Positions 1-64,000 of a stretch of 64,000 nt of DNA are shown here, piece after piece. The notes under the pieces are model-generated. The model ran no database searches. It saw only the letters and a program-made list of their open reading frames with translations, and was not told the origin of the DNA. The stretch covers positions 51,845 through 115,844 of the forward strand of contig CAVWMH010000006.1 of the NCBI GenBank assembly GCA_963756075.1, read 5' to 3'. The first letter of the stretch is position 1; each line of letters starts with the position of its first letter. The stretch comes from Candidatus Dormiibacterota bacterium. GTDB lineage: Bacteria > Chloroflexota > Dormibacteria > Aeolococcales > Aeolococcaceae. The position numbers and the translations under genes are program-made.

Positions 1-74
1 CTGCAAAACACGAACACACCCCTTTGGGTTGCTGATACTCGGCGCCCGCAAGTTGCAGTGCGAAGGAGATCCTC

Positions 75-1196
75 ATGAACCGGTCGAGATCAGCGATGCG
101 ACGTCGGCTGCGTGCTGGTTCGATGGCCATCGGGACGTCGATAGCCCTGCTGTCCGTTGTGGGCGCAGCCGCCGGACGCAGCGTTGTGAGTGACCCCGGG
201 ATGCTTCCCGGCACGATCTTTGTTGCGAGCCCGCCCGCCGGGGCCACCGGGCCCGACGACATCACCCGGCTTGCAACACCCGGGGTCGACAGGGGGCGCG
301 CGCTCATCTGGACGGCGTACCAGAATGGGATCAACCCGGATGGGACGCCTGGGACGCCGGGCGGACCGACCAAGAGCGCGATCGCCGGCTACGATCCGAT
401 CGACGGAACGCTGGTCAAGACGATCTGGGTGACAGGAAAGGCTGACGGGCTCACTGCTGACCCGGGCATCCACCGTCTGGTCGTCACCGTCAACGAGGAC
501 AAGAATTCGGCGCTGTATCTGATCAACGCCGGCACCGGAGAGGCGACCCGGTTCCGCTACGAACCGTCGCCCGCTGAGAACGGCAACGGTGGCACCGACA
601 GCATCGCGATATGGGGCGGCCGTATCGTGCTCGCACACTCCAACCCCAACGACACCGAGGAGGTGACCGACTACACGGTGGACCTCGATCGCGCATCGCG
701 GATTGCGCATCTCCGCGCGCTCTTCTCCGATGACAGCAGGGCTGTCGATGCGCTCACACACACGACCGTGACGCTGGCACTGACCGATCCCGATACCAAC
801 GGCGTCATTCCCGATGCGGCTCCGCGATTCGCCGGTCAGCTCGCAACCATCAGCCAGGCAGACGGTCAGATCGTCTTCGCATCCATCCGGCACGGCGATC
901 GGGACCTGACAGTGCTCAACGTCACCGACAACGTCGCCGGAAACATCCCGCCAATCGATGGGCTCGCAACCGCGACCGCCGAGCGCGGCACACTCTTCGT
1001 CGTGGATGCGAAGGCCGGTACGATCACTGCACTGACGACCGACGGTTGGCCTGCAGGGACCGTCTTCGTCGGCGAGCCGAGCGACAACGGCAATCCGCTG
1101 ATCGGCACACTCAACCTGTTCACGGGCCAGATCACCCCGCTCTCCAACGCGTTCCTCAGTCCGAAGGGATTGCTGTTCGTCCCTGCTGATTCATGA
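75..1196 (+). CDS. Secreted hypothetical protein, probable beta-propeller (NHL/YVTN-like)
   Basis: RBS AAGGAG upstream; Arg-rich N-terminus plus hydrophobic signal peptide; beta-rich repeats (GPDDI, KADGL, GTDSI, PIDGL, SPKGL). Confidence 0.65.
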   Translation: MNRSRSAMRRRLRAGSMAIGTSIALLSVVGAAAGRSVVSDPGMLPGTIFVASPPAGATGPDDITRLATPGVDRGRALIWTAYQNGINPDGTPGTPGGPTKSAIAGYDPIDGTLVKTIWVTGKADGLTADPGIHRLVVTVNEDKNSALYLINAGTGEATRFRYEPSPAENGNGGTDSIAIWGGRIVLAHSNPNDTEEVTDYTVDLDRASRIAHLRALFSDDSRAVDALTHTTVTLALTDPDTNGVIPDAAPRFAGQLATISQADGQIVFASIRHGDRDLTVLNVTDNVAGNIPPIDGLATATAERGTLFVVDAKAGTITALTTDGWPAGTVFVGEPSDNGNPLIGTLNLFTGQITPLSNAFLSPKGLLFVPADS

Positions 1197-1259
1197 CGTG
1201 GACCTCGCGTCCCGACGTAGCGGCCAGAGCAAAAGCGCCGTCAACGTGACGTGCAACCC

Positions 1260-1688
1260 TCACGTCGGGCACGCGGCAATCTTGAGTTGCCCGTGCTGGG
1301 TCTCGTTTCCGACGGCATCCTTGAACTCGTACGTATAGGTGCCCGCGGTGAGAGGACCGAACTCGCCGCTCGTGTTGGTGGGGTTCACCACGATGCCACC
1401 CGGTGAGATGAGCAGCTCCCACGTTGCGCCTGCGCCCTTCCACGAGACGCTGCCACCCTGAGCGGTGCCAACCACGTCGCACCTGGTGGTGAGGACTACC
1501 GTCGGAGTGGGGGTGGCGGTGGGCGCCGGAGTCGGCGTGGCAGTCGGCACCGGCGTGGCCGTCGGACCGGGTGTCGGAATCGGCGTCTGCAGGGGAGTGG
1601 GGGTGGGGCTCGCAGCCGGCGTGCTCCCGCAGGCGGCCAGTGCGCTGCCGAAGAGCAGCAGGAGTGCGAAGCGTGTCGTCGTGGTCAT
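1260..1688 (-). CDS. Lipoprotein with Pro/Thr-rich linker
   Basis: Signal peptide with lipobox LAAC; long (PT)n linker; small C-terminal beta domain with two Cys. Confidence 0.75.
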   Translation of the reverse strand: MTTTTRFALLLLFGSALAACGSTPAASPTPTPLQTPIPTPGPTATPVPTATPTPAPTATPTPTVVLTTRCDVVGTAQGGSVSWKGAGATWELLISPGGIVVNPTNTSGEFGPLTAGTYTYEFKDAVGNETQHGQLKIAACPT

Positions 1689-1821
1689 CGTGGCTCCATA
1701 ACGGGCTCCGCCAATCCCGTAGCGATTATTTGCCTCGTCGTGGACGGGGTTGTTAAGGCGTGAACCGGTAGCGGAGACATCTCGTTACGAATTGATCTGC
1801 GGAAAGCGAAGCCGGCGCCGC

Positions 1822-2609
1822 TCAGCCGGACGTCTGCTCCATCACCCAGCGATAGCGGGGATCGATGAACACGCGCATGGCGCGCTCCTCCCCGGCGAGG
1901 ATCCAGAGATAGTAGAGACCGTGACCTGGCGCCGCCACGAGCGGATGGAAGCCGGAGGTGATCGCCGCCGCGTCGCCGTCGCGCACCATGCGCAGCGTTT
2001 TCCGGTCCGCCGTCGGTGTCGTATCGAACCTGCACCGCAAAGCCGTTGGCCGGATGCACGCGGTAGTAGTAGACCTCCTCAAGCCGCGCCTCCTCTGGCA
2101 ACTCCCGATCGTGCCGATGGGGTGGGAAGGACGACCACGTTCCGGTGCCGGTGTGCACCGTCTCACCGACGATGAGTCGCGAGGCGGGATCATCCGGTCC
2201 GAGGATGGTCCGGACCGTCCGGCCCCAACTGTCGCGTCCGACCACGACCTCGCGTTGCGTCGCGCCTGCGATCAAGCGTGCCGGGCCAGATGGCAGCGAG
2301 CCGGCGGGTGCGGCGGCGACGGCCATCGTGAATTCGGTTCCATCGCCGTCTCCTTCCGGCATCAGCACCACTGACGACGCCGGCGGGAGATAGACGGCGT
2401 CGCCCGCACCCTCGAAGACGTCCGATCGCCCGCCCACAGCACCGAAATCCTGGCCGTCAACCGTGGCGGTCGCACGCCCGGAGAGGATGACAGCCAGCCG
2501 TTCGTCTCCGGGACCGAGCACGATCGATTCTCCCGGCTGCGCCGCAACCAGGTCGAGCGAGATGTGTTCGGTCTGTTCGCCGGCACGGATCAAGGACGTG
2601 AGGTTGATC
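1822..2609 (-). CDS. iolB: 5-deoxy-glucuronate isomerase (IolB/KduI family), frameshifted near 2000; start uncertain
   Basis: Motifs GGRSDVF, LIVGE, WSSFPPHRHD, LEEVYYY in one frame; continues VRDGD..GFHP.VAAPGHGLYYLWILAG in the adjacent frame. Confidence 0.8.
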
Positions 2610-2613
2610 GCGC

Positions 2614-3715
2614 CTACCCCCGAGCGGGGTCGGGGATCAACACGTCGCGCACGAAGGCGTTCAAGTCGCCGCATGCTGCGCAGAACTGGCGCAGCGTGTT
2701 CCGGGTCGCGCCGAAAAAGTCGAACTCCTCGACGCTGAGCCCGTGCTCCGTGTAGGCGCGGCGGAAGTCCTCGAAGTGCGCGAGCAGTCCGTTCACCACC
2801 CTTGGATCCACCGGGATGTCGATGCGCGGGATCACCTCGATGTCGCTCGCGTTGATGCGCTTCTGCCATGCGGACGTCGGCGAGACCACAGCATCGGCGC
2901 CGATGAATTCGCTCCAGTGCATGTGGTTGCGAAACGCAGCGGAGAGCAGCCGGATCCTATACCCGCGCTCACGAAAGATCGCGTACGTCTTCTTGAAGAC
3001 CGCCACGCCGGCCCACTCGAGATACCCGGGATCGATCGCGATCCGCTCTCGCTCCATCACCACCCGGAGCCAGTCGTCGAGACGGCCGACCATGATCGTG
3101 CAGACCGGGCCCATCGACGCGATGTCCTTGCCCTCATGTTCCCGACGGCGCAGCCCGCGCTCGACCGCCTCGGCAACCGCGATGCACTGGGGGAGCGTGA
3201 AACAGACAGTCGCGTTGATGCTGACTCCCTGGTGCGTCGCCTCCTCGATGGCGGGGATCCCGGCGCGGGTCACTGGAATCTTCACGATCATGTTCGGAGC
3301 GAGGCGGCTGAACGTGAGTGCCTGCTCGACGATCGCGTCACTGTCGCGAAAGAACCGCGGATCGGTCTGGATCGAGAGGCGGCCGTTGCGCCCGCCGTGT
3401 GTTTCGAAGATCGGTTCAAGGAGCTTCGCCGCTCGGATCGAGAGTTCCTCGACGAGTTTCCAGGCGATGGTGTCCTCGGTGGCCGTGGGGAGCTCGTGAA
3501 GCAGCGCTTCAGTGCGCGGCCGCCATGTGGCCGCGTCACCCGCGAGCACCGCCAATGCGATCACCGGATTGCAGGTTGCCCCGACGGCCCCGTGCTCGAT
3601 CGCGTAGACGAGCTCGTCGATCGCGGCCGAGTTCGTTCCAGAGACGCGTCGGCGTCGTCTGGGTCATCTTGTGGAGCGGGCTGCGGTACGTGACGATCGT
3701 CTCGGCGCTGGTCAT
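2614..3715 (-). CDS. Transaldolase-family protein, frameshifted near 3630
   Basis: N-terminal TRLWN, then GATCNP, GRLSIQTDP, MIVKIP (Schiff-base Lys), SINATVCF, MVGRLDD, LSAAFR. Confidence 0.85.
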
Positions 3716-3828
3716 CGCTCCCACGAGCCTACTCCCACGCGCACCCGCGCTCGCGGCGCAGCGCCCGGCGGATCTCGGCGGCCGGGCTGACCGGCGTCCG
3801 CGCGATCACCGCACGCTAGGATCGGGAC

Positions 3829-4386
3829 GTGCTCGCCTGGATGGACCTGGAGATGACCGGTCTCGACCCGGCACGCCATGTCATCGTCGAGATCGCGACG
3901 CTGCTGACCGACGACGAGCTCAGGCTGATCGCGGAGGGTCCGGACATCGTCGTGCACGCGACAACCGAAGAGCTCGAGGGCATGGACGACGTGGTGCGAT
4001 CCATGCACACGAAATCCGGGCTCCTGCAAGCGATCCAGTCGTCGCGCGTCTCACGTGCCGAGGCCGGCGACCGGACCCTGCAATTTCTTCGCGCTCACAT
4101 CAGCACGCCACGTTCGGTGCCGCTGTGCGGCAACTCGATCGGCACAGACCGGCGCTTCCTGACGGCGCAGCTGCCTGAGATCGAGAACTTTCTGCACTAC
4201 CGCTCCATCGACGTGTCAAGCGTCAAGGAGCTCTGCCGGCGCTGGTATCCCGAGGTGCTCGCCGATGCACCTCCCAAGCAGGAGGTGCATCGAGCGCTGG
4301 ACGACATCAGGGAGTCGATCGCCGAGCTCGCGTACTACCGATCAACCATCTTCATCGACGGGATCACGCCTCAACCGCCGTCGTAG
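3829..4386 (+). CDS. orn: Oligoribonuclease
   Basis: WMDLEMTGLD, MHTKSGL, CGNSIGTDRRFL, HYRSIDVSSVKEL, HRALDDIRESI; TAGGAT lies 6 nt before the GTG (leaderless). Confidence 0.96.
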   Translation: MLAWMDLEMTGLDPARHVIVEIATLLTDDELRLIAEGPDIVVHATTEELEGMDDVVRSMHTKSGLLQAIQSSRVSRAEAGDRTLQFLRAHISTPRSVPLCGNSIGTDRRFLTAQLPEIENFLHYRSIDVSSVKELCRRWYPEVLADAPPKQEVHRALDDIRESIAELAYYRSTIFIDGITPQPPS

Positions 4387-5872
4387 ACGTCGCGTCCAGG
4401 TCGCGCACCCACGCGGGCACAGCGGCGGCGCGGGCGGCTGCACGCCGCCCGCGGATCGCCACCACCAGGACGAGCACTGTCGCGCATACGAACACCGTCG
4501 CTGCGATGAACGCGTGATCGGCTCCAACTACGAACGCATGCTGCGCGGCGGCAACCGACTGCACGGCGGCCCCGCGTGCGGCGGTTCCGAAAACCGAGAC
4601 CAGCACAGCGAGTCCCAGCGCACCACCCAGCTGCTGCATCACGTTGACGAGCCCAGACGCCGCGCCGGCATCCTCCTGGCGGACCCCGCTCAGCGATGTC
4701 GAGGTGAGCGGCACGAACGCGAGCCCGTTGCCGGCGCCGAACAGCATCAGTGGCGCGAACAACGAGAGGTAACTGCTCGAAGCTGACAGCTGGGTCAGCA
4801 GCAGGATGCCGATCGTCGACACGGAGAACCCGAACACCATCACCGGCTTGGCGCCGAACCGCTGGACGAGCACCCGCGCGCTGAGCTGCGACATGGCGAA
4901 CAGCGCCAAAGTGAACGGGAGGAACGCCAGGCCGCTCTTGATGGGGCTGTAGTGCAGCACCTCCTGGAGGAACTGGGTGAGGAAGAAGAACATCCCGAAC
5001 ATGCCGGCAGTGAGGAAGAGCCTCGCGATATACGACGCGCTGCGGCTGCGGTCAGCGAAGAGCCGCAGGGGCGTGATCGGCTCCGATGCACGGCGCTCGA
5101 GCAGGACGAACGTCGCCAGCAGGACGGCACCGACGGCGAACGCGCCCACGGTCAGCATGTCACCCCACCCGGAGGTGGCGGCTCGCACGAACGCGTACGC
5201 CAGCGCGGTGACACCGACGGTCGAGGCCAGCGCCCCGCGAACATCGAAGTGGCCGTTGCGGCTGGGCGTCTCGGTGAGCAGGCGGCGGGCCAGCGCGATG
5301 ACCACCAGGCCGATCGGCACGTTGACGAACAGCACCCATCGCCAGGACGCCCACTGGGTGAGCAGACCCCCGAGGATCAGGCCGATGGCGCCGCCACCGA
5401 TCGACACGGCGGTGTACCAGCCGATCGCGCGGACGCGCTCCTGTCCGTCCTGGAACATGGTCATGAGCAACGCCAGCGCAGAGGGCGCAGCCAGTGCTCC
5501 GCCAATCCCCTGCAGCGCGCGTGCAGCCAGGAGCCAGCCGCTCCATGGGGCCACACCGCCGAGGAAGGACGCGGCGGTGAAGAGCGCGATGCCGGCGATG
5601 AACACGCGACGGCGACCGAGCAGGTCACCCGCGCGGGCGCCGAGGAGCAGGAAGCCGCCGAAGGCCAGCGTGTACGCGGTGATGACCCACGAGAGGTTCG
5701 CAGGCGAGAAGTGGAGTGCGCCGGCGATGTCGGGCAGCGCGATGTTCACGATGGTGGCGTCGAGCACGACCATCAACTGGACGGCAAGGATGATCGCGAG
5801 CACCAGGCCCCTGCGGGGCCGGTGCCGAGTGGCCCTGCCGGGCGGGGCGACGAGAGTGGCGGTGGATTGCAT
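4364..5872 (-). CDS. DHA2 (EmrB/QacA) 14-TM MFS efflux transporter
   Basis: MVVLDATIVNIALP, WVITAYTL, GARAGDLLGRRR, WRWVLFVNVPIG motifs. Confidence 0.93.
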   Translation of the reverse strand: MQSTATLVAPPGRATRHRPRRGLVLAIILAVQLMVVLDATIVNIALPDIAGALHFSPANLSWVITAYTLAFGGFLLLGARAGDLLGRRRVFIAGIALFTAASFLGGVAPWSGWLLAARALQGIGGALAAPSALALLMTMFQDGQERVRAIGWYTAVSIGGGAIGLILGGLLTQWASWRWVLFVNVPIGLVVIALARRLLTETPSRNGHFDVRGALASTVGVTALAYAFVRAATSGWGDMLTVGAFAVGAVLLATFVLLERRASEPITPLRLFADRSRSASYIARLFLTAGMFGMFFFLTQFLQEVLHYSPIKSGLAFLPFTLALFAMSQLSARVLVQRFGAKPVMVFGFSVSTIGILLLTQLSASSSYLSLFAPLMLFGAGNGLAFVPLTSTSLSGVRQEDAGAASGLVNVMQQLGGALGLAVLVSVFGTAARGAAVQSVAAAQHAFVVGADHAFIAATVFVCATVLVLVVAIRGRRAAARAAAVPAWVRDLDATSTTAVEA

Positions 5873-5901
5873 TAGGGACCTCCGTGGGGTAGACTGAGGA
5901 A

Positions 5902-5941
5902 ACGGACGCTTCCTCCGGTAGTATACGGAGGCTCCCTCCGT
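5902..5941. promoter_or_regulatory. Tandem palindromic operators, probable TetR binding sites
   Basis: ACGGAGG-CTC-CCTCCGT (5925-5941, perfect 7-3-7) and near-copy ACGGACG-CTT-CCTCCGG (5902-5918) between divergent MFS and TetR genes. Confidence 0.75.
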
Positions 5942-5967
5942 TTTGCAACTTAAGGTTTGGTGATCCA

Positions 5968-6630
5968 GTGGTGGCACATGACGTGGCGGTGGCCGAGAGC
6001 GAGGCGATGGAGCCCGCCGAAGCGACGTCCGCAGATCGCCGCCCCCGCGCCGATGCGGTCCGCAACCGCGATCTGCTGATCACGGCGGCAGCCGAGGCCT
6101 TCGCCGCCCGGGGCGCCGATGTGCCCCTCGAGGACATCGCCCGGAACGCCGGCGTCGGCATCGGCACCCTCTACCGGCACTTCCCGACGCGCGAGTCGCT
6201 GGTCGAGGCGGTGTACCGCCACGAGGTCGACGTGCTCTGCGAGCGGGCGGATCAGCTTCTCGAGTCGATGCCACCCGAACAGGCGCTGGCGGAGTGGATG
6301 CAGCTGTTCGTGGTCCACGTGGCCACCAAGCGGGGCATGCTCTCCCTGCTCAAGCCGATGCTCAGCACCAACCCCAACTTCTCCGTCCAGACCCGTGGGC
6401 GTGCCACTGCGGCTGCGACCAAGCTCCTCGAGGCCGGCGTCGCCGCAGGGACGATCCGCGCCGATGTCAACGGAGGGGATCTGCTCCGCGCCGTGGGCGG
6501 CATCTGCATGTCGACGGACCAGGAGCGGTCAGCGGCATCCGAGCGCCTGGTGGGTCTTCTTTTCGACGGCCTCCGCCACGGCGCAGCGGGCTCACCGAGC
6601 GCGACGCTTCCGGGAGACGCGTCAGCCTAA
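5968..6630 (+). CDS. TetR/AcrR family transcriptional regulator
   Basis: RADAVRNR..., LEDIARNAGVGIGTLYRHFPTRE HTH; alternative start at 6007. Confidence 0.93.
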   Translation: MVAHDVAVAESEAMEPAEATSADRRPRADAVRNRDLLITAAAEAFAARGADVPLEDIARNAGVGIGTLYRHFPTRESLVEAVYRHEVDVLCERADQLLESMPPEQALAEWMQLFVVHVATKRGMLSLLKPMLSTNPNFSVQTRGRATAAATKLLEAGVAAGTIRADVNGGDLLRAVGGICMSTDQERSAASERLVGLLFDGLRHGAAGSPSATLPGDASA

Positions 6631-6658
6631 GACGCAGTCCTCGCGCGGAGCCGCGAGC

Positions 6659-6701
6659 GCAACCAGGCTGCATGGAACCTGCAATCGGGGGTGCGCAGCA
6701 T
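6659..6701 (+). promoter_or_regulatory. SARP-type direct repeats (11-bp phase) plus -10 box upstream of the cupin gene
   Basis: GCAACC (6659), GCATGG (6670), GCAATC (6681), then CAGCAT at 6696-6701. Confidence 0.6.
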
Positions 6702-6752
6702 GCCTCCCGAGGCACCACTGATGGTGCCAAGCGGATTCACAGGAGGCATGCG

Positions 6753-7118
6753 ATGCCAACGACAGTCTCGGCGGAACACAAAACTCTGAGCAGCCCCGAC
6801 GAGGAGCGGGTCTTCGAGAAGGGACGGGTTGATCTCGTCACTATCGGCGGTGGCACGGTCGGGCGACTGACCCTGGAGCCCGGGTGGCGGTGGTCGGTGC
6901 ACGTCAAGCCGATCGCCGGGACCGAGCTCTGCGAGGCGCCGCACTTTCAGTACCACGCCTCGGGCGTGCTGCGCATCCAGATGGCCGACGGCAGCGAATT
7001 CGATGCACGCACGGGCGACATCACCGCTCTGCCATCGGGCCACGACGCATGGGTCATCGGCGACGAGCCGGTTGTGCTCATCGACTGGAACGGCGCGAGC
7101 AACTACGGCAAGGCCTGA
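6753..7118 (+). CDS. Cupin domain protein
   Basis: RBS AGGAGG at 6741; LEPGWRWS.HVKP, CEAPH and PSGHDAWV motifs. Confidence 0.88.
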   Translation: MPTTVSAEHKTLSSPDEERVFEKGRVDLVTIGGGTVGRLTLEPGWRWSVHVKPIAGTELCEAPHFQYHASGVLRIQMADGSEFDARTGDITALPSGHDAWVIGDEPVVLIDWNGASNYGKA

Positions 7119-7173
7119 TCCGGCGCTGTACATGCCCCCCTCGGGCGGACCGGCGGCACGTATCCTAGGTGCC

Positions 7174-10100
7174 GTGGTCCGCGCCGAGGCGCCGCCGTCG
7201 GTGCGCCCGGTCTCGCCGCCGGACGCGGTGCGAATCCGCGTCATCGACGGGTTGTCAGTTGAAGGGTTCGCCGAGCACGAGCTCGGCAGCCGCAAAGCGC
7301 GGCTCGCGCTGCGGGTCCTCGGCATCGCGCAGGGACGGCCGGTGAGCATCGAGCGTCTGGCCGACGTCCTCTGGGTCGATGACCAGCCGCGAGACCCGCC
7401 GGCGCAACTGGCGGTGATCATGAGCCGGCTGCGGAGCGTCCTGGGGCCAGCGCGTATCACCCACAGTGATTCGGGGTACGCGCTGCACGCCGACTGGGTG
7501 GATCTCGCTGCGGCGTCGGAACTCGCATCCGAGGCGGATCGGCGTTTGCAGGAGAACGAGACTGCGCCTGCGCTGGCTGCGGCGATGGCCGCGCGAGCGC
7601 TGCTCGCTCATCCCGCGCTCGACGACGAAGCATGGCCTGGGGAGGAACGTCGTGCCGTCGAGCGGCTCTGTGCACGAGCCCGGCACCTCGTCGCCCGCGC
7701 GGCACTTGCTGCCGGGGATCTCGCCACCGGTGTCGAGGCTGCCGAGCAGGCTCTCGACGAGGACGCGTACGACGAGGAATCGTTGCGACTGGTGATGGCG
7801 GCACTGGCTGCGCAGGGCAGGTCCTCATCGGCACTGGCGATGTACGAGCGCATGCGTGCCAGGCTCGCTGACGAGCTGGGCACATCGCCATCCGAGCAGA
7901 CCGACGCTGCGCACGTCGCGCTGCTCAAGGGGCTCGCCGTTCCCGGCATCGTCGTCGCGTCCCCCCAGTCGCGCCCCCACCGACAGGGTGGCGGAACGGA
8001 CCTGCCCGGGCGAGAGGACGAGTTGCGGGTGCTCGACGAGGCGTTTGTCCGCGTGCAGACGGGCTCCCCTGTGGCCGTGGTCATCGAGGGTGAGCCTGGT
8101 ATCGGCAAGACCGCAGTGGCCGCGGCGTGGATCGATCGCCTCGACGCGGGGACCGTCGTCCTCACCGCGCGCTGCGACCAGCTGAGCAGGTCGTTGCCGC
8201 TCCAGCCCGTCCTGCAGATGATCCGCAACCATCTCCGCAGAGTCGGCGCGGACATGGGCCGGGAGCTACTCGGCGGCGACGCATCGCTGCTCGAAGCGAT
8301 GCTCGACTGGACGTCGATCGAGACCGAGCCGCTCGGCGACATCACCCAAACGCAGACATCGTCGCTCGCGGGTCTCGCCGTTGCGTTCGCAGCATTGCGA
8401 CGGGTCGTGCGGCGGGCGTGCTCATCACCGGCCGTGCTCTTCGTCGACGACATCCAGCGTGCCGACCCGCTCACGTGGGCCTGGATCGACGACCTGGTCA
8501 CGAGCCCGGACATCCCGCTGCTGGTGCTCCTCACCCGCCGAACCGGTGAAGGAGAGGTACCGCCTCAGGCGATGCGTCTCCCGCTGTCGCCACTCTCGCT
8601 CGAGGCTGCACGAAAGATCGTGGGGGAAGAGCATGCACGCCGGCTTCACGAGCGCAGTGGCGGCAATGCACTGTTTCTGACCCAGCTCGCGTCCAGCGAC
8701 GAGCGCGCCGCGCCGCCGGAGTCCATCCAGGCGGCGGTACTGGACCGCTGCGCGGAGGCCGGCCCGGCGGCGCGGACGTTGACGAGCGCGGCCGTCCTCG
8801 GGGCTTCCATCGACATCGACGTGCTCGCGGCTGTGCTCCGAACCGATCCCATCCGCCTGCTCGAAGACCTCGATGTGGGTGTGCGCCTCGGGTTGCTCGA
8901 GGCGCGCGACGGCGGGTATGCCTTCCGCCACGCGGTCGTGCGCGAGGTCCTCGACGCGTCCACCGCGTCGCCTCGGCGTTCACTCCTTCACCGCGAAGCC
9001 GCACGCGTGTTATCGACGAGGCCGGCTGCGGATCCCCTGCTCGTCGCGCACCACGCGAGGCTCAGTGGCGCCAGGTCACTCGCATCGTCGGCGCTCACCG
9101 CAGCGAGCCGCATCGCCGCCGACCGCTTCGACTACGCGACTGCGCTGGATCTGGCCACCGAAGCCATCGAAGCCGATGACACGCCAGACGCCCGGGTGCA
9201 GCGCGCGATCGTCCAGCTGCGGCTCAATCGGTTCGATGCCGCGCAATCGGATGCGCTGATCGCGGTCGAGAGCGCCGCCGATTCGCGAGCGCTCGAGGTC
9301 GCGGGCTCAGTTGCCTATTACTGCAAGGATTTCCAACGCGCGGCGGCACTCGGCGAGGCGCTCATCCAGCAGGCGAGCGACCCAGCACAGCGGTTGCAGG
9401 GACAGGTGATCCGCGCTCGAGCGCTGCACGCGATCGGCGATGTCGCAGGTGCGGACGACGTGCTGGAGAGTGCGATGGCCGCGTCCCGCAAGCACCGTCT
9501 TCGCCCGCCCACGTCGATATACGCGTTCCTGAAGGTGCACATGGGCGAAGCGGGGCTCGCGATCAGCGCCATCGAGGCAAGCCCGGCGGCGGCGGTCGAT
9601 GCCGGGTCCACCATCTACACGCCGGTGCACGCGTATCTTGCCCACGGGTACGCGCTGGCGACCTGTGGTCGCGCCGGTGAAGCCCTTGGTGTCCTCGAGC
9701 GCGGGACGGCGGAGGGGCGGCGGCGCGGCCTGACGCGGTATGCGGCGTTGGGCGTGAACATCGGCGCCTGGGTGCTGTCGCAACATCGGCGAGGTCGCTC
9801 TCGCTCGTGAACGCAATGCGGCCGCGCTCGAGGGTGCGCGCGATTCGGGATTCCGGGAGCAGGAGGTCTACGCCGTACTCGCCCCCTGCGACGACGCGAT
9901 CGCTGCCGGCGACCTCCGCGCAGCGAGCCATGCGATTGATGCCGGACGGACCCTGATGGAGGACGCGTACGCGTACCGGTGGCGCCACGAGTTGCGTCTC
10001 GATGTCCTCGAGGGACGGCTCGCGCTGCTGCGGGGCGATCCGGATGGTGCGCTCGTCCTGGCACAACAACTCATCGCGACAGCGACCGCCCGCTACGCAC

Positions 10101-10402
10101 CGCGATATGCGCAGCTTGGCGAGCTGATACGCCTGCAGGCGCGCGCTGCGCTCGAAGCCGAGCCGCCGCCCGACGATGCCCTCGCGGAGCTGAGCTCGTC
10201 GCTGTCCGCCGTCGCCGGGGTTGAGGCGTGGTGGCTGATGGCGGACCTCGGTACCTGGCTCCGGTCCGACGTGTGCTTCGAGCTTGCTGCTGCGCACCGC
10301 GACCGGCTCGCCGGCCACCTCGACGCGTCCGCTCGCGCGGTGTTTCTCGACTACGCCGGGGCGCGACTCGAGAGCACGAGGAGGCGCGGCCGTACCGGCT
10401 GA
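7174..10402 (+). CDS. SARP/BTAD - AAA (STAND) ATPase - TPR-like transcriptional regulator, frameshifted near 9780
   Basis: N-terminal wHTH+BTAD (LADVLW, YDEESLRL, LADELGTSPS), Walker A GEPGIGKT, VDDIQRAD, SGGNALF, FRHAVVRE; helical C-terminus continues in the 9956-10402 frame; TATCCT lies 7 nt before GTG 7174. Confidence 0.85.
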
Positions 10403-11151
10403 CCGCGCTCGCGTACTGCGGCGACGGCTCGGGTGATGAACTCTGTGCGCCGGGATTCGGGCAGCGACGCAACGAAGGGCGCGATGTGCGCAAGTCCGGT
10501 GCGATATGCCGTGATGGCCTCGGGCTCGTCGAGCCCGGAGTCCACGGTGACGTCGGCGATCTCGATGTCCACCAGGCCGGCGGACTCGGCGCAGCGCCTG
10601 AGCAGCGGGGGCGTATTCGATAGTGGCTCGGTACGGGTCTTGAGTGCGATGTACCAACTCGGTAGCACATACCCACAGTCCCGAGCGACCTCGTCGACCG
10701 CGTCCTTTGATGCGCCGGCGGGCGCTGCACCGAAGACTGCGGCGATCACCCGGCCGCCTGGTCGCACCACGCGCCGCATCTCCGCCAGCGCGCGGTCAGG
10801 GTCGTCGATGTGCGAGATCGCGAACCCGCTGACGGCGGCGTCGAGCCGGCCATCGCTGAGGGGCAACGCGCACATGTCGCCAACCAGCGCGAGGGCGGTC
10901 GCATCACCGATCAGGCCGAGCATGTCACGCGACGTGTCGACCGCGACGGGGATCGCCTCCGCCACTCGAAGCGCGCGGCAGAGCGCGCCGGTCCCGGCGC
11001 CGACGTCCAGCACGATCGCACCTCGAAGCTCGGGCGCGACGCTCTCGATGGTGACCGTTGCCAGCTTGTCGTACAGCGCTGCCGGTCCCCGAGCCCATGC
11101 CGTTGCGACGCCCTCGTAGGCGTTGCGCGGTTCGAGGTCTACGGCAGCCAT
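10351..11151 (-). CDS. Class I SAM-dependent methyltransferase
   Basis: VLDVGAGTG motif I, GDMCALP, AEMRRVVRPGG; own ATG at 11151. Confidence 0.85.
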   Translation of the reverse strand: MAAVDLEPRNAYEGVATAWARGPAALYDKLATVTIESVAPELRGAIVLDVGAGTGALCRALRVAEAIPVAVDTSRDMLGLIGDATALALVGDMCALPLSDGRLDAAVSGFAISHIDDPDRALAEMRRVVRPGGRVIAAVFGAAPAGASKDAVDEVARDCGYVLPSWYIALKTRTEPLSNTPPLLRRCAESAGLVDIEIADVTVDSGLDEPEAITAYRTGLAHIAPFVASLPESRRTEFITRAVAAVRERGQPVRPRLLVLSSRAPA

Positions 11152-12147
11152 TCGGCGAGACGGTCGCTCCACCACCCGAACTCGGCGTCGTCCTCGGCCT
11201 TGTCCCAGCACAGCTGGAGGAAGGCTCCCGACAACGCCGCTGCCAGCTGCGCGTCCCACCAGGACCCGGTCTCGATGCCGGCTGAACTCGAGCGCGGCTC
11301 TGTACGCGCCGATCGCTTCCTCCTTGGTCTCGGGAAGACGGTCGCAGTTCACCGCGAGGTACCAGGCGAGATCGAGCAGGGCCGACCCTGCACCGGTCCG
11401 ATCCCAGTCGAGCAGGATGGTTCGCGAGCCATCGCGGCCGAGATTCCCGAGCTTCCAATCGCCATGGACAAGCGTCTGCGGTCCGGCGCGAAGCGCCGCG
11501 ACCAGCGGCCACGGATCCTCCATCAGCTCACGAAGCCGTCTCGCGTCACGTGGATGGCGATCGTCGATCCGGTGCCAACCCGCAGCCACGGCGAGGGGCA
11601 CCGGGTCCGCATGAGCGTTTGCGGCCTCCAGCGCAGCCATCGTGGGAGTGAGGAAGACGTAGTGATGGGCAAAAGGAAAGAGGTCCGCGTGGTCTCGGAA
11701 TCCCCAGTAGGCGGCGTGAAATGCCGCCATGTGCGCCATGAATTGGCGGTGCACATCGAGCGCGATCGGCTCGCTCCCCGAGGGAATCAGTGCTGCCGAC
11801 ACATCGCGCAGCAGGAGCGCAAGCCCCTGATGCCCGTTGCTTGTGGCGAGGGGAGCACATCCCACGATCGCGTGATCGATGCACGCGGGGAGCGCCGTGA
11901 GCACGCCGGACGAGAGCAAGGTCAGCTGACGCCGTCCGAGATCGCCTGTGGCGCGCATGATCCAGTCATCGTCGACGGAGATGTACTTCACGACCATCGG
12001 CGTCCCGTTGACGACGACCCGTTCGAAACGGCTCCCGGACAGCCCATCGGCTGTGCTCCAGGGTTCGCGATGCTCGTAGCCCTGGAGCAACCGGTCGAGC
12101 GAGTCCGCAACCGGAATGGGGCTATGTGCCGGCGAGAGCGTGGTCAC
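11139..12147 (-). CDS. Aminoglycoside/choline-kinase-like phosphotransferase, frameshifted near 11285
   Basis: VVKY, HGDWKLGN (Brenner motif), LLDW, DLAWYL; after a 1-nt shift it reads GIETGSWWDAQL...WLP* ending at 11139; GTG overlaps the upstream stop. Confidence 0.8.
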
Positions 12148-12527
12148 AAGAGCGCGGCCTCGGCCATCTCCGCCTGGAGGGCCGCGCCCCACCTGCCGCC
12201 GCACCACGCGCGATCGTGCGTGATGAATCCGTCGCGGACCCGGATGTGGTGCGCCTGGTGGGCCATGTGTGGCTCCCCGTCCTCCTCCCATGTGAGCACG
12301 AACTCGAGGAGCTCTCCGTCGGGCAGGGCGGTCCGCTGAATCTCCTCGAAGCGCCCCGCGTCGGCATACCAGCGGCCGAGCTCGGCCTCGATGTTGGCGG
12401 CGCCGTTCACGACAAACCGCCAGTGGGGGACTGTCGCATCGAGAACGGCGTCGTCTGCGAACACACCTGCTCCAATGACGGACGCGGTCTCGATCGCCCG
12501 GGTGAACCTGTCGATGGGGTCGGTCAT
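12144..12527 (-). CDS. SnoaL/NTF2-like protein
   Basis: FADDAVLDATVP.W, VRDGFI.HD..WCGGRW; RBS AGGAG. Confidence 0.75.
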   Translation of the reverse strand: MTDPIDRFTRAIETASVIGAGVFADDAVLDATVPHWRFVVNGAANIEAELGRWYADAGRFEEIQRTALPDGELLEFVLTWEEDGEPHMAHQAHHIRVRDGFITHDRAWCGGRWGAALQAEMAEAALL

Positions 12528-12560
12528 GGTGATGCTCCTGGTGTTATACGACGTACCCGC

Positions 12561-12592
12561 ATCGTGTATCCGGTTGATTGCAGTCCGATTGC
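12561..12592 (-). promoter_or_regulatory. SARP-type direct repeats plus -10 box upstream of the SnoaL operon
   Basis: GCAATC twice on the minus strand (12592-12587 and 12581-12576, 11-bp phase), then CACGAT (12566-12561). Confidence 0.6.
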
Positions 12593-12806
12593 GGCTGCCG
12601 AGCGGCACCGGTCATCGACGCCGCACGATGGCGCAGTGACGTCTGAACCGCCGGTCTTCGGCGCCGTCGGCCTCGGGCTGACTGGTCTGCCGATACCACG
12701 CAACGTCGGGGCGGGGGCGATTGCCCGCGAGTGGTTCGCGCGGACCTCCTGAGGTGAGCGGGTGCCGCTGTGACCTGGCGCCAAATGTACGATTGATGAA
12801 CCTCTC

Positions 12807-13769
12807 GTGACTGTCGTTCTCGCCCCTGTAGATGCCGTCGACGTGACGCTCGTGATGGATCTGTCGCTCGACATCCTCATGTCGGGGCAGGACGGTGTTC
12901 AGCGATTCAAGCTGGCATACGACTGGTCGGATCACGACTCGCTGCTGGCGGAACATGGATTCTCAGCGCTGGTAACCGTGACGGTGAACGGCACTCGTCA
13001 AGCGGTCCTCTACGACGGTGGCCTCTCGCCGATGGCGCTCCAGCACAACCTGGATGTCATGCAGGTCAACGTGACCACCCTGCGCGCCATCACCATCTCA
13101 CACGGACATGTCGATCATCACGGCGGCCTGGAGGAACTCTTCCGCCGGCACGGCGCACTGCGGCTGCCACTCATCATCCATCCGGACGCCTGGAGGGACC
13201 GCAAGGTCGTCATGCCAACGGGCGCGGAGTTGCACCTGCCGCCACCCGACCACAACGACCTGGAGCGCGAGGGGCTCACCGTTATCGAGGAACGCGGCCC
13301 GACGCTGCTCATCGACGGCACGGTCCTGGTCTCGGGCCAGGTGGCCCGTGTGACCTCCTATGACAAGGGGTTTCCGACCCAGATGGCGCGGTCCGGCACT
13401 GGCGGGGAATGGGAACCCGATCCTTGGGTATGGGACGATCAGAACGTGGTCGTGAATGTGCGTGACCGGGGACTCGTCATCGTCTCCGGGTGCTCGCACT
13501 CGGGGGTCGTCAACGTCGTTCGCAACGCGCAGTCGCTGACCGGAATCACGCGGGTTGCCGGGCTGATCGGTGGCTTCCATCTCACCGGCGGACTGTTCGA
13601 GCCGCTCATCCCGCAGACGGTCAACGACATCGCCGCGCTTGGGATCGAGCGAATCGTGCCGGCGCACTGCACCGGGTGGCGTGCGATGCACGCACTGGCG
13701 AAGGCGCTACCGGACGCGTTCGTCCAACCGTCGGTGGGGACCGTCTTCGAGTTTCGTGCCCCGGCCTGA
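12807..13769 (+). CDS. MBL-fold metallo-hydrolase
   Basis: AEHGFS, SHGHVDHHGG, GCSHSG, GGFHL, PAHCTG. Confidence 0.9.
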   Translation: MTVVLAPVDAVDVTLVMDLSLDILMSGQDGVQRFKLAYDWSDHDSLLAEHGFSALVTVTVNGTRQAVLYDGGLSPMALQHNLDVMQVNVTTLRAITISHGHVDHHGGLEELFRRHGALRLPLIIHPDAWRDRKVVMPTGAELHLPPPDHNDLEREGLTVIEERGPTLLIDGTVLVSGQVARVTSYDKGFPTQMARSGTGGEWEPDPWVWDDQNVVVNVRDRGLVIVSGCSHSGVVNVVRNAQSLTGITRVAGLIGGFHLTGGLFEPLIPQTVNDIAALGIERIVPAHCTGWRAMHALAKALPDAFVQPSVGTVFEFRAPA

Positions 13770-13807
13770 TGTGGACCCGAACCGGGACGGTGGCCGAGAA
13801 TGAACGT

Positions 13808-14155
13808 GTGAGCTTTGATGAGGAACTGGCGGCTCGCATCCGCGAGCTCGTCGGCCGTGAGACCGGGCTGACCGAAAAGAAGATGTTCGGCGGCGTGGCC
13901 TTTCTGATCGGCGGCAACATGGCAATCAGCGCCAGCGGACAGGGCGGCGTTCTGGTGCGGGTCGACCCTGCAAAGAGCGCCGCGCTCGCCGGACGGCCGC
14001 ACGCGCAGGTTGCCGTGATGCGCGGACGGGAGATGCCAGGATGGTTGCGCGTGGAGCCCGACGGGGTTCGGAGCAAAGCGCAGCTGCAACGGTGGGTCCA
14101 GGAGGGAGTGGGATACGCGCGATCGCTTCCGGAGAAGGCGCCCGACTCTCGATGA
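13808..14155 (+). CDS. TfoX/Sxy N-terminal domain protein
   Basis: EKKMFGGVAFLIGGNM, MRGREMPGWLRV. Confidence 0.85.
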   Translation: MSFDEELAARIRELVGRETGLTEKKMFGGVAFLIGGNMAISASGQGGVLVRVDPAKSAALAGRPHAQVAVMRGREMPGWLRVEPDGVRSKAQLQRWVQEGVGYARSLPEKAPDSR

Positions 14156-14574
14156 CCCGTGCAGTCGAGGAGTTGAATCGGCGACTGCTGCGCGCGCGCG
14201 ACGCCATGGATCTCACCTATGGCAAGCCGCTCGATATTCCCACGCTCGCGCGCATCGCATACGTTTCCGAGGCCCACTTCATTCGAGCGTTTCGCGGGGC
14301 ATTCGGGGAGACGCCTCACCGCTATCTGCAACGCAGGCGCGTCGAGCGAGCGCTCTTCCTGCTGCGCTGCACCGACCGAAGCATCACCGATATTTGCTTC
14401 GACGTCGGCTTCGGGAGCCTGGGCACCTTCAGCAAGACGTTTCACCTGATCGTCGGCGAATCGCCGACGGCGTACCGGAACCGGGGGGAGGTCATCTCCG
14501 TACCAACGTGCTTCGCCATGGCGTGGACGAGACCGAGCAGTTTTGGAGAAGACGGCCACCGGTCCAACCTTTAG
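14152..14574 (+). CDS. AraC family regulator (HTH-only)
   Basis: RARDAMD, HFIRAF..AFGETPHRYL.RRRVERA, VGFGSLGTFS; ATGA overlap. Confidence 0.9.
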   Translation: MTRAVEELNRRLLRARDAMDLTYGKPLDIPTLARIAYVSEAHFIRAFRGAFGETPHRYLQRRRVERALFLLRCTDRSITDICFDVGFGSLGTFSKTFHLIVGESPTAYRNRGEVISVPTCFAMAWTRPSSFGEDGHRSNL

Positions 14575-14616
14575 CGTTGGGGCACGTCAACCACCCAAGA
14601 CAAGGGGATCAACGAC

Positions 14617-15042
14617 ATGCTCAACAGCCTCCGAATCTCGCAGATCTACGTGCTCGATCAGGACCAGGCCGTCGACTTCTACGTCGGCAAACTCGGCCTG
14701 GAAATCAACACAGATCAGGATCTCGGTTTCATGCGCTTCCTGACTGTCAGCATCCCGGGTGATCCCGATCGCCAGATCATGCTGGAGAAGCCCGGGCCGC
14801 CCGCGATGGACCCGGCGACAGCCGACGAGGTCCGCTTGCTCCTGACCAAGGGCCGAACCGGCGGGCACCTCTTCTTTACGACGGATGACGCTCACAAGGC
14901 ATACGACGAGCTTCGTGCCAAGGGCGTCGAGTTCACCCAGGAGCCGACGGAACAGCCCTACGGCATCGATTTCGGCCTCCGCGATCCGTTCGGCAACCAC
15001 ATCCGCGTCGCCCAGCTGGCTCCGGTGCTCAGCGCAAGCTGA
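14617..15042 (+). CDS. VOC (glyoxalase/bleomycin resistance) family protein
   Basis: VLDQDQAVDFY..KLG, GVEFTQEP, YGIDFGLRDPFGN. Confidence 0.92.
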   Translation: MLNSLRISQIYVLDQDQAVDFYVGKLGLEINTDQDLGFMRFLTVSIPGDPDRQIMLEKPGPPAMDPATADEVRLLLTKGRTGGHLFFTTDDAHKAYDELRAKGVEFTQEPTEQPYGIDFGLRDPFGNHIRVAQLAPVLSAS

Positions 15043-15118
15043 CCGTGCGGCTCCCGGAGCGGTCCGTCTAGGCTGAGGGCTCACGCGCCAGCAGGACGGA
15101 CCACTCCGGGGAAGCACC

Positions 15119-15505
15119 ATGACCACGGCACCTCTCGACCAACCCATCCGTGACGAACTCAGTCGCGGCGGCGTCATCGACATCACCACGACCGGTCGCA
15201 AGACGGGCAACCCCCACCGTATCGAGATCGTCTTCCACAACGTCGGCGGCCGGCTGTATGTCAGCGGCATGCCGGGATTCAAGCGAAGCTACATCGCCAA
15301 TCTCACGGCCAATCCGCACTTCACCTTTCACCTCAAGCGCGGTGTGCATGCCGACCTCGCCGCCACCGCTCGGGTGATCACCGACGAAGCAGAGCGCCGC
15401 GAAGTGATGCCACACATCGCGCGAATCTGGAAGCGTGACGACATCGACAACATGGTCGCGACGAGTCCGCTGTTCGAGGTGACCATCGACGGCGTCGCCG
15501 CCTGA
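15119..15505 (+). CDS. Deazaflavin(F420)-dependent nitroreductase-like split-barrel protein
   Basis: ITTTGRKTG.P.RIEI, YIANL.ANP. Confidence 0.75.
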   Translation: MTTAPLDQPIRDELSRGGVIDITTTGRKTGNPHRIEIVFHNVGGRLYVSGMPGFKRSYIANLTANPHFTFHLKRGVHADLAATARVITDEAERREVMPHIARIWKRDDIDNMVATSPLFEVTIDGVAA

Positions 15506-15507
15506 CC

Positions 15508-16068
15508 GTGGCGCGGCTCATCTACGCGACGATCGCCTCCATCGACGGCTACGTGGCGGACGCGGATGGAAACTTCGACTGGGCGGCGCCGGACGAAGAG
15601 GTGCACCGGTTCGTCAACGACCTGGAACGGCCCATCGGCACCTACCTCTACGGTCGGCGGATGTACGAGGTGATGGTGTACTGGGAGAGCGCCGACCTTC
15701 TGGCTGATCAATCCGCCGTCGTGCGGGAATTCGCGGCACTCTGGCAGGCGGCCGAAAAGATCGTGTACTCGAAGACCCTTGCGGTGGTCTCCAGCGCCAG
15801 GACCACTATCGAAGGAGACTTCGACGCCGAAGCGGTGCGGCGCCTGAAAGCCGGCGCACACCACGACATCAGCGTGGGTGGGCCGCACCTCGCCGCTCAG
15901 GCGATCGCCGCGGGCCTCGTCGACGAGTACCACCTGATCATCGCGCCGGTCATCGTCGGGGGCGGCATCCGCTCCCTCCCCAGCGGCGTCCTGGTGGGAC
16001 TCGAGTTAGTCGACGAACGCCGGTTCGCCAGCGGGATGGTCCATCTCCACTATCGCGCCACCTCCTGA
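15508..16068 (+). CDS. Dihydrofolate reductase-like (RibD C-terminal) protein
   Basis: SIDGYVAD, LYGRRMYE, KIVYS.TL, VGGP.LA, LVDEY, PVIVGGG. Confidence 0.9.
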   Translation: MARLIYATIASIDGYVADADGNFDWAAPDEEVHRFVNDLERPIGTYLYGRRMYEVMVYWESADLLADQSAVVREFAALWQAAEKIVYSKTLAVVSSARTTIEGDFDAEAVRRLKAGAHHDISVGGPHLAAQAIAAGLVDEYHLIIAPVIVGGGIRSLPSGVLVGLELVDERRFASGMVHLHYRATS

Positions 16069-16109
16069 GCGAAGCCGCCGCCTCCCGCCGAGCGGCCCTG
16101 GGGCAGACG

Positions 16110-16277
16110 TCATTGACCGGTGGCCACGGACCGGTGTCCCGTGTGTGCCGCGGCAAACTCCCACACAGGCGCCGGCAGCTGTTCCGGTGTCTCGGCAACG
16201 ATCCATGCGTCGCGGACAGTGACCTCGACGGCATCGACCCCTTCGACCGTCAGGCTGCGCGACTCTTCAGTGCTCAT
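16110..16277 (-). CDS. Small hypothetical protein (55 aa), not in the ORF track
   Basis: ATG..TGA ORF MSTEESRSLTVEGVDAVEVTVRDAWIVAETPEQLPAPVWEFAAAHTGHRSVATGQ filling the gap; no clear RBS. Confidence 0.4.
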   Translation of the reverse strand: MSTEESRSLTVEGVDAVEVTVRDAWIVAETPEQLPAPVWEFAAAHTGHRSVATGQ

Positions 16278-16293
16278 CGGTTGACGGTGTGAT

Positions 16294-16423
16294 CGGGTGG
16301 GGAGGGGATGGACGGAGCCGGGTCATCTCGGAGCCGAGGCTACCCCCCTCGGCGAGAGTGAGGGGCGGGACGGCGAAGGCGTCCCGACCCCGTGCCCGGC
16401 GCAGTCCATCCCCTCCCCACCCG
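16294..16423. other. Highly structured 130-nt element (20-bp terminal inverted repeat enclosing two hairpins); candidate ncRNA or MITE/REP-like element
   Basis: CGGGTGGGGAGGGGATGGAC (16294-16313) is the exact reverse complement of 16404-16423; inner stems GCCGAGG/CCTCGGC and CGGGACG/CGTCCCG. Confidence 0.6.
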
Positions 16424-16457
16424 CCACCACGCGTGGAGCCTCGAGAAGGGAAGACAA

Positions 16458-16742
16458 TCAGTCGCCGCATCCGCCCGACACGGCCGGCGCGACGAAGACC
16501 TCGGCCCCGTCAACCAGCGGCGTGTCCATGGGAGATCCGGTGCGCACGCTCACCCCGTCAACGAACATGAGGACGTGGGGTCGGAGCCGGCCTTGCTCGT
16601 CGCGCAGCCGGCGCTCGAGCTGGGGCAGCCGGCTGCAGAGGTCATCGAGGGCGGCGCCCAGGGTGCCGCTGGGGATCTCGATCTCGGACTGGTCGTCGGC
16701 GTAACGCCGGAGCGCGGCGGGCAGGAGCAGCCGCGAGGTCAC
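16458..16742 (-). CDS. MoaD/ThiS-family ubiquitin-like protein
   Basis: LPAALR, LRDEQGRLRPHV..FVDG, PAVSGG followed by CGD; GTG overlaps the upstream stop. Confidence 0.88.
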   Translation of the reverse strand: MTSRLLLPAALRRYADDQSEIEIPSGTLGAALDDLCSRLPQLERRLRDEQGRLRPHVLMFVDGVSVRTGSPMDTPLVDGAEVFVAPAVSGGCGD

Positions 16743-17836
16743 GCGACCTCGGCAACCCGGAGGGAGAGAACGTCTGGAATGTGGCTGGCGATCAGCGACC
16801 AGTTCTCGCCCTCCTCCCGGCTGGCGTAGACCTCTCCAAGCCTGGTGCCGAAGTACACGCCCACCGGGTCTGCGGAATCGGCGACCATCGCGTCGCGAAG
16901 GACGGCGGCGTAGTACGGGTCCTTGGGCAGGCCTTCCGACAGCGGCTCCCAACTGTCGCCCGCGTTTTCGGTTCGGTAGGCGCGCAGCTTCCCCTCCGGT
17001 GGAAACCGCTCGCCGTCAGCTTTGAGCGGAAACGAGTAGAGGGTGTCCGGCCGGTGCGGGTGCGCGACGAGGGCGAATCCGAAATTGCTCGGCAGCCCCG
17101 ACTCGATGGCAGTCCACGAGCCGCCGCGGTCGTCGCTGCGGTAGACGCCGAAGTGGTTCTGGGCGAAGAGGCGGTCGGGGCGATCCGGGTGGAGCGCTAC
17201 TTTGTGGACGCACTGGCCGAATTCAGGAAAGCGCTGATCCTCGGGGAGGAATGCCGCCTGGATACCGCGGTTCGCCGGCTCCCAGCTCGCGCCCCCATCT
17301 CGCGTTCGGTAGACGCCGGCGGCGGACATCACGACCAGCACATCGTTGGGGTCGGTCGGGTGGGGCAGGACCGTGTGGAGGCAGGCGCCGCCACCGCCGG
17401 GCATCCAGCTCGGACGGTGCGGATGCCGCCAGAGGCCCTCGACGAGCGCGAAGCTCTCACCGCGGTCATCGGATCTGAACAGGGCGTGCGGCTCGACCCC
17501 GGCGTACACGACGTCCGGCTGATCGGCAGGCGCCGGCTGGATCTGCCAGACGCGGGCGACCGTCGCGTCGCTCCCTTGAGGAAAGCCGATCGGCGGCTCC
17601 GCCGGCTCAGTCCAGGACTTGCCGAGGTCGTCGGAGTAGGTCAGCAGCGGACCCCAGTGCCCGGTACCGACGCCGGCGAAGATCCGTGGCGGGTCGTGGC
17701 GCGTGTCGATGGCGACGCCATAGACCTCCTGGTTGAGGAACTGGAAGTCTTCGGTCGCCCAGGTGCGGCGATCATCGGTGCTCCGCGCGATCATCAACCC
17801 CTTGCGAGTACCGATCAGCAGGATCGTGAGTCCCAT
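16739..17836 (-). CDS. BNR/Asp-box repeat beta-propeller protein (sialidase-like fold)
   Basis: GTRKGL and repeated S.D.G.(S/T)W Asp-boxes; no signal peptide. Confidence 0.88.
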   Translation of the reverse strand: MGLTILLIGTRKGLMIARSTDDRRTWATEDFQFLNQEVYGVAIDTRHDPPRIFAGVGTGHWGPLLTYSDDLGKSWTEPAEPPIGFPQGSDATVARVWQIQPAPADQPDVVYAGVEPHALFRSDDRGESFALVEGLWRHPHRPSWMPGGGGACLHTVLPHPTDPNDVLVVMSAAGVYRTRDGGASWEPANRGIQAAFLPEDQRFPEFGQCVHKVALHPDRPDRLFAQNHFGVYRSDDRGGSWTAIESGLPSNFGFALVAHPHRPDTLYSFPLKADGERFPPEGKLRAYRTENAGDSWEPLSEGLPKDPYYAAVLRDAMVADSADPVGVYFGTRLGEVYASREEGENWSLIASHIPDVLSLRVAEVA

Positions 17837-17949
17837 CGAAGCCCCTCAAACGAGTTGCCGGATCGCGGGGCAGTCTATACCCCTGAACAAAAAGGCCGCA
17901 GATCAGAGACCCTGGTCTGCTCGGGCAGTACTGGGGCGCCTCGTCACGA

Positions 17950-20900
17950 TCAGCGAGGATTGATCGACGCCGCCTTGCCGGGGAAAGGAGCGGGTTCCAC
18001 CCCGAGATCGTCCATGGCGCGGCGGTAGTTCAGGTAGTGCCGGTGAGCCTCGCCGTGCCGCCCGGAATCAGCCAGCCCGTGCACGAGAGCGAGATGCGCC
18101 TGCTCGTCGTAGCGGTCCGTCTCGAGGATGCGAAGCAGGTGGGTCACCGCCGCGTCGGGATCGGCGGAGTGCCGGGCGAGCAGCCGCAACGCCGCCACGT
18201 ATCCGGCGCGTGCCTCCTCACGGAGGGCGACCGCCCAGTCGTCGTACGGATTCTCCTCGAGGAAATCACCCGTGTAGAGGACGGTCGCGGTGCTGAGGAT
18301 CGGCAGTCCGCGCGCCGTATCCCCGCGGCGCAGACAGTCGAGCCCGTCCGCCGTGGCGGCGAGAAACCGCTCGACGTCGACGTCGACCGCGTCCAGGTTC
18401 AGCGCGACCGCGTCCTTGTCCGCGAGAACGAAGTGCTCGGGCGGCGAATCTGCGTTGCGGGTCGAGCACGCCGCGCACCGTGGTCAGGGCCACTGACAGG
18501 CGATTCGCCACGCGATCGGGGTCCTCGCCCGGCCACAGCGTTTCCATGAGGTACCCGCGCGGCCCGGGACGGCCGCGCCGGGCGATCAGGAGCTTGAGCA
18601 GCTCCCGGGCACGCTTGGACTGCCACTCGGAGACCCGGACCAGCTCACCGTCGCGAAACACCGAGAACCCGCCGAGTGACTGGATCCGCACCGCCACGCG
18701 GTCTCGTGGGCTCAGGAACGTCAGGAGGCCGGCCGCCACGTTGCCGCTCTGATGCGCGCGCACCCCGAGCGCCTCCAGTTGCAGCTCCGCTTTGCGGCGC
18801 AGCGCCGCCGACCCGGCTCCTCTGTCGATTGACGCGAGGACAAGATCCACCTTGGCCTCGCCAAGCGGGTTCCCGACCTCCTCCCAGATGGCACGTGCCT
18901 CGGCGAGGCGTCGAGTGGTGACGCGCGGATCCTCGGCGGTGACTCCCGCGAGCGCCAGTGCATCGGCCAGCCCCGGCCGGTCGTGGCGGCCCCGCGCCAC
19001 AGCCTCGGCCTCCGCGGCACGCTCACGAGCCCGAGGCACGTCGCCGCCGGCGGCGGCAATCCAGCCGGCAGCCAGGAGCGCGATCACGTAGGCCATGCCC
19101 GTGCCGTACGACACCGCGCGATCGGCAAGAGCTCGCGCCCGGTCGGGATCCTCGCCGGCCACGACCATTGCGAGGCAGGCCAGCGCCGGAACCAGCCCTT
19201 GCACATCGCCCGACTGCTCCGCGATCTCGACGGCTTCCTCGAGCATGACGCGCGCCTGGGCGAGGTTGCCGCGTTCGCTGTACACCTCGCCGATCAACGT
19301 CAAGGGGTACGCCACCATGTCCGAGTCGATCTGCAGGTAGCGCAGTCGCGAGGCCTCGAGGTCGGTCAGGGCGTCATCGATTCGGCCCATCCGCAGCTTG
19401 GTCTCACCTCGGTTGCTCAGGCTGAGCGCCAGGAAGCTCGCGAACGACGTGAGCTCCGCGAGACGTACCGCCACGTCGAGCTCCTGGAGTGCCTCGGCGT
19501 ATGAGCCCTCCTCGAGAAAGTGCGAGCCGCGATTGGTCCGGATGCGAACGACCTGGAGCACGTCTGACGCCTCTTCGGCCGCGCGCAACGCAAGCAGGTA
19601 GTGCGCGTCATTGCCACGCCGGTCTCCGTCGAGAGCCGCGAGCATCGCCATGACGGTGTGCGCGGCGGCGAGCGCTCGGTGATCGCCGCACGCGTTCGCG
19701 GCGGCGAGGGCCCGGCTCGCAAGCTCCCGGCAGGGCTCGACGTCGCCGCGAATCCAATGTGCGGTCGACATCCAGGCCAGCAGGAGCGCCATCTCCATCG
19801 GATCCGCCTCGTGATCGTCGATCCCCCGCTCGTAGACGGCAAGCGCCTCCTCGTGCTCACCGCGCAGGTAGTGGATCAGCCCGATCCGCCACGCGAGGTG
19901 GGCGGGGAGCGACTCCCGGCCCGCGGTGGCACGCTGAAAGCACGCCAGCGCTTCGCTCCAGTCGCCCTGGATCTGCTGCGCTTCGCCGTCGAGTTGCTCG
20001 ATCTCGGTGGACCGCATCGCCGGCGGGATGGCTCGGCACGCGCGCAGGACGGTGGCGATCTGGCCGGCCGCGAGCAGTCTCGCGCCCTGCTTCGCGACCA
20101 TCGTGGCCAGCTGTTCCGATGTGCTTGCCGAGAGCAGCACCTGGATCGCGTCAGCGGACTGGCCATTGGCGTCGAGCCAGGTGCCCGCCGCTCACGCGGA
20201 GATCCTGCGCGACCGCCTCGGCAACCGGGAGCGACTCGAGCGCGTAGTCGCGGATCAACGGTCGCAGCGAGAGGGACCCGTCCTGTCCGCGCTCGACGAA
20301 GAGACCCTGGCGCGACAGTTCGACGAGCATGGATCGCGACCCGACCATGCCGATTGCCTCGCACAGCTCAGGCGTGAACCGCTCGAAGAGCGCGAGCTTG
20401 CTGACCAGGTCGCGAACCGCGTCGGGATGGCGCGCGAACACCTCTTCCGCCAGGTATGAGAACAGCGGGGCGCTGGGCTTGTCGAGGCCGGCGAAGACGG
20501 TGCTCCAGGTCTCCTGCGGTGATGACTTGAGCGCCTCGATCGCGAGCGTCACGGCGGCAGGCCACCCGCCCGCGATGCGATGAATCTCCGCCGCGAGTTC
20601 ATCGGCCTTGAGGCCGAGCTGACGCTCGACGAGCTCGCCGACCTCGGGGACGGTGAACGCGAGCTGATTGCCGTCGATCTCGAGCAGCTGTCCCTGTCCG
20701 CGCAGCCGCTCGATCTGAAACGGCGGTTGCCGCCGCCCCGAGATGACCAGATGAAGTCGCGGAGGCGCATGGCGGCACAACGCTTCGACGAGCCGAGCAG
20801 ATGGGCTCGAGGCCGCGAGCTCGTGTGCGTCGTCGATCACCAGGATGAGGTCCGAGGTGAGCTGGGCGTGGAGGATCTCGGCGAGCTGTGCAGCCAGTGC

Positions 20901-21239
20901 ATCAGCACGAAGGAACTGCTCGAGCTCGGGACCGCCGGCACCCTCGGCGAGCCAGCTCACATCGCTCGGGATGTCGGGCACACGAAGGCGCAAGGCGTCG
21001 CTGAGCTGCCGGCCCAGCGTGGGGAGGTCCAGGTCGTGCTGGTCGGCCGTGTACCAGGCACACGGAGCCCGTTCCCACCACGACGCGAGCAGCGTCGATT
21101 TTCCGAATCCCGCTTCAGCCACGACCACTGTCAATCGACGGGTGCGCGCCGTCGCTGCGAGCTGCTCCAACGTGCCGCGCGCGATGAGGCCGTCGGTGGG
21201 GCTCCGAGGCAGGATCTTCGCAATCGGCGTCGCGTCCAC
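17950..21239 (-). CDS. MalT-like STAND NTPase - TPR - C-terminal wHTH/BTAD regulator, frameshifted near 20190 and 18445
   Basis: AEAGFGKSTLL, VIDDAH, GGWPAA, YLAEEV; TPR repeats; LGGFSV.RDG, LWP, YTGDFL, DRYDEQAH, LGVEP. Confidence 0.82.
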
Positions 21240-21270
21240 GATGCACAGAGTGTGGACGGGTTCCGGGCGA

Positions 21271-22272
21271 CTACGCGTTAACGGGCGCCGCTCTGTGTGC
21301 GAACAATTGGAAGATGCCGCCGAGGTGGAGCCGCTTGTTGATCAGCGCGTAGGCGGCGAAGCCGAGGACGAGTGACAGCCCGGTCATGAGCCCGCGCTGG
21401 ATGATCGCCGCGGCGCCGGCGCTCCCCGAAGGAAACCCCAGAAAAATGAGGAGTGCTGCCACGCTCGCCTCGTTGGCGCCGACGCCGCCGGGGATCAGGC
21501 TCACCGCGCCACCGATGGTGGCGAGCGCGAGGACGAATGCGGCCTGCCACCAGCCGACTTGTCCCGGCTCCAGACCCTGCAGCACCAGCCAGAACGTGGT
21601 GACGGCGACCACGACACGCGCTGCGTCGAGCACCGAAAGGGCAAGGGCGTCACCGCGATGCAGCAATGTGGAGGTCTCCTGCTGCAACTCGTCGATCGCC
21701 GGGAGCAGCTTGTTGAGAAACGGTATGTGCGCCACCAGGTTGTGGAACCGGCAGAACACCGGTGACACCGTGAGCACGATGACGATCAGTGCGATGCCGA
21801 GGGCGACCGGTATCACCGCGGCGAGCCCGTAACCGAGCGCAAGAATCGCCGGCAGCGCCGCGAGGATGAGCCAGAGCATGTATGACAGCTCCTGCACGGT
21901 GACGGTGGCCGCGACGGTGCCGAAGTCCGTGCCGTCGGCGGTGCTTGCAAACGCGGCGCGGGTGAGATCTCCCAGCGGCACGATCGCGGTGATGGTCTGC
22001 CCTGCGAGGTTGATGAGGATCGTGTCTCGGAGGCGCAGCTTGGTGCCGACGTCGGTCAGCAGGTAATGCCAGCGAACCCCTTGCAGAATGTACACGAGCA
22101 CCGAGAGCAGCACGATCGGCGCAATCAAGGCCAGTTGGAAATGTTCCAGCGCGCTTCCCACCTTGGCGGGGTCGAGAAACACAACAACGGCTGCGATTCC
22201 GGCCAGACCGATCACGCCGGTCAACACGCGGCGAAGCGGGAGCGGTAATTTCCGCCGAGCGGACACGGCCAC
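21271..22272 (-). CDS. Lysylphosphatidylglycerol synthase TM / UPF0104 flippase-like membrane protein
   Basis: Multiple TM segments, RW..LL, P.GD..R, PGGVGANE. Confidence 0.8.
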   Translation of the reverse strand: MAVSARRKLPLPLRRVLTGVIGLAGIAAVVVFLDPAKVGSALEHFQLALIAPIVLLSVLVYILQGVRWHYLLTDVGTKLRLRDTILINLAGQTITAIVPLGDLTRAAFASTADGTDFGTVAATVTVQELSYMLWLILAALPAILALGYGLAAVIPVALGIALIVIVLTVSPVFCRFHNLVAHIPFLNKLLPAIDELQQETSTLLHRGDALALSVLDAARVVVAVTTFWLVLQGLEPGQVGWWQAAFVLALATIGGAVSLIPGGVGANEASVAALLIFLGFPSGSAGAAAIIQRGLMTGLSLVLGFAAYALINKRLHLGGIFQLFAHRAAPVNA

Positions 22273-22385
22273 CTGGTCGGCTCGGTTAGCGATGCTCAGA
22301 CGACAGCACCGTCGCTGCTATCAGCGCTTTCCTCGGGGTTTCGTCCGCCATGTGAATGCTTCCACTCTATACGGCGAATCGAGGT

Positions 22386-22418
22386 TCCGGTCATCGCCAG
22401 GAAATGGCGATGACCGGA
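22386..22418 (-). terminator. Strong hairpin downstream of the cold-shock gene
   Basis: TCCGGTCATCGCCA-GGAAA-TGGCGATGACCGGA, perfect 14-bp stem; no long U-tract. Confidence 0.6.
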
Positions 22419-22436
22419 TGCCTCAGGCAGCGAGGA

Positions 22437-22637
22437 TCAGGCCGCGCGGACCTGGCGGGCGCGCGGGCCCTTGTCGCTACGCTCGATCTCGAAGCTCACG
22501 TGCTCATCGCCCGTGAGATTCTCGAAGGTCAGTGAACTGTCGAGTCCACTGCGATGGAAGAAATACTCCTGTCCATCCTCGGCGGTGATGAAGCCGAAGC
22601 CGCGTTCGGCGACGATCTTCTTGACGGTACCAGTCAC
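22437..22637 (-). CDS. Cold-shock domain protein
   Basis: GTVK, RGFGFI (RNP1), YFFHRS (RNP2), KGPRA. Confidence 0.93.
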   Translation of the reverse strand: MTGTVKKIVAERGFGFITAEDGQEYFFHRSGLDSSLTFENLTGDEHVSFEIERSDKGPRARQVRAA

Positions 22638-22748
22638 TCTGGTCTCTCCAATTCCTTCTCGTTATGTAGAACAGACGCAGCGCGTCCGTTCGAGAAGGAC
22701 TGACGACCACGAGCGATACCCCTCGAGACTCGAGGTGATGCCATCACC

Positions 22749-22773
22749 ATACCCCAACGGTACCGGGCTAAAC
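22749..22773 (-). promoter_or_regulatory. SigB/SigF-type promoter upstream of the csp gene
   Basis: GTTTAG-N13-GGGTAT on the minus strand. Confidence 0.5.
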
Positions 22774-22867
22774 GTGCCCGGGCGAGCGAATCGGCACCCT
22801 GGAGCGGCAGGTCAGCCTTGCAGGCACGATCGGGAGCCGATCACAATGCCCGCGTGGAGGTCACCGC

Positions 22868-23473
22868 GTGGGATTCGTGAGCCGGGCGTTCAAAGGCCGG
22901 CCGCGCGATCAACCCCGAGACGCGCGGATTCCCCCGGGTCAGTACCTCGTCCGCGACTTTCCGGTGCTCTCCGCCGGTCCCACGCCCCATACGTCGCTCG
23001 CTGAGTGGTCGTTCTCGATCGAGGGCGAGGTCGACGAGGAGAAACACTGGAGCTGGGAGGAACTGCGTGCGCTGCCGAGCGAAACGGTGACGCGCGACAT
23101 CCACTGCGTCACCAAATGGTCCAAGCTCGACACCACCTGGGAGGGCATTTCCGTCGATACCCTGCTCGAGGGCGTCGAGACAGCAGCGGACTACGTGATG
23201 GCGTTCTGCGACGGTGGGTACACCACCAACCTCCCGCTCGACGACGTCACGGGGGGCAAGGCCTGGATCGCCTTTGCCTTTGACGGGCAGCCACTCGAGA
23301 GCCAGCACGGCGGCCCCGCACGGCTGCTGGTGCCGCACCTGTACTTCTGGAAGAGCGCCAAGTGGGTGCGCGGACTCCGCTTGATGAACGAGGACTCGCC
23401 GGGCTTCTGGGAGACGTACGGCTATCACATGTATGGCGATCCGTGGCAGGAACAGCGCTACAGCGGCGACTGA
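22868..23473 (+). CDS. Sulfite oxidase-like molybdopterin oxidoreductase (cytoplasmic)
   Basis: PPGQ, DIHCVTKWS (Mo-ligating Cys), YTTNLP, HGGPARL, KSAKW, GFWE..GYH; no Tat motif. Confidence 0.9.
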   Translation: MGFVSRAFKGRPRDQPRDARIPPGQYLVRDFPVLSAGPTPHTSLAEWSFSIEGEVDEEKHWSWEELRALPSETVTRDIHCVTKWSKLDTTWEGISVDTLLEGVETAADYVMAFCDGGYTTNLPLDDVTGGKAWIAFAFDGQPLESQHGGPARLLVPHLYFWKSAKWVRGLRLMNEDSPGFWETYGYHMYGDPWQEQRYSGD

Positions 23474-24196
23474 TCTGGCGCACCGCCGAGGTGCTCGACC
23501 TCGTCGACGAGACCCCACGGGTGCGAAGCCTGGTCCTGGCCGTTCCCGGGTGGCCGGGACACCTGGCGGGTCAGCACGTCGATGTACGGCTGACGGCAGA
23601 AGACGGCTACCAGACCCAGCGGAGCTACTCGATCGCGTCTGCGCCCGACGGGGAGCGGCTGACCCTGACCGTCGAGCGCCTCGACGATGGCGAGGTATCG
23701 CCGTACCTTGCCGGCGAGCTGCTGGCCGGTGACAAGCTCGAGTTGCGCGGCCCGATCGGTGGCTATTTTGTCTGGGAGGTCGCCCTGGGAGGTCCGCTCC
23801 TCCTGGTCGCCGGCGGATCCGGGATCTGTCCGCTCATGGCGATGCTCCGGCTCAGGCAGGCTGCCGGGAGTGCCGTTCCGACCCGATTGCTGTACTCCTC
23901 GCGCTCTCTCGAGGACGTCATCTACCGCGACGAGCTCGACCTGCTGGTCGCGACGGGGTCAGATTTGGCGGTGATCCACACGCTGACCCGCAGCGCCCCC
24001 GAGGGGTGGCAAGGGTTGCGCCGGCGCATCGATGCAGCGATGCTGAGCACCGTCGCGTGGCCACCCGCGCAGCGCCCGTTGATCTTCGTCTGCGGTCCGA
24101 CGCCGCTCGTCGAGTTCGGCGGCGGAGTCACTCGTGAACCTCGGCCACGAGCCGGCGCACATCAAGACCGAGCGATTTGGCCCCACCGGAGGATGA
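23443..24196 (+). CDS. FAD/NAD(P)H ferredoxin-reductase (FNR-like) oxidoreductase, frameshifted near 24115
   Basis: GQHV, RSYSIAS, GEVSPYL, GPIG, AGGSGICP, CGP; the shifted tail reads IKTERFGPTGG*. Confidence 0.85.
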
Positions 24197-24203
24197 CGCT
24201 GAG

Positions 24204-24491
24204 ATGACCGAGCAAGAGCTGAGGCTCGACGGCAACGCTGCGGCGGGACTGCTTCAGGAGGTCTTTGTTCACGAGCTCACCGCAGCGCGCGGCGCCTGCG
24301 CCGCGTGCGGAACAGTCGGACCCATGGGTGCGCAGCATCTGTACATGTCTCCACGCTCGCCGGGTGCGGTGCTGCGATGCAGCGCGTGCGAGGGTGTGCT
24401 CATGGTGATCGTGCGCGCCGGCGGGCGATTCCGCCTCGGCCTGCAGGGTCTCGTGTGGATCGAGATGCAGGACGTCGACACGACGAACTGA
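24204..24491 (+). CDS. Small CxxC..CxxC protein (DUF6510-like)
   Basis: LDGNAAAG.L.EVF, CAACG, PG.VLRCSAC. Confidence 0.75.
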   Translation: MTEQELRLDGNAAAGLLQEVFVHELTAARGACAACGTVGPMGAQHLYMSPRSPGAVLRCSACEGVLMVIVRAGGRFRLGLQGLVWIEMQDVDTTN

Positions 24492-24566
24492 CCGCCTCGG
24501 CGCGAGTCACGGGACACCCGGTCCGCGCCGAGCCGCCCGCAGGCACGTCAGCTTCATCATGGAGGG

Positions 24567-25505
24567 ATGGACGACGCCTCCGGCGGGTGGCCGGCTCTCC
24601 CATACATGGAGTGGCGGGCGACTCGCGACACGCTCCACATGTACTCGCAGGTGATCGGCAAGCTGCGCCTTGCCCTCAGCCCTTTCGAGCCCGGCTGGGC
24701 GAATGTGCCGCTCTACGTCACGGCTCGGGAACTCACCACGTCGCCGCTGCCCATCGGCCTGCGCAGCTTCGACGCCGAGCTCGACCTGCACGACCACGTG
24801 CTCGTGATCCGCACCAGCGACGGACAGATGGAACGCCGACCGCTTGGTGGCGCGGTCGCCGAGTACTACGCCGACGTCATGGACGCGCTGCGACGCATGG
24901 GGATCGACGTCGCCATTTCAGTGCATCCATCCGAGGTACCGGATCCCATTCCCTTTCCCGACGACCACACCCATGCCACCTACGACAGGGATCAGGTGCA
25001 GCGCTTTCACCATGTGCTCTCCATGGTCGACCTGGTGATGAAAGAACATCGCGCGCGCTTCCGCGGGCGGACCTCGCCCGTGCACTTCTTCTGGGGCACC
25101 TTCGATCTCGCGGTGACGCGATACTCCGGCAAGCTGGCGGATCCACTGCCCGGTGACAGCGTCATCACCCGTTTCAGCGCGGACGCGGAGGAGGTCTGCG
25201 CGGGCTGGTGGCCCGGGGATCACCGCGTGCCGTCCGCGACGTTCTTCTCGTACGCGTACCCGGCGCCTCCCGACATCGATGCGGTCACCCTGCAGCCATC
25301 CGGAGCCGCCTGGAGCCCGGATGCGGGCGAATTCCTCTTCCCGTACGACGCGGCACTCGCGACGTCGGACCCGCGGCGAGCCATCCGTGACTTTCTCGCA
25401 TCGTCATACGACGGGGCCGCGCAGTTGATGGGATGGAGCAGCGACCTGACGACATTCAGCGAACCCGACCGTCCCACTGATCACGCCCCGAGGAGAGCCA
25501 AATGA
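24567..25505 (+). CDS. DUF5996-like hypothetical protein
   Basis: WP.L, TLHM..Q.IGK, GRTSPVHFFWGTFDLAVTRYSG, GWWPG, FSYAYP. Confidence 0.75.
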   Translation: MDDASGGWPALPYMEWRATRDTLHMYSQVIGKLRLALSPFEPGWANVPLYVTARELTTSPLPIGLRSFDAELDLHDHVLVIRTSDGQMERRPLGGAVAEYYADVMDALRRMGIDVAISVHPSEVPDPIPFPDDHTHATYDRDQVQRFHHVLSMVDLVMKEHRARFRGRTSPVHFFWGTFDLAVTRYSGKLADPLPGDSVITRFSADAEEVCAGWWPGDHRVPSATFFSYAYPAPPDIDAVTLQPSGAAWSPDAGEFLFPYDAALATSDPRRAIRDFLASSYDGAAQLMGWSSDLTTFSEPDRPTDHAPRRAK

Positions 25506-25798
25506 ACGACGTCTGCCAGCATCTCGACCAGATCAACGATGTGACACCCTCGGGTACCGGGTGCGTCGAGTGCGTGGCCGCCGGCCGCCACGACTGGGTG
25601 CATCTCCGTGTCTGCCAGGAATGCGGACACGTCGGGTGCTGCGACAACTCGCCCGGGAAACATGCGACGGCGCACTTCAAGTCGGGCGGTGACCCGATCA
25701 TCCGGTCATACGAGCCGGGCGAGGACTGGTACTACTGCTACCTCGATGACCTCATGTTCGAGCTCGAGGGCGCACCGCCCGCCCCGTCGCATCCCTGA
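25502..25798 (+). CDS. Stand-alone UBP-type zinc finger protein
   Basis: CQH, CVEC, WVHLRVCQECGHVGCCDNS..KHATAH, EPGEDWYYCY. Confidence 0.88.
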   Translation: MNDVCQHLDQINDVTPSGTGCVECVAAGRHDWVHLRVCQECGHVGCCDNSPGKHATAHFKSGGDPIIRSYEPGEDWYYCYLDDLMFELEGAPPAPSHP

Positions 25799-25825
25799 GG
25801 CGGCATCTGCCAGACGGCCAGCGCC

Positions 25826-27600
25826 TCAGACCTGGAGGTAGCGCGCGCCGATCGTTGCGGCAAGCGTCCGGTGGGCGGGGCTCGCGCCGACAAGGGTGGA
25901 ACGAGACGGGTTGATGCCGTGGGCTCGTGCGAAGGCGAGGATGAGCCCGGGCAGCGGCGGCCGGCACCAGCACACCGGCGGACCTCCGGGATGGGGGCAG
26001 AGCGCAGCAGCCACGCTGCCTCGAACGTGCGCGGAAAGTCGACGCAACGCTCGCATCGAGGATGTCAACGGTCTCGCCAGGTCTCCACTCGAACAGCAGG
26101 TGGGGCGCCTCGGGTGCCATGCAGCCGTGACTGTGCGTTCCCAGCCCTGCATATTCAGCGCTGCGGCAGCCACGAAGACAGCCTCCTGAAGGTTCGGTCG
26201 CGATGGACATCGACGCTGCCGGCGTGCGCTGGAACTGGATCCGCTGCACCGCAACGAACCCCTCGTCGATCGCCGGAGGTTCCAGTTCGCGGAGTGTGCG
26301 CATCTGGCTCGCTGGAAGCATGATGCCCGCCTCACGGCGTCCGATGCGCCGGACCTCCTCGGGTTCGGGCAGCTCGCCGAACCGTCCGAGAAGGCGCTCG
26401 ACGAGATTGACCTGCGCCTGCGCGAGCGGGATGTCGATCCAGATGCATTGAACCGACGCGCCGTGCCGGGTGGCTGTCTCGATGACGTGGCTGCGCGTCA
26501 CGCGGGTGAGGTACGTGTTGTCGAGAACGATCCGGCGCACACCCGACGACAGCGCCTCGCCGAGCGCGTCGTTGAGTTCGCGGAGCGATCCGCCACGATC
26601 GTCGCGGTTGATGCGGACGTAGCCGCGCGCCACGAAGTCCTCGGCGTGACGGCTCTTGCCGGCGCCCGGGATACCCATCACGAGGACAACCTCGGCCTCG
26701 TGCGCGTGCGTTGCCGATGTGTCGGCTGTTCCCGGTTGCGGCCACCCGAAGGCACTGACGATCCGCGCCCGGTCGCTTGCTTCGAGGTGGAGCGTCGCCG
26801 CCCGCGCGGCTGAGCGGACCGTCGCTGGACGCCGTGCGCCCGGTATCGCGACGACCACAGGGGAGACATCGAGCACCCACGCGAGCGCAACCTCCTCCGG
26901 CGTCGCCCCGCGAGCGCGCGCGATGTCGACCAGCTCTGGGCGGCGACGGAGCGACGGCGCCCGGCGCACGCCGCCGAGCGGAGAGTGCGCGATGACGGCG
27001 ATACCTCGCTCGGCGCAGAAATCGACAAGCCCACCCCTGACGGCGCTGTCGTCCAGCACGCTGAGTGAGACCTGGATTGCGGCGACGTCGACGAGCTCGC
27101 ACGCTTCCTCCAGTTGCAGGCGGTTGACATTCGCCAGCCCGACGTGTGCAACCACGCCGTCCCGCAGCAGTGTTGCCAGCGCGCGCACGGACGTGCGCCA
27201 GGGGATGCGAGGGTCGGGCGCGTGGATGAGGTAAAGATCGACGGCCAGCCCGTCGAGAGCTTCGAGGCTGGCTTCGCAATCGGCGAGGATCGCCCTGGCG
27301 CGACCGTCCGGGATCCATCCGCCGCCGGCACGGGTCATGCCGCCTTTGGTGACGATCCTCGCGCGCACGTCCGCGCCACAGCGTCGGAGCGCCTGGGCGA
27401 TCAGTCGCTCGTTGCGGCCCGACGGCGTATCTCCGGCGCCGTACGCGTGCGCGGTGTCAAACACGGTGATGCCCGCATCGGCAGCGGCCGCGATGGCGTC
27501 GAACGCGGCCGCTGTCGTCAGCATCGGCGTCCGTGGAGAGGCGCATGCAGCCAAGGCCGATGCGAAGCTCCGAGCTGCCGAGCCATCGATGGGGGTTCAG
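25826..27600 (-). CDS. Aldo/keto reductase - P-loop kinase (AAA_33-like) - degenerate HAD fusion, several frameshifts; start approximate
   Basis: IGLGCMRLS, FDTAHAYG, TKGG, SL..L...VDLYLIH, IPG; then MGIPGAGKS, VLDNT; then CPH.GGPPVCWCRPPLPG. Confidence 0.72.
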
Positions 27601-27681
27601 GGCTCAGAGCGTACGGCACGGAGCGAAGCGCTGTGACCAGAATGTCATGCCTATGGCCGTGCCAGGTTGACAATGCTCGGC

Positions 27682-30630
27682 GTGCGCCGGCTGATCATCG
27701 CCCTCGCGGTCATCGCGCCGCTGTTGACCGCGACGCGGGCAGCCGCAGACTGGCCCACCTACCACGGTGACAACACGCGCCAGGGCAACGACACGACCGA
27801 TCAGGCGGTGAGTGGGAGTGCGCCGTGGACGTCAGTCGCGCTGGACGGACAGCTCTACGGGCAGCCCGTGATCGTGGGCGGGCAGCTGGTGGTGGCAACC
27901 GAGAACGATACGGTCTACTCGCTCAACGCCACCACCGGACATGTCGTGTGGAGCACGCATATCGGAGCACCCCGAACGGCCAACTTTCCCTGCGGGAACA
28001 TCGACCCCCTTGGGATCACCGGGACTCCGGTGATTGACGCCGGCAGCGTTTTCGTCGTCGCGGAGATCCAGGACACGCCGACCACGTTCGAATTCGATCT
28101 CGTGACGCTGTCACTGTCGACCGGTGCCATCACCCGGCGCGTGAACATCAATCCCGGTAATCGTGGCGGCATCGTCTTCGACGCCAACTATCAGCAGCAG
28201 CGTGGGGCGCTCACGATTGCTGCCGGCGAGGTGTACGCGACTCTCGGCGGCCTCGCCGGCGACTGCACCAACCCGGGCAACGGCAGCGACGGATACCGCG
28301 GCTACGTGATCGGGTATCCCGAGACCGGCACCGGCTCGGTCCAGTGGTGGTCGTCCGCGTCGCTGAGCTCCACAGACATGGAGGCCGGCGCGTGGGCCGC
28401 GGGAGGAGCCTCGGTGGACGCCGGCGGAAGCGTGTACGTCGGCACGGGCAACAGCAACGAGACGAGCAGTGGCGATCCCTACGACGAGAGCGACGGCGTC
28501 ATCAAGCTCAGCGCGAGCACGCTGACGCTCGCCGACTACTTCGCGCCGAGCGGAGTCCTCGACGCCACCCACGATGGGGGTCCGACGTGGTGGCAGGACA
28601 ACGCGAGCGACGCGGACCTCGGGTCGACGACGCCCTTGCAACTCCCTGGGAACCGTGTCTTCCAGGTTGGCAAGAGCGGCATGGGGTACCTGCTCAACAG
28701 TGCCGGCCTCGGCCACCTCAGCGGTGGTCTCGCATCCCACCAGGTCTGCTCGGCAACCAGCGATGCCGCATTCGGCAGCCTGGCCTACAGCCTGGTCGGT
28801 GGCGTCGAGACGGTGTTCGTCGGATGCAGCGACGGGCTGCAGGCGGTGCAGATCGCCGCGTCAAACAACAACTTCACCCTGGGCTGGCACAACACGAGCC
28901 AGGCGTCGAGCAAACCGCCCATCGTGGTGGGAGGCGGAGTCTGGTCGGTGGGGAGCGGAGGAAGCACGCTGTACCAGTACGACGCGACCAACGGCACCGT
29001 ACTCGCGAGCTACGCGATCAGCGGCAGCAACCACTTCACCTCGCCATCAGCCTCCGGCGGCATGATCTTCGTCGAGGGTGGAACCCAGGTGGATGCCGTC
29101 CCTGACGGGCCTGATGTCGGCGCCGTCTCACCGGCCGCCGGCCCGACGACGGGTGGTCAGACGGTGACCGTCCACGGCGCTGGGTTTCAGCCAGGGATGA
29201 CCGCAACAATCGGCGGCATGTCGGTGACGCCCGCGGCGGTGACGGCGACGTCGTTCACCTTCACGACCCCAGCCGCTGCTGCGGGCTACGTCCAGGTACA
29301 GGTGGCCGATTCGCTGGGGACCAGCGCGCTGACACCGGGATCGGGGTACGTCTATACAAGCCTTGCGGGGTACGTCCCGGTCACGCCGTTCCGCATCCTG
29401 GATACGCGCGTATCGAACTGCATCCAGTGCGGTGCGGGAGCACTCGGCCCTGGTGCGACGCGTACGCTGCAGATCACCGGGGTGAGCGGCCTGCCGAGCG
29501 GGGCCGATCCGATACCCAACACCGCTACCGCGGTGGCGCTCAACGTGACAGCGGTGAACGACAACACCTTCAGCCTGCTCACGGTGTACCCGAATGGGAC
29601 CGGCCGTCCGCTGGCGTCCAACATCAACTTCCTGGCGCACACTGCGACCGCCAACCTTGTCACCGTAACCCTCGGCCAGAGCGGTCCCTCGGATGTCAAT
29701 CGCGAGGTCAACATCTACAACCCCCTGGGGACCGTCGACGTCGTCGCCGACGTGGAAGGCTACTTCACACCCGACAGTCCGAGTGATCCGACGGGAGAGT
29801 TCCATCCCATAGCTCCGGTTCGTGTCTGCGACACGCGAGCGAAGGTGACGGCGACGCCATGCCAGGCGCACGGTGCGCTGCTGAGTGGGCAGCCGATCAT
29901 CGTCAACGTGACCGGATCGGGCAGCGACGCGATTCCAGGGACGAACGCCGCCGTGGCGGCGCTGAACGTCGCCGGCATCGCCGGCTCCGCGTCCACGTAT
30001 CTCAGCGTGTTCCCAACGACGTCGAACGGCACCTGCGCGTTCACCGGGACCCATGCACCGCCGTTCTCGACGCTCAATCTTGCAGCCGGCGCCGTCCGTG
30101 CCAACCGGGTGCTGGTTGCCCTGGGTCCCGCCACGCCAGGAGGGCCGGACACATCGGTCTGCATCTTCAACGCGGTCGGCAGCATCAACATCTACGTCGA
30201 CGCCAACGGCTGGTTCGGGACCGCAGCCGCCGCGACCGGCTTCCAGTACCAGGCCGTTGGTCCAACACGGGTCTGCGACACGCGTCCGGCGTCCGGCGTG
30301 CGCTGCGCGGGGTCCGCGCTCGGCCCCGGTACATCGGAGCTGGTCAGGGTCGCGGGGGTGTCCGGGATCCCGTCACCAAGCCCAGTGGTCCGGGCGGTGA
30401 TCGGCAACCTCACCGGCGTCGCACCGACGCAGGGAACGTTCCTCACGCTCTACCCGGCAAATCTGGCTCTGCCACTCGCATCGGATATCAACGTCGCGGC
30501 GGGCGCGGTGCTCGCCAATCTCGTCGTGGTGCAGCTCGACACCACCGATTCGGCCATCGGCGACGCGCGCCTCTACAACGGCGCGGGAACCATCAACGCG
30601 ATCCTCGATGTCGAGGGCTGGTTTCAGTAG
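27682..30630 (+). CDS. Secreted PQQ-like beta-propeller + IPT/TIG + three C-terminal PxRxxDTR repeat domains
   Basis: Signal peptide then DWPTYHGD; GITGTPVID, DADLGS; IPT (VSPAAGPTTGGQTVTVHGAGF); repeats PFRILDTR, PVRVCDTR, PTRVCDTR. Confidence 0.85.
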   Translation: MRRLIIALAVIAPLLTATRAAADWPTYHGDNTRQGNDTTDQAVSGSAPWTSVALDGQLYGQPVIVGGQLVVATENDTVYSLNATTGHVVWSTHIGAPRTANFPCGNIDPLGITGTPVIDAGSVFVVAEIQDTPTTFEFDLVTLSLSTGAITRRVNINPGNRGGIVFDANYQQQRGALTIAAGEVYATLGGLAGDCTNPGNGSDGYRGYVIGYPETGTGSVQWWSSASLSSTDMEAGAWAAGGASVDAGGSVYVGTGNSNETSSGDPYDESDGVIKLSASTLTLADYFAPSGVLDATHDGGPTWWQDNASDADLGSTTPLQLPGNRVFQVGKSGMGYLLNSAGLGHLSGGLASHQVCSATSDAAFGSLAYSLVGGVETVFVGCSDGLQAVQIAASNNNFTLGWHNTSQASSKPPIVVGGGVWSVGSGGSTLYQYDATNGTVLASYAISGSNHFTSPSASGGMIFVEGGTQVDAVPDGPDVGAVSPAAGPTTGGQTVTVHGAGFQPGMTATIGGMSVTPAAVTATSFTFTTPAAAAGYVQVQVADSLGTSALTPGSGYVYTSLAGYVPVTPFRILDTRVSNCIQCGAGALGPGATRTLQITGVSGLPSGADPIPNTATAVALNVTAVNDNTFSLLTVYPNGTGRPLASNINFLAHTATANLVTVTLGQSGPSDVNREVNIYNPLGTVDVVADVEGYFTPDSPSDPTGEFHPIAPVRVCDTRAKVTATPCQAHGALLSGQPIIVNVTGSGSDAIPGTNAAVAALNVAGIAGSASTYLSVFPTTSNGTCAFTGTHAPPFSTLNLAAGAVRANRVLVALGPATPGGPDTSVCIFNAVGSINIYVDANGWFGTAAAATGFQYQAVGPTRVCDTRPASGVRCAGSALGPGTSELVRVAGVSGIPSPSPVVRAVIGNLTGVAPTQGTFLTLYPANLALPLASDINVAAGAVLANLVVVQLDTTDSAIGDARLYNGAGTINAILDVEGWFQ

Positions 30631-30636
30631 GCTGGT

Positions 30637-31464
30637 CTAACCGACCCGGCGATAGCTGCGCACGGCGAGCGGGACGAACACGATCAGCACCCCTGCCAGC
30701 CACACGAGGCTCTCCCAGAGCGCGGGGTTCAGCGGAAAGTGCGGACCGCCCAGTGCCATCGCGCGCATCGCGTTGATCACCAGCGTCACCGGTTGATTGT
30801 TGGCGAATACCTGAAGCCAGCCGGGCATGGTCGCAATCGGCACAAACGCGGAACTGACGAACGTGAGCGGGAATATCCAGATCAAACCGAACGCCTGCAC
30901 GGATTCCTCGTCCTTGATCGCCAGTCCGACGAACGCGGAAACCGAACACACCGCGACACCGAATGCCTCGGCGAGGAGCACCATCCCGACGGCGCCGGCA
31001 ACCCCATTCTGAAAACGAAAGCCCACCGCGTAGCCGACCCCGATGATGACGAGGATGACGATCAGCATGCGAATCGAGTCGGCGAGCAGCCTGCCGGCGA
31101 GCACGGCGGAGCGCGCCATGGGCATCGCGCGGAAGCGGTCGATGACTCCCTTGGTCGCCTCCTGCGCCAGAGCGATCGCGGTCGCGAAGGTTGCGAAAGC
31201 CGCGGTCTGCCCGATGATGCCGGGCATCAGGTAGTTGACATATCCACCCGACCCGGGCGCCTGAATGGCGCCGCCGAAGACGTACCGGAACAGCAGCACG
31301 AAGATGACCGGCTGCACCACCGTGAACACGATGTAGGCCGGAACGCGCATCCACACGAGGAGATTGCGCCGTGTCATCACCAGTGCGTCGCTGATCGCCC
31401 AGCGCGCCATCTGCCCAGCGCCGGGCCGGGTTCGTGTGATCGCACGTTCGGCGATGGCGGTCAC
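30637..31464 (-). CDS. ABC-2 type exporter permease (DrrB-like)
   Basis: QPVIFVLLF.YVFGG, YLMPG, DRFRAMP, FVSSAFVP, NQP. Confidence 0.92.
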   Translation of the reverse strand: MTAIAERAITRTRPGAGQMARWAISDALVMTRRNLLVWMRVPAYIVFTVVQPVIFVLLFRYVFGGAIQAPGSGGYVNYLMPGIIGQTAAFATFATAIALAQEATKGVIDRFRAMPMARSAVLAGRLLADSIRMLIVILVIIGVGYAVGFRFQNGVAGAVGMVLLAEAFGVAVCSVSAFVGLAIKDEESVQAFGLIWIFPLTFVSSAFVPIATMPGWLQVFANNQPVTLVINAMRAMALGGPHFPLNPALWESLVWLAGVLIVFVPLAVRSYRRVG

Positions 31465-32477
31465 GGCGTCACTCCTGTTGATGGGCTCTTGCGGCCTTTG
31501 CCCTGGCCGTCGACGGATGTTTCAGCTGCGTGACCGGTGACGGCAAGAAACACGTCGTCGAGCGAGGGCCGGTGGAGCGCAAGGTCCTCAGTGGCGACGC
31601 CGGCGGCGTCGAGCCGGCGCACAGCCTCGACGAGCGCAGTGGATCCGTGACTGCCGACTGCGACCTTGACCCGTCGGGTGTCCGCCTCGACGGTCGGGGC
31701 GGCGTCGGACAGCCCGGCGACGGCGTGTACCGCGTCATCGACTCGCGCTCGGTCGGGAACCGTGAACTCGAGAAGATCGCCGCCGACCTGGTCCTTGAGC
31801 TGATCCGGTGTCCCCGAAGCGATGACCTCGCCGCGGTCCACAACGACGACGGTGTTGGCCAGCTCGTCGGCCTCGTCGAGGTATTGCGTGGTGAGCAGCA
31901 GCGTGGTCCCACGGCCGACCAGCTCGCGGATGATCTCCCACATCCCGAGACGTCCCACGGGGTCGAGACCGGTGGTCGGCTCGTCAAGGAACAGCACGGA
32001 CGGCTCGGCGATCAGGCTTGCGGCGAGGTCGAGGCGGCGCTGCATGCCGCCCGAGTACGTCTTGGCAGGACGATCGGCGGCGTCCGCGATGTCGAAGCGC
32101 TCGAGGAGCTCGGCAGCGCGGCCACGGACGCTCCCTCGCGGCATGTGGCTGAGCCTGCCCATGATCTCGAGGTTCTCGCGGCCGGTCAATTCGAGCTGGA
32201 TCGCCGTCGCCTGGCCGGCGAGCCCGATGCGGCGGCGCACCGCGGCGGCGTCACGAACCACGTCATATCCCTCGACGACAACTCGGCCCGAGTCCGGCCG
32301 CAGCAGCGTGGTCAGGACACGAACCGCGGTGGTCTTGCCGGCGCCATTCGGGCCGAGCATCCCGAGTACGCTGCCGCGGGGGACGGCGAGGTCGATGCCC
32401 CGAAGCGCGTGCACCTTGCCGAAGGACTTGTGCAGCGCCGAGACCTCGATGGCGTAGCCGTTCTGCTGGACTTCCAT
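31461..32477 (-). CDS. ABC exporter ATP-binding protein (DrrA-like)
   Basis: GPNGAGKTT, YSGGM.RRLD, FLDEPTTGLDP, LTTQYLDEA. Confidence 0.94.
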   Translation of the reverse strand: MEVQQNGYAIEVSALHKSFGKVHALRGIDLAVPRGSVLGMLGPNGAGKTTAVRVLTTLLRPDSGRVVVEGYDVVRDAAAVRRRIGLAGQATAIQLELTGRENLEIMGRLSHMPRGSVRGRAAELLERFDIADAADRPAKTYSGGMQRRLDLAASLIAEPSVLFLDEPTTGLDPVGRLGMWEIIRELVGRGTTLLLTTQYLDEADELANTVVVVDRGEVIASGTPDQLKDQVGGDLLEFTVPDRARVDDAVHAVAGLSDAAPTVEADTRRVKVAVGSHGSTALVEAVRRLDAAGVATEDLALHRPSLDDVFLAVTGHAAETSVDGQGKGRKSPSTGVTP

Positions 32478-32620
32478 GGCCGACGAGGATAGGGCAACGG
32501 GGTCGCCGCGCCACCTGCGCCGCCGGGCGGCTACGGTGATTGGCTGCGGCACTGGGGGTCTGGGCGGCAAACAGAGCGCCTGCTGCCGTCGCTCAGCGGC
32601 GGTGTGACATTCTCAGCGCC

Positions 32621-32992
32621 GTGGCGTATCACGTGTCCGCCGACGAGTTCGAGCGCATCGCGGCCGATGCCCTGGAGAGCATTCCACCCGCGCTGCGCGC
32701 CCGGATGGATGCCGACAATCTTCTGATCACCATCCAGCAGGAGGCCACCCCCGACGATCGTGGCACCGGTATCGACGAGCGAGTGCTCGGCTACTTTCAG
32801 GGCGCGACCGAGTCGTCGTTCAGCGCTTCGGGATATCCCAAGCGGATCGTGTTACTGCAACACCACATCGAGAGATGGTGCAGGTCCTACGCCGAACTTG
32901 TCGACCAGGTGCACGACACGGTGCTGCACGAGGTTGGCCACTACTTCGGCATGACCCACGACGACATCGAGAAGACCCGGCTCCGCCACTGA
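32621..32992 (+). CDS. Zincin-like metallopeptidase family protein
   Basis: LGYFQG, TVLHEVGHYFG (HExxH). Confidence 0.85.
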   Translation: MAYHVSADEFERIAADALESIPPALRARMDADNLLITIQQEATPDDRGTGIDERVLGYFQGATESSFSASGYPKRIVLLQHHIERWCRSYAELVDQVHDTVLHEVGHYFGMTHDDIEKTRLRH

Positions 32993-33052
32993 GCCGACCG
33001 TCATCCGCGGTTCGGAGGAAGCGGACCGACGTCTGGAGGCGACCCTCGGCCG

Positions 33053-34409
33053 TCAGGTGCCGACAGGTACCGTCCCCCTGTGGACGCGACGCTTCTTGGC
33101 GGCGTACATCGCCGCGTCGGCGCGAGCCATCACGGCAGTCAGCGACTCTCCTTCGCGCGCAGTCGCGGCGCCGAACGAGAGGCGGAGCCCCGACACCTCA
33201 TTCGCCTGGATCCGCCGGACAGCGCTCCGCACTCGCGCCAGATACCGGCCAGCACCATGCTGACCAGTTTCCGGCATGAGTATCAGAAACTCGTCGCCGC
33301 CGACGCGGGCAATGCGATCAGAGCCGCGCGCGTGCTTGCGCAGGAGATTGGCGGCGGCGCGAATCAGCCGGTCGCCCGCCTCGTGGCCGTAGCGGTCGTT
33401 CACCGCCTTGAGGTTGTCGAGATCCGCGGCGACGATGCTCACCGAGCGCGAGTATCGGACCCGCCGGGCTTCCTCCGCCGCCAGGTGCTCGTCCCATGCC
33501 GCGCGATTCTCGAGGCCGGTCAGAGGATCGATCCGTGCTTGACGCGCGAAACGATCACGGTCGGCCGCCAGCTGTTCGCGCGACATTGCCTGCACGAGCA
33601 GCAACTCGGCAACCTCGGCGAGCGCATGGCCGATACGCTGGCAGAGGTTGGTGAACCCGCGCGCTCGAGTTGCCGCGTGGGCGACGACGAGGACGCCGAA
33701 GGGGTTTGGCCTTCCGATGGGGACGGCGAAGCGAGCCACGAGTCCCTGGTCACGCCCCAGTGCATCACCGGCCTCGGCCTCCGGCTCCAGCTCCAGCTCG
33801 ACGAACGCTCCCTGTTCCGCACGTGCGAACAGCGTGATGAGCGTGGCTCGGATCGCGCTCGAGTTCGAGGATGCCCTGCCAGTTTCGCGTCACGACTTCG
33901 GCGACGAGCTGGCCGTTGTAGTGCAGGAGCACGGCTCCGACCTCGCACGAGAGGGGTTCCGCCGCCTTCGCGGCGATGTGCCGCGCGGTCTCGACGACCC
34001 GCTCGGGACGATATTCGATGAGGTCTCGGATGGCATTGGCGACCTCCAATTCGTCAGCGAGCAACCGTGCCGGTGAGACCTGCTGCACCTCGGCGACGAG
34101 GTGCGCGGCCGCCGGGACAAGGATGGCGTCCGAGTCGGGTAAGGACTCGTCACTGCCGAAGACCACGAGGTGTTCTCCACCGACAGGGACCACCACGGCG
34201 TGCTTCGCCCAGTACGGCCCGACGATGCGCACCGGCTCGTCGGCGCACTCGAACCGGGCAGGCCGGCTGGAGCCATGAACCCGAGCCGCGATGGGCTCCT
34301 CATCGAGGGTCAGGTGGACGTTGCCTGTCCACCCCGCGCCCAGACCGCTTCCCCCAACCAGACTGACCCCGGCCGAAGAGATCTGAAACACGAGCGTGTC
34401 TCGTGACAT
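33053..34409 (-). CDS. GAF-like sensor diguanylate cyclase, frameshifted near 33870
   Basis: DPLTGLENR, DLDNLKAVND.YGH..GD, RVGGDEF, ADAAMY.AK. Confidence 0.85.
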
Positions 34410-34412
34410 GCA

Positions 34413-34510
34413 AGGAATCCCGCAGGGTTGTGCGCGCCTCGTCTCTCCGCCTTCCAGGTGCGAGGGACGCCCGCGGGCGGGAGTCTCACACATTCCCACG
34501 GGCAATTCCT
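34413..34510 (-). other. Structured leader immediately 5' of the GGDEF gene (candidate cis-regulatory RNA)
   Basis: Minus-strand pairings AGGAAT/ATTCCT, CCCGTGG/CTGCGGG and TGTGTG/CGCACA with G-U wobbles; inner hairpins. Confidence 0.4.
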
Positions 34511-34568
34511 AGCGCCCCCCGACGCCGGCGCGCCTGGTGACCCAATGCGCAATCGCGCTACGGCATGC

Positions 34569-36515
34569 TCAGCCCACTGCCACCGGTGTTGCAACCGGCG
34601 CAGCAATTCCGGTGACCGCGAGGATCTCCGCTTCGCCGAGGGTGTCGCGTTCGAGCAGCGCGTGCACGAGCGCGTCCAGCTTGTCTCGGTTGCCTGTGAG
34701 CAGCGTGACCGCCTGTTGCAGACACTCGTCACAGATGCGGCGCACCTCCTCGTCGACGAGTGCCGCGGTTGCCTCGCTGTATGAGCGCGTCAACGTGAGC
34801 GACTGACCCGGGTTGTCGCCGTCATCCGCCAGGCTCAGCACGCCGACTTTGGAACTCATGCCGTAGCGCACCACCATCTGACGAGCGATCGCGGTCACCT
34901 GACGCAGATCGCTCTCTGCGCCGGTCGTGACCACTCCGTACACAAGTTGCTCGGCGGCCCGGCCGCCAAGTGCTCCGGTGATACGACCCCGGAGATAGTC
35001 CTCGCCGTAATTGAACCGGTCATCGACGGGGCTCTGGACGGTGACCCCCAGCGACTGTCCACGCGGGATGATCGAGACCCGGCGTACCGGGTCGGCGCCC
35101 GGCTGCAGCAGCCCCAGGAGCGCGTGACCGGATTCGTGGTACGCGATTCGCTCGCGGTCTGCCGCGGTGAGTGAGAGCTTGCGCTCGGACCCTAATTCCA
35201 CCTTTTCGAGCGCAGCGGTGAAGTCGATCTGCATCACCGTCTGTGCTTCACGACGAGCCGCCGCGAGGGCCGCTTCGTTGGCGAGATTGCGCAGGTCGGC
35301 GCCGACCATGCCGGCCGTCAGTGAGGCGATGATGCCGAGGTCGACGTCCGCACCGAGCGGAATGTGCCTCGTGTGAATCTTGAGGATCTCGAGCCGTCCG
35401 CGGCGGTCGGGAAACGGCACCGTGATCCGGCGGTCAAAGCGCCCGGGACGGAGCAGCGCGATATCGAGCACGTCGGCGCGGTTGGTTGCCGCGAGCACGA
35501 TGACCCCCTCGTGCGGATCGAAACCGTCCATCTCGGTGAGGATCTGGTTCAGGGTCTGTTCCTGTTCCTCATTGCCCCCAAGACGCGCGCCCGTTGAGCG
35601 CGATCGACCGACGGCATCCAGCTCGTCGATGAACACGATCGCCGGGGCTGCACCGCGCGCCTTCTGGAACAGGTCACGCACCCGGGCTGCACCGACTCCC
35701 ACGATCGCCTCGATGAATTCCGATGCGGAGATCGAGAAAAACGGCACGCCGGCCTCGCCGGCGACGGCCCGCGCGAGCAGCGTCTTGCCCGTCCCGGGTG
35801 CCCCGATCAGAAGCACGCCCTTGGGAACCGTGCCGCCGAGACGCTGGTACTTCTCGGGTTTCTTCAGGAAGTCGACGATTTCGACGAGCTCGGCTTTGAC
35901 CTCGTCGATCCCGGCAACATCCACGAACGTCGTATCCGGGTGCTCCGGGTTGTAGAGGCGTGCCCCGCTCTGGCCGAACCGTCCGAGGATGCCGCCCGCT
36001 CCACCGCCTGCGAGCGCCGCGCTGCGACGCATCAGGTAGATGAGTCCGAACACAAACAGCAGCGCCGGTCCGAAGCTGAACAGGAGCGTTTCCCACAAGG
36101 GGGTGGGTGGGTTGGGAGGCTCGGCGAGAATGCTCACCTTGTTCTTGAGCAGGGATGCCTCGAGATTGTCTGACGCGAACGACGGACGCTGAGTCGCGAA
36201 GCTGGTGGCACTCGGCTGCCCCGCCCCGGCGCTGACCGCCTTCCTGGTGGTTCCGACGATCGAGTCACCGGTCGCCGTGACGTTCAAGACGTTGCCGGCA
36301 GCGACCTGGGCAATGAAGACGTTGTAGGGGATCGTCACCGAGGGAGCCTGCGTGACCGATTCGATGATCGTGGTGATGACGATGTTGAGGAGGAGCAGCG
36401 AGCCGATCACCAGCCAGAACCGTCGCCAGCTCATTGGGTTGTAGCCGGGAAGGTTCGGTGCACGCGGCGCCGGGGTCGCCGGCTTGCCGCGCTGATCAGT
36501 GTCCGGCGTTGCCAT
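34569..36515 (-). CDS. ftsH: ATP-dependent zinc metalloprotease FtsH
   Basis: Two TMs, [30 protein letters not shown]; TAAGCT lies 6 nt before ATG 36515. Confidence 0.95.
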
Positions 36516-36560
36516 CACCCAAGCTTAGGGGGATCGATGCCGGGTCCAGGGGCCGGTGGA

Positions 36561-36941
36561 CTACTCCCCGCCGTCAGGGATGACGTGGATGGCGGCCTCC
36601 TCTGCCGATGCGTCCTCGGGCTCGACCGAATCCAATTGATCCGGTTCACCAGCCAGCAGAGCGATATCGTCGTCGTCGCTCTCCGGTGCCTGAAGCGCAC
36701 CTGCTTCCGGCTCCTGCGATTCCGCCGCGCGATCCGGCTCCTCCTCGCTGAGTCGCTCATCGAGGGTCTCGCGCCGGTATTCGTCGACGTCGTGCAGCCG
36801 CCCAGCCAACGACAAGTCCCGGATGGCCGGGTCGTCCTCGTCCCCGCTCACCTCCGCGGGGTCAGGGTCCCCGTTCCCGAACGGCGCATCCGAGTCGGCG
36901 GGGGCGTCGTTCCAGGGGAGATCCTCGGGGTGATCAGTCAT
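36561..36941 (-). CDS. Acidic hypothetical protein (DUF5709-like)
   Basis: Very D/E-rich; ETLDERL.EEEPD and C-terminal SAEEAAIHV motif. Confidence 0.65.
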   Translation of the reverse strand: MTDHPEDLPWNDAPADSDAPFGNGDPDPAEVSGDEDDPAIRDLSLAGRLHDVDEYRRETLDERLSEEEPDRAAESQEPEAGALQAPESDDDDIALLAGEPDQLDSVEPEDASAEEAAIHVIPDGGE

Positions 36942-38802
36942 GTCCCCATGATGGAGGAACCGGACGGACCGCGTCCGGTCTCGGCGCATACAGAGCCTCG
37001 ATCTCTGCCGCAAAGCGCTCCGCGACGACCCGCCGCCGAACCTTGTACGTCGGAGTCAGCTCTACGCCGATGGCGAACTCACCGGGCAGCACCACCCAAC
37101 GTCGCACCTGCTCGACGTTCGCGAGACCGCTGTTGACCGTGCCCACGCGTTGCTGGATGGCATCGAGCAGGGTGGGGTGCCGCCGGAGTTCGTCTGGTCG
37201 AGTGGGAAGACCATGTCTGCTCGCAAAGCTCTCGAGCGCTGATGCGTCGAGTGTCAGCAGCGCGACGATGTACGGCCGCCCGTCGCCGATCACCACGGGG
37301 TTCGCGATCAACTCGCTGCGCAACGCATCCTCGATGTTGCTGGGAGAGACGTTCTTTCCTCCCGCAGTGATGATCAGATCCTTCTTGCGGTCGGTGATCC
37401 GCAGATACCCGTCGGCGTCAAGCGTGCCGATGTCGCCGGTGTGCAGCCAGCCGTCGACGACCGTCTCGGCGGTCGCCGCGGGGTCCTTGTAGTACCCCGC
37501 GAACACCACGTCACCGCGCATTTGGATCTCGCCGTCGCCGGCGATGCGTATCGCAACGCCGTCGACGGCCTGCCCGACGGTGCCGAGGCGTGCGTGGCCG
37601 CGACGGTTGACACTCGTCACGGTCATGTTCTCGCTCATCCCGTAGCCCTCGAGCACCTCCAGCCCGATCGCGTGGAAGAAGCGCAGCACGTGCACTGCGA
37701 TCGGTGCCGCTCCGGTGATCAAGGTGTGCGCCCGGTCGAGACCGGTTTGCTCGCGGATCCGTCGCAGGACCAGGCGATCCGCAACCCAAAGGCGCAACCG
37801 CTGCGTCCACGTCGCCGGCTCGTTTCGCTGCCGCCCGTCGACGGCCCGTTCCCCGACGGCGATCGCCCACCGCACCAGGCGGCGGCGCGCCGGCGGCATG
37901 GCATCGATCGCGGCCTCGATCGTCGCTGCCATCTTCTCCCAGACGCGGGGAACCCCAACAAAGCACGTCGGGCGGATGTCGCGAAGTTCCGCGGGCATCT
38001 CGGCGATCGACGCCGCGAACCAGAGCGCGTTGCCGGCGGAGTACAGGCGCACCTCGCTGTTGAGACGCTCGAGGATGTGGGCGAGCGGCAGATAGCTGAG
38101 GACACGGTCATCTGCCGAGAGATCGACGATCGGCCCAAGGGCGTTGATGGCAGCGATCAGGTTGCCGTGGGTTGCCATGACCGCCTTGGGCGGTCCGGTC
38201 GTGCCGCTGGTGTACACGAGCGTCGCGACGTCGGACGGCTGCACCGCGTCGGAGCGCCTGTCCAGCTCAGCCGCGACCTGTCCCAACGCATCGCGCCCAC
38301 GCTGGAGTGCGTGCTCCCAGGACGAGATGGCGAGTGCGCCGTCTCCGGAGGCTGAACCCTGCATGAGCACCACGCACCTCAGGTCCGGCAACCGATGTCG
38401 CATCTCCAGCACCTTGGCGAGGAGGTGCTGGTTCTCCACGACTGCGATCGGCGCATCCGAATGTCCGAGCACATAGGCCGCCTCGGGTGCGCTCAGCGTC
38501 TGGTACAGGGGTGCGGTACACGCTCGAGCGAGCATTGTCGCGGTGCTGCTGATGATGAATTCCGGCCGGTTGAACGACCAGATCGCGACGTGCTGTCCCT
38601 CCCCGAGCCCCGCATCGATGAAGAACGCCGCCAGCTCGCGAGCCTGCTCTGCGTACACGTTCCAGCCGGTCGACTCCCAGCGACCGCCGGCACGGCTGAA
38701 CATGGCCGGACTGTCAGCCCGCTCGCGGGCCTGACGCTTGAACAGCTCGACCAGCGTGCGCTCCTGCACAGGTCCGATCGGTAGCGCGGAGCCCGCAGTC
38801 AT
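36934..38802 (-). CDS. Long-chain fatty acid-CoA ligase (AMP-binding)
   Basis: YTSGTTGPPK, SYLPLAH, EGYGMSE, GWLHTGD, DRKKDLIITAGGKN. Confidence 0.92.
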   Translation of the reverse strand: MTAGSALPIGPVQERTLVELFKRQARERADSPAMFSRAGGRWESTGWNVYAEQARELAAFFIDAGLGEGQHVAIWSFNRPEFIISSTATMLARACTAPLYQTLSAPEAAYVLGHSDAPIAVVENQHLLAKVLEMRHRLPDLRCVVLMQGSASGDGALAISSWEHALQRGRDALGQVAAELDRRSDAVQPSDVATLVYTSGTTGPPKAVMATHGNLIAAINALGPIVDLSADDRVLSYLPLAHILERLNSEVRLYSAGNALWFAASIAEMPAELRDIRPTCFVGVPRVWEKMAATIEAAIDAMPPARRRLVRWAIAVGERAVDGRQRNEPATWTQRLRLWVADRLVLRRIREQTGLDRAHTLITGAAPIAVHVLRFFHAIGLEVLEGYGMSENMTVTSVNRRGHARLGTVGQAVDGVAIRIAGDGEIQMRGDVVFAGYYKDPAATAETVVDGWLHTGDIGTLDADGYLRITDRKKDLIITAGGKNVSPSNIEDALRSELIANPVVIGDGRPYIVALLTLDASALESFASRHGLPTRPDELRRHPTLLDAIQQRVGTVNSGLANVEQVRRWVVLPGEFAIGVELTPTYKVRRRVVAERFAAEIEALYAPRPDAVRPVPPSWGHD

Positions 38803-38825
38803 CCACGCAGCCTACGAGTCGTCGC

Positions 38826-39911
38826 TCAGGCGACCGCCTGCGGCATCTGAACGGCGTCGAGACACTCGTCGATGATCGCGCGGACGAGGCGGTCGACGCG
38901 ATGCTCGCCGAGCCGGGGTGCGTGCCTGGACAGACGCTCCACGATCTCCTGCTCGCGAGCGAGGTCTCGTTCCGGCATCGACGTGGCCAGCTTGCACTGC
39001 TGCACGGCCTCGACCATCGCGGCGCGGTGCTCGAGCATGCGGAACACGGTTTCGTCGATGGTGTCGATGACCGCGCGACATCCCGCGACTGAGTCGGGGA
39101 CCGCCGGACGGGTCATCGCGCTGAGCGCCCGGGACGTCTGCACGATCCGGCCCAGCATCGCCGGGGTGATTGCCTGGGCGGCGTCGCACAGCGACTCCGC
39201 CGGACTGGGATGGCACTCGACGAGCAGCGCGTCGGCACCGGCGGCCAGGGCAGCGACCGCCAGTGACGGCACCCACCTCGAGTTGCCGGCGGCGTGGCTG
39301 GGATCGACGGCGATGGGCAGGTCGGTCATGTCGCGGAGCACTGCGATCGCGCTCACGTCGAGGGTGTTCCGGGTCGCTGTCTCGAACGTCCTGATGCCGC
39401 GCTCGCAGAGGATGACCCGGCGGTTGCCTTCAGCCGTGATGTAGTCGGCGGCAGCGAGCCATTCGTCATACGTCGCGGACATTCCTCGCTTGAGGATCAC
39501 GGTCATGCCGCTCTGTCCGGCCGCGCGCAGGAGCGGGGTGTTGTGCATCGAGCGTGCTCCGATGAGGAGCGCGTCGGCGTGGCCGCGCAGCACCTCGATG
39601 TCGTCGCCGGCGAGCGGTTCCGCGATCACGGGTAACCCGGTGATGCGTCGCGCCTCGTCGAGCAGGGGAAGGCCGGCGCTCCCCAGGCCCTGGAAGGATC
39701 CTGGCCGTGTGCGCGGCTTGAACACGGACCCGCGCAGCGCGGACGCGCCTGCTCGACGCACCGCGACCGCGTGGTCGACGTAGCCGCCCTCGACAGCGCA
39801 TGGCCCGGCGATGACCGGCACCGTGTCACCGCCGACCACCACGGCGCCGATGTCCACCTGGTGTGTGTCGTGTCGTCGTGTCGCGCTGAGCAGCAGCGGC
39901 TCGATGGTCAC
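38826..39911 (-). CDS. aroF: DAHP synthase (type I-beta) with C-terminal AroQ chorismate mutase domain
   Basis: IAGPCAVE, FKPRT, FQGLG, IGARSM, KRG, LCERG, DPSH; C-terminal R..ID.ID...R...K...RD..RE; RBS GGAGG. Confidence 0.88.
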   Translation of the reverse strand: MTIEPLLLSATRRHDTHQVDIGAVVVGGDTVPVIAGPCAVEGGYVDHAVAVRRAGASALRGSVFKPRTRPGSFQGLGSAGLPLLDEARRITGLPVIAEPLAGDDIEVLRGHADALLIGARSMHNTPLLRAAGQSGMTVILKRGMSATYDEWLAAADYITAEGNRRVILCERGIRTFETATRNTLDVSAIAVLRDMTDLPIAVDPSHAAGNSRWVPSLAVAALAAGADALLVECHPSPAESLCDAAQAITPAMLGRIVQTSRALSAMTRPAVPDSVAGCRAVIDTIDETVFRMLEHRAAMVEAVQQCKLATSMPERDLAREQEIVERLSRHAPRLGEHRVDRLVRAIIDECLDAVQMPQAVA

Positions 39912-39923
39912 TGTGAGGCACCT

Positions 39924-40042
39924 CCGTGTGGTGATGGGCCACCACACGGGATCCGGGGCTGACCCATCTCTGATGAACCAGCCCTGGTAACGACTGCGCG
40001 GTCGGGTTAGTAGACCCCCGGCAGCCTTACGGCTGGCGGGCC
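39924..40042 (-). promoter_or_regulatory. Multi-hairpin 5' leader of DAHP synthase (candidate riboswitch or attenuator)
   Basis: GNRA-capped hairpin CAGCC-GTAA-GGCTG; 13-bp stem with three G-U pairs; 10-bp perfect stem overlapping the RBS. Confidence 0.5.
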
Positions 40043-40131
40043 AAAGTATCGACGCGCAGTTGCGGCCATTTCGCCACACACTAGCACAGCAAGCGCGTCG
40101 CGGATGCTCGGCTTGATCTGATCGTCCGAGC

Positions 40132-43100
40132 ATGTCAGGCTACGCACGTATCGGCGAGCACGTAGGCACGCAGCCCCCGAATCGAGGTCTGTTCGATGCT
40201 GCCGTCGAACACGATGCCTGCGGCGTGGCATTCGTCGCCCGGATCACCGGTGGTCCCGCCCATTCGGTGGTCGAGCAGGGGATTCAGGCGCTCGTCAACC
40301 TCGGTCACCGTGGCGCATCCGGCGCCGAGCCGGACAGCGGTGACGGCGCGGGCATTCTCCTCCAAATTCCGGACGAATTCCTTCGCGAGGCGTCTGGCCT
40401 GCAGTTGCCGTCGCCGGGCGCGTACGGCGTCGGCATGGCGATGCTCCCCCAGGACCCGGACCAACGCGAAGAGTGCGAGGAGATCACGCTTCGGGCATGC
40501 CGGGCCGAGGGATTGCGCCTGCTCGGCTGGCGCGACGTGCCGGTGAACGGCGAGGCGCTGGGACGATCGGCCCGGACAGCTCAGCCGGAACTGCGTCAAC
40601 TCTTCGTCGCCGCCATCGGCCTGGACGGGTCGGCGCTCGAAGGCCGGCTCCTGGTTCTTCGGAGAGTCATCGAACGCGACGCCCTGGCGGCCGGGATCGG
40701 CCGGGATCGGTTCCACTGGGCGAGCCTGTCCAGCCGCACCGTCGTCTACAAGGGGATGCTCACCGCCGCGCAGCTCGCGGGCTTCTATCCGGACCTGCTC
40801 GACGAGCGGGTCACTTCGATGCTGGCCCTGGTTCACGCGCGGTTCTCCACCAACGTGTTGCCACGCTGGGACCTCGCCCAGCCGTTCCGCATGTCCGCCC
40901 ACAACGGCGAGATCAACACGCTCCGGGGGAACGTCAACTGGATGCGCGCGCGTCAGTCGAAGTTCCGCAGCCCGCATTTCGGCGACGACATCGCGAAGTT
41001 GATGCCCGTGCTCGATGAGTCGGGCTCGGACTCCTCGCAGTTCGACAATGCCCTCGAGCTCCTCGCCAAGAGCGGCCGGTCGATCGAGCACGCCGTGATG
41101 ATGATGATCCCGGAGGCGTGGCACCAGAACCCGCTCATGGACGATGAGCGACGCGCCTTCTACGAGTTTCACAGTGCGCTGCTCGAGCCGTGGGACGGCC
41201 CTGCGGCGATCGCATTCACCGACGGGCGGGTGATCGGTGCGACGCTCGACCGCAACGGATTGCGCCCGGCCCGGTACCTCGTCACCGAGGACGGCCTCGT
41301 CGTGATGGCCTCGGAGGCGGGTGTCCTCGATCTCCCCGAGGAGCGCATTGCCAGGAAGTGGCGACTCGAGCCCGGACGCCTCCTGCTCGTCGACACGGCG
41401 GCCGGCCGCATTCTCGACGACGCCGCTGTCAAGAGCACGCTCAGCTCCGAACAGCCGTACCGCGAATGGATTCGCCTGGGCACCGTGCACCTTGACGAGC
41501 TCGATCCCCCGGAGCACGTGACCGCTCCGGATCCGGGCACGCTTCTCGTGCGCCAGCAGGCATTCGGATACAGCATCGAGGACGTCGAGATGCTGCTCGA
41601 GCCGATGGGTGCAACCGGCGACGAGGCAGTCGGATCGATGGGCAACGACACGCCTCTCGCCGTGCTCAGCGATCGGCCGCTTCCGCTGTTCAACTACTTC
41701 AAGCAGCTGTTCGCGCAGGTCACCAACCCGCCCATCGACCCCATTCGTGAGCAGGCGGTGATGTCGCTGGAAACAAGCCTCGGTGCCGGCGGGAATCTTC
41801 TCGAGCAGGGCCCCGCACAGGCGAAGCGGCTCGAGATGCCCCACCCGGTGCTGACCAACCACGACCTCGAGACGCTCCGCCATGTCACGCAGCGCCAGTT
41901 CCCGGCGGAGACGATCTCCATGGTCTTCCACCGCGACTTGGGCGCGGCCGGGCTGGTCGCCGGCATCGAGCGGATCTGCCGGTTGGCGTCGCAGCAGATC
42001 GAGGCAGGCGCCACCGTCCTCATCCTCAGTGACCGGCATATCGACGCATCGCATGTGCCCATCCCGTCCCTGCTCGCCACCGCCGCCGTGCACCACCACC
42101 TGGTTCGCGAGCAGACGCGCACCGGCGTCGGTCTCGTCATCGAAACGGGCGAGGCACGTGAGGTCATGCACCTCGCGCTGCTCATCGGTTACGGGGCCGA
42201 AGCTGTCAACCCGTATCTCGCGTTCGAGACCATCGCGGAGCTCGCGCGCCGCGACCTGATGCCGCCGACAGTCGACGCCGCGCGCGCGGAGGAGCTCTAC
42301 GTGCAGGCACTCGTGAAGGGGCTGCGCAAGACGATCGCGCGCATGGGCATCTCGACGATCCTGTCGTACTGCGGCGCGCAGATCTTCGAGTGTCTCGGCA
42401 TCGATCGCACCGTGGTGGACCGCTACTTCCCGAATACCCCGTCGCGGATCGGCGGCATCGGGATGGACGTCATCGCTGCAGAGGCGATCGCGCGTCACCA
42501 GCGCGCCTTTCCGGACGTACGCATCACATCGCCGACCCTGGAGGACCGCGGCGAGTATCGCTGGCGTCGCGATGGTGAGCACCATCAATGGAATCCCGCG
42601 GTGATCGGCGCGCTTCAGCATGCGGTGAAGTCCAACGACGAGAACGAGTTCCGCCGTTACGTGTCGCTGGCGGACGACGAGTCGCGCCGATTGAAGAGTC
42701 TTCGCGGCCTCTTCAGGCTGCGCGAGGCGCACGATCCGGTGCCGCTCGATGAGGTCGAACCGGCGCTCGATATCGTGCGTCGCTTTTCGACGGGTGGCAT
42801 GTCACACGGCTCGCTGAGCAAGGAGGCCCACGAGTTGCTCGCGATTGCGATGAATCGCATCGGAGCGCGATCCAACACCGGGGAAGGAGGAGAGGACTCC
42901 TCACGTTACGAACCCGATGCCAACGGCGACTGGCGTCGCAGCGCGATCAAGCAGGTCGCGTCCGCGCGCTTCGGCGTCACCGCCCACTACCTGGTGAACG
43001 CCGAGGAGTTGCAGATCAAGATCGCCCAGGGTGCCAAACCGGGCGAGGGGGGTCAGCTGCCCGGGCCCAAGGTCGATGAGGCGATTGCGAGGCTGCGCCA

Positions 43101-44656
43101 TTCCACCCCGGGTGTCGGCCTCATCTCCCCGCCGCCCCACCACGACATCTATTCGATCGAAGATCTCGCGCAACTCATCTGGGACCTTCGCTGCGTGAAT
43201 CCGCAGGCGCGGATCAGCGTCAAGCTGGTTGCCGAGGCAGGCGTCGGCACTGTGGCTGCAGGAGTTGCCAAGGCGCGAGCGGACCACATCGTCATCGCCG
43301 GCTACGAAGGTGGCACCGGCGCCTCGCCACTGACGGCGATCAAACACGCGGGCGTGCCCTGGGAACTGGGGCTCGCCGAAACCCAGCAGGTCCTCATCCG
43401 GCAGCGCCTCCGCAGCCGGGTCACGCTGCTGGCCGACGGACAGATGAAGACCGGACGTGACGTCGTCGTCGGGGCGCTCCTCGGCGCCGACGAGTTCGCG
43501 TTTGCGACGGCGCCACTCATCGCGGCGGGGTGCGTGATGATGCGCGTCTGCCATCTCAACACCTGCCCGGTTGGCATAGCGACACAGGACGCCGGCTTGC
43601 GCGCCAGGTTCGCGGGTCGCCCCGAGCACGTCGTGGCGTTCATGCTCTTCCTCGCCGAGGACGTGCGCCGCTGGATGTCGCGGCTCGGATTCCGCCGCTT
43701 CGAGGACATGATCGGACGCGTCGATCTCATCGAGACGAACCCCGCGGTGGATCACTGGAAGGCTCGTGGGCTCGACCTGGAGCCGTTGCTGATGGTGCCC
43801 GAAGTTGATGCCCCGGAGGATCGCCGGCACAGCACGCAGCCAGGCGGCAGACCTCGGTGACATGCTCGACAACGAGATCCTGGCGCGCTGCGGAGATTCG
43901 CTCGACAGCGGCTGTCCCGTTCGCATGCGACTACCGGTGCGCAACGTGCATCGCTGCGTCGGTGCGATGCTGAGCGGCGAGATCGCCCGGCGACACGGCG
44001 CGGAAGGCCTGCCTGACGGCGCCATTGACGTCGAGCTGGATGGCGCCGCGGGACAGTCATTCGGCGCATGGCTGGCGAACGGGGTGACGCTCACCCTGCG
44101 CGGTGAGGCGAATGACTACGTGGGCAAGGGACTCTCGGGCGGCCGGCTGGTCATTCTTCCGCCGGACAGCGCCACGCGGCGTGCCGAAGACAACATCATC
44201 ATCGGGAATGTCGCGTTGTACGGCGCCACATCCGGTGAGGCATTCATTCGCGGCGTGGCCGGCGAGCGCTTCTGCGTGCGCAACTCAGGGGCAGTCGCTG
44301 TGGTCGAGGGGGTCGGTGATCACGGCTGCGAGTACATGACCGGTGGAACCGTCGTCGTGCTCGGCGCGACCGGGCGAAATTTCGCAGCGGGCATGAGTGG
44401 TGGCGTCGCGTACGTCCTCGATGACGAGCGAAAGTTTGCCGAGCGCTGCAACCGCGCATCCGTGGCGCTCGAGCCGCTCGGCGTCGACGACCACGAACTG
44501 GTGCGCGGTCTGCTCGAGCGACACCTCGCGCTCACCGGCAGTGCGGTGGCGAGGCGATTGCTTCGGACCTGGGCTCAGGAGCGCGAGCGTTTCGTGAAGG
44601 TGATGCCGGAGGAGTACCGGCGCGCGCTGCGCGCACAGCTCGAGCTGGTGAGCTGA
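40132..44656 (+). CDS. gltB: Glutamate synthase large subunit, frameshifted near 43840
   Basis: [47 protein letters not shown]; C-terminal GXGXG domain in the next frame. Confidence 0.95.
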
Positions 44657-46089
44657 TGGGCACGCGCACAGGTTTCCTCGAGCACACTCGGCACACCGCT
44701 CAGAAGCGACCTGTTGCCGAACGGATCGGTGACTACCGCGAGGTCTACCTGCCGCTGCCGCTGCAGGTGCTGCGCGACCAGGGAGCGCGATGCATGGACT
44801 GCGGAGTTGCGTTCTGCCACGACGGCTGCCCACTCGGCAACCTCATCCCCGAGTGGAACGACCTCGTCTATCGCGATGACTGGAGGGCCGCGATCGAACG
44901 GCTCCACGCCACCAACAACTTTCCGGAGTTCACCGGCCGTCTGTGTCCTGCCCCGTGCGAGCCGGCGTGTGTGCTCGCGATCAACGACGACCCGGTCGCG
45001 ATCAAGCAGATCGAGCAGTCCATCATCGACCGCGCATTCGACGAAGGGTGGATCCGCGCCGAGCCGCCGGCGCACCGCACCGGGCGTCGGGTCGCGGTCG
45101 TTGGATCAGGTCCCGCCGGACTCGCCGCGGCGCAGCAGCTCAATCGTGCCGGCCACCGCGTGACGGTCTTCGAGCGCTCGGACCGCATCGGCGGCCTGCT
45201 CCGGTACGGGATCCCGGACTTCAAGATGGAGAAGTGGGTCCTCGACCGCCGCATCGATCTGCTCGAGGCCGAGGGGATCACATTCGAGACCGGGTATGAC
45301 ATCGGGAGCGATGTCACCACCGAGCAATTGCGTTCGCGTTTCGACGCGGTGGTGCTCGGCGTCGGTGCCGATCGACCGCGCGATATCGACGTCCCTGGAC
45401 GCGAGCTGCGCGGGATTCATGTCGCCATGGAGTACCTCGTGCAGCAGAACCGCAGAGTTGCGGGGGATCGCGTGAACGCCAGGCCTGAGATCACTGCGCG
45501 AGGCCGCAAGGTGATCATCATCGGCGGGGGCGACACCGGCGCCGACTGCCTGGGTAACGTCATCCGCGAGCAGTGCAGCGAGGTGCAGCAGCTCTACATC
45601 TACGCGCAGCCACCCGATTCGAGGCCGGATGGGAATCCGTGGCCGCGGTGGCCGCTGATCCTGCGCACCTACCCCGCACATGACGAGGGTGGCTCACGCG
45701 AGTTCGGCCTCATGGTCACGAGCTTCGAGGGCGAGAACGGCGCCGTGCAGCGCGTCCGTGCGGCTCGCGTCGAGCCGCGCCGCGAGAATGGAAGGCGCAC
45801 GTTTGTCCCCCTTCCCGGCGACGAGGTGCACCTCGACGCCGACCTCGTCCTCATCGCCATCGGTTACGCCGGGGCGACACGATCCACCCTGCTCGATGAC
45901 CTGTCGGTCCCCCTCGACGGCGCCGGCAACATTGCTGTGGATGAGGCGTTTGCCTGCGCAACACCGGGTGTTTTCGCAGCCGGGGACGCGGTGCGCGGTG
46001 CGTCGCTCATCGTATGGGCGATTGCAGATGGGCGCGCGGCCGCACGCAGTTGCGACGCGTACCTGACGGGAGCGGTCCGGCTCCCGTAG
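44656..46089 (+). CDS. gltD: Glutamate synthase small subunit
   Basis: RCMDCG..FC..GCP, GRLCPAPCE, GSGPAG, GGGDTG, GD..RGASL. Confidence 0.96.
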   Translation: MGTRTGFLEHTRHTAQKRPVAERIGDYREVYLPLPLQVLRDQGARCMDCGVAFCHDGCPLGNLIPEWNDLVYRDDWRAAIERLHATNNFPEFTGRLCPAPCEPACVLAINDDPVAIKQIEQSIIDRAFDEGWIRAEPPAHRTGRRVAVVGSGPAGLAAAQQLNRAGHRVTVFERSDRIGGLLRYGIPDFKMEKWVLDRRIDLLEAEGITFETGYDIGSDVTTEQLRSRFDAVVLGVGADRPRDIDVPGRELRGIHVAMEYLVQQNRRVAGDRVNARPEITARGRKVIIIGGGDTGADCLGNVIREQCSEVQQLYIYAQPPDSRPDGNPWPRWPLILRTYPAHDEGGSREFGLMVTSFEGENGAVQRVRAARVEPRRENGRRTFVPLPGDEVHLDADLVLIAIGYAGATRSTLLDDLSVPLDGAGNIAVDEAFACATPGVFAAGDAVRGASLIVWAIADGRAAARSCDAYLTGAVRLP

Positions 46090-46106
46090 CGTTTATCGAG
46101 GCAGGA

Positions 46107-48287
46107 TCACGGCGCGGGGGGCGGAGTCGCTGGGGCCGGCGTCGGGGTCGGAGCCGGGGTGGCCGTTGGCGCCGGGGTGGGTGATGCCGTCGGCGACGCC
46201 GACGGGCTGGGCGATGCCGACGGGCTGACCTGCGGGCTTGGCGTGGCGCTGCTCGACGGCAGCGCTGACGGGGTCACCTGGGGGATCGGCCCCACCTTGA
46301 CGTTTGGCAGCACGTTGCCGAGACGCGGCAGATCTGCCTGCGGACCGCCGAACGGCGCGTTCTCACTCGGCGACGAGACGACCAGCACCACGGCGGCGGC
46401 TGCCACTGCGAGCCCGACCACGCCGAGGGGAAGCACGAGCGAACGACGGCGATCCGGCCGCTCGCCGGTGTTCTGCGGCGACCGTGCGAATGCGCGGCGC
46501 TCCGGGGTCAGGATGATGCCCTCGGCCGCGAGGCTTGCCCACGGTGCATTTGAGTACACGAAGACTTCGAAGAGGAGGAGCACCGAGAGCACGATGGTCG
46601 CGAGGCTCGGTGAGCGCAGCAGCATCGCACCCGCGCCGAGCACGCCGGCGATCGTCAGCACCGTCTCGGCGCGCGATGCGCGGAGCGCACTCAACAGCGA
46701 GCGGCCTTCCTTGCTTTTCGCCGTTCGCAGGAACTCGGCGTGCTTCCGGACCAGTCCGCGGATGCAGGCGAGGGTGACCACCCAGGACAGGGCGAACCAC
46801 ACCCGCAGCGCGTTGAGTGCATCTCCTGCGCTGGCGCGACACGCCCGGCGCATCGCCCACATCGCGCGCACGATCCCGGTTCCGGCGAATGCCAGGGGGA
46901 CGACGAGCACGGCTCCCGTCAACTGACGAATCGGCAGGCGTTCGTGCAGCGAGGTGGCGAGCGCGGTCGCGAGCAGCAGGATCGTGAACGTCGCGGTGAG
47001 CACTTCCGCGAACCACTGGACGCTGCCGAGAAGATAGTGGATGCGCTGCGCGAGCGTCAGCCGCATCCTGTGGTGGGCCAGCGGGATCATTTCGCGCCAG
47101 TGAAACTTGAGGATCTGAATTCCACCCAGCGCCCAGCGGAATCGCTGCTTCTTGAGCCCGTCGAAGTCCAACGGCATCAGTCCCTCGCCGTACGCAGCGG
47201 CGTCATAGACGCCCCGATACCCGGCGCCGAGGATGCGCAACGATGCTTCAGCATCCTCAGTGATGCACTCCTGATTCCAGCCGCCGATCTCATTGAAGGC
47301 CGACCGGCGGATCAGGCCCATGGTCCCGCAGAAGATGATCGCGTTGCGATGGTTGCGCGCAACCATCGTGATGTCGAAGAAGTACCGGAAGCTGTAGAAG
47401 AGTCCTCGCAGATACCGGTTGTCCTCCCAATCGCGGTAGTGCTGTGATGTCTGCATGAAGGCCACCGATGGATCGTCGAAGTAGCCGATCGTGTTGCGCA
47501 GCCACTGCGGGTGCACTTGATAGTCGGCATCGACGATGCCCAGGATCTCCACCTGCTCCGGGAGCCGCGGTGTCGCCTCATTGAGGGCTCCAGCCTTGAA
47601 TCCGGGCCAGTCCTCCAGATGCAGGAAGACGAACCGTTCGCCCAGCCTGGAACAGAGCTCCTCGATCGGTTTCCAGAGCCCGGGGTCGCTGGTGTTGTTG
47701 TCGACGACCTGGATGATGAGGTTGGGATAGTCGATCGCCGCCAGCGATTCGAGTGTGGGCCCCACCACCTCGACGGGCTCGTTGTAGGTGGGGACCTGGA
47801 GGGCGACCCAGGGTTCGCGTGTCAGCGGCGGCGGAGGGCGACGCTCCGTGCTTCGCGACAGCACGTCGCAGATCTCAAACGTGAACGAGATCGACAGCAG
47901 CAGGGCGAGGATCTCGAGGATCAACAGCACGACAGACGCGAGCACGGCGATGACCGACAGACGCCCAAAAAACGTCTGGAGAAACGCGTACGCCAGGTAC
48001 GAAACCGAAGCCACGGTTACCGCCATGAACAGCTGGGCACCAAGGAAGCTCCAGCGTGGCTGCAGGCCCCGCATGGCAGCGACGAGCACGGCCGCGGCAA
48101 TGACCAACACGATCATTCCCGCTTCATCGCGCTCGATTTCGAGGAAGACGGCTCCGGTCACAACGAGCGCGACGACGCAGACCGGTATCCCCAGCAACGC
48201 GTGAGCGCTGATCGTTCGCGGCAACAGCGCCAACGCCATCGTGGCGGCGAGGAGGAGCGCGAAGAAGATGACGATCTCAAGGATCAT
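46107..48287 (-). CDS. Processive membrane GT2 beta-glucan synthase (cellulose synthase/NdvB-like)
   Basis: PTYNE, DNNT, FKAGALN, DAD, TED, QRFRW; N- and C-terminal TMs; Pro/Ser/Thr tail. Confidence 0.88.
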   Translation of the reverse strand: MILEIVIFFALLLAATMALALLPRTISAHALLGIPVCVVALVVTGAVFLEIERDEAGMIVLVIAAAVLVAAMRGLQPRWSFLGAQLFMAVTVASVSYLAYAFLQTFFGRLSVIAVLASVVLLILEILALLLSISFTFEICDVLSRSTERRPPPPLTREPWVALQVPTYNEPVEVVGPTLESLAAIDYPNLIIQVVDNNTSDPGLWKPIEELCSRLGERFVFLHLEDWPGFKAGALNEATPRLPEQVEILGIVDADYQVHPQWLRNTIGYFDDPSVAFMQTSQHYRDWEDNRYLRGLFYSFRYFFDITMVARNHRNAIIFCGTMGLIRRSAFNEIGGWNQECITEDAEASLRILGAGYRGVYDAAAYGEGLMPLDFDGLKKQRFRWALGGIQILKFHWREMIPLAHHRMRLTLAQRIHYLLGSVQWFAEVLTATFTILLLATALATSLHERLPIRQLTGAVLVVPLAFAGTGIVRAMWAMRRACRASAGDALNALRVWFALSWVVTLACIRGLVRKHAEFLRTAKSKEGRSLLSALRASRAETVLTIAGVLGAGAMLLRSPSLATIVLSVLLLFEVFVYSNAPWASLAAEGIILTPERRAFARSPQNTGERPDRRRSLVLPLGVVGLAVAAAAVVLVVSSPSENAPFGGPQADLPRLGNVLPNVKVGPIPQVTPSALPSSSATPSPQVSPSASPSPSASPTASPTPAPTATPAPTPTPAPATPPPAP

Positions 48288-49516
48288 GAGACCGCTCGAT
48301 CAAGGTCAACCAGCACTCCGGACGACAGCGCGAGGCCAAACCAGACCCAGTTCTGTTCGAAGTAATTCCGGGGATCCCCGAAATAGGCGGATGCTGAAGG
48401 GGCGGATGCCGCTGGATGGAACGATGCAATCAGCACCAGCTCGATCTGCGCGGCACCGGCAGGGTCGGTGACGAGGAAGTTCCCGATGTCGCCGCCGTAG
48501 AGCGTCGGATCGTCGTACGAGCTGACCACGGAGCCGTCGTGTGCGTAGACGGGGTCCAGCATTCGCTTGCTGCTCCATTGCGCGCGGAGGAAGGCGCTGC
48601 CGTTGAGGTATGCGCGGGCGCGCGCCTCGTGGTTCCAGAGTGCGTCAACAGCAACCCGCCACATGACACGAAACGCGTCATACCCGTAGTCATCGGCGCC
48701 CGCGATGGTGGGGAAGGGCACGATTGCGCCTGTCGATCGTGAGATCGCGCACCAGTTGGGGGGCAGCCCGACGCCCGCTCGACCGTCGAGCGTTGCGCTG
48801 GTGCACTGACCGAGCACGGCGTACGAGCTGTCGATCAGGGTTGTCCACGGGTGCGCCGGGTCCTCTCGTGCAAAGGTCCGATACGCGTACGGCGCGAAGT
48901 AGGAGGGATTGATGACAGGGCCCGGTGACACCTGGGTCTTTGCCCAGTTGCCGGCTGTCAGGACGTCCATGCCATTGATCGAAATCACCTCGCTCTGCCA
49001 CATCGCGTCCAGGACCCTGAGCGCATCCGCGTGCAGGGGGCTCATGGCGAATCTCCGCGCCGCGTACAGCAGCGCCAGGGCAATGTCCGAGTCAGCGTCG
49101 CTTGCTGAATTGGCGTCGGCGACCTTGCCGCCGCTCCACAGGGCTGCGAAGAGGCCGTCGCCCCGTGTCTGCAGATTCGTCGCCGTCCAGTTCCAGACCG
49201 TGTCGAACGCCTGTTGGTCTCCCATCCAGACGGCACGAAGCAACGCGTACCCCTGCCCCTCGGAGGTGGTGATACCTCCCCGGGTCGGGTCGATGACGCG
49301 GCCGTCGGGCTCGATGAAGGCCTTTTTGTAGCCGGACCACGCCTCCTTGAGGACGGTGTGGACCCGGCCATCCAGCGCAGGCGCCAAGCCCGTCGGGCTG
49401 GGCGCGTGAACGGCCGGTCCGGTGCCGCAGGCTGCCATGACGAAGCAACTTACCAGGGGGGCCCAGCCCAACCTCCGCGCCTGAGGCGTTTTATGTGATA
49501 GCATCGATATCCGCAT
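48284..49516 (-). CDS. GH8 endoglucanase (BcsZ-like), lipoprotein
   Basis: Lipobox MAAC; TTSEGQGY, SASDAD, NPSY, YDAFR. Confidence 0.88.
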   Translation of the reverse strand: MRISMLSHKTPQARRLGWAPLVSCFVMAACGTGPAVHAPSPTGLAPALDGRVHTVLKEAWSGYKKAFIEPDGRVIDPTRGGITTSEGQGYALLRAVWMGDQQAFDTVWNWTATNLQTRGDGLFAALWSGGKVADANSASDADSDIALALLYAARRFAMSPLHADALRVLDAMWQSEVISINGMDVLTAGNWAKTQVSPGPVINPSYFAPYAYRTFAREDPAHPWTTLIDSSYAVLGQCTSATLDGRAGVGLPPNWCAISRSTGAIVPFPTIAGADDYGYDAFRVMWRVAVDALWNHEARARAYLNGSAFLRAQWSSKRMLDPVYAHDGSVVSSYDDPTLYGGDIGNFLVTDPAGAAQIELVLIASFHPAASAPSASAYFGDPRNYFEQNWVWFGLALSSGVLVDLDRAVS

Positions 49517-49569
49517 CAGCTACACTGACAGTAGCAGGTAATCGAAAAAGGAACTAGGAGGTACTAACG

Positions 49570-49824
49570 ATGGGTCTCGGAGTCAGCATCTTCCTGATCG
49601 CGATTGGAGCCGTGCTCGCGTTCGCGATCCACGTGGCCACCAACGGCATCGACCTTCACGCGATCGGGTACATCCTGATGGGCGTGGGTGCTCTGGGCAT
49701 CGTTCTGTCGCTGATCTTCTGGTCGTCCTGGGGAGGCCCCGGGATCCGAACGACGGAACGGACGACAGGCGGCCCCGGCATCCGCCGAACCGATGTGACG
49801 ACCGTCGACGACCGGCCCCTCTGA
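49570..49824 (+). CDS. Small membrane protein (DUF6458-like)
   Basis: RBS AGGAGG; MGLGVSIFLIAIGAVLAFA, two TMs, Thr/Arg tail. Confidence 0.8.
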   Translation: MGLGVSIFLIAIGAVLAFAIHVATNGIDLHAIGYILMGVGALGIVLSLIFWSSWGGPGIRTTERTTGGPGIRRTDVTTVDDRPL

Positions 49825-49887
49825 GATCGGCACAACCGGTTCCAAAGGCGGAGACACTCTGAAAATCGCGCCACAAGGAGGCATCGC

Positions 49888-50043
49888 ATGATCGTTCTGG
49901 GAATCATCCTTCTACTGATCGGGGTGATCGCCGCCATCCCGATCCTGGTGACCCTCGGGGTCATCCTCATCGTCATCGGGCTCGTTCTTGAACTGCTCGG
50001 TATGGCTGGGCACGCGGTGGGTGGGCGGCGCCACTACTACTGA
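49888..50043 (+). CDS. Small membrane protein (DUF6131-like, 51 aa), not in the ORF track
   Basis: RBS AAGGAGG; MIVLGIILLLIGVIAAIPILVTLGVILIVIGLVLELLGMAGHAVGGRRHYY*. Confidence 0.85.
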   Translation: MIVLGIILLLIGVIAAIPILVTLGVILIVIGLVLELLGMAGHAVGGRRHYY

Positions 50044-50070
50044 GGGGGCGGAGCCCCCACCACCGTCGCT

Positions 50071-50108
50071 GAGGGACACGTCTCGATTGGGGCGTGTCTC
50101 TCTTTCGT
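50071..50108 (+). terminator. Intrinsic terminator
   Basis: GAGGGACACGTCTC-GATT-GGGGCGTGTCTCTC stem (G-U pairs on the + strand) followed by TTTCGTT. Confidence 0.65.
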
Positions 50109-50190
50109 TAATCGATGACCGCGACCCCCTCGACTTCGACGAGAAAATGGGGCTGAGCGAGTGCGCTCACGCCCCACAACAGGTGCCATC
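50108..50190 (-). pseudogene. RidA/YjgF family C-terminal remnant
   Basis: GVSALAQPHFLVEVEGVAVID* resembles a RidA C-terminus; the upstream part is not RidA-like. Confidence 0.45.
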
Positions 50191-50303
50191 GCGCGAGATC
50201 GTCGCCGCTACGTTTTAGGGCTTCCAACATCATCGCGGTGTCGCGCGGGGTTCGGGCGCAGACGAGCGAGATGCGCGAGGTCGACTTAGACTGCTCGAAC
50301 GTC

Positions 50304-50855
50304 ATGGCCACCGAACCTGGTGCTGGTCCCAATCTGCCGCCACTTTCACGGGGTGCCAGTGAAAACGGTGGTGTCTGGTCCTGGCCGGAGATCCGCCGGG
50401 GGACACCGCTGCGGGTCTTCATCGACCTCGTCCAGTACGGCGTCGCGATCGTGCTGCTCGTGCTCGCCGCCGTGGTGCTCGTGCGAAGTTTCATCAGCTT
50501 CGTCACGTCGCTCAATGCGACAGCGCCCAACTACACGCTCTCACTCATCAGCGCCGTCGACGGCGTGCTCGTGGTCATCATCCTGGTCGACATCATGCGA
50601 ACCGTCCTTACCCATCTCGAGGGATGGGGCTTCCCGTTTCGACCCTTCCTCGTCATCGGGATCATCGCTGCGGTTCGAGACATCCTCGCCGTCTCCACGC
50701 GGCTCACGCTGTCCTCTGGCGGAGCCACTGCGGGTGCGCCGTCAATATCGCAGTCCCTGCTGGAGCTCGGTGTCAACGCCGGTGTCATTCTCGTCCTCGC
50801 GGTGGCGCTCTTCCTCACGCGCGGCCAGGACGTCGAGGCGGAGACCGACAGGTAG
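50304..50855 (+). CDS. PsiE-like (phosphate-starvation-inducible) membrane protein
   Basis: Four TMs; LV.II.VDI..TV, PFLVIGIIAAVR.IL. Confidence 0.75.
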   Translation: MATEPGAGPNLPPLSRGASENGGVWSWPEIRRGTPLRVFIDLVQYGVAIVLLVLAAVVLVRSFISFVTSLNATAPNYTLSLISAVDGVLVVIILVDIMRTVLTHLEGWGFPFRPFLVIGIIAAVRDILAVSTRLTLSSGGATAGAPSISQSLLELGVNAGVILVLAVALFLTRGQDVEAETDR

Positions 50856-50860
50856 CAACG

Positions 50861-51221
50861 CTAACGGGGGTTGGGCCTGTCGAGGTTCCAGTGCCGCCCG
50901 ACGACGGCCAGCCACGAGCCGTTCGGCGTCGGTGACAGCGCGAAGCGGCTGATCATCCGCTGGCCACCCTCGTGGTCGCCGTAGAGCAGGTCGATGGTCA
51001 CAGATCGACCCGACGCCGCCGCATCGCGTGCGATCGGAGGACGGCGATGCCGGATCCGGCGTTGCGCAGGCCGATGACCAGGTAGATCGCCTCCGGGGTG
51101 GCCTCGAACGCCGCGTGGCCGCCCTCGATCGTCACCCAGTGCATGTCGAAGAGGTCGCGACCGCGAGGACGAGGGTTCCACCGGCAGTCGCGAGTGCGGA
51201 GATGGTCACCCAGTCGGCCAT
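50861..51221 (-). pseudogene. Conserved hypothetical protein, apparently internally deleted and frameshifted
   Basis: Three protein-like segments separated by frame breaks: MADWVTISALATAGGTLVLAVAT / HWVTIEGGHA..YLVIGLRNAGSGIAVL / IDLLYGDHEGGQR..RHWNLDRPNPR. Confidence 0.55.
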
Positions 51222-51276
51222 GACGCCCGAGCTTACCGATCCGGCGTTGAGCTCCGGTCGTGGAGCGCTTCGCGGT

Positions 51277-52350
51277 TCAGCCGCCGAGCACCTGGCGCGC
51301 TTCGCGCGCCATCTCCGCATCCTCTCTCGCTGTGACAACGACCACGGCCGGCCCCGAGCCGGCCTGTCCGATCACCGCATCGCCATCCGCTGCACGCAGC
51401 GTGTCAGGAAGTCCGAGCAGGCGGAGTCGAGCGCAGATCCTGGCGCGTATGAGGGCGGAGTGCTCGCCGACACCGCCCGTGAACACCAGCGCATCGAGGC
51501 GATCGAGCGACGTTGCGAGGCCGCCGATGACACGGCTCAGAACGTGGACGTAGACGTCGAGCGCATTGATGCACGCCGCATTGCCCGCGGCAGCCTCGCG
51601 CTCGACGTCGCGCACGTCTGAGAAGCCGCAGAGTCCGGCGAGCCCGCTGCTGTGCTCGAGCGAGCTGGTCATCGCTCCGACCGTGAGCCCGTGGTGATCC
51701 TGCAGCCAGAGCAGCGCCCCCGGGTCCACCGTCCCACTCCGCGTAGCCATCACCGCGCCCTCCAGGGGCGTGAAGCCCATGCTCGTGTCAACGCTGCGCC
51801 CATCGCGGACGGCGCACGCAGATACCCCCGAGCCGATATGCGCGATCACGACATGCAACGCGTCGGCGGGTCGATCCAGCAAAGCAGCCGCTCGCCGGCT
51901 CGCCCACGCGTAGGACAGCCCGTGGAATCCGTAGCGGCGGAGCCCCCACGCCCGCCACTGCGCCGGGACCGCGTACGTGGTTGCGGAGTCGGGAATGCTC
52001 GCGTGGAACGCGGTGTCGACACACACGACCTGCGGCCGGTCAATGCTCGCGCGCGCCGCATCCAGGAGGGCCAGGGCGGGGGGGACATGCAGAGGCGCGA
52101 GCGCGATTGCGGCGTCAAGCTCGTGACGCACCTCATCGTCGACGACGGTGGCGCGCCGGACCTCCGCGCCACCGTGGACCAACCGGTGCGCGACAGCATC
52201 GACCTCGCCCGCGCGCGCTGCGAAGGTGCGCAGCGCGTCGACCGGAGACGCGGTACCGTCGGTCTGCCGCTCGTCCTCGACGCGGTCGTGGCTGTCGACC
52301 ACGCTCAGCTTGAGGCTGCTCGAGCCCGCATTAACCGCGAGGACGCGCAT
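51277..52350 (-). CDS. ackA: Acetate kinase
   Basis: NAGSSSLK, HRLVHGG, APLH, DTAFH, RRYGFHG, SMGFTPLEG, FTGGVGE. Confidence 0.95.
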   Translation of the reverse strand: MRVLAVNAGSSSLKLSVVDSHDRVEDERQTDGTASPVDALRTFAARAGEVDAVAHRLVHGGAEVRRATVVDDEVRHELDAAIALAPLHVPPALALLDAARASIDRPQVVCVDTAFHASIPDSATTYAVPAQWRAWGLRRYGFHGLSYAWASRRAAALLDRPADALHVVIAHIGSGVSACAVRDGRSVDTSMGFTPLEGAVMATRSGTVDPGALLWLQDHHGLTVGAMTSSLEHSSGLAGLCGFSDVRDVEREAAAGNAACINALDVYVHVLSRVIGGLATSLDRLDALVFTGGVGEHSALIRARICARLRLLGLPDTLRAADGDAVIGQAGSGPAVVVVTAREDAEMAREARQVLGG

Positions 52351-52387
52351 GGATCAGTCCGGCTCGTGGGTCGCATCCTGTTCGCGC

Positions 52388-54750
52388 TCATCCCGGCCAC
52401 CGCCAGTCGCGAATCTCGGGCATGTCCTCGAAGTGCTCGCGGACATATTCGTGGTGCCGGTGCAGCTGTGCTTCGCAGTACCGCTTGAGTTCGGCTGCGC
52501 CGGCGGGAGACCTCCGGGAACGATGGAGCGCCTCCATCACCAGGTGGTAGCGGCTCATCTCGTTGAGGACCACCATGTCGAACGGCGTCGTCGTGGTGCC
52601 GTGTTCGTTGTAGCCGCGAACATGGAATCGACCGGCATTCGGCCGGCCGTGGACGACCTGGTGGAACGCCCGCGCGTAGCCGTGGAAGGCCATCACCACG
52701 TCGGTCTCATCGGTGAACAAGTCGGTGAAGGTCTGCGGAACTCAATGCGTGCGGATGGAACGGCGCCGGACTGACCGCCAGCAGGTCGACGACGTTGACC
52801 ACATGGAAGCGCAGCTCCGGCACGTGTTCGCGGAGGAGGGCTGCGGCGCCGAGCGTTTCGAGCGTCGGGATGTCGCCTGCGCAGCCGAGCACCACGTCCG
52901 GCTCGCCGTCACCGGCATTGGATGCCCACGTCCAGATGGACGCCCCACGCGTGCAGTGCTCGATGGCCGCGTCCATGGGCAGGTACTGGAGCTGCGGCTG
53001 CTTGTCGATGACGATGAGGTTCAGGTTGTTGCGATTCGTGAGGCAATGATCGGCGACGGAAAGGAGGCAGTTCGCGTCCGGCGGGAGATATACGCGGACC
53101 ACGTCGCCGCTCATGGCCATCACCGTATCGATGAGCCCGGGTCCCTGGTGGCTGAAACCGTTGTGATCGTTGCGCCAGCACGTGGAGGTCAGCAGGATGT
53201 TCAGTGACGCCACCGGCTCACGCCAGCTGAGCGCACGCGCTGCCTCGAGCCATTTCGCGTGCTGGACGGTCATCGACGCGGAGACCATCGCGAACGCCTC
53301 GTAGGTCGCGAACAGCCCGTGCCTACCGGTGAGCAGGTATCCCTCGAGCCAGCCCTCGCAGAGATGCTCCGAGAGCACCTCCATGACGCGCCCGTCGGCG
53401 CTGACGTGATCGTCGATCGGAATGATCGCTTCCTCGAAACAGCGGTTCTCGACGTCGAACACGGCGCCCAGCCGGTTGCTGTTGGTCTCGTCCGGGCAGA
53501 ACAGGCGGAAGTTGTTGGGATTGTCGCGGTAGATGTCGCGAATCCACTCGCCGAGGCGGCGGGTCGAACTCGCCGACGGACACGCCGGGGTCGACAGTCA
53601 TCGCGTAATCGCGGAAGTCGCGGAGCTCCAGGGGACGGAGCAGCCTCCCGCCGTTGGCGTGCGCCGAAGACCCCATTCGCCTGTCGCCGTGAGGCATCAG
53701 CGCAGTCACAGCTGCCACAGGGCGACCGGCGGTGTCGAACAGCTCCTGGGGGCGGTAGCTGCGCATCCACTCCTCGAGCTGCTCGAGGTGAGCCGGGTTG
53801 GCGCGCACGTTGTCGAGGGGCACCTGATGGGCGCGGAAGGTGCCCTCGACCGGGAGCCCATCGACGATCTTCGGGCCCGTCCAACCTTTCGGCGTGCGCA
53901 GCACGATCGCCGGCCACGTGGCGCGACCCACGTTCCTGCCGCTCCGCGCTCCCGACTGGATCTCTCGAATCCGTTCGTAGCAGCGGTCGAGGGTGCGAGC
54001 GAATTCCTCGTGCACGAGACGGGGGTCGTCACCGCCGACGACGTGAACCTCGTATCCGTGCGCGCCGAGGAGACCGCGCAGATCCTCCTCGCGCGCGCGT
54101 CCGAGCACCGTGGGGCCGCTGATCTTGTATCCGTTCAGCTGCAGAATCGGGAGCACCGCGCCATCGCGTCGCGGGTCGAGGAAGCTCACGCATTTCCACG
54201 ATCCCTCGAGCGGTCCCGTCTCCGCTTCGCCGTCGCCGACGACGCACGCCGCGATCAAGTCGGGATTGTCGAAAACTGCGCCGAAGGCGTGCGCGAGCGC
54301 GTAGCCCAGCTCGCCACCTTCGTGAATGGAGCCCGGCGTCGGGACGCTCACGTGGCTGGGGATGCCGCCCGGTGTCGAGAACTGACGCACGAGCCGGAGC
54401 AGGCCGAGCTCGTCGAGTGAGACCTCCGGATAGATCTCTGAATAGGTTCCCTCGAGGTAGACGTTGGCAACGATCGCCGGACCGCCGTGCCCGGGGCCGG
54501 CAATGTAGAGGACATCGCAGTCGCGTTGCTGTATCAGGCGGTTGAGCTGGACGTAGATCAGGCTCAGACCCGGCGACGTTCCCCAGTGACCGAGCAGCCG
54601 CGGTTTGATGTGCTCCACGCGAAGCGGCTCGCGCAGCAGCGGGTTTGCCTGCAGGTAGATCTGCGCGACGGTCAGGTAGTTCGCCGCGGTCCAGGACGTG
54701 ACCAGCGCATCCACGTCGACCGTGGCGGTTGACGAAGTCAAGGTGCTCAC
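52388..54750 (-). CDS. xfp: Phosphoketolase (Xfp), frameshifted near 53565 and 52740
   Basis: [58 protein letters not shown]. Confidence 0.93.
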
Positions 54751-54831
54751 CACCGGCATCGTAGCCGGGGCAGCCGCCTGGCGACCTGGCGCCAGCTCGG
54801 GAGGATCGTATAGCCAGGGTATCGTGCAGTG

Positions 54832-55425
54832 ATGAGCGATCCGATCGACGTCCGGGAGCGCCTCGGACTCTGCGATCTCCTGCTCGAGCTGGGTCCGGAC
54901 GCACCCACGTTGTGTGAGGGATGGACGACGGCCGACCTCGCCGCGCACCTGGTGCTTCGAGAGCATTTCCACCGCTGGTCGGACGCTCAGCGTGCCCAGG
55001 AGAAGGCACAAGGGTTCCCGGCGCTGGTTGCACGTCTGCGTGCCGGTGCGCCCCTGATTCCGTGGCGTCTTCCACGGATTCGCGACGTCTTCAACGGGTT
55101 GGAATACTTCACCCACCACGAGGATGTCCGCCGCGCGAACGGCCATGAGCCGCGCGCGCCCACCGCTGATCTCGAGGCGCTGGCGTGGCGAATGACCGGC
55201 TTCAACGCCCGGCGGCTGGCGCGCCGAATCCGTCCGTACGGGGTCGAACTCGTCCGGCCCGACGGCCAGCGGCGGCGGTACGGATCGGGTGATAGGGCGA
55301 CCATCAGCGGTCCGGCAACCGAGCTCATCCTCTACCTCGGCGGCAGACGCGCGACGGCGCGCGTGACCCTCGGCGGGGATGCCGATGCCGCTGCTGCGGT
55401 GCGCGAAACCACAATGGCGCTCTGA
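54832..55425 (+). CDS. Maleylpyruvate-isomerase/DinB-like metal-binding protein (TIGR03085-like)
   Basis: [11 protein letters not shown]...[21 protein letters not shown]. Confidence 0.85.
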
Positions 55426-55464
55426 GTTGCTGGAGATGCGCCAAGCGCGTACGTGGGAGGATCG

Positions 55465-55863
55465 GTGACGGAGTCGGTGACCCGGATGCTCGCCGGCGAC
55501 GCTGCATCGCGGAGCCTCGGCATCCAGGTGCGCGACGTCAGCGCCGGGGCTGCCACCGCCACCATGCGGGTGCGCGAGGACATGGTCAACGGCCACGGCA
55601 TCACGCACGGGGCGTTTGTTTTCGCGGTCGCGGATACGGCGTTCGCCTGTGCGTGCAACAGCCACGGCCCGTTGACCGTCGCGGCCGCAGCCGACATCAC
55701 CTTCATCGCGCCGTCGTACAGCGGCGACGTGCTCGAAGCGCGTGCAGTGGAGCGCACCCGGTTCGGGCGCTCGGGAATCTACGACGTCACCGTGCGCCGT
55801 GGTGACGATGTCATCGCCGAGTTCCGGGGAACCAGCCGCACCGTCGAGAGGGATCCTGCGTGA
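55465..55863 (+). CDS. paaI: Phenylacetyl-CoA thioesterase PaaI
   Basis: [29 protein letters not shown]; RBS GGAGG. Confidence 0.92.
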
Positions 55864-57170
55864 CCAGTCTCGGGGCCGCGCCGCCGCCGGAGTTCCTCGA
55901 CCCAGGTGAACGCCTGAGCCGCGACGCACTCCTGGAGCTGCAACTCCGGCGTCTGCGCTGGTCGTTGGCTCACGCCTTTACCAACGTGCCGCATTATCGC
56001 CGCGCCTTCGAATCGGCAGGGGTCACCCCCGACGACTGCGAGACGCTCGCCGACCTGGCGAGATTTCCCTTGACGACCAAGCTCGATCTCCGGGACAACT
56101 ACCCGTTCGGCATGTTCGCCGTACCGCTGGCGGACGTGCGCCGCATCCACGCGTCGAGCGGGACCACCGGGCGCCCGACGGTCGTCGGCTACACACAGGA
56201 CGATCTCGACGTCTGGGCTGACCTGATGGCGCGGTCCATCCGCGCCGCCGGGGGACGTCCGGGAGACATGGTGCACGTTGCCTACGGCTACGGCCTGTTC
56301 ACGGGCGGGCTGGGCGCGCACTACGGCGCGGAGCGCCTCGGCTGCACTGTCGTCCCGGTGTCGGGTGGCATGACGCCGCGCCAGGTGCAGCTGATCCGCG
56401 ACTTCGAGCCCGCGATCATCATGGTCACGCCGTCATACATGCTCGCTCTCATCGATGAGCTCGAACGCCAGGGAGTGGATCCGCGGACGTGCTCGCTACG
56501 CATCGGGATCTTCGGTGCGGAACCGTGGACCGAGGCGATGCGTGCGGAGATCGAAGAGCGCGTGCACATGCACGCTGTGGACATCTACGGACTCTCCGAG
56601 GTCATGGGGCCGGGCGTATCGCAGGAGTGCGTCGAAACCAAGGATGGCCTGCACGTCTGGGAGGACCACTTCTATCCCGAGGTGATCGACCCGGTCGGTG
56701 GCGCCGTGCTCCCCGACGGAGAGCTCGGCGAGCTGGTGTTCACGTCGCTGACGAAGCAGGCGCTGCCCATCATCCGCTACAGGACTCGGGACCTCACGCG
56801 ATTGCTACCGGGGACAGCACGACCCGCGTTCCGCCGCATGGAGAAGGTGACCGGTCGCAGCGACGACATGATCATCCTTCGTGGGGTCAACGTCTTTCCG
56901 ACCCAACTCGAGGAGCTGGTTCTCCGCACCGCGGGTCTCGCTCCGCATTTCCAGCTGATCCTCGAACGTGCCGGACGGCTCGACACGTTGACCGTGCGTG
57001 TCGAGGCTCGCCCCGACTGCCCGCTGGAGCGTCGCGCTCCCGCCGCGCACTCGCTCACACGTGAGGTCAAGGGTCGCGTGGGGGTCACCGTCGAGGTGGA
57101 GGTCGTCGACCCGGACACGCTCGAGCGGTCGGCCGGCAAGCTGCAGCGGGTGATCGACCGGCGGTCGTAG
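55860..57170 (+). CDS. paaK: Phenylacetate-CoA ligase
   Basis: [41 protein letters not shown]. Confidence 0.95.
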
Positions 57171-57228
57171 ACTTCCCCAGCCCGCCGGTCGGACACGCCA
57201 GTCCGCGGGTCACGGGAGGCACATCGGG

Positions 57229-57696
57229 GTGGATCGGTTTCTGCTGTACCGGACCTACGACGAGCTGGAGGTCGGTCAGACCCAGCGCACGCGAGGGCGG
57301 ACGATCACCGAGACCGACATCGTCAACTGGTGCGCGCTCACCGGCGATTGGTTCTACCCGCACATCGACGTGGTGGCGGCTGAGCGCTCGATGTTCGGCC
57401 AGCGGGTTGCGCCCGGGATCATGGTGTTCGCGCTCGGCACCGGGCTCGGCGTTCCCAGCGATGCGACCACCATCCTCGCCAACTACGGCACCGACCGGTT
57501 GCGCTACACGGCCCCGACGTGGATCAACGACACCATCTACCTCGACATCGAGGTGATCGAGAAGTCCGATCGCGACGCGAAGTCGGGGCTCGTGTCGTAT
57601 CGCTGGGACGTGCTCAACCAGAATGGCGTCACGGTGTGCGCGAGCCAGTTGAAGATTCTCACCGCCAAGGAGCGAGCGCCGTATGCCGGAATCTGA
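57229..57696 (+). CDS. MaoC-family (PaaZ C-terminal-like) dehydratase
   Basis: GRTITETD, TGD..YPH.D, FG.RVA.G, NYG.D.LR. Confidence 0.85.
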   Translation: MDRFLLYRTYDELEVGQTQRTRGRTITETDIVNWCALTGDWFYPHIDVVAAERSMFGQRVAPGIMVFALGTGLGVPSDATTILANYGTDRLRYTAPTWINDTIYLDIEVIEKSDRDAKSGLVSYRWDVLNQNGVTVCASQLKILTAKERAPYAGI

Positions 57697-58477
57697 CGAG
57701 CGCAGGACGGTACGCCTGACCATCGAGGACGGCGTCGCCGAGCTGGTGCTCGATCGGCCCGACAAGATGAACGCGATGAGCGTCGCGATGGTTCGGGAGC
57801 TCATGGACAGCCTCGACGCCGCCGAGAAGGGCGGGGCGCGGGCGCTGCTCGTTCGTGGTGAAGGGCGGGCCTTCTGCAGCGGGCGCGATCTCTCCGAGGC
57901 CGACCCGCTCCACGAGGATGGCGAGGCGATCCTCCGTGTCCAGATCAACCCGCTGATGGCGCGGATGGCCGGCATTGCAGTACCGACCATTGCGGCCGTC
58001 CACGGCGCGTGTCTCGGTACCGGGCTCGGCCTCGCGCTCGCGTGCGACATTCTGTATGCGGCTGACGATGCCCGGATCGGCTCGCCGTTCGCGCGCATCG
58101 GGGCCGTCCTGGACAGCGGCGCCCACGCGGCGTTGGTCTCGCGGGTCGGCCCGCACCGAGCGCTCGAGCTCGTCTACACGGGGCGGCTGCTCTCCGGGCG
58201 CGAGGCGGCGCAATGCGGGCTCGTGAATCGCAGCGTGGCGGGGGCCGACCTCGTTCGCCGGACTCGCGAGCTGGCGCGCGCGATCGGGAACGGACCAACC
58301 GCGGCCTTCCTCGAGTCGAAGCGCATCGTGCGCATGGTCCAGGACGGGTCGAGCTCGCTGACGGACCTGCTTGCGGCCGAGGCGGCGGCGCAGGGTCGTG
58401 CGTCGCGCACCCACGATTACCAGGACGGGATCTCGGCGTTCCAGGAGAAGCGCAGGCCGGCCTTCACCGGTCGGTAG
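57683..58477 (+). CDS. Enoyl-CoA hydratase/isomerase (PaaG-like)
   Basis: RPDKMNA, AFCSG.D, G.GLALACD, F.RIG...DSG, AFQEKR.P.F.GR. Confidence 0.85.
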
Positions 58478-58488
58478 CCTGCGCTCCT

Positions 58489-59301
<813 letters not shown>

Positions 59302-59312
59302 GATCGATCAAC

Positions 59313-60431
59313 GTGAGTGTGGAGGTGTCGTCCGCCGCCAGCGAGCCGTCCTCATTTCCGGGGCCTTCGAAGGCCGCCTGGCAGGATGTCGGCGCCGGCG
59401 GGGCCCTGACGGCTGCACTACCCCATGACGTCGACCTGAGCCACGACCAGCTCCGCTCCCTCTACCGTCTGATGGCGCTGAGCCGGCGGGTTGACCGCCA
59501 GGCGATCAATCTCACCCGCCAGGGAGCGCTCGGCGTCTTCGCCTCGAGCCACGGTCAGGAGGCGGCGCAGGTCGGCTCGGTGTTCGCGCTCGAGCCCGAC
59601 GACTGGCTCTTCCCAACCTACCGTGAGACCGTCGGCACGTTCGCCCGGGGGGTCGACGTGGTCGATCTCCTCGCGCTCTTCTCGGGCAGCTGGCACTGCG
59701 GCTTCGACCCCTACCGCTACAGGGTGGCTCCGCTGACGACGCCACTGGCCACGCAGGCGCTGCATGCCGTCGGTCTCGCGATGGCGGCGCGCATCAAGCG
59801 CGACCCGATCGTCGCGCTCACCTTCTTCGGTGACGGTGCCGCCAGCGAGGGTGACGCGCACGAGGCGCTGAACATGGCCGCCGTCTACGGCGCGCCGGTG
59901 GTGTTCGTCGTTCAGAACAACGGCTACGCGATCAGCGTTCCCTTCCGCCTGCAGACGAAGACGTCGTCGATCGCGCTGCGCGCGCCCGGCGTCGGCATGC
60001 CAGGCATCCGCGTCGACGGCAACGACGTCATCTCGGTGTACGGAGCGGTGAAGACGGCGGTGGACCGAGCACGCCGCGGTGAGGGACCGACGCTGATCGA
60101 GGCCGTCACCTACCGCCTCGAGGCGCACACCACCGCCGATGACACCACCCGGTATCGCAGCGACGACAAGTCCACCGAGTGGCGCGCGCGCGATCCGGTT
60201 GAGGGCTTCCTGGGCGTGCTGCGCGGGGGCGGCATCGTGGACGACGCCTTTCTCGCGGAGGTCGAGGCGGAAGGCGAGGCGACCGCCGCGCGCATGCGTG
60301 ACTTTCTCTTCGGTGCGCCGGCCGGCGATCCGCGCGAGATGTTCGACCACGTCTACGCCACGCCGACGGCGCAGCTCGAGGCTCAGCGCGCGATGCTCGG
60401 ACAGGAACTGCGGGCGGCCGAGGAGAGCTGA
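59313..60431 (+). CDS. 2-oxoacid dehydrogenase E1 alpha (PdhA/BkdA-like)
   Basis: GQEA, PTYR, GDGA.SEG...NN TPP motif, HTTADD. Confidence 0.92.
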
Positions 60432-61405
60432 TGGAGCTCACGATGGCCGGCGCGCTCAATGCCGCGCTGCGCGACTCGATGCGCGAGGACGACACCGTCG
60501 TCGTGTACGGGGAGGATGTCGGCAGGCTGGGGGGTGTCTTCCGCATCACCGACGAACTCCAGGCCGAAATGGGCTCCGACCGCTGCTTCGACACGCCGGT
60601 CGCCGAGTCGGGCATCGCCGGTACCGCCATCGGCATGGCGCTGTATGGGCTGCGCCCGGTGGTGGAGATGCAGTTCGACGGGTTCTCCTACCCCGCGCTC
60701 AACCAGGTCATCAGCCACGTCGCGAAGTACCGCAACCGCACTCGCGGCCGGGTGGGCCTGCCGATGGTGATCCGGATCCCGTACGGGGGCGGCATCGGCG
60801 CAGTCGAGCACCACTCGGAAAGTCCCGAGGCGTACTACTCGCACACCGCGGGGCTCACGGTCGTGTCACCGGGGACCCCGGCCGACGCCTATGCGCTGCT
60901 GCGCGCGTCCATCGCGTTCGACGACCCGGTCATCTTCCTCGAGCCGAAGCGGCGGTACTGGTTGAAGGAGGACCTCGACCTGCCGGTGACCGCGCCACCC
61001 ATCGGCGAGGCGGTCGTCCGTCGCGCCGGGACCACGGCGACGCTTATCGCCTACGGACCGATGGTGACCACCGCGATCGAGGCGGCCACGCGCGCCGCGG
61101 ACGAAAACGGCTGGGACCTCGAGGTTGTCGACGTTCGCACGCTGTCGCCGGTCGACATGGACACCATGGTGGCGAGCGCCACCAAGACGGGACGGGCACT
61201 CGTGGTCCACGAGGCTGCGCGATTCGTCGGTTATGGCGCGGAGATCGCCGCGGAGTTGAGCGAGCGCGCCTTCGGGTATCTTGCGGCGCCGGTGCTGCGC
61301 GTCACCGGGTTCGACGTTCCGTATCCCTCGGCCAAGATCGAGCGTCACTTCCTGCCCGACGCCGATCGCATCCTCGACGCCGTCGCGCGACTGCTCGAAT
61401 ACTGA
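60431..61405 (+). CDS. 2-oxoacid dehydrogenase E1 beta
   Basis: GEDV...GGVFR.T, DTP.AE, EMQF, HHSESPE. Confidence 0.93.
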   Translation: MELTMAGALNAALRDSMREDDTVVVYGEDVGRLGGVFRITDELQAEMGSDRCFDTPVAESGIAGTAIGMALYGLRPVVEMQFDGFSYPALNQVISHVAKYRNRTRGRVGLPMVIRIPYGGGIGAVEHHSESPEAYYSHTAGLTVVSPGTPADAYALLRASIAFDDPVIFLEPKRRYWLKEDLDLPVTAPPIGEAVVRRAGTTATLIAYGPMVTTAIEAATRAADENGWDLEVVDVRTLSPVDMDTMVASATKTGRALVVHEAARFVGYGAEIAAELSERAFGYLAAPVLRVTGFDVPYPSAKIERHFLPDADRILDAVARLLEY

Positions 61406-61408
61406 TCG

Positions 61409-62629
61409 ATGCCGACGATCCGCGACTTTCTCATGCCCGACCTCGGCGAGGGGCTCACCGAGGGAGAGATCAACCGCTGGCTGGTGGCCGAGGGCGATGT
61501 CGTGGTTGTTGACCAACCCATCGCCGAGATCACCACCGAAAAGGCGGTGGTCGAGGTGCCCACGCCGTTTGCCGGACGCGTTGCGACGCTGCACGGCGCC
61601 GCGGGCCAGACCATCACCGTCGGCAAGCCGCTGATCAGCATCGAGGTTGCCGGCCCGCCTGCCAACTCGCAATCCGGCAACGTCCTGGTGGGCTACGGAA
61701 CCAGTGAGGCGGCGCCGCGTGCGCGCCGAAGCGCACCGGTGGCCGGCGCATCCGCCTCGCACGCGACGGTTGCGATGCCGCCGGCTTCGCCGCTTGTGCG
61801 CCGACAGGCGGCCGACCTGGGCATTGACCTCAGCACGATTGCCGGCAGCGGGCCGGGCGGCATGGTGACCCAGGCCGACCTCGAGCGCGCGCGTGGCCAG
61901 GAACGAGCGCCGGTCGCGCCGGCAAAGCCGCCCACGATCCCCGGCGGCAAACGAATTGCGCTCACAGGCGTCGACCGCATCTCAGCGGAACGGCTGACCC
62001 GCTCCCATCACGAGACGCCGACGGCGGCGGCGTGGGTCACCGCCGACGCGACCCGTCTCCTGGCGATACGGTCCGACCTCGAGGGATCGACGGCCGGCAA
62101 GCTGACACCCTTCGCGCTCATCCTGTACCTGTGTGTCCGCGCACTCGAGAGGTTTCCCCGCCTCAACGCGCACTTCGACACGCAGTCCAACGAGATCGTC
62201 GCCTTCGACTCGATTCACCTCGGGGTCGCCGTCCAGACGGATCACGGTCTTGTGGTCGCGGTCATACGCGACGCGCAGGCCAAATCAGCGACGGAGATCT
62301 CGGGCGACCTCGCGCGGCTTGCCGGCGCCGCACGCGACGGCTCCATCGACCTGGCCGACCTCCGCGGCAGCACGTTCACGGTGTCGAACTTCGGGGCCTT
62401 CGGGGTTGACGGCGGCACCGCGATCGTCAATCCGCCCGAGGCGGCGATCCTCGGCGTCGGGCAGATCGCGACACGACCGTGGGTCATCGAGGCCACGGTT
62501 GTGCCACGCTCGGTCGTGGAACTCTCACTCGTGTTCGATCACCGCGTTGCCGACGGGGGCCTCGCGGGTGGCTTCATCCGACACGTTGCGGACCTCATCG
62601 AGGCTCCTGACGAGGCACTTGCCCAATGA
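61409..62629 (+). CDS. Dihydrolipoamide acyltransferase E2
   Basis: Lipoyl domain (PDLGEG, TEKA), E3-binding SP.VRR, DHRVADG. Confidence 0.93.
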   Translation: MPTIRDFLMPDLGEGLTEGEINRWLVAEGDVVVVDQPIAEITTEKAVVEVPTPFAGRVATLHGAAGQTITVGKPLISIEVAGPPANSQSGNVLVGYGTSEAAPRARRSAPVAGASASHATVAMPPASPLVRRQAADLGIDLSTIAGSGPGGMVTQADLERARGQERAPVAPAKPPTIPGGKRIALTGVDRISAERLTRSHHETPTAAAWVTADATRLLAIRSDLEGSTAGKLTPFALILYLCVRALERFPRLNAHFDTQSNEIVAFDSIHLGVAVQTDHGLVVAVIRDAQAKSATEISGDLARLAGAARDGSIDLADLRGSTFTVSNFGAFGVDGGTAIVNPPEAAILGVGQIATRPWVIEATVVPRSVVELSLVFDHRVADGGLAGGFIRHVADLIEAPDEALAQ

Positions 62630-63585
62630 TTGAATCCCCGGCGCCGAAGGCAGAGCTCCGCCGAGCCCAGGCCGACACCTGGGTGTATTTCGACGGCGAG
62701 TTCCGCAGATATGGCGACGCGCATGTCGGTCTGCTCACCCATGCGCTGCACTATGGGACGGGATGCTTCGAGGGCATCCGCGCGTACTGGAGCGAGCGGC
62801 AGCGGCGCCTCAACGTGTTCCGGTTGGCCGATCACTTCGCGCGAATGACGGGCAACGCGCACATGCTCCACATGGAGCTGCCGCATACCATCGACGAGCT
62901 CTGCGACATCACCGTCGAGCTGCTCCGCCGCAACGCGTTCACCACCGACGTCTACGTGCGGCCGCTCGTCTACAAGGCGAACGAGGAGATCGGCATTCGC
63001 TTCCACAACCTGCGCGACGGCTTCATGATCGTCCCGGTGCCGTTCGGTGCGTACGTGGACACGACCGGCGGCATTCGCTGCCAGGTGTCGAGCTGGCGGC
63101 GCATCGACGACAACGTCGCGCCCGCACGATCAAAGGCGACGGGCATCTACATCAGCAGCGCGCTCGCCAAGACCGAGGCATTTCTCAACGGGTTCGACGA
63201 GGCGATTCTCATGACCCAGGAAGGGCATGTCTGCGAAGGCAGCGCTGAGAACCTCTTCATCCTCCGTCGCGGTCAGTTGATCACTCCGCCGGCGTCGGAG
63301 AACATCGTCGAAGGCGTCACCCGAGCGGTGCTCATGACCCTCGCGACAGATGAGCTCGGCGTCGAGGTCGTCGAGCGCGCGATCGACCGCAGCGAGCTGT
63401 ACGTCGCCGACGAGGTTCTGCTCTGCGGCACCGGTGCGGAGGTGGCGGCGGTGATCGAGATCGACCGCCGTACCATCGGCTCCGGGTCGCCGGGCGCGGT
63501 CACCCGCAAGCTCCAGGACCTCTATTTCGGCGCCTGCAAGGGCGAGAACGACCGCTACGCGAGCTGGCTGACCCCGATCACCTGA
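62626..63585 (+). CDS. ilvE: Branched-chain amino acid aminotransferase (class IV)
   Basis: HALHYG.G.FEG.RAY, KATG.Y, EGSAEN, GVTR, GTGAE. Confidence 0.92.
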   Translation: MIESPAPKAELRRAQADTWVYFDGEFRRYGDAHVGLLTHALHYGTGCFEGIRAYWSERQRRLNVFRLADHFARMTGNAHMLHMELPHTIDELCDITVELLRRNAFTTDVYVRPLVYKANEEIGIRFHNLRDGFMIVPVPFGAYVDTTGGIRCQVSSWRRIDDNVAPARSKATGIYISSALAKTEAFLNGFDEAILMTQEGHVCEGSAENLFILRRGQLITPPASENIVEGVTRAVLMTLATDELGVEVVERAIDRSELYVADEVLLCGTGAEVAAVIEIDRRTIGSGSPGAVTRKLQDLYFGACKGENDRYASWLTPIT

Positions 63586-63591
63586 TCACGA

Positions 63592-64000
63592 TCACTGATC
63601 GAAGTCGATGACCACCGTTGGCGTGGTGGGATGCGACTGGCAGGCGAGCACGAATCCCGCGTCGATCTCCCGTTGCTCCAGCGCGAAATGCTGGTCCATC
63701 TCGACGCTGCCGCTGATCAGCTTCGCGCGGCAGGTGCCGCAGACGCCGCCCTTGCACGCGTAAGGCGCGTCGGAGCGAACGCGCAAGGCGGCGTCGAGGA
63801 TCCGCTCGCCGTCCAGGGGGACGGCGAAGGTCGAGCTGCGCCCGTCGAGAATGATCGTGACCTCGGACGCTCCTGCGATCTGGGTTGTGGCGGCGAGCTC
63901 CTCGGCCGTGCGCGCCGGGCGGGGCGCACCCTCTGCGTGGAACAGCTCGGCGTGCACGTGGTCCGCGTCAACGCCGCGTTCGAGCAGGACGGCTCGCGCC
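63592..64000 (-). CDS. paaE: Phenylacetyl-CoA epoxidase reductase subunit PaaE (3' part; truncated by the window edge)
   Basis: HAELF; 2Fe-2S motif PYACKGGVCGTC...LACQ; paa context. Confidence 0.85.
   Translation of the reverse strand, partial: ARAVLLERGVDADHVHAELFHAEGAPRPARTAEELAATTQIAGASEVTIILDGRSSTFAVPLDGERILDAALRVRSDAPYACKGGVCGTCRAKLISGSVEMDQHFALEQREIDAGFVLACQSHPTTPTVVIDFDQ

Follow-up and report, generated by a model that had tools for sequence, protein, structure and literature searches.

Genes and regulator of the locus

In the window, by which we mean the whole stretch of 64,000 nucleotides analysed here, a gene for a large SARP-LAL-type regulator (7174-10402, forward strand) is located between the promoter of a cupin gene and the promoter of an operon encoding a SnoaL-like protein, a kinase and a methyltransferase. 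The host of this contig is most likely Candidatus Dormibacterota and not an actinomycete; the source organism is uncultured and comes from soil. An earlier note on this DNA had described a wHTH-BTAD-ATPase-helical-repeat regulator between two units with 11-bp-phased repeats, and the locus is built as claimed.

The cupin gene (6753-7118, forward strand) encodes 121 amino acids, with AGGAGG ahead of it at 6741-6746 and its ATG at 6753, not 6754. Its Cupin_2 match of 19.1 bits lies under the Pfam cut-off of 27.2, its nearest atlas clusters are labelled “cupin domain-containing” (score 0.99), and its orthologs at 19 loci are 75-98% identical. On the reverse strand, the SnoaL/NTF2-like gene (12144-12527, ATG at 12527; 127 amino acids) gives a SnoaL_2 match of 18.9 bits, under the cut-off of 27, with NTF2/SnoaL_2 as the nearest atlas clusters (score 0.97) and orthologs at 60-87% identity. 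The APH-family kinase gene (11139-12147, reverse strand; PF01636, 37.5-38.8 bits) begins with a GTG at 12147 that overlaps the SnoaL TGA and ends with a stop codon at 11139-11141. The class I SAM methyltransferase gene (10351-11175, reverse strand; Methyltransf_11, 65 bits) has start candidates at GTG 11175 or 11172 and at ATG 11151, and is absent from three of the orthologous loci (L046, L047 and L049). Kinase and methyltransferase are two genes that an extra base at 11285 frameshifts and fuses in the window; in L031 the kinase is intact and separate from the methyltransferase. Another extra base, at ~9778, splits the regulator into two frames in the window, and the orthologous regulators are single open frames. 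Both extra bases are missing in near-identical contigs from four soil metagenomes. The four products around the regulator look like enzymes that bind a small molecule and modify it by phosphorylation and methylation.

No biosynthetic genes were found within ~20 kb of the locus, and a scan of the 19 neighbouring ORFs (window 75-32567) together with the locus genes turned up no core biosynthetic family such as PKS, NRPS or terpene, which bears out the placement of the module outside any antibiotic cluster. The genes move and disappear together across genomes.

The regulators of intact relatives are 1075-1089 amino acids long; the ortholog frames measure 1088-1090 amino acids from approximate starts and about 1075 from the GTG, which lies at 7174 in the window. 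Seven nucleotides ahead of this GTG stands a -10-like hexamer, TATCCT (7161-7166, forward strand), as the regulator's own predicted promoter, and the layout TAT(C/T/G)(C/G)T, 7 nt, GTG recurs in 20/20 loci in which this start was found (in L050 the start was not found). To judge from its sequence, this layout would be of the leaderless mRNA type. The BTAD domain (PF03704, residues 123-265) scores 63.6 bits in the window and 71.7 bits in L031 against a cut-off of 22.1, and the AAA_16 ATPase 82.7-83.3 bits against a Pfam cut-off of 32.6, with a Walker A motif, GEPGIGKT, that is invariant among the orthologs. There is also a match to the ATPase part of TIGR03903, a kinase/cyclase fusion family (E 8.3e-19). 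The regulator has no match to NB-ARC, and no LuxR/GerE family is among its Pfam matches. The Trans_reg_C (wHTH) match is weak (17.5-19.3 bits, below the Pfam cut-off of 26.2) and the structure model of this region is poor (pLDDT 27-58, residues 1-110). The ortholog profile aligns over wHTH and BTAD to AfsR (42-341, E 7.5e-12) and to EmbR of Mycobacterium tuberculosis (2FEZ, E 1.9e-9); the latter shares the wHTH-BTAD module and differs in carrying an FHA domain in place of the ATPase and TPR parts, under Ser/Thr kinase control. In the OmpR-type winged helix, where the profile covers AfsR 42-97, the recognition-helix W, P and S-R-L-R are conserved. The AfsR DNA-contact residues S46, W74, P79, S91, R92 and R94 are conserved in the profile, and these six contact columns are invariant among orthologs as low as 44-46% identity.

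In the structure model, residues 600-1075 form a solenoid of helical hairpins, and pLDDT there is mostly 85-95. By sequence, TPR families give sub-threshold matches only; the top Foldseek matches are TPR solenoids and a STAND-TPR protein (6mfv_A, rank 4, E 2.7e-8), with low global TM-scores (0.13-0.26) and alignments carried chiefly by the repeats. Like the regulator, STAND ATPases with TPR sensors (for example 6MFV and Avs3, 8DGC) have a P-loop NOD and, after it, a long solenoid of helical hairpins; their effector domains are different.

Paired heptads in the two promoters

In each of the two promoters a pair of TGCA-core heptads is spaced at 11 bp, and a -10-like hexamer begins after a further 9 bp, so that the matching geometry claimed for the two flanks reads in the sequence as stated. 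On the cupin side (forward strand) the distal heptad is TGCATGG (6669-6675, with GCATGG at 6670-6675) and the proximal heptad TGCAATC (6680-6686, with GCAATC at 6681-6686), and the predicted hexamer CAGCAT lies at 6696-6701, 9 bp past the proximal heptad. On the SnoaL side (reverse strand) the distal heptad is CGCAATC (12587-12593, with GCAATC at 12592-12587), the proximal heptad TGCAATC (12576-12582, with GCAATC at 12581-12576), and the predicted hexamer CACGAT (12566-12561). The gap to the predicted -10 is 9 bp when the heptad is framed as TGCAATC and 8 bp when it is framed as GCAATCG. The hexamers are predicted, by rules taken from other phyla. A usable -35 is missing from both promoters, and no sigma-70-type promoter was predicted between 6400 and 12900.

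The heptad pair, at fixed spacing to the hexamer, is found in 20/20 orthologous cupin leaders and 19/19 SnoaL leaders, counts that come from related loci and are not independent trials; the repeats are thus conserved in orthologous loci, a point the earlier note had left to be checked. The distal cupin heptad reads TGCATGG in 14/20 and TGCAATC in 3/20 leaders (mean pairwise identity 0.83), and the proximal one TGCAATC in 16/20 (0.945). Among the 19 SnoaL leaders, the distal heptad is CGCAATC in 15 and TGCAATC in four (0.95), and the proximal heptad TGCAATC in 12, TGCAACC in three, TGCAAAT in three and TGCAATG in one. The cupin hexamer is CAGCAT in 16/20 leaders, and in all 20 its second base is A and its sixth is T; the SnoaL hexamer is CACGAT in 8/19, with the same two bases in 18. 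The 11-bp period, the 9-bp gap and the nAnnnT hexamer are kept in 39/39 ortholog promoters, save that the SnoaL hexamer of L050, TATCCA, has A as its final base. Pairwise identity averages 0.83-0.95 within the heptads, as opposed to 0.33-0.34 across the 33 nt upstream.

Three 11-bp repeats had been claimed on the cupin side. All three are present in the window and the proximal two are conserved, but the most distal one, GCAACC (6659-6664, forward strand), has a counterpart at this position in just 3/20 cupin leaders, namely those of the window itself and of L031 and L048, the two relatives nearest to it, and is probably outside the element. The cupin leader also holds a GC-rich hairpin or palindrome, GGCACCA-CTGA-TGGTGCC (6711-6728, forward strand), and a stem of 5-7 bp occurs at the same place in 20/20 leaders, with changes on both arms (GACGCC/GGCGTC in L035, for instance).

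The 3.2-Mb genome contains a single exact GCAATC-N5-GCAATC, which is weak evidence against chance because ~0.4 occurrences are expected from its 1580 copies of GCAATC. A longer pattern, a GCA-initial repeat followed by N5-GCAATC-N9-CANNAT, is found exactly twice in the genome, at these two promoters. The strong evidence comes from comparison with the orthologs. A weight matrix was derived from 37 sites in orthologous loci, window excluded, and when 6.42 million genome positions were scored with it, the two sites of the window ranked first at 38.7 and 38.2 bits, and the third best reached 15.4. A matrix of the same kind gave 12 matches above 14 bits on seven loci of the genus that had no part in building it, every one at an expected promoter, and one match (16.4 bits) in the 857 kb that surround 71 unrelated SARP-like genes.

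The arrangement extends to deeper relatives. In L145, from another genus, and L149, from another family of the phylum, the module is rearranged so that the cupin gene is divergent from the SnoaL gene, and the regulators are 39-50% identical. The order heptad-N4-heptad-N9-nAnnnT is kept on both sides at both loci; the genus-trained matrix placed one of the four expected sites above 14 bits, the rest being read by eye and with a loose pattern. In L145 the heptads form one array of four phased TGCA copies that is readable on both strands.

The protein that reads the repeats

Taken together, the locus is probably a small accessory regulon that belongs to a Dormibacterota lineage and is governed by the large SARP of SARP-LAL type. 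Regulator, targets and motif always co-occur, so comparative data alone cannot identify the protein that reads the repeats. It is unlikely that the repeats are genuine operator sites for some other direct-repeat-binding regulator, encoded at another place in the genome, with the large SARP acting elsewhere. In three genomes (G018, G020 and G032) the regulator is deleted and the heptads are intact, which fits recent loss of the regulator and equally a different binder. Candidates for another reader are a 284-aa small SARP on contig C4 of the genome, 36% identical in the SARP domain and located 1.3 kb from a cupin paralog; a SARP-like paralog of 1096-1149 aa that sister genomes carry 9-17 kb from the module; and an OmpR-family response regulator. 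However, the cupin paralog next to the small SARP showed no TGCAA repeats in its upstream region, and the genome has only two sites, both flanking the large SARP. The motif stays with the module where gene order differs, and it is absent from the eight genus genomes without the module, in which no SnoaL or cupin ortholog was found and the pattern search returned nothing or other spacer sequences. The heptad also resembles the published SARP-LAL consensus, and the large SARP has the SARP-LAL architecture.

It is more improbable still that the TGCA-core blocks are a -35-like element and its upstream duplicate for an alternative sigma factor, with no activator site. The proximal heptad does occupy the -35 place, and the cupin promoter of the window contains GGAAC, an ECF-like -35. 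This GGAAC is not conserved, being GGATCC or GGATTC in most orthologs, and the genome holds just two promoters of this type. Two equally conserved copies 11 bp apart are better suited to a tandem DNA-binding protein, as are the up to four phased copies of L145 with their readability on both strands between divergent -10s. That the shared geometry is a relic of promoter duplication without regulatory role, as the likeness of the two promoters and the evident movement of the cupin gene relative to the SnoaL operon in evolution might suggest, is very improbable, since a neutral relic should decay like its flanks (0.33 identity), yet the heptads remain at 0.83-0.95 and are held across loci whose regulators are 46-57% identical and at phylum-level distance.

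Under the reading that we prefer, in which the large SARP acts at both promoters, transcription from the regulator's own promoter (TATCCT, 7 nt, GTG) would probably yield a leaderless mRNA, and the ATPase and TPR-like parts of the regulator would restrain the N-terminal SARP domain until a signal comes. Two SARP domains would then lie adjacent on the two 11-bp repeats (cTGCAAnn and about three free bases each), which would sit in place of a -35 box, and the bound dimer would bring RNA polymerase to the weak nAnnnT -10, 9 bp downstream. Both flanking units, the cupin gene and the SnoaL-kinase-methyltransferase operon, would be switched on in this way, and read-through from the cupin promoter may give positive feedback on the regulator.

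Relation to known SARP systems and possible role

Among the closest known systems are the SARP-LAL regulators of Streptomyces (PimR, SanG, PolR and relatives), in which, as here, an N-terminal SARP domain is joined to an AAA_16/LAL/guanylate-cyclase-like P-loop ATPase and a C-terminal LuxR HTH is missing; the assignment is made by domain architecture. According to PMC5930380, the heptamer bound by SARP-LAL regulators is CGGCAAG, with spacers of 4 bp. The spacers here are identical, and the published heptamer agrees with CTGCAAT of the genus at 5/7 positions and with CTGCAAG of L145 and L149 at 6/7; the heptamers are thus alike but not identical, and the motif is hardly as non-canonical as had been described. 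The doublets lie over the -35 position, as is reported for SanG and PolR (PMC10972967). In contrast to the SARP-LAL regulators of Streptomyces, the host here is most likely Candidatus Dormibacterota, and the presumed targets, four small enzyme genes, include neither a pathway regulator nor a biosynthetic cluster.

AfsR of Streptomyces coelicolor (8HVR, 8K60, 8JKE) likewise combines a SARP domain with a nucleotide-binding domain and a TPR-like C-terminus. According to PMC10936776, the direct repeats of SARP targets are spaced by 11 or 22 bp, and the 3' one lies 8 bp from the -10; in the AfsR complexes each protomer touches an 11-bp repeat over its first 8 bp, while the dimer bears sigma region 4; at afsS the AfsR box spans -40 to -19 and the -10 of the scaffold ends at -7; and the NOD and TPR parts of AfsR inhibit the SARP domain, an inhibition that ATP lifts. 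Similarly, the two 11-bp repeats described here, with ~8 bp conserved, end 6 bp before the -10 (counted from C 6679). The regulator differs from AfsR in that its ATPase matches AAA_16, not NB-ARC, that the recognition-helix positions equivalent to R87/T88 are A and V, and that it would serve a local two-promoter regulon whereas AfsR is a global regulator. An AfsR ortholog is ruled out by the score of 47.8 bits against the NCBIfam AfsR model NF053617 (cut-off 1430) and by the absent NB-ARC.

The locus most likely forms a gene switch that is small and self-contained, and switches of this kind have so far been described in actinomycetes alone. More tentatively, and with the balance tilted against it, the module may serve to sense a foreign small molecule and to modify it. 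If so, the TPR-STAND part would detect a compound from soil neighbours, such as an actinomycete metabolite, and the induced kinase, methyltransferase, NTF2-like protein and cupin would inactivate or convert it. SARPs would then be more than activators of antibiotic production in actinomycetes, belonging to an older and wider family of ligand-gated class-II activators, and the heptamer code (cNGCAAn with a 4-bp spacer) would be common to Dormibacterota and Streptomyces, by descent or by transfer.

Paired repeats at the cupin and SnoaL promoters

Upstream of the cupin gene (6753-7118, + strand, ATG at 6753), the repeats GCAACC, GCATGG and GCAATC start at 6659, 6670 and 6681 of the + strand, 11 bp apart, and a -10-like hexamer, CAGCAT, starts at 6696, 15 nt after the start of the last repeat. 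On the - strand, upstream of the SnoaL-like gene (12144-12527), two copies of GCAATC start at 12592 and 12581, and the -10-like hexamer CACGAT starts at 12566. Read as heptads, the cupin promoter is TGCATGG-N4-TGCAATC-N9-CAGCAT and the SnoaL promoter is CGCAATC-N4-TGCAATC-N9-CACGAT. The earlier note described these 11-bp-phased GCAATC-type repeats with CANNAT 15 nt on at both promoters, and the sequence reads as it claimed; the gene order is also as it said, with the cupin gene followed by the BTAD-AAA_16 regulator, to which the methyltransferase, APH-family kinase and SnoaL-like genes run convergent.

In the window's genome (3.2 Mb, 18 contigs), exact GCAATC-N5-GCAATC occurs once, which is weak evidence by itself because about 0.4 occurrences are expected from the 1580 copies of GCAATC. 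A mismatch-tolerant repeat search in the window was not above shuffles (6 found, 5.6 expected). A genome scan for GCA...-N5-GCAATC-N9-CANNAT returned two occurrences, precisely the two promoters. Genus-wide, a pattern search gave 57 matches and the reversed pattern none, a control given no weight because its dinucleotides differ and composition predicts about 0.6 chance matches per genome. The decisive support for the predicted repeats is comparative, beyond single-genome counts.

Close relatives of the regulator were found in 25 of the 36 other genomes of the genus, and 20 of these loci were fetched with wide flanks. The regulator is convergent with a SnoaL-kinase(-methyltransferase) operon in all 20, with the methyltransferase missing in three (L046, L047, L049), and the cupin gene lies directly upstream of it in 18; the L037 stretch has no cupin match, and in L050 the cupin gene is instead divergent from SnoaL. 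The heptad pair and hexamer are present with the same spacing in 20/20 cupin leaders (the window and 19 loci, L037 left out) and 19/19 SnoaL leaders (the window and 18 loci, with L034 and L044 left out as their contigs end inside or beside SnoaL), so that the paired repeats are conserved in orthologous loci, as the earlier note's reading requires. Mean pairwise identity was 0.83-0.95 in the heptads, 0.68-0.85 in the hexamer, 0.59-0.74 in the 4-bp spacer, 0.40-0.47 in the 9-bp spacer and 0.33-0.34 in the 33 nt upstream. The hexamer is nAnnnT in every leader except the SnoaL side of L050 (TATCCA). The third cupin-side repeat, GCAACC, is confined to the window, L031 and L048.

As these leaders were anchored by a loose pattern derived from the window, a source of circularity, weight matrices were used to address it. 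With a matrix built from 37 ortholog sites, the window excluded, a scan of both strands of the genome (6,423,662 positions) ranked the window's two sites first at 38.7 and 38.2 bits, with the next best at 15.4. A 39-site matrix gave 12 matches above 14 bits in seven unused genus loci (109,845 bp), every one of them at an expected promoter, and one match (16.4 bits) in the 856,944 bp that surround 71 unrelated SARP-like genes. Outside the module, GCAATCCGATTGCAA, which carries the inverted repeat GCAATC/GATTGC, was observed at 296951-296965 of contig C7 of the same genome (G000), and also on G036:C99 and G009:C45.

A sigma-70 consensus scan of 6400-12900 found no promoters; the -10 assignments are predictions. 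An Rfam scan of 6000-13200 (E up to 1) gave just one fluoride-riboswitch match, which is below threshold and lies within the TetR gene (5968-6630). About 10 nt 3' of the cupin -10, a GC-rich hairpin or palindrome (6711-6728) is present in 20/20 leaders with both sides of the stem varied; a stem-loop at the 5' end of the mRNA and a second operator are two possible roles for it. The kinase GTG overlaps the SnoaL TGA as GTGA (12144-12147), which suggests translational coupling of the two genes.

The regulator and the enzymes beside it

Intact orthologs of the regulator are 1088-1090 aa in one frame from approximate starts, or about 1075 aa from a conserved GTG. This GTG, at 7174, follows TATCCT (7161-7166, + strand), a candidate -10 of the regulator's own promoter, by 7 nt, and the arrangement (window 7119-7176) is kept in 20/20 loci in which the start was found; in L050 the start was not found. 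The conserved TATCCT-N7-GTG suggests that the regulator mRNA is leaderless.

In the window itself, comparison with L031 and L048 reveals one extra base at 9778, in the regulator, and one at 11285, in the kinase; the first disrupts the regulator and the second joins the kinase to the methyltransferase. Among 20 soil runs listed as containing the stretch, none is an RNA run; the four used are DNA contigs. These contigs, nearly identical to the window and drawn from one soil metagenome in each of four studies, have one letter fewer at 9778-9780 and at 11285, where two of the four are otherwise identical over 314-508 bases. The extra bases are therefore likely to be either errors of the assembly or changes confined to this genome. 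In the population the regulator gene is unbroken, and the kinase and the methyltransferase are encoded by two genes that overlap; the window's copies of the regulator and kinase should not be labelled pseudogenes without a read check.

The regulator matches the Pfam families BTAD (71.7 bits) and AAA_16 (82.7 bits) above cut-off and Trans_reg_C below it (17.5 bits, cut-off 26.2), while neither NB-ARC nor a LuxR HTH was found in it by Pfam. It is not an AfsR ortholog, since the NCBIfam AfsR model gives it 47.8 bits where the cut-off is 1430; its ATPase matches a kinase/cyclase-fusion family (NCBIfam, E 8.3e-19). The ortholog profile does align to residues 42-341 of AfsR (E 7.5e-12) and to EmbR (E 1.9e-9). 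Among the AfsR DNA-contact residues named in PMC10936776, S46, W74, P79, S91, R92 and R94 are conserved in the regulator, in columns invariant among orthologs down to 44-46% identity, and Q48, S80, Q81, R87, T88 and K95 differ. In an AlphaFold model (mean pLDDT 72.3, pTM 0.49), quality is poor at 1-110 and 493-599 and acceptable for the BTAD and ATPase parts, and residues 600-1075 form a confident helical-hairpin solenoid (pLDDT mostly 85-95). The best Foldseek matches are TPR solenoids, the STAND-TPR protein 6mfv_A (E 2.7e-8) and Avs3; by sequence, TPR families gave sub-threshold matches only. Overall, the regulator is a large SARP that combines an AAA_16 ATPase with a TPR-like terminal part, and at the level of architecture it has the SARP-LAL layout described for PimR.

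The predicted operator can be set against those of known SARPs. According to PMC10936776, SARPs target direct repeats spaced by 11 or 22 bp, the 3' one lying 8 bp from the -10, and the afs box consists of two 11-bp repeats (-40 to -19), each contacted over its first 8 bp. In the present promoters each repeat has about 8 conserved bp (cTGCAATC) and about 3 free ones; if the second cupin-side repeat is taken to start with the C at 6679, 6 bp lie between its end and the hexamer, as in afsS. SARP-LAL regulators (PimR, SanG, PolR) use CGGCAAG heptamers with 4-bp spacers (PMC5930380), and for SanG and PolR the sites are doublets that overlap the -35 (PMC10972967). CTGCAAT here matches this heptamer at 5/7 positions, and CTGCAAG, found in two deep relatives of the module, at 6/7, and therefore the motif is near the SARP-LAL consensus, though not the same, and is not the non-canonical one that the earlier note had called it.

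The four other products are a cupin, an NTF2/SnoaL-like protein, an APH-family kinase and a class I methyltransferase. Nothing in NCBIfam was above cut-off for any of them, and the nearest atlas clusters are solely 'cupin' and 'NTF2/SnoaL_2'. A kinase search gave 817 relatives at E <= 1e-5, and the 120 listed carry generic names only ('hypothetical protein', 'Phosphotransferase enzyme family', 'aminoglycoside phosphotransferase (APT) family kinase protein', 'thiamine kinase-like enzyme'); neither NCBIfam nor these relatives named a substrate. Our best guess is that the four products would act together on a small molecule, possibly of foreign origin, by binding and modifying it.

Spread and decay of the module

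The first 280 regulator residues were searched against 401 genomes of the phylum (E <= 1e-30), including just three genus genomes besides G000; six had matches, and two of the six hold the whole module, G288 (locus L145; same family, other genus) and G129 (L149; another family). Two same-order genomes, G044 and G048, had weak or no matches. In L145 and L149 the gene order is like that of L050, with the regulator, a convergent methyltransferase-kinase-SnoaL operon and a divergent cupin gene, at identities of 39-50% (regulator), 65-70% (cupin), 52-54% (SnoaL) and 48-52% (kinase). The L149 intergenic region reads TGCAAGC-TCTC-TGCAAGC-N9-TAGGAT toward cupin and TGCAAAC-GAGC-TGCAAGG-N9-CATACT toward SnoaL. 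L145 has one array of four TGCA-core heptads with an 11-bp period (13364-13404), readable on both strands, with hexamers 9 bp beyond it (GAGCAT on the cupin side, CAAACT on the SnoaL side), possibly a shared bidirectional operator between the divergent genes. The genus-trained matrix exceeded 14 bits at the L149 cupin site only, and the other sites were read by eye. As the geometry is kept in these rearranged loci, it survives gene rearrangement and deep divergence.

In a collection of species genomes, the nine nearest regulator loci (57-90% identical) all carry the module and all belong to Candidatus Dormiibacterota/Dormibacteraeota MAGs, and the next relatives, at most 33% identical, come from Solirubrobacterales, Anaerolineae, other Chloroflexota, Acidobacteria, Gemmatimonadales, Archangium and many actinomycetes. 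The window thus most likely derives from Dormibacterota. Relatives of the cupin, SnoaL, kinase or methyltransferase lay within 6 kb of distant SARP-like genes in 0/71 loci (L060-L130). Among these loci, proteins with a SARP domain and an ATPase, 23-33% identical to the regulator, are encoded in MAGs of Anaerolineae, Chloroflexia, Acidobacteria, Gemmatimonadales and Archangium, at odds with the statement in a 2024 review (PMC10972967) that SARPs are 'exclusively found in actinobacteria'.

Eleven genus genomes lack the regulator. In eight of these, SnoaL and cupin orthologs are missing as well, G005 and G036 having just cupin paralogs (53% and 41% identical), and the other three are deletion derivatives. 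In G018 (L131) the regulator is gone save its last 55 codons, the cupin gene is lost and the kinase is frameshifted; in G020 (L132) a deletion runs from cupin codon 71 into the methyltransferase; and in G032 (L133) one runs from cupin codon 74 to the SnoaL end. With three different deletions removing the regulator, two of them ending at cupin codons 71-74, the module is decaying in some species. The regulator on G030:C20 is full of stop codons. The heptads are intact there and in all three deletion loci, which is the best argument that the repeats are read by another binder than the large SARP, but intact heptads in the deletion loci also fit recent loss. The adjacent TetR was rejected as the regulator of these promoters, with no TetR match in 8/20 fetched orthologous stretches (L036, L037, L039, L045, L046, L047, L049, L050). 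An ECF-type promoter was rejected because GGAAC is not conserved among orthologs.

No core biosynthetic family was found among the locus genes and 19 scanned neighbouring ORFs (window 75-32567), which bears out the placement of the module outside any antibiotic cluster; the neighbours include a transaldolase, an exonuclease, an MFS pump, an MBL-fold protein, a glyoxalase, an F420H2-dependent reductase and a RibD_C protein. At 18266-21236 on the - strand, two ORFs stand back to back, a second AAA_16 ORF of 361 aa and a TPR ORF of 623 aa, and no SARP domain accompanying them was found in the contig. Sister genomes carry a SARP-like paralog of 1096-1149 aa 9-17 kb from the module. On contig C4 of G000, a cupin paralog (48% identical; 886-1248, - strand) lies 1.3 kb from a small 284-aa SARP (2475-3326, + strand), and G032 has a similar pairing. 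The region upstream of the C4 paralog showed no TGCAA repeats.

Proposed mechanism and meaning

The solid part is the conserved anatomy, the uniqueness of the sites in the genome, the regulator's family membership and the finding of no -35 element. For AfsR, PMC10936776 describes sigma region 4 positioned on the SARP dimer, and NOD and TPR parts that are inhibitory, with ATP activating. We infer that in this module two SARP domains would bind the two repeats and activate both promoters in a class-II-like manner, with the ATPase and TPR parts gating activation in response to a signal. The regulator would be made from its own promoter, TATCCT-N7-GTG, and, because the sequence that separates the cupin gene from the regulator showed no terminator, read-through from one into the other could give positive feedback.

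The earlier note's observation is confirmed except for the third repeat, and its interpretation was largely right, with correction needed for, among other points, its 'non-canonical' motif. As far as searched, no literature links SARPs with Dormibacterota, and transcription signals of the group are apparently unstudied; the present sites are a first concrete promoter and operator prediction for it. They point to a SARP-LAL-type activator with heptad doublets, its binding predicted, in an unexpected phylum and outside any cluster. With one regulator, two promoters and no further site in the genome, the module is about as clean a natural system as can be had for studying how promoter activation is tied to a signal by a large SARP. 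A regulator of this type with a near-canonical predicted operator, conserved in an uncultured soil phylum, widens the range of the family and its likely roles.
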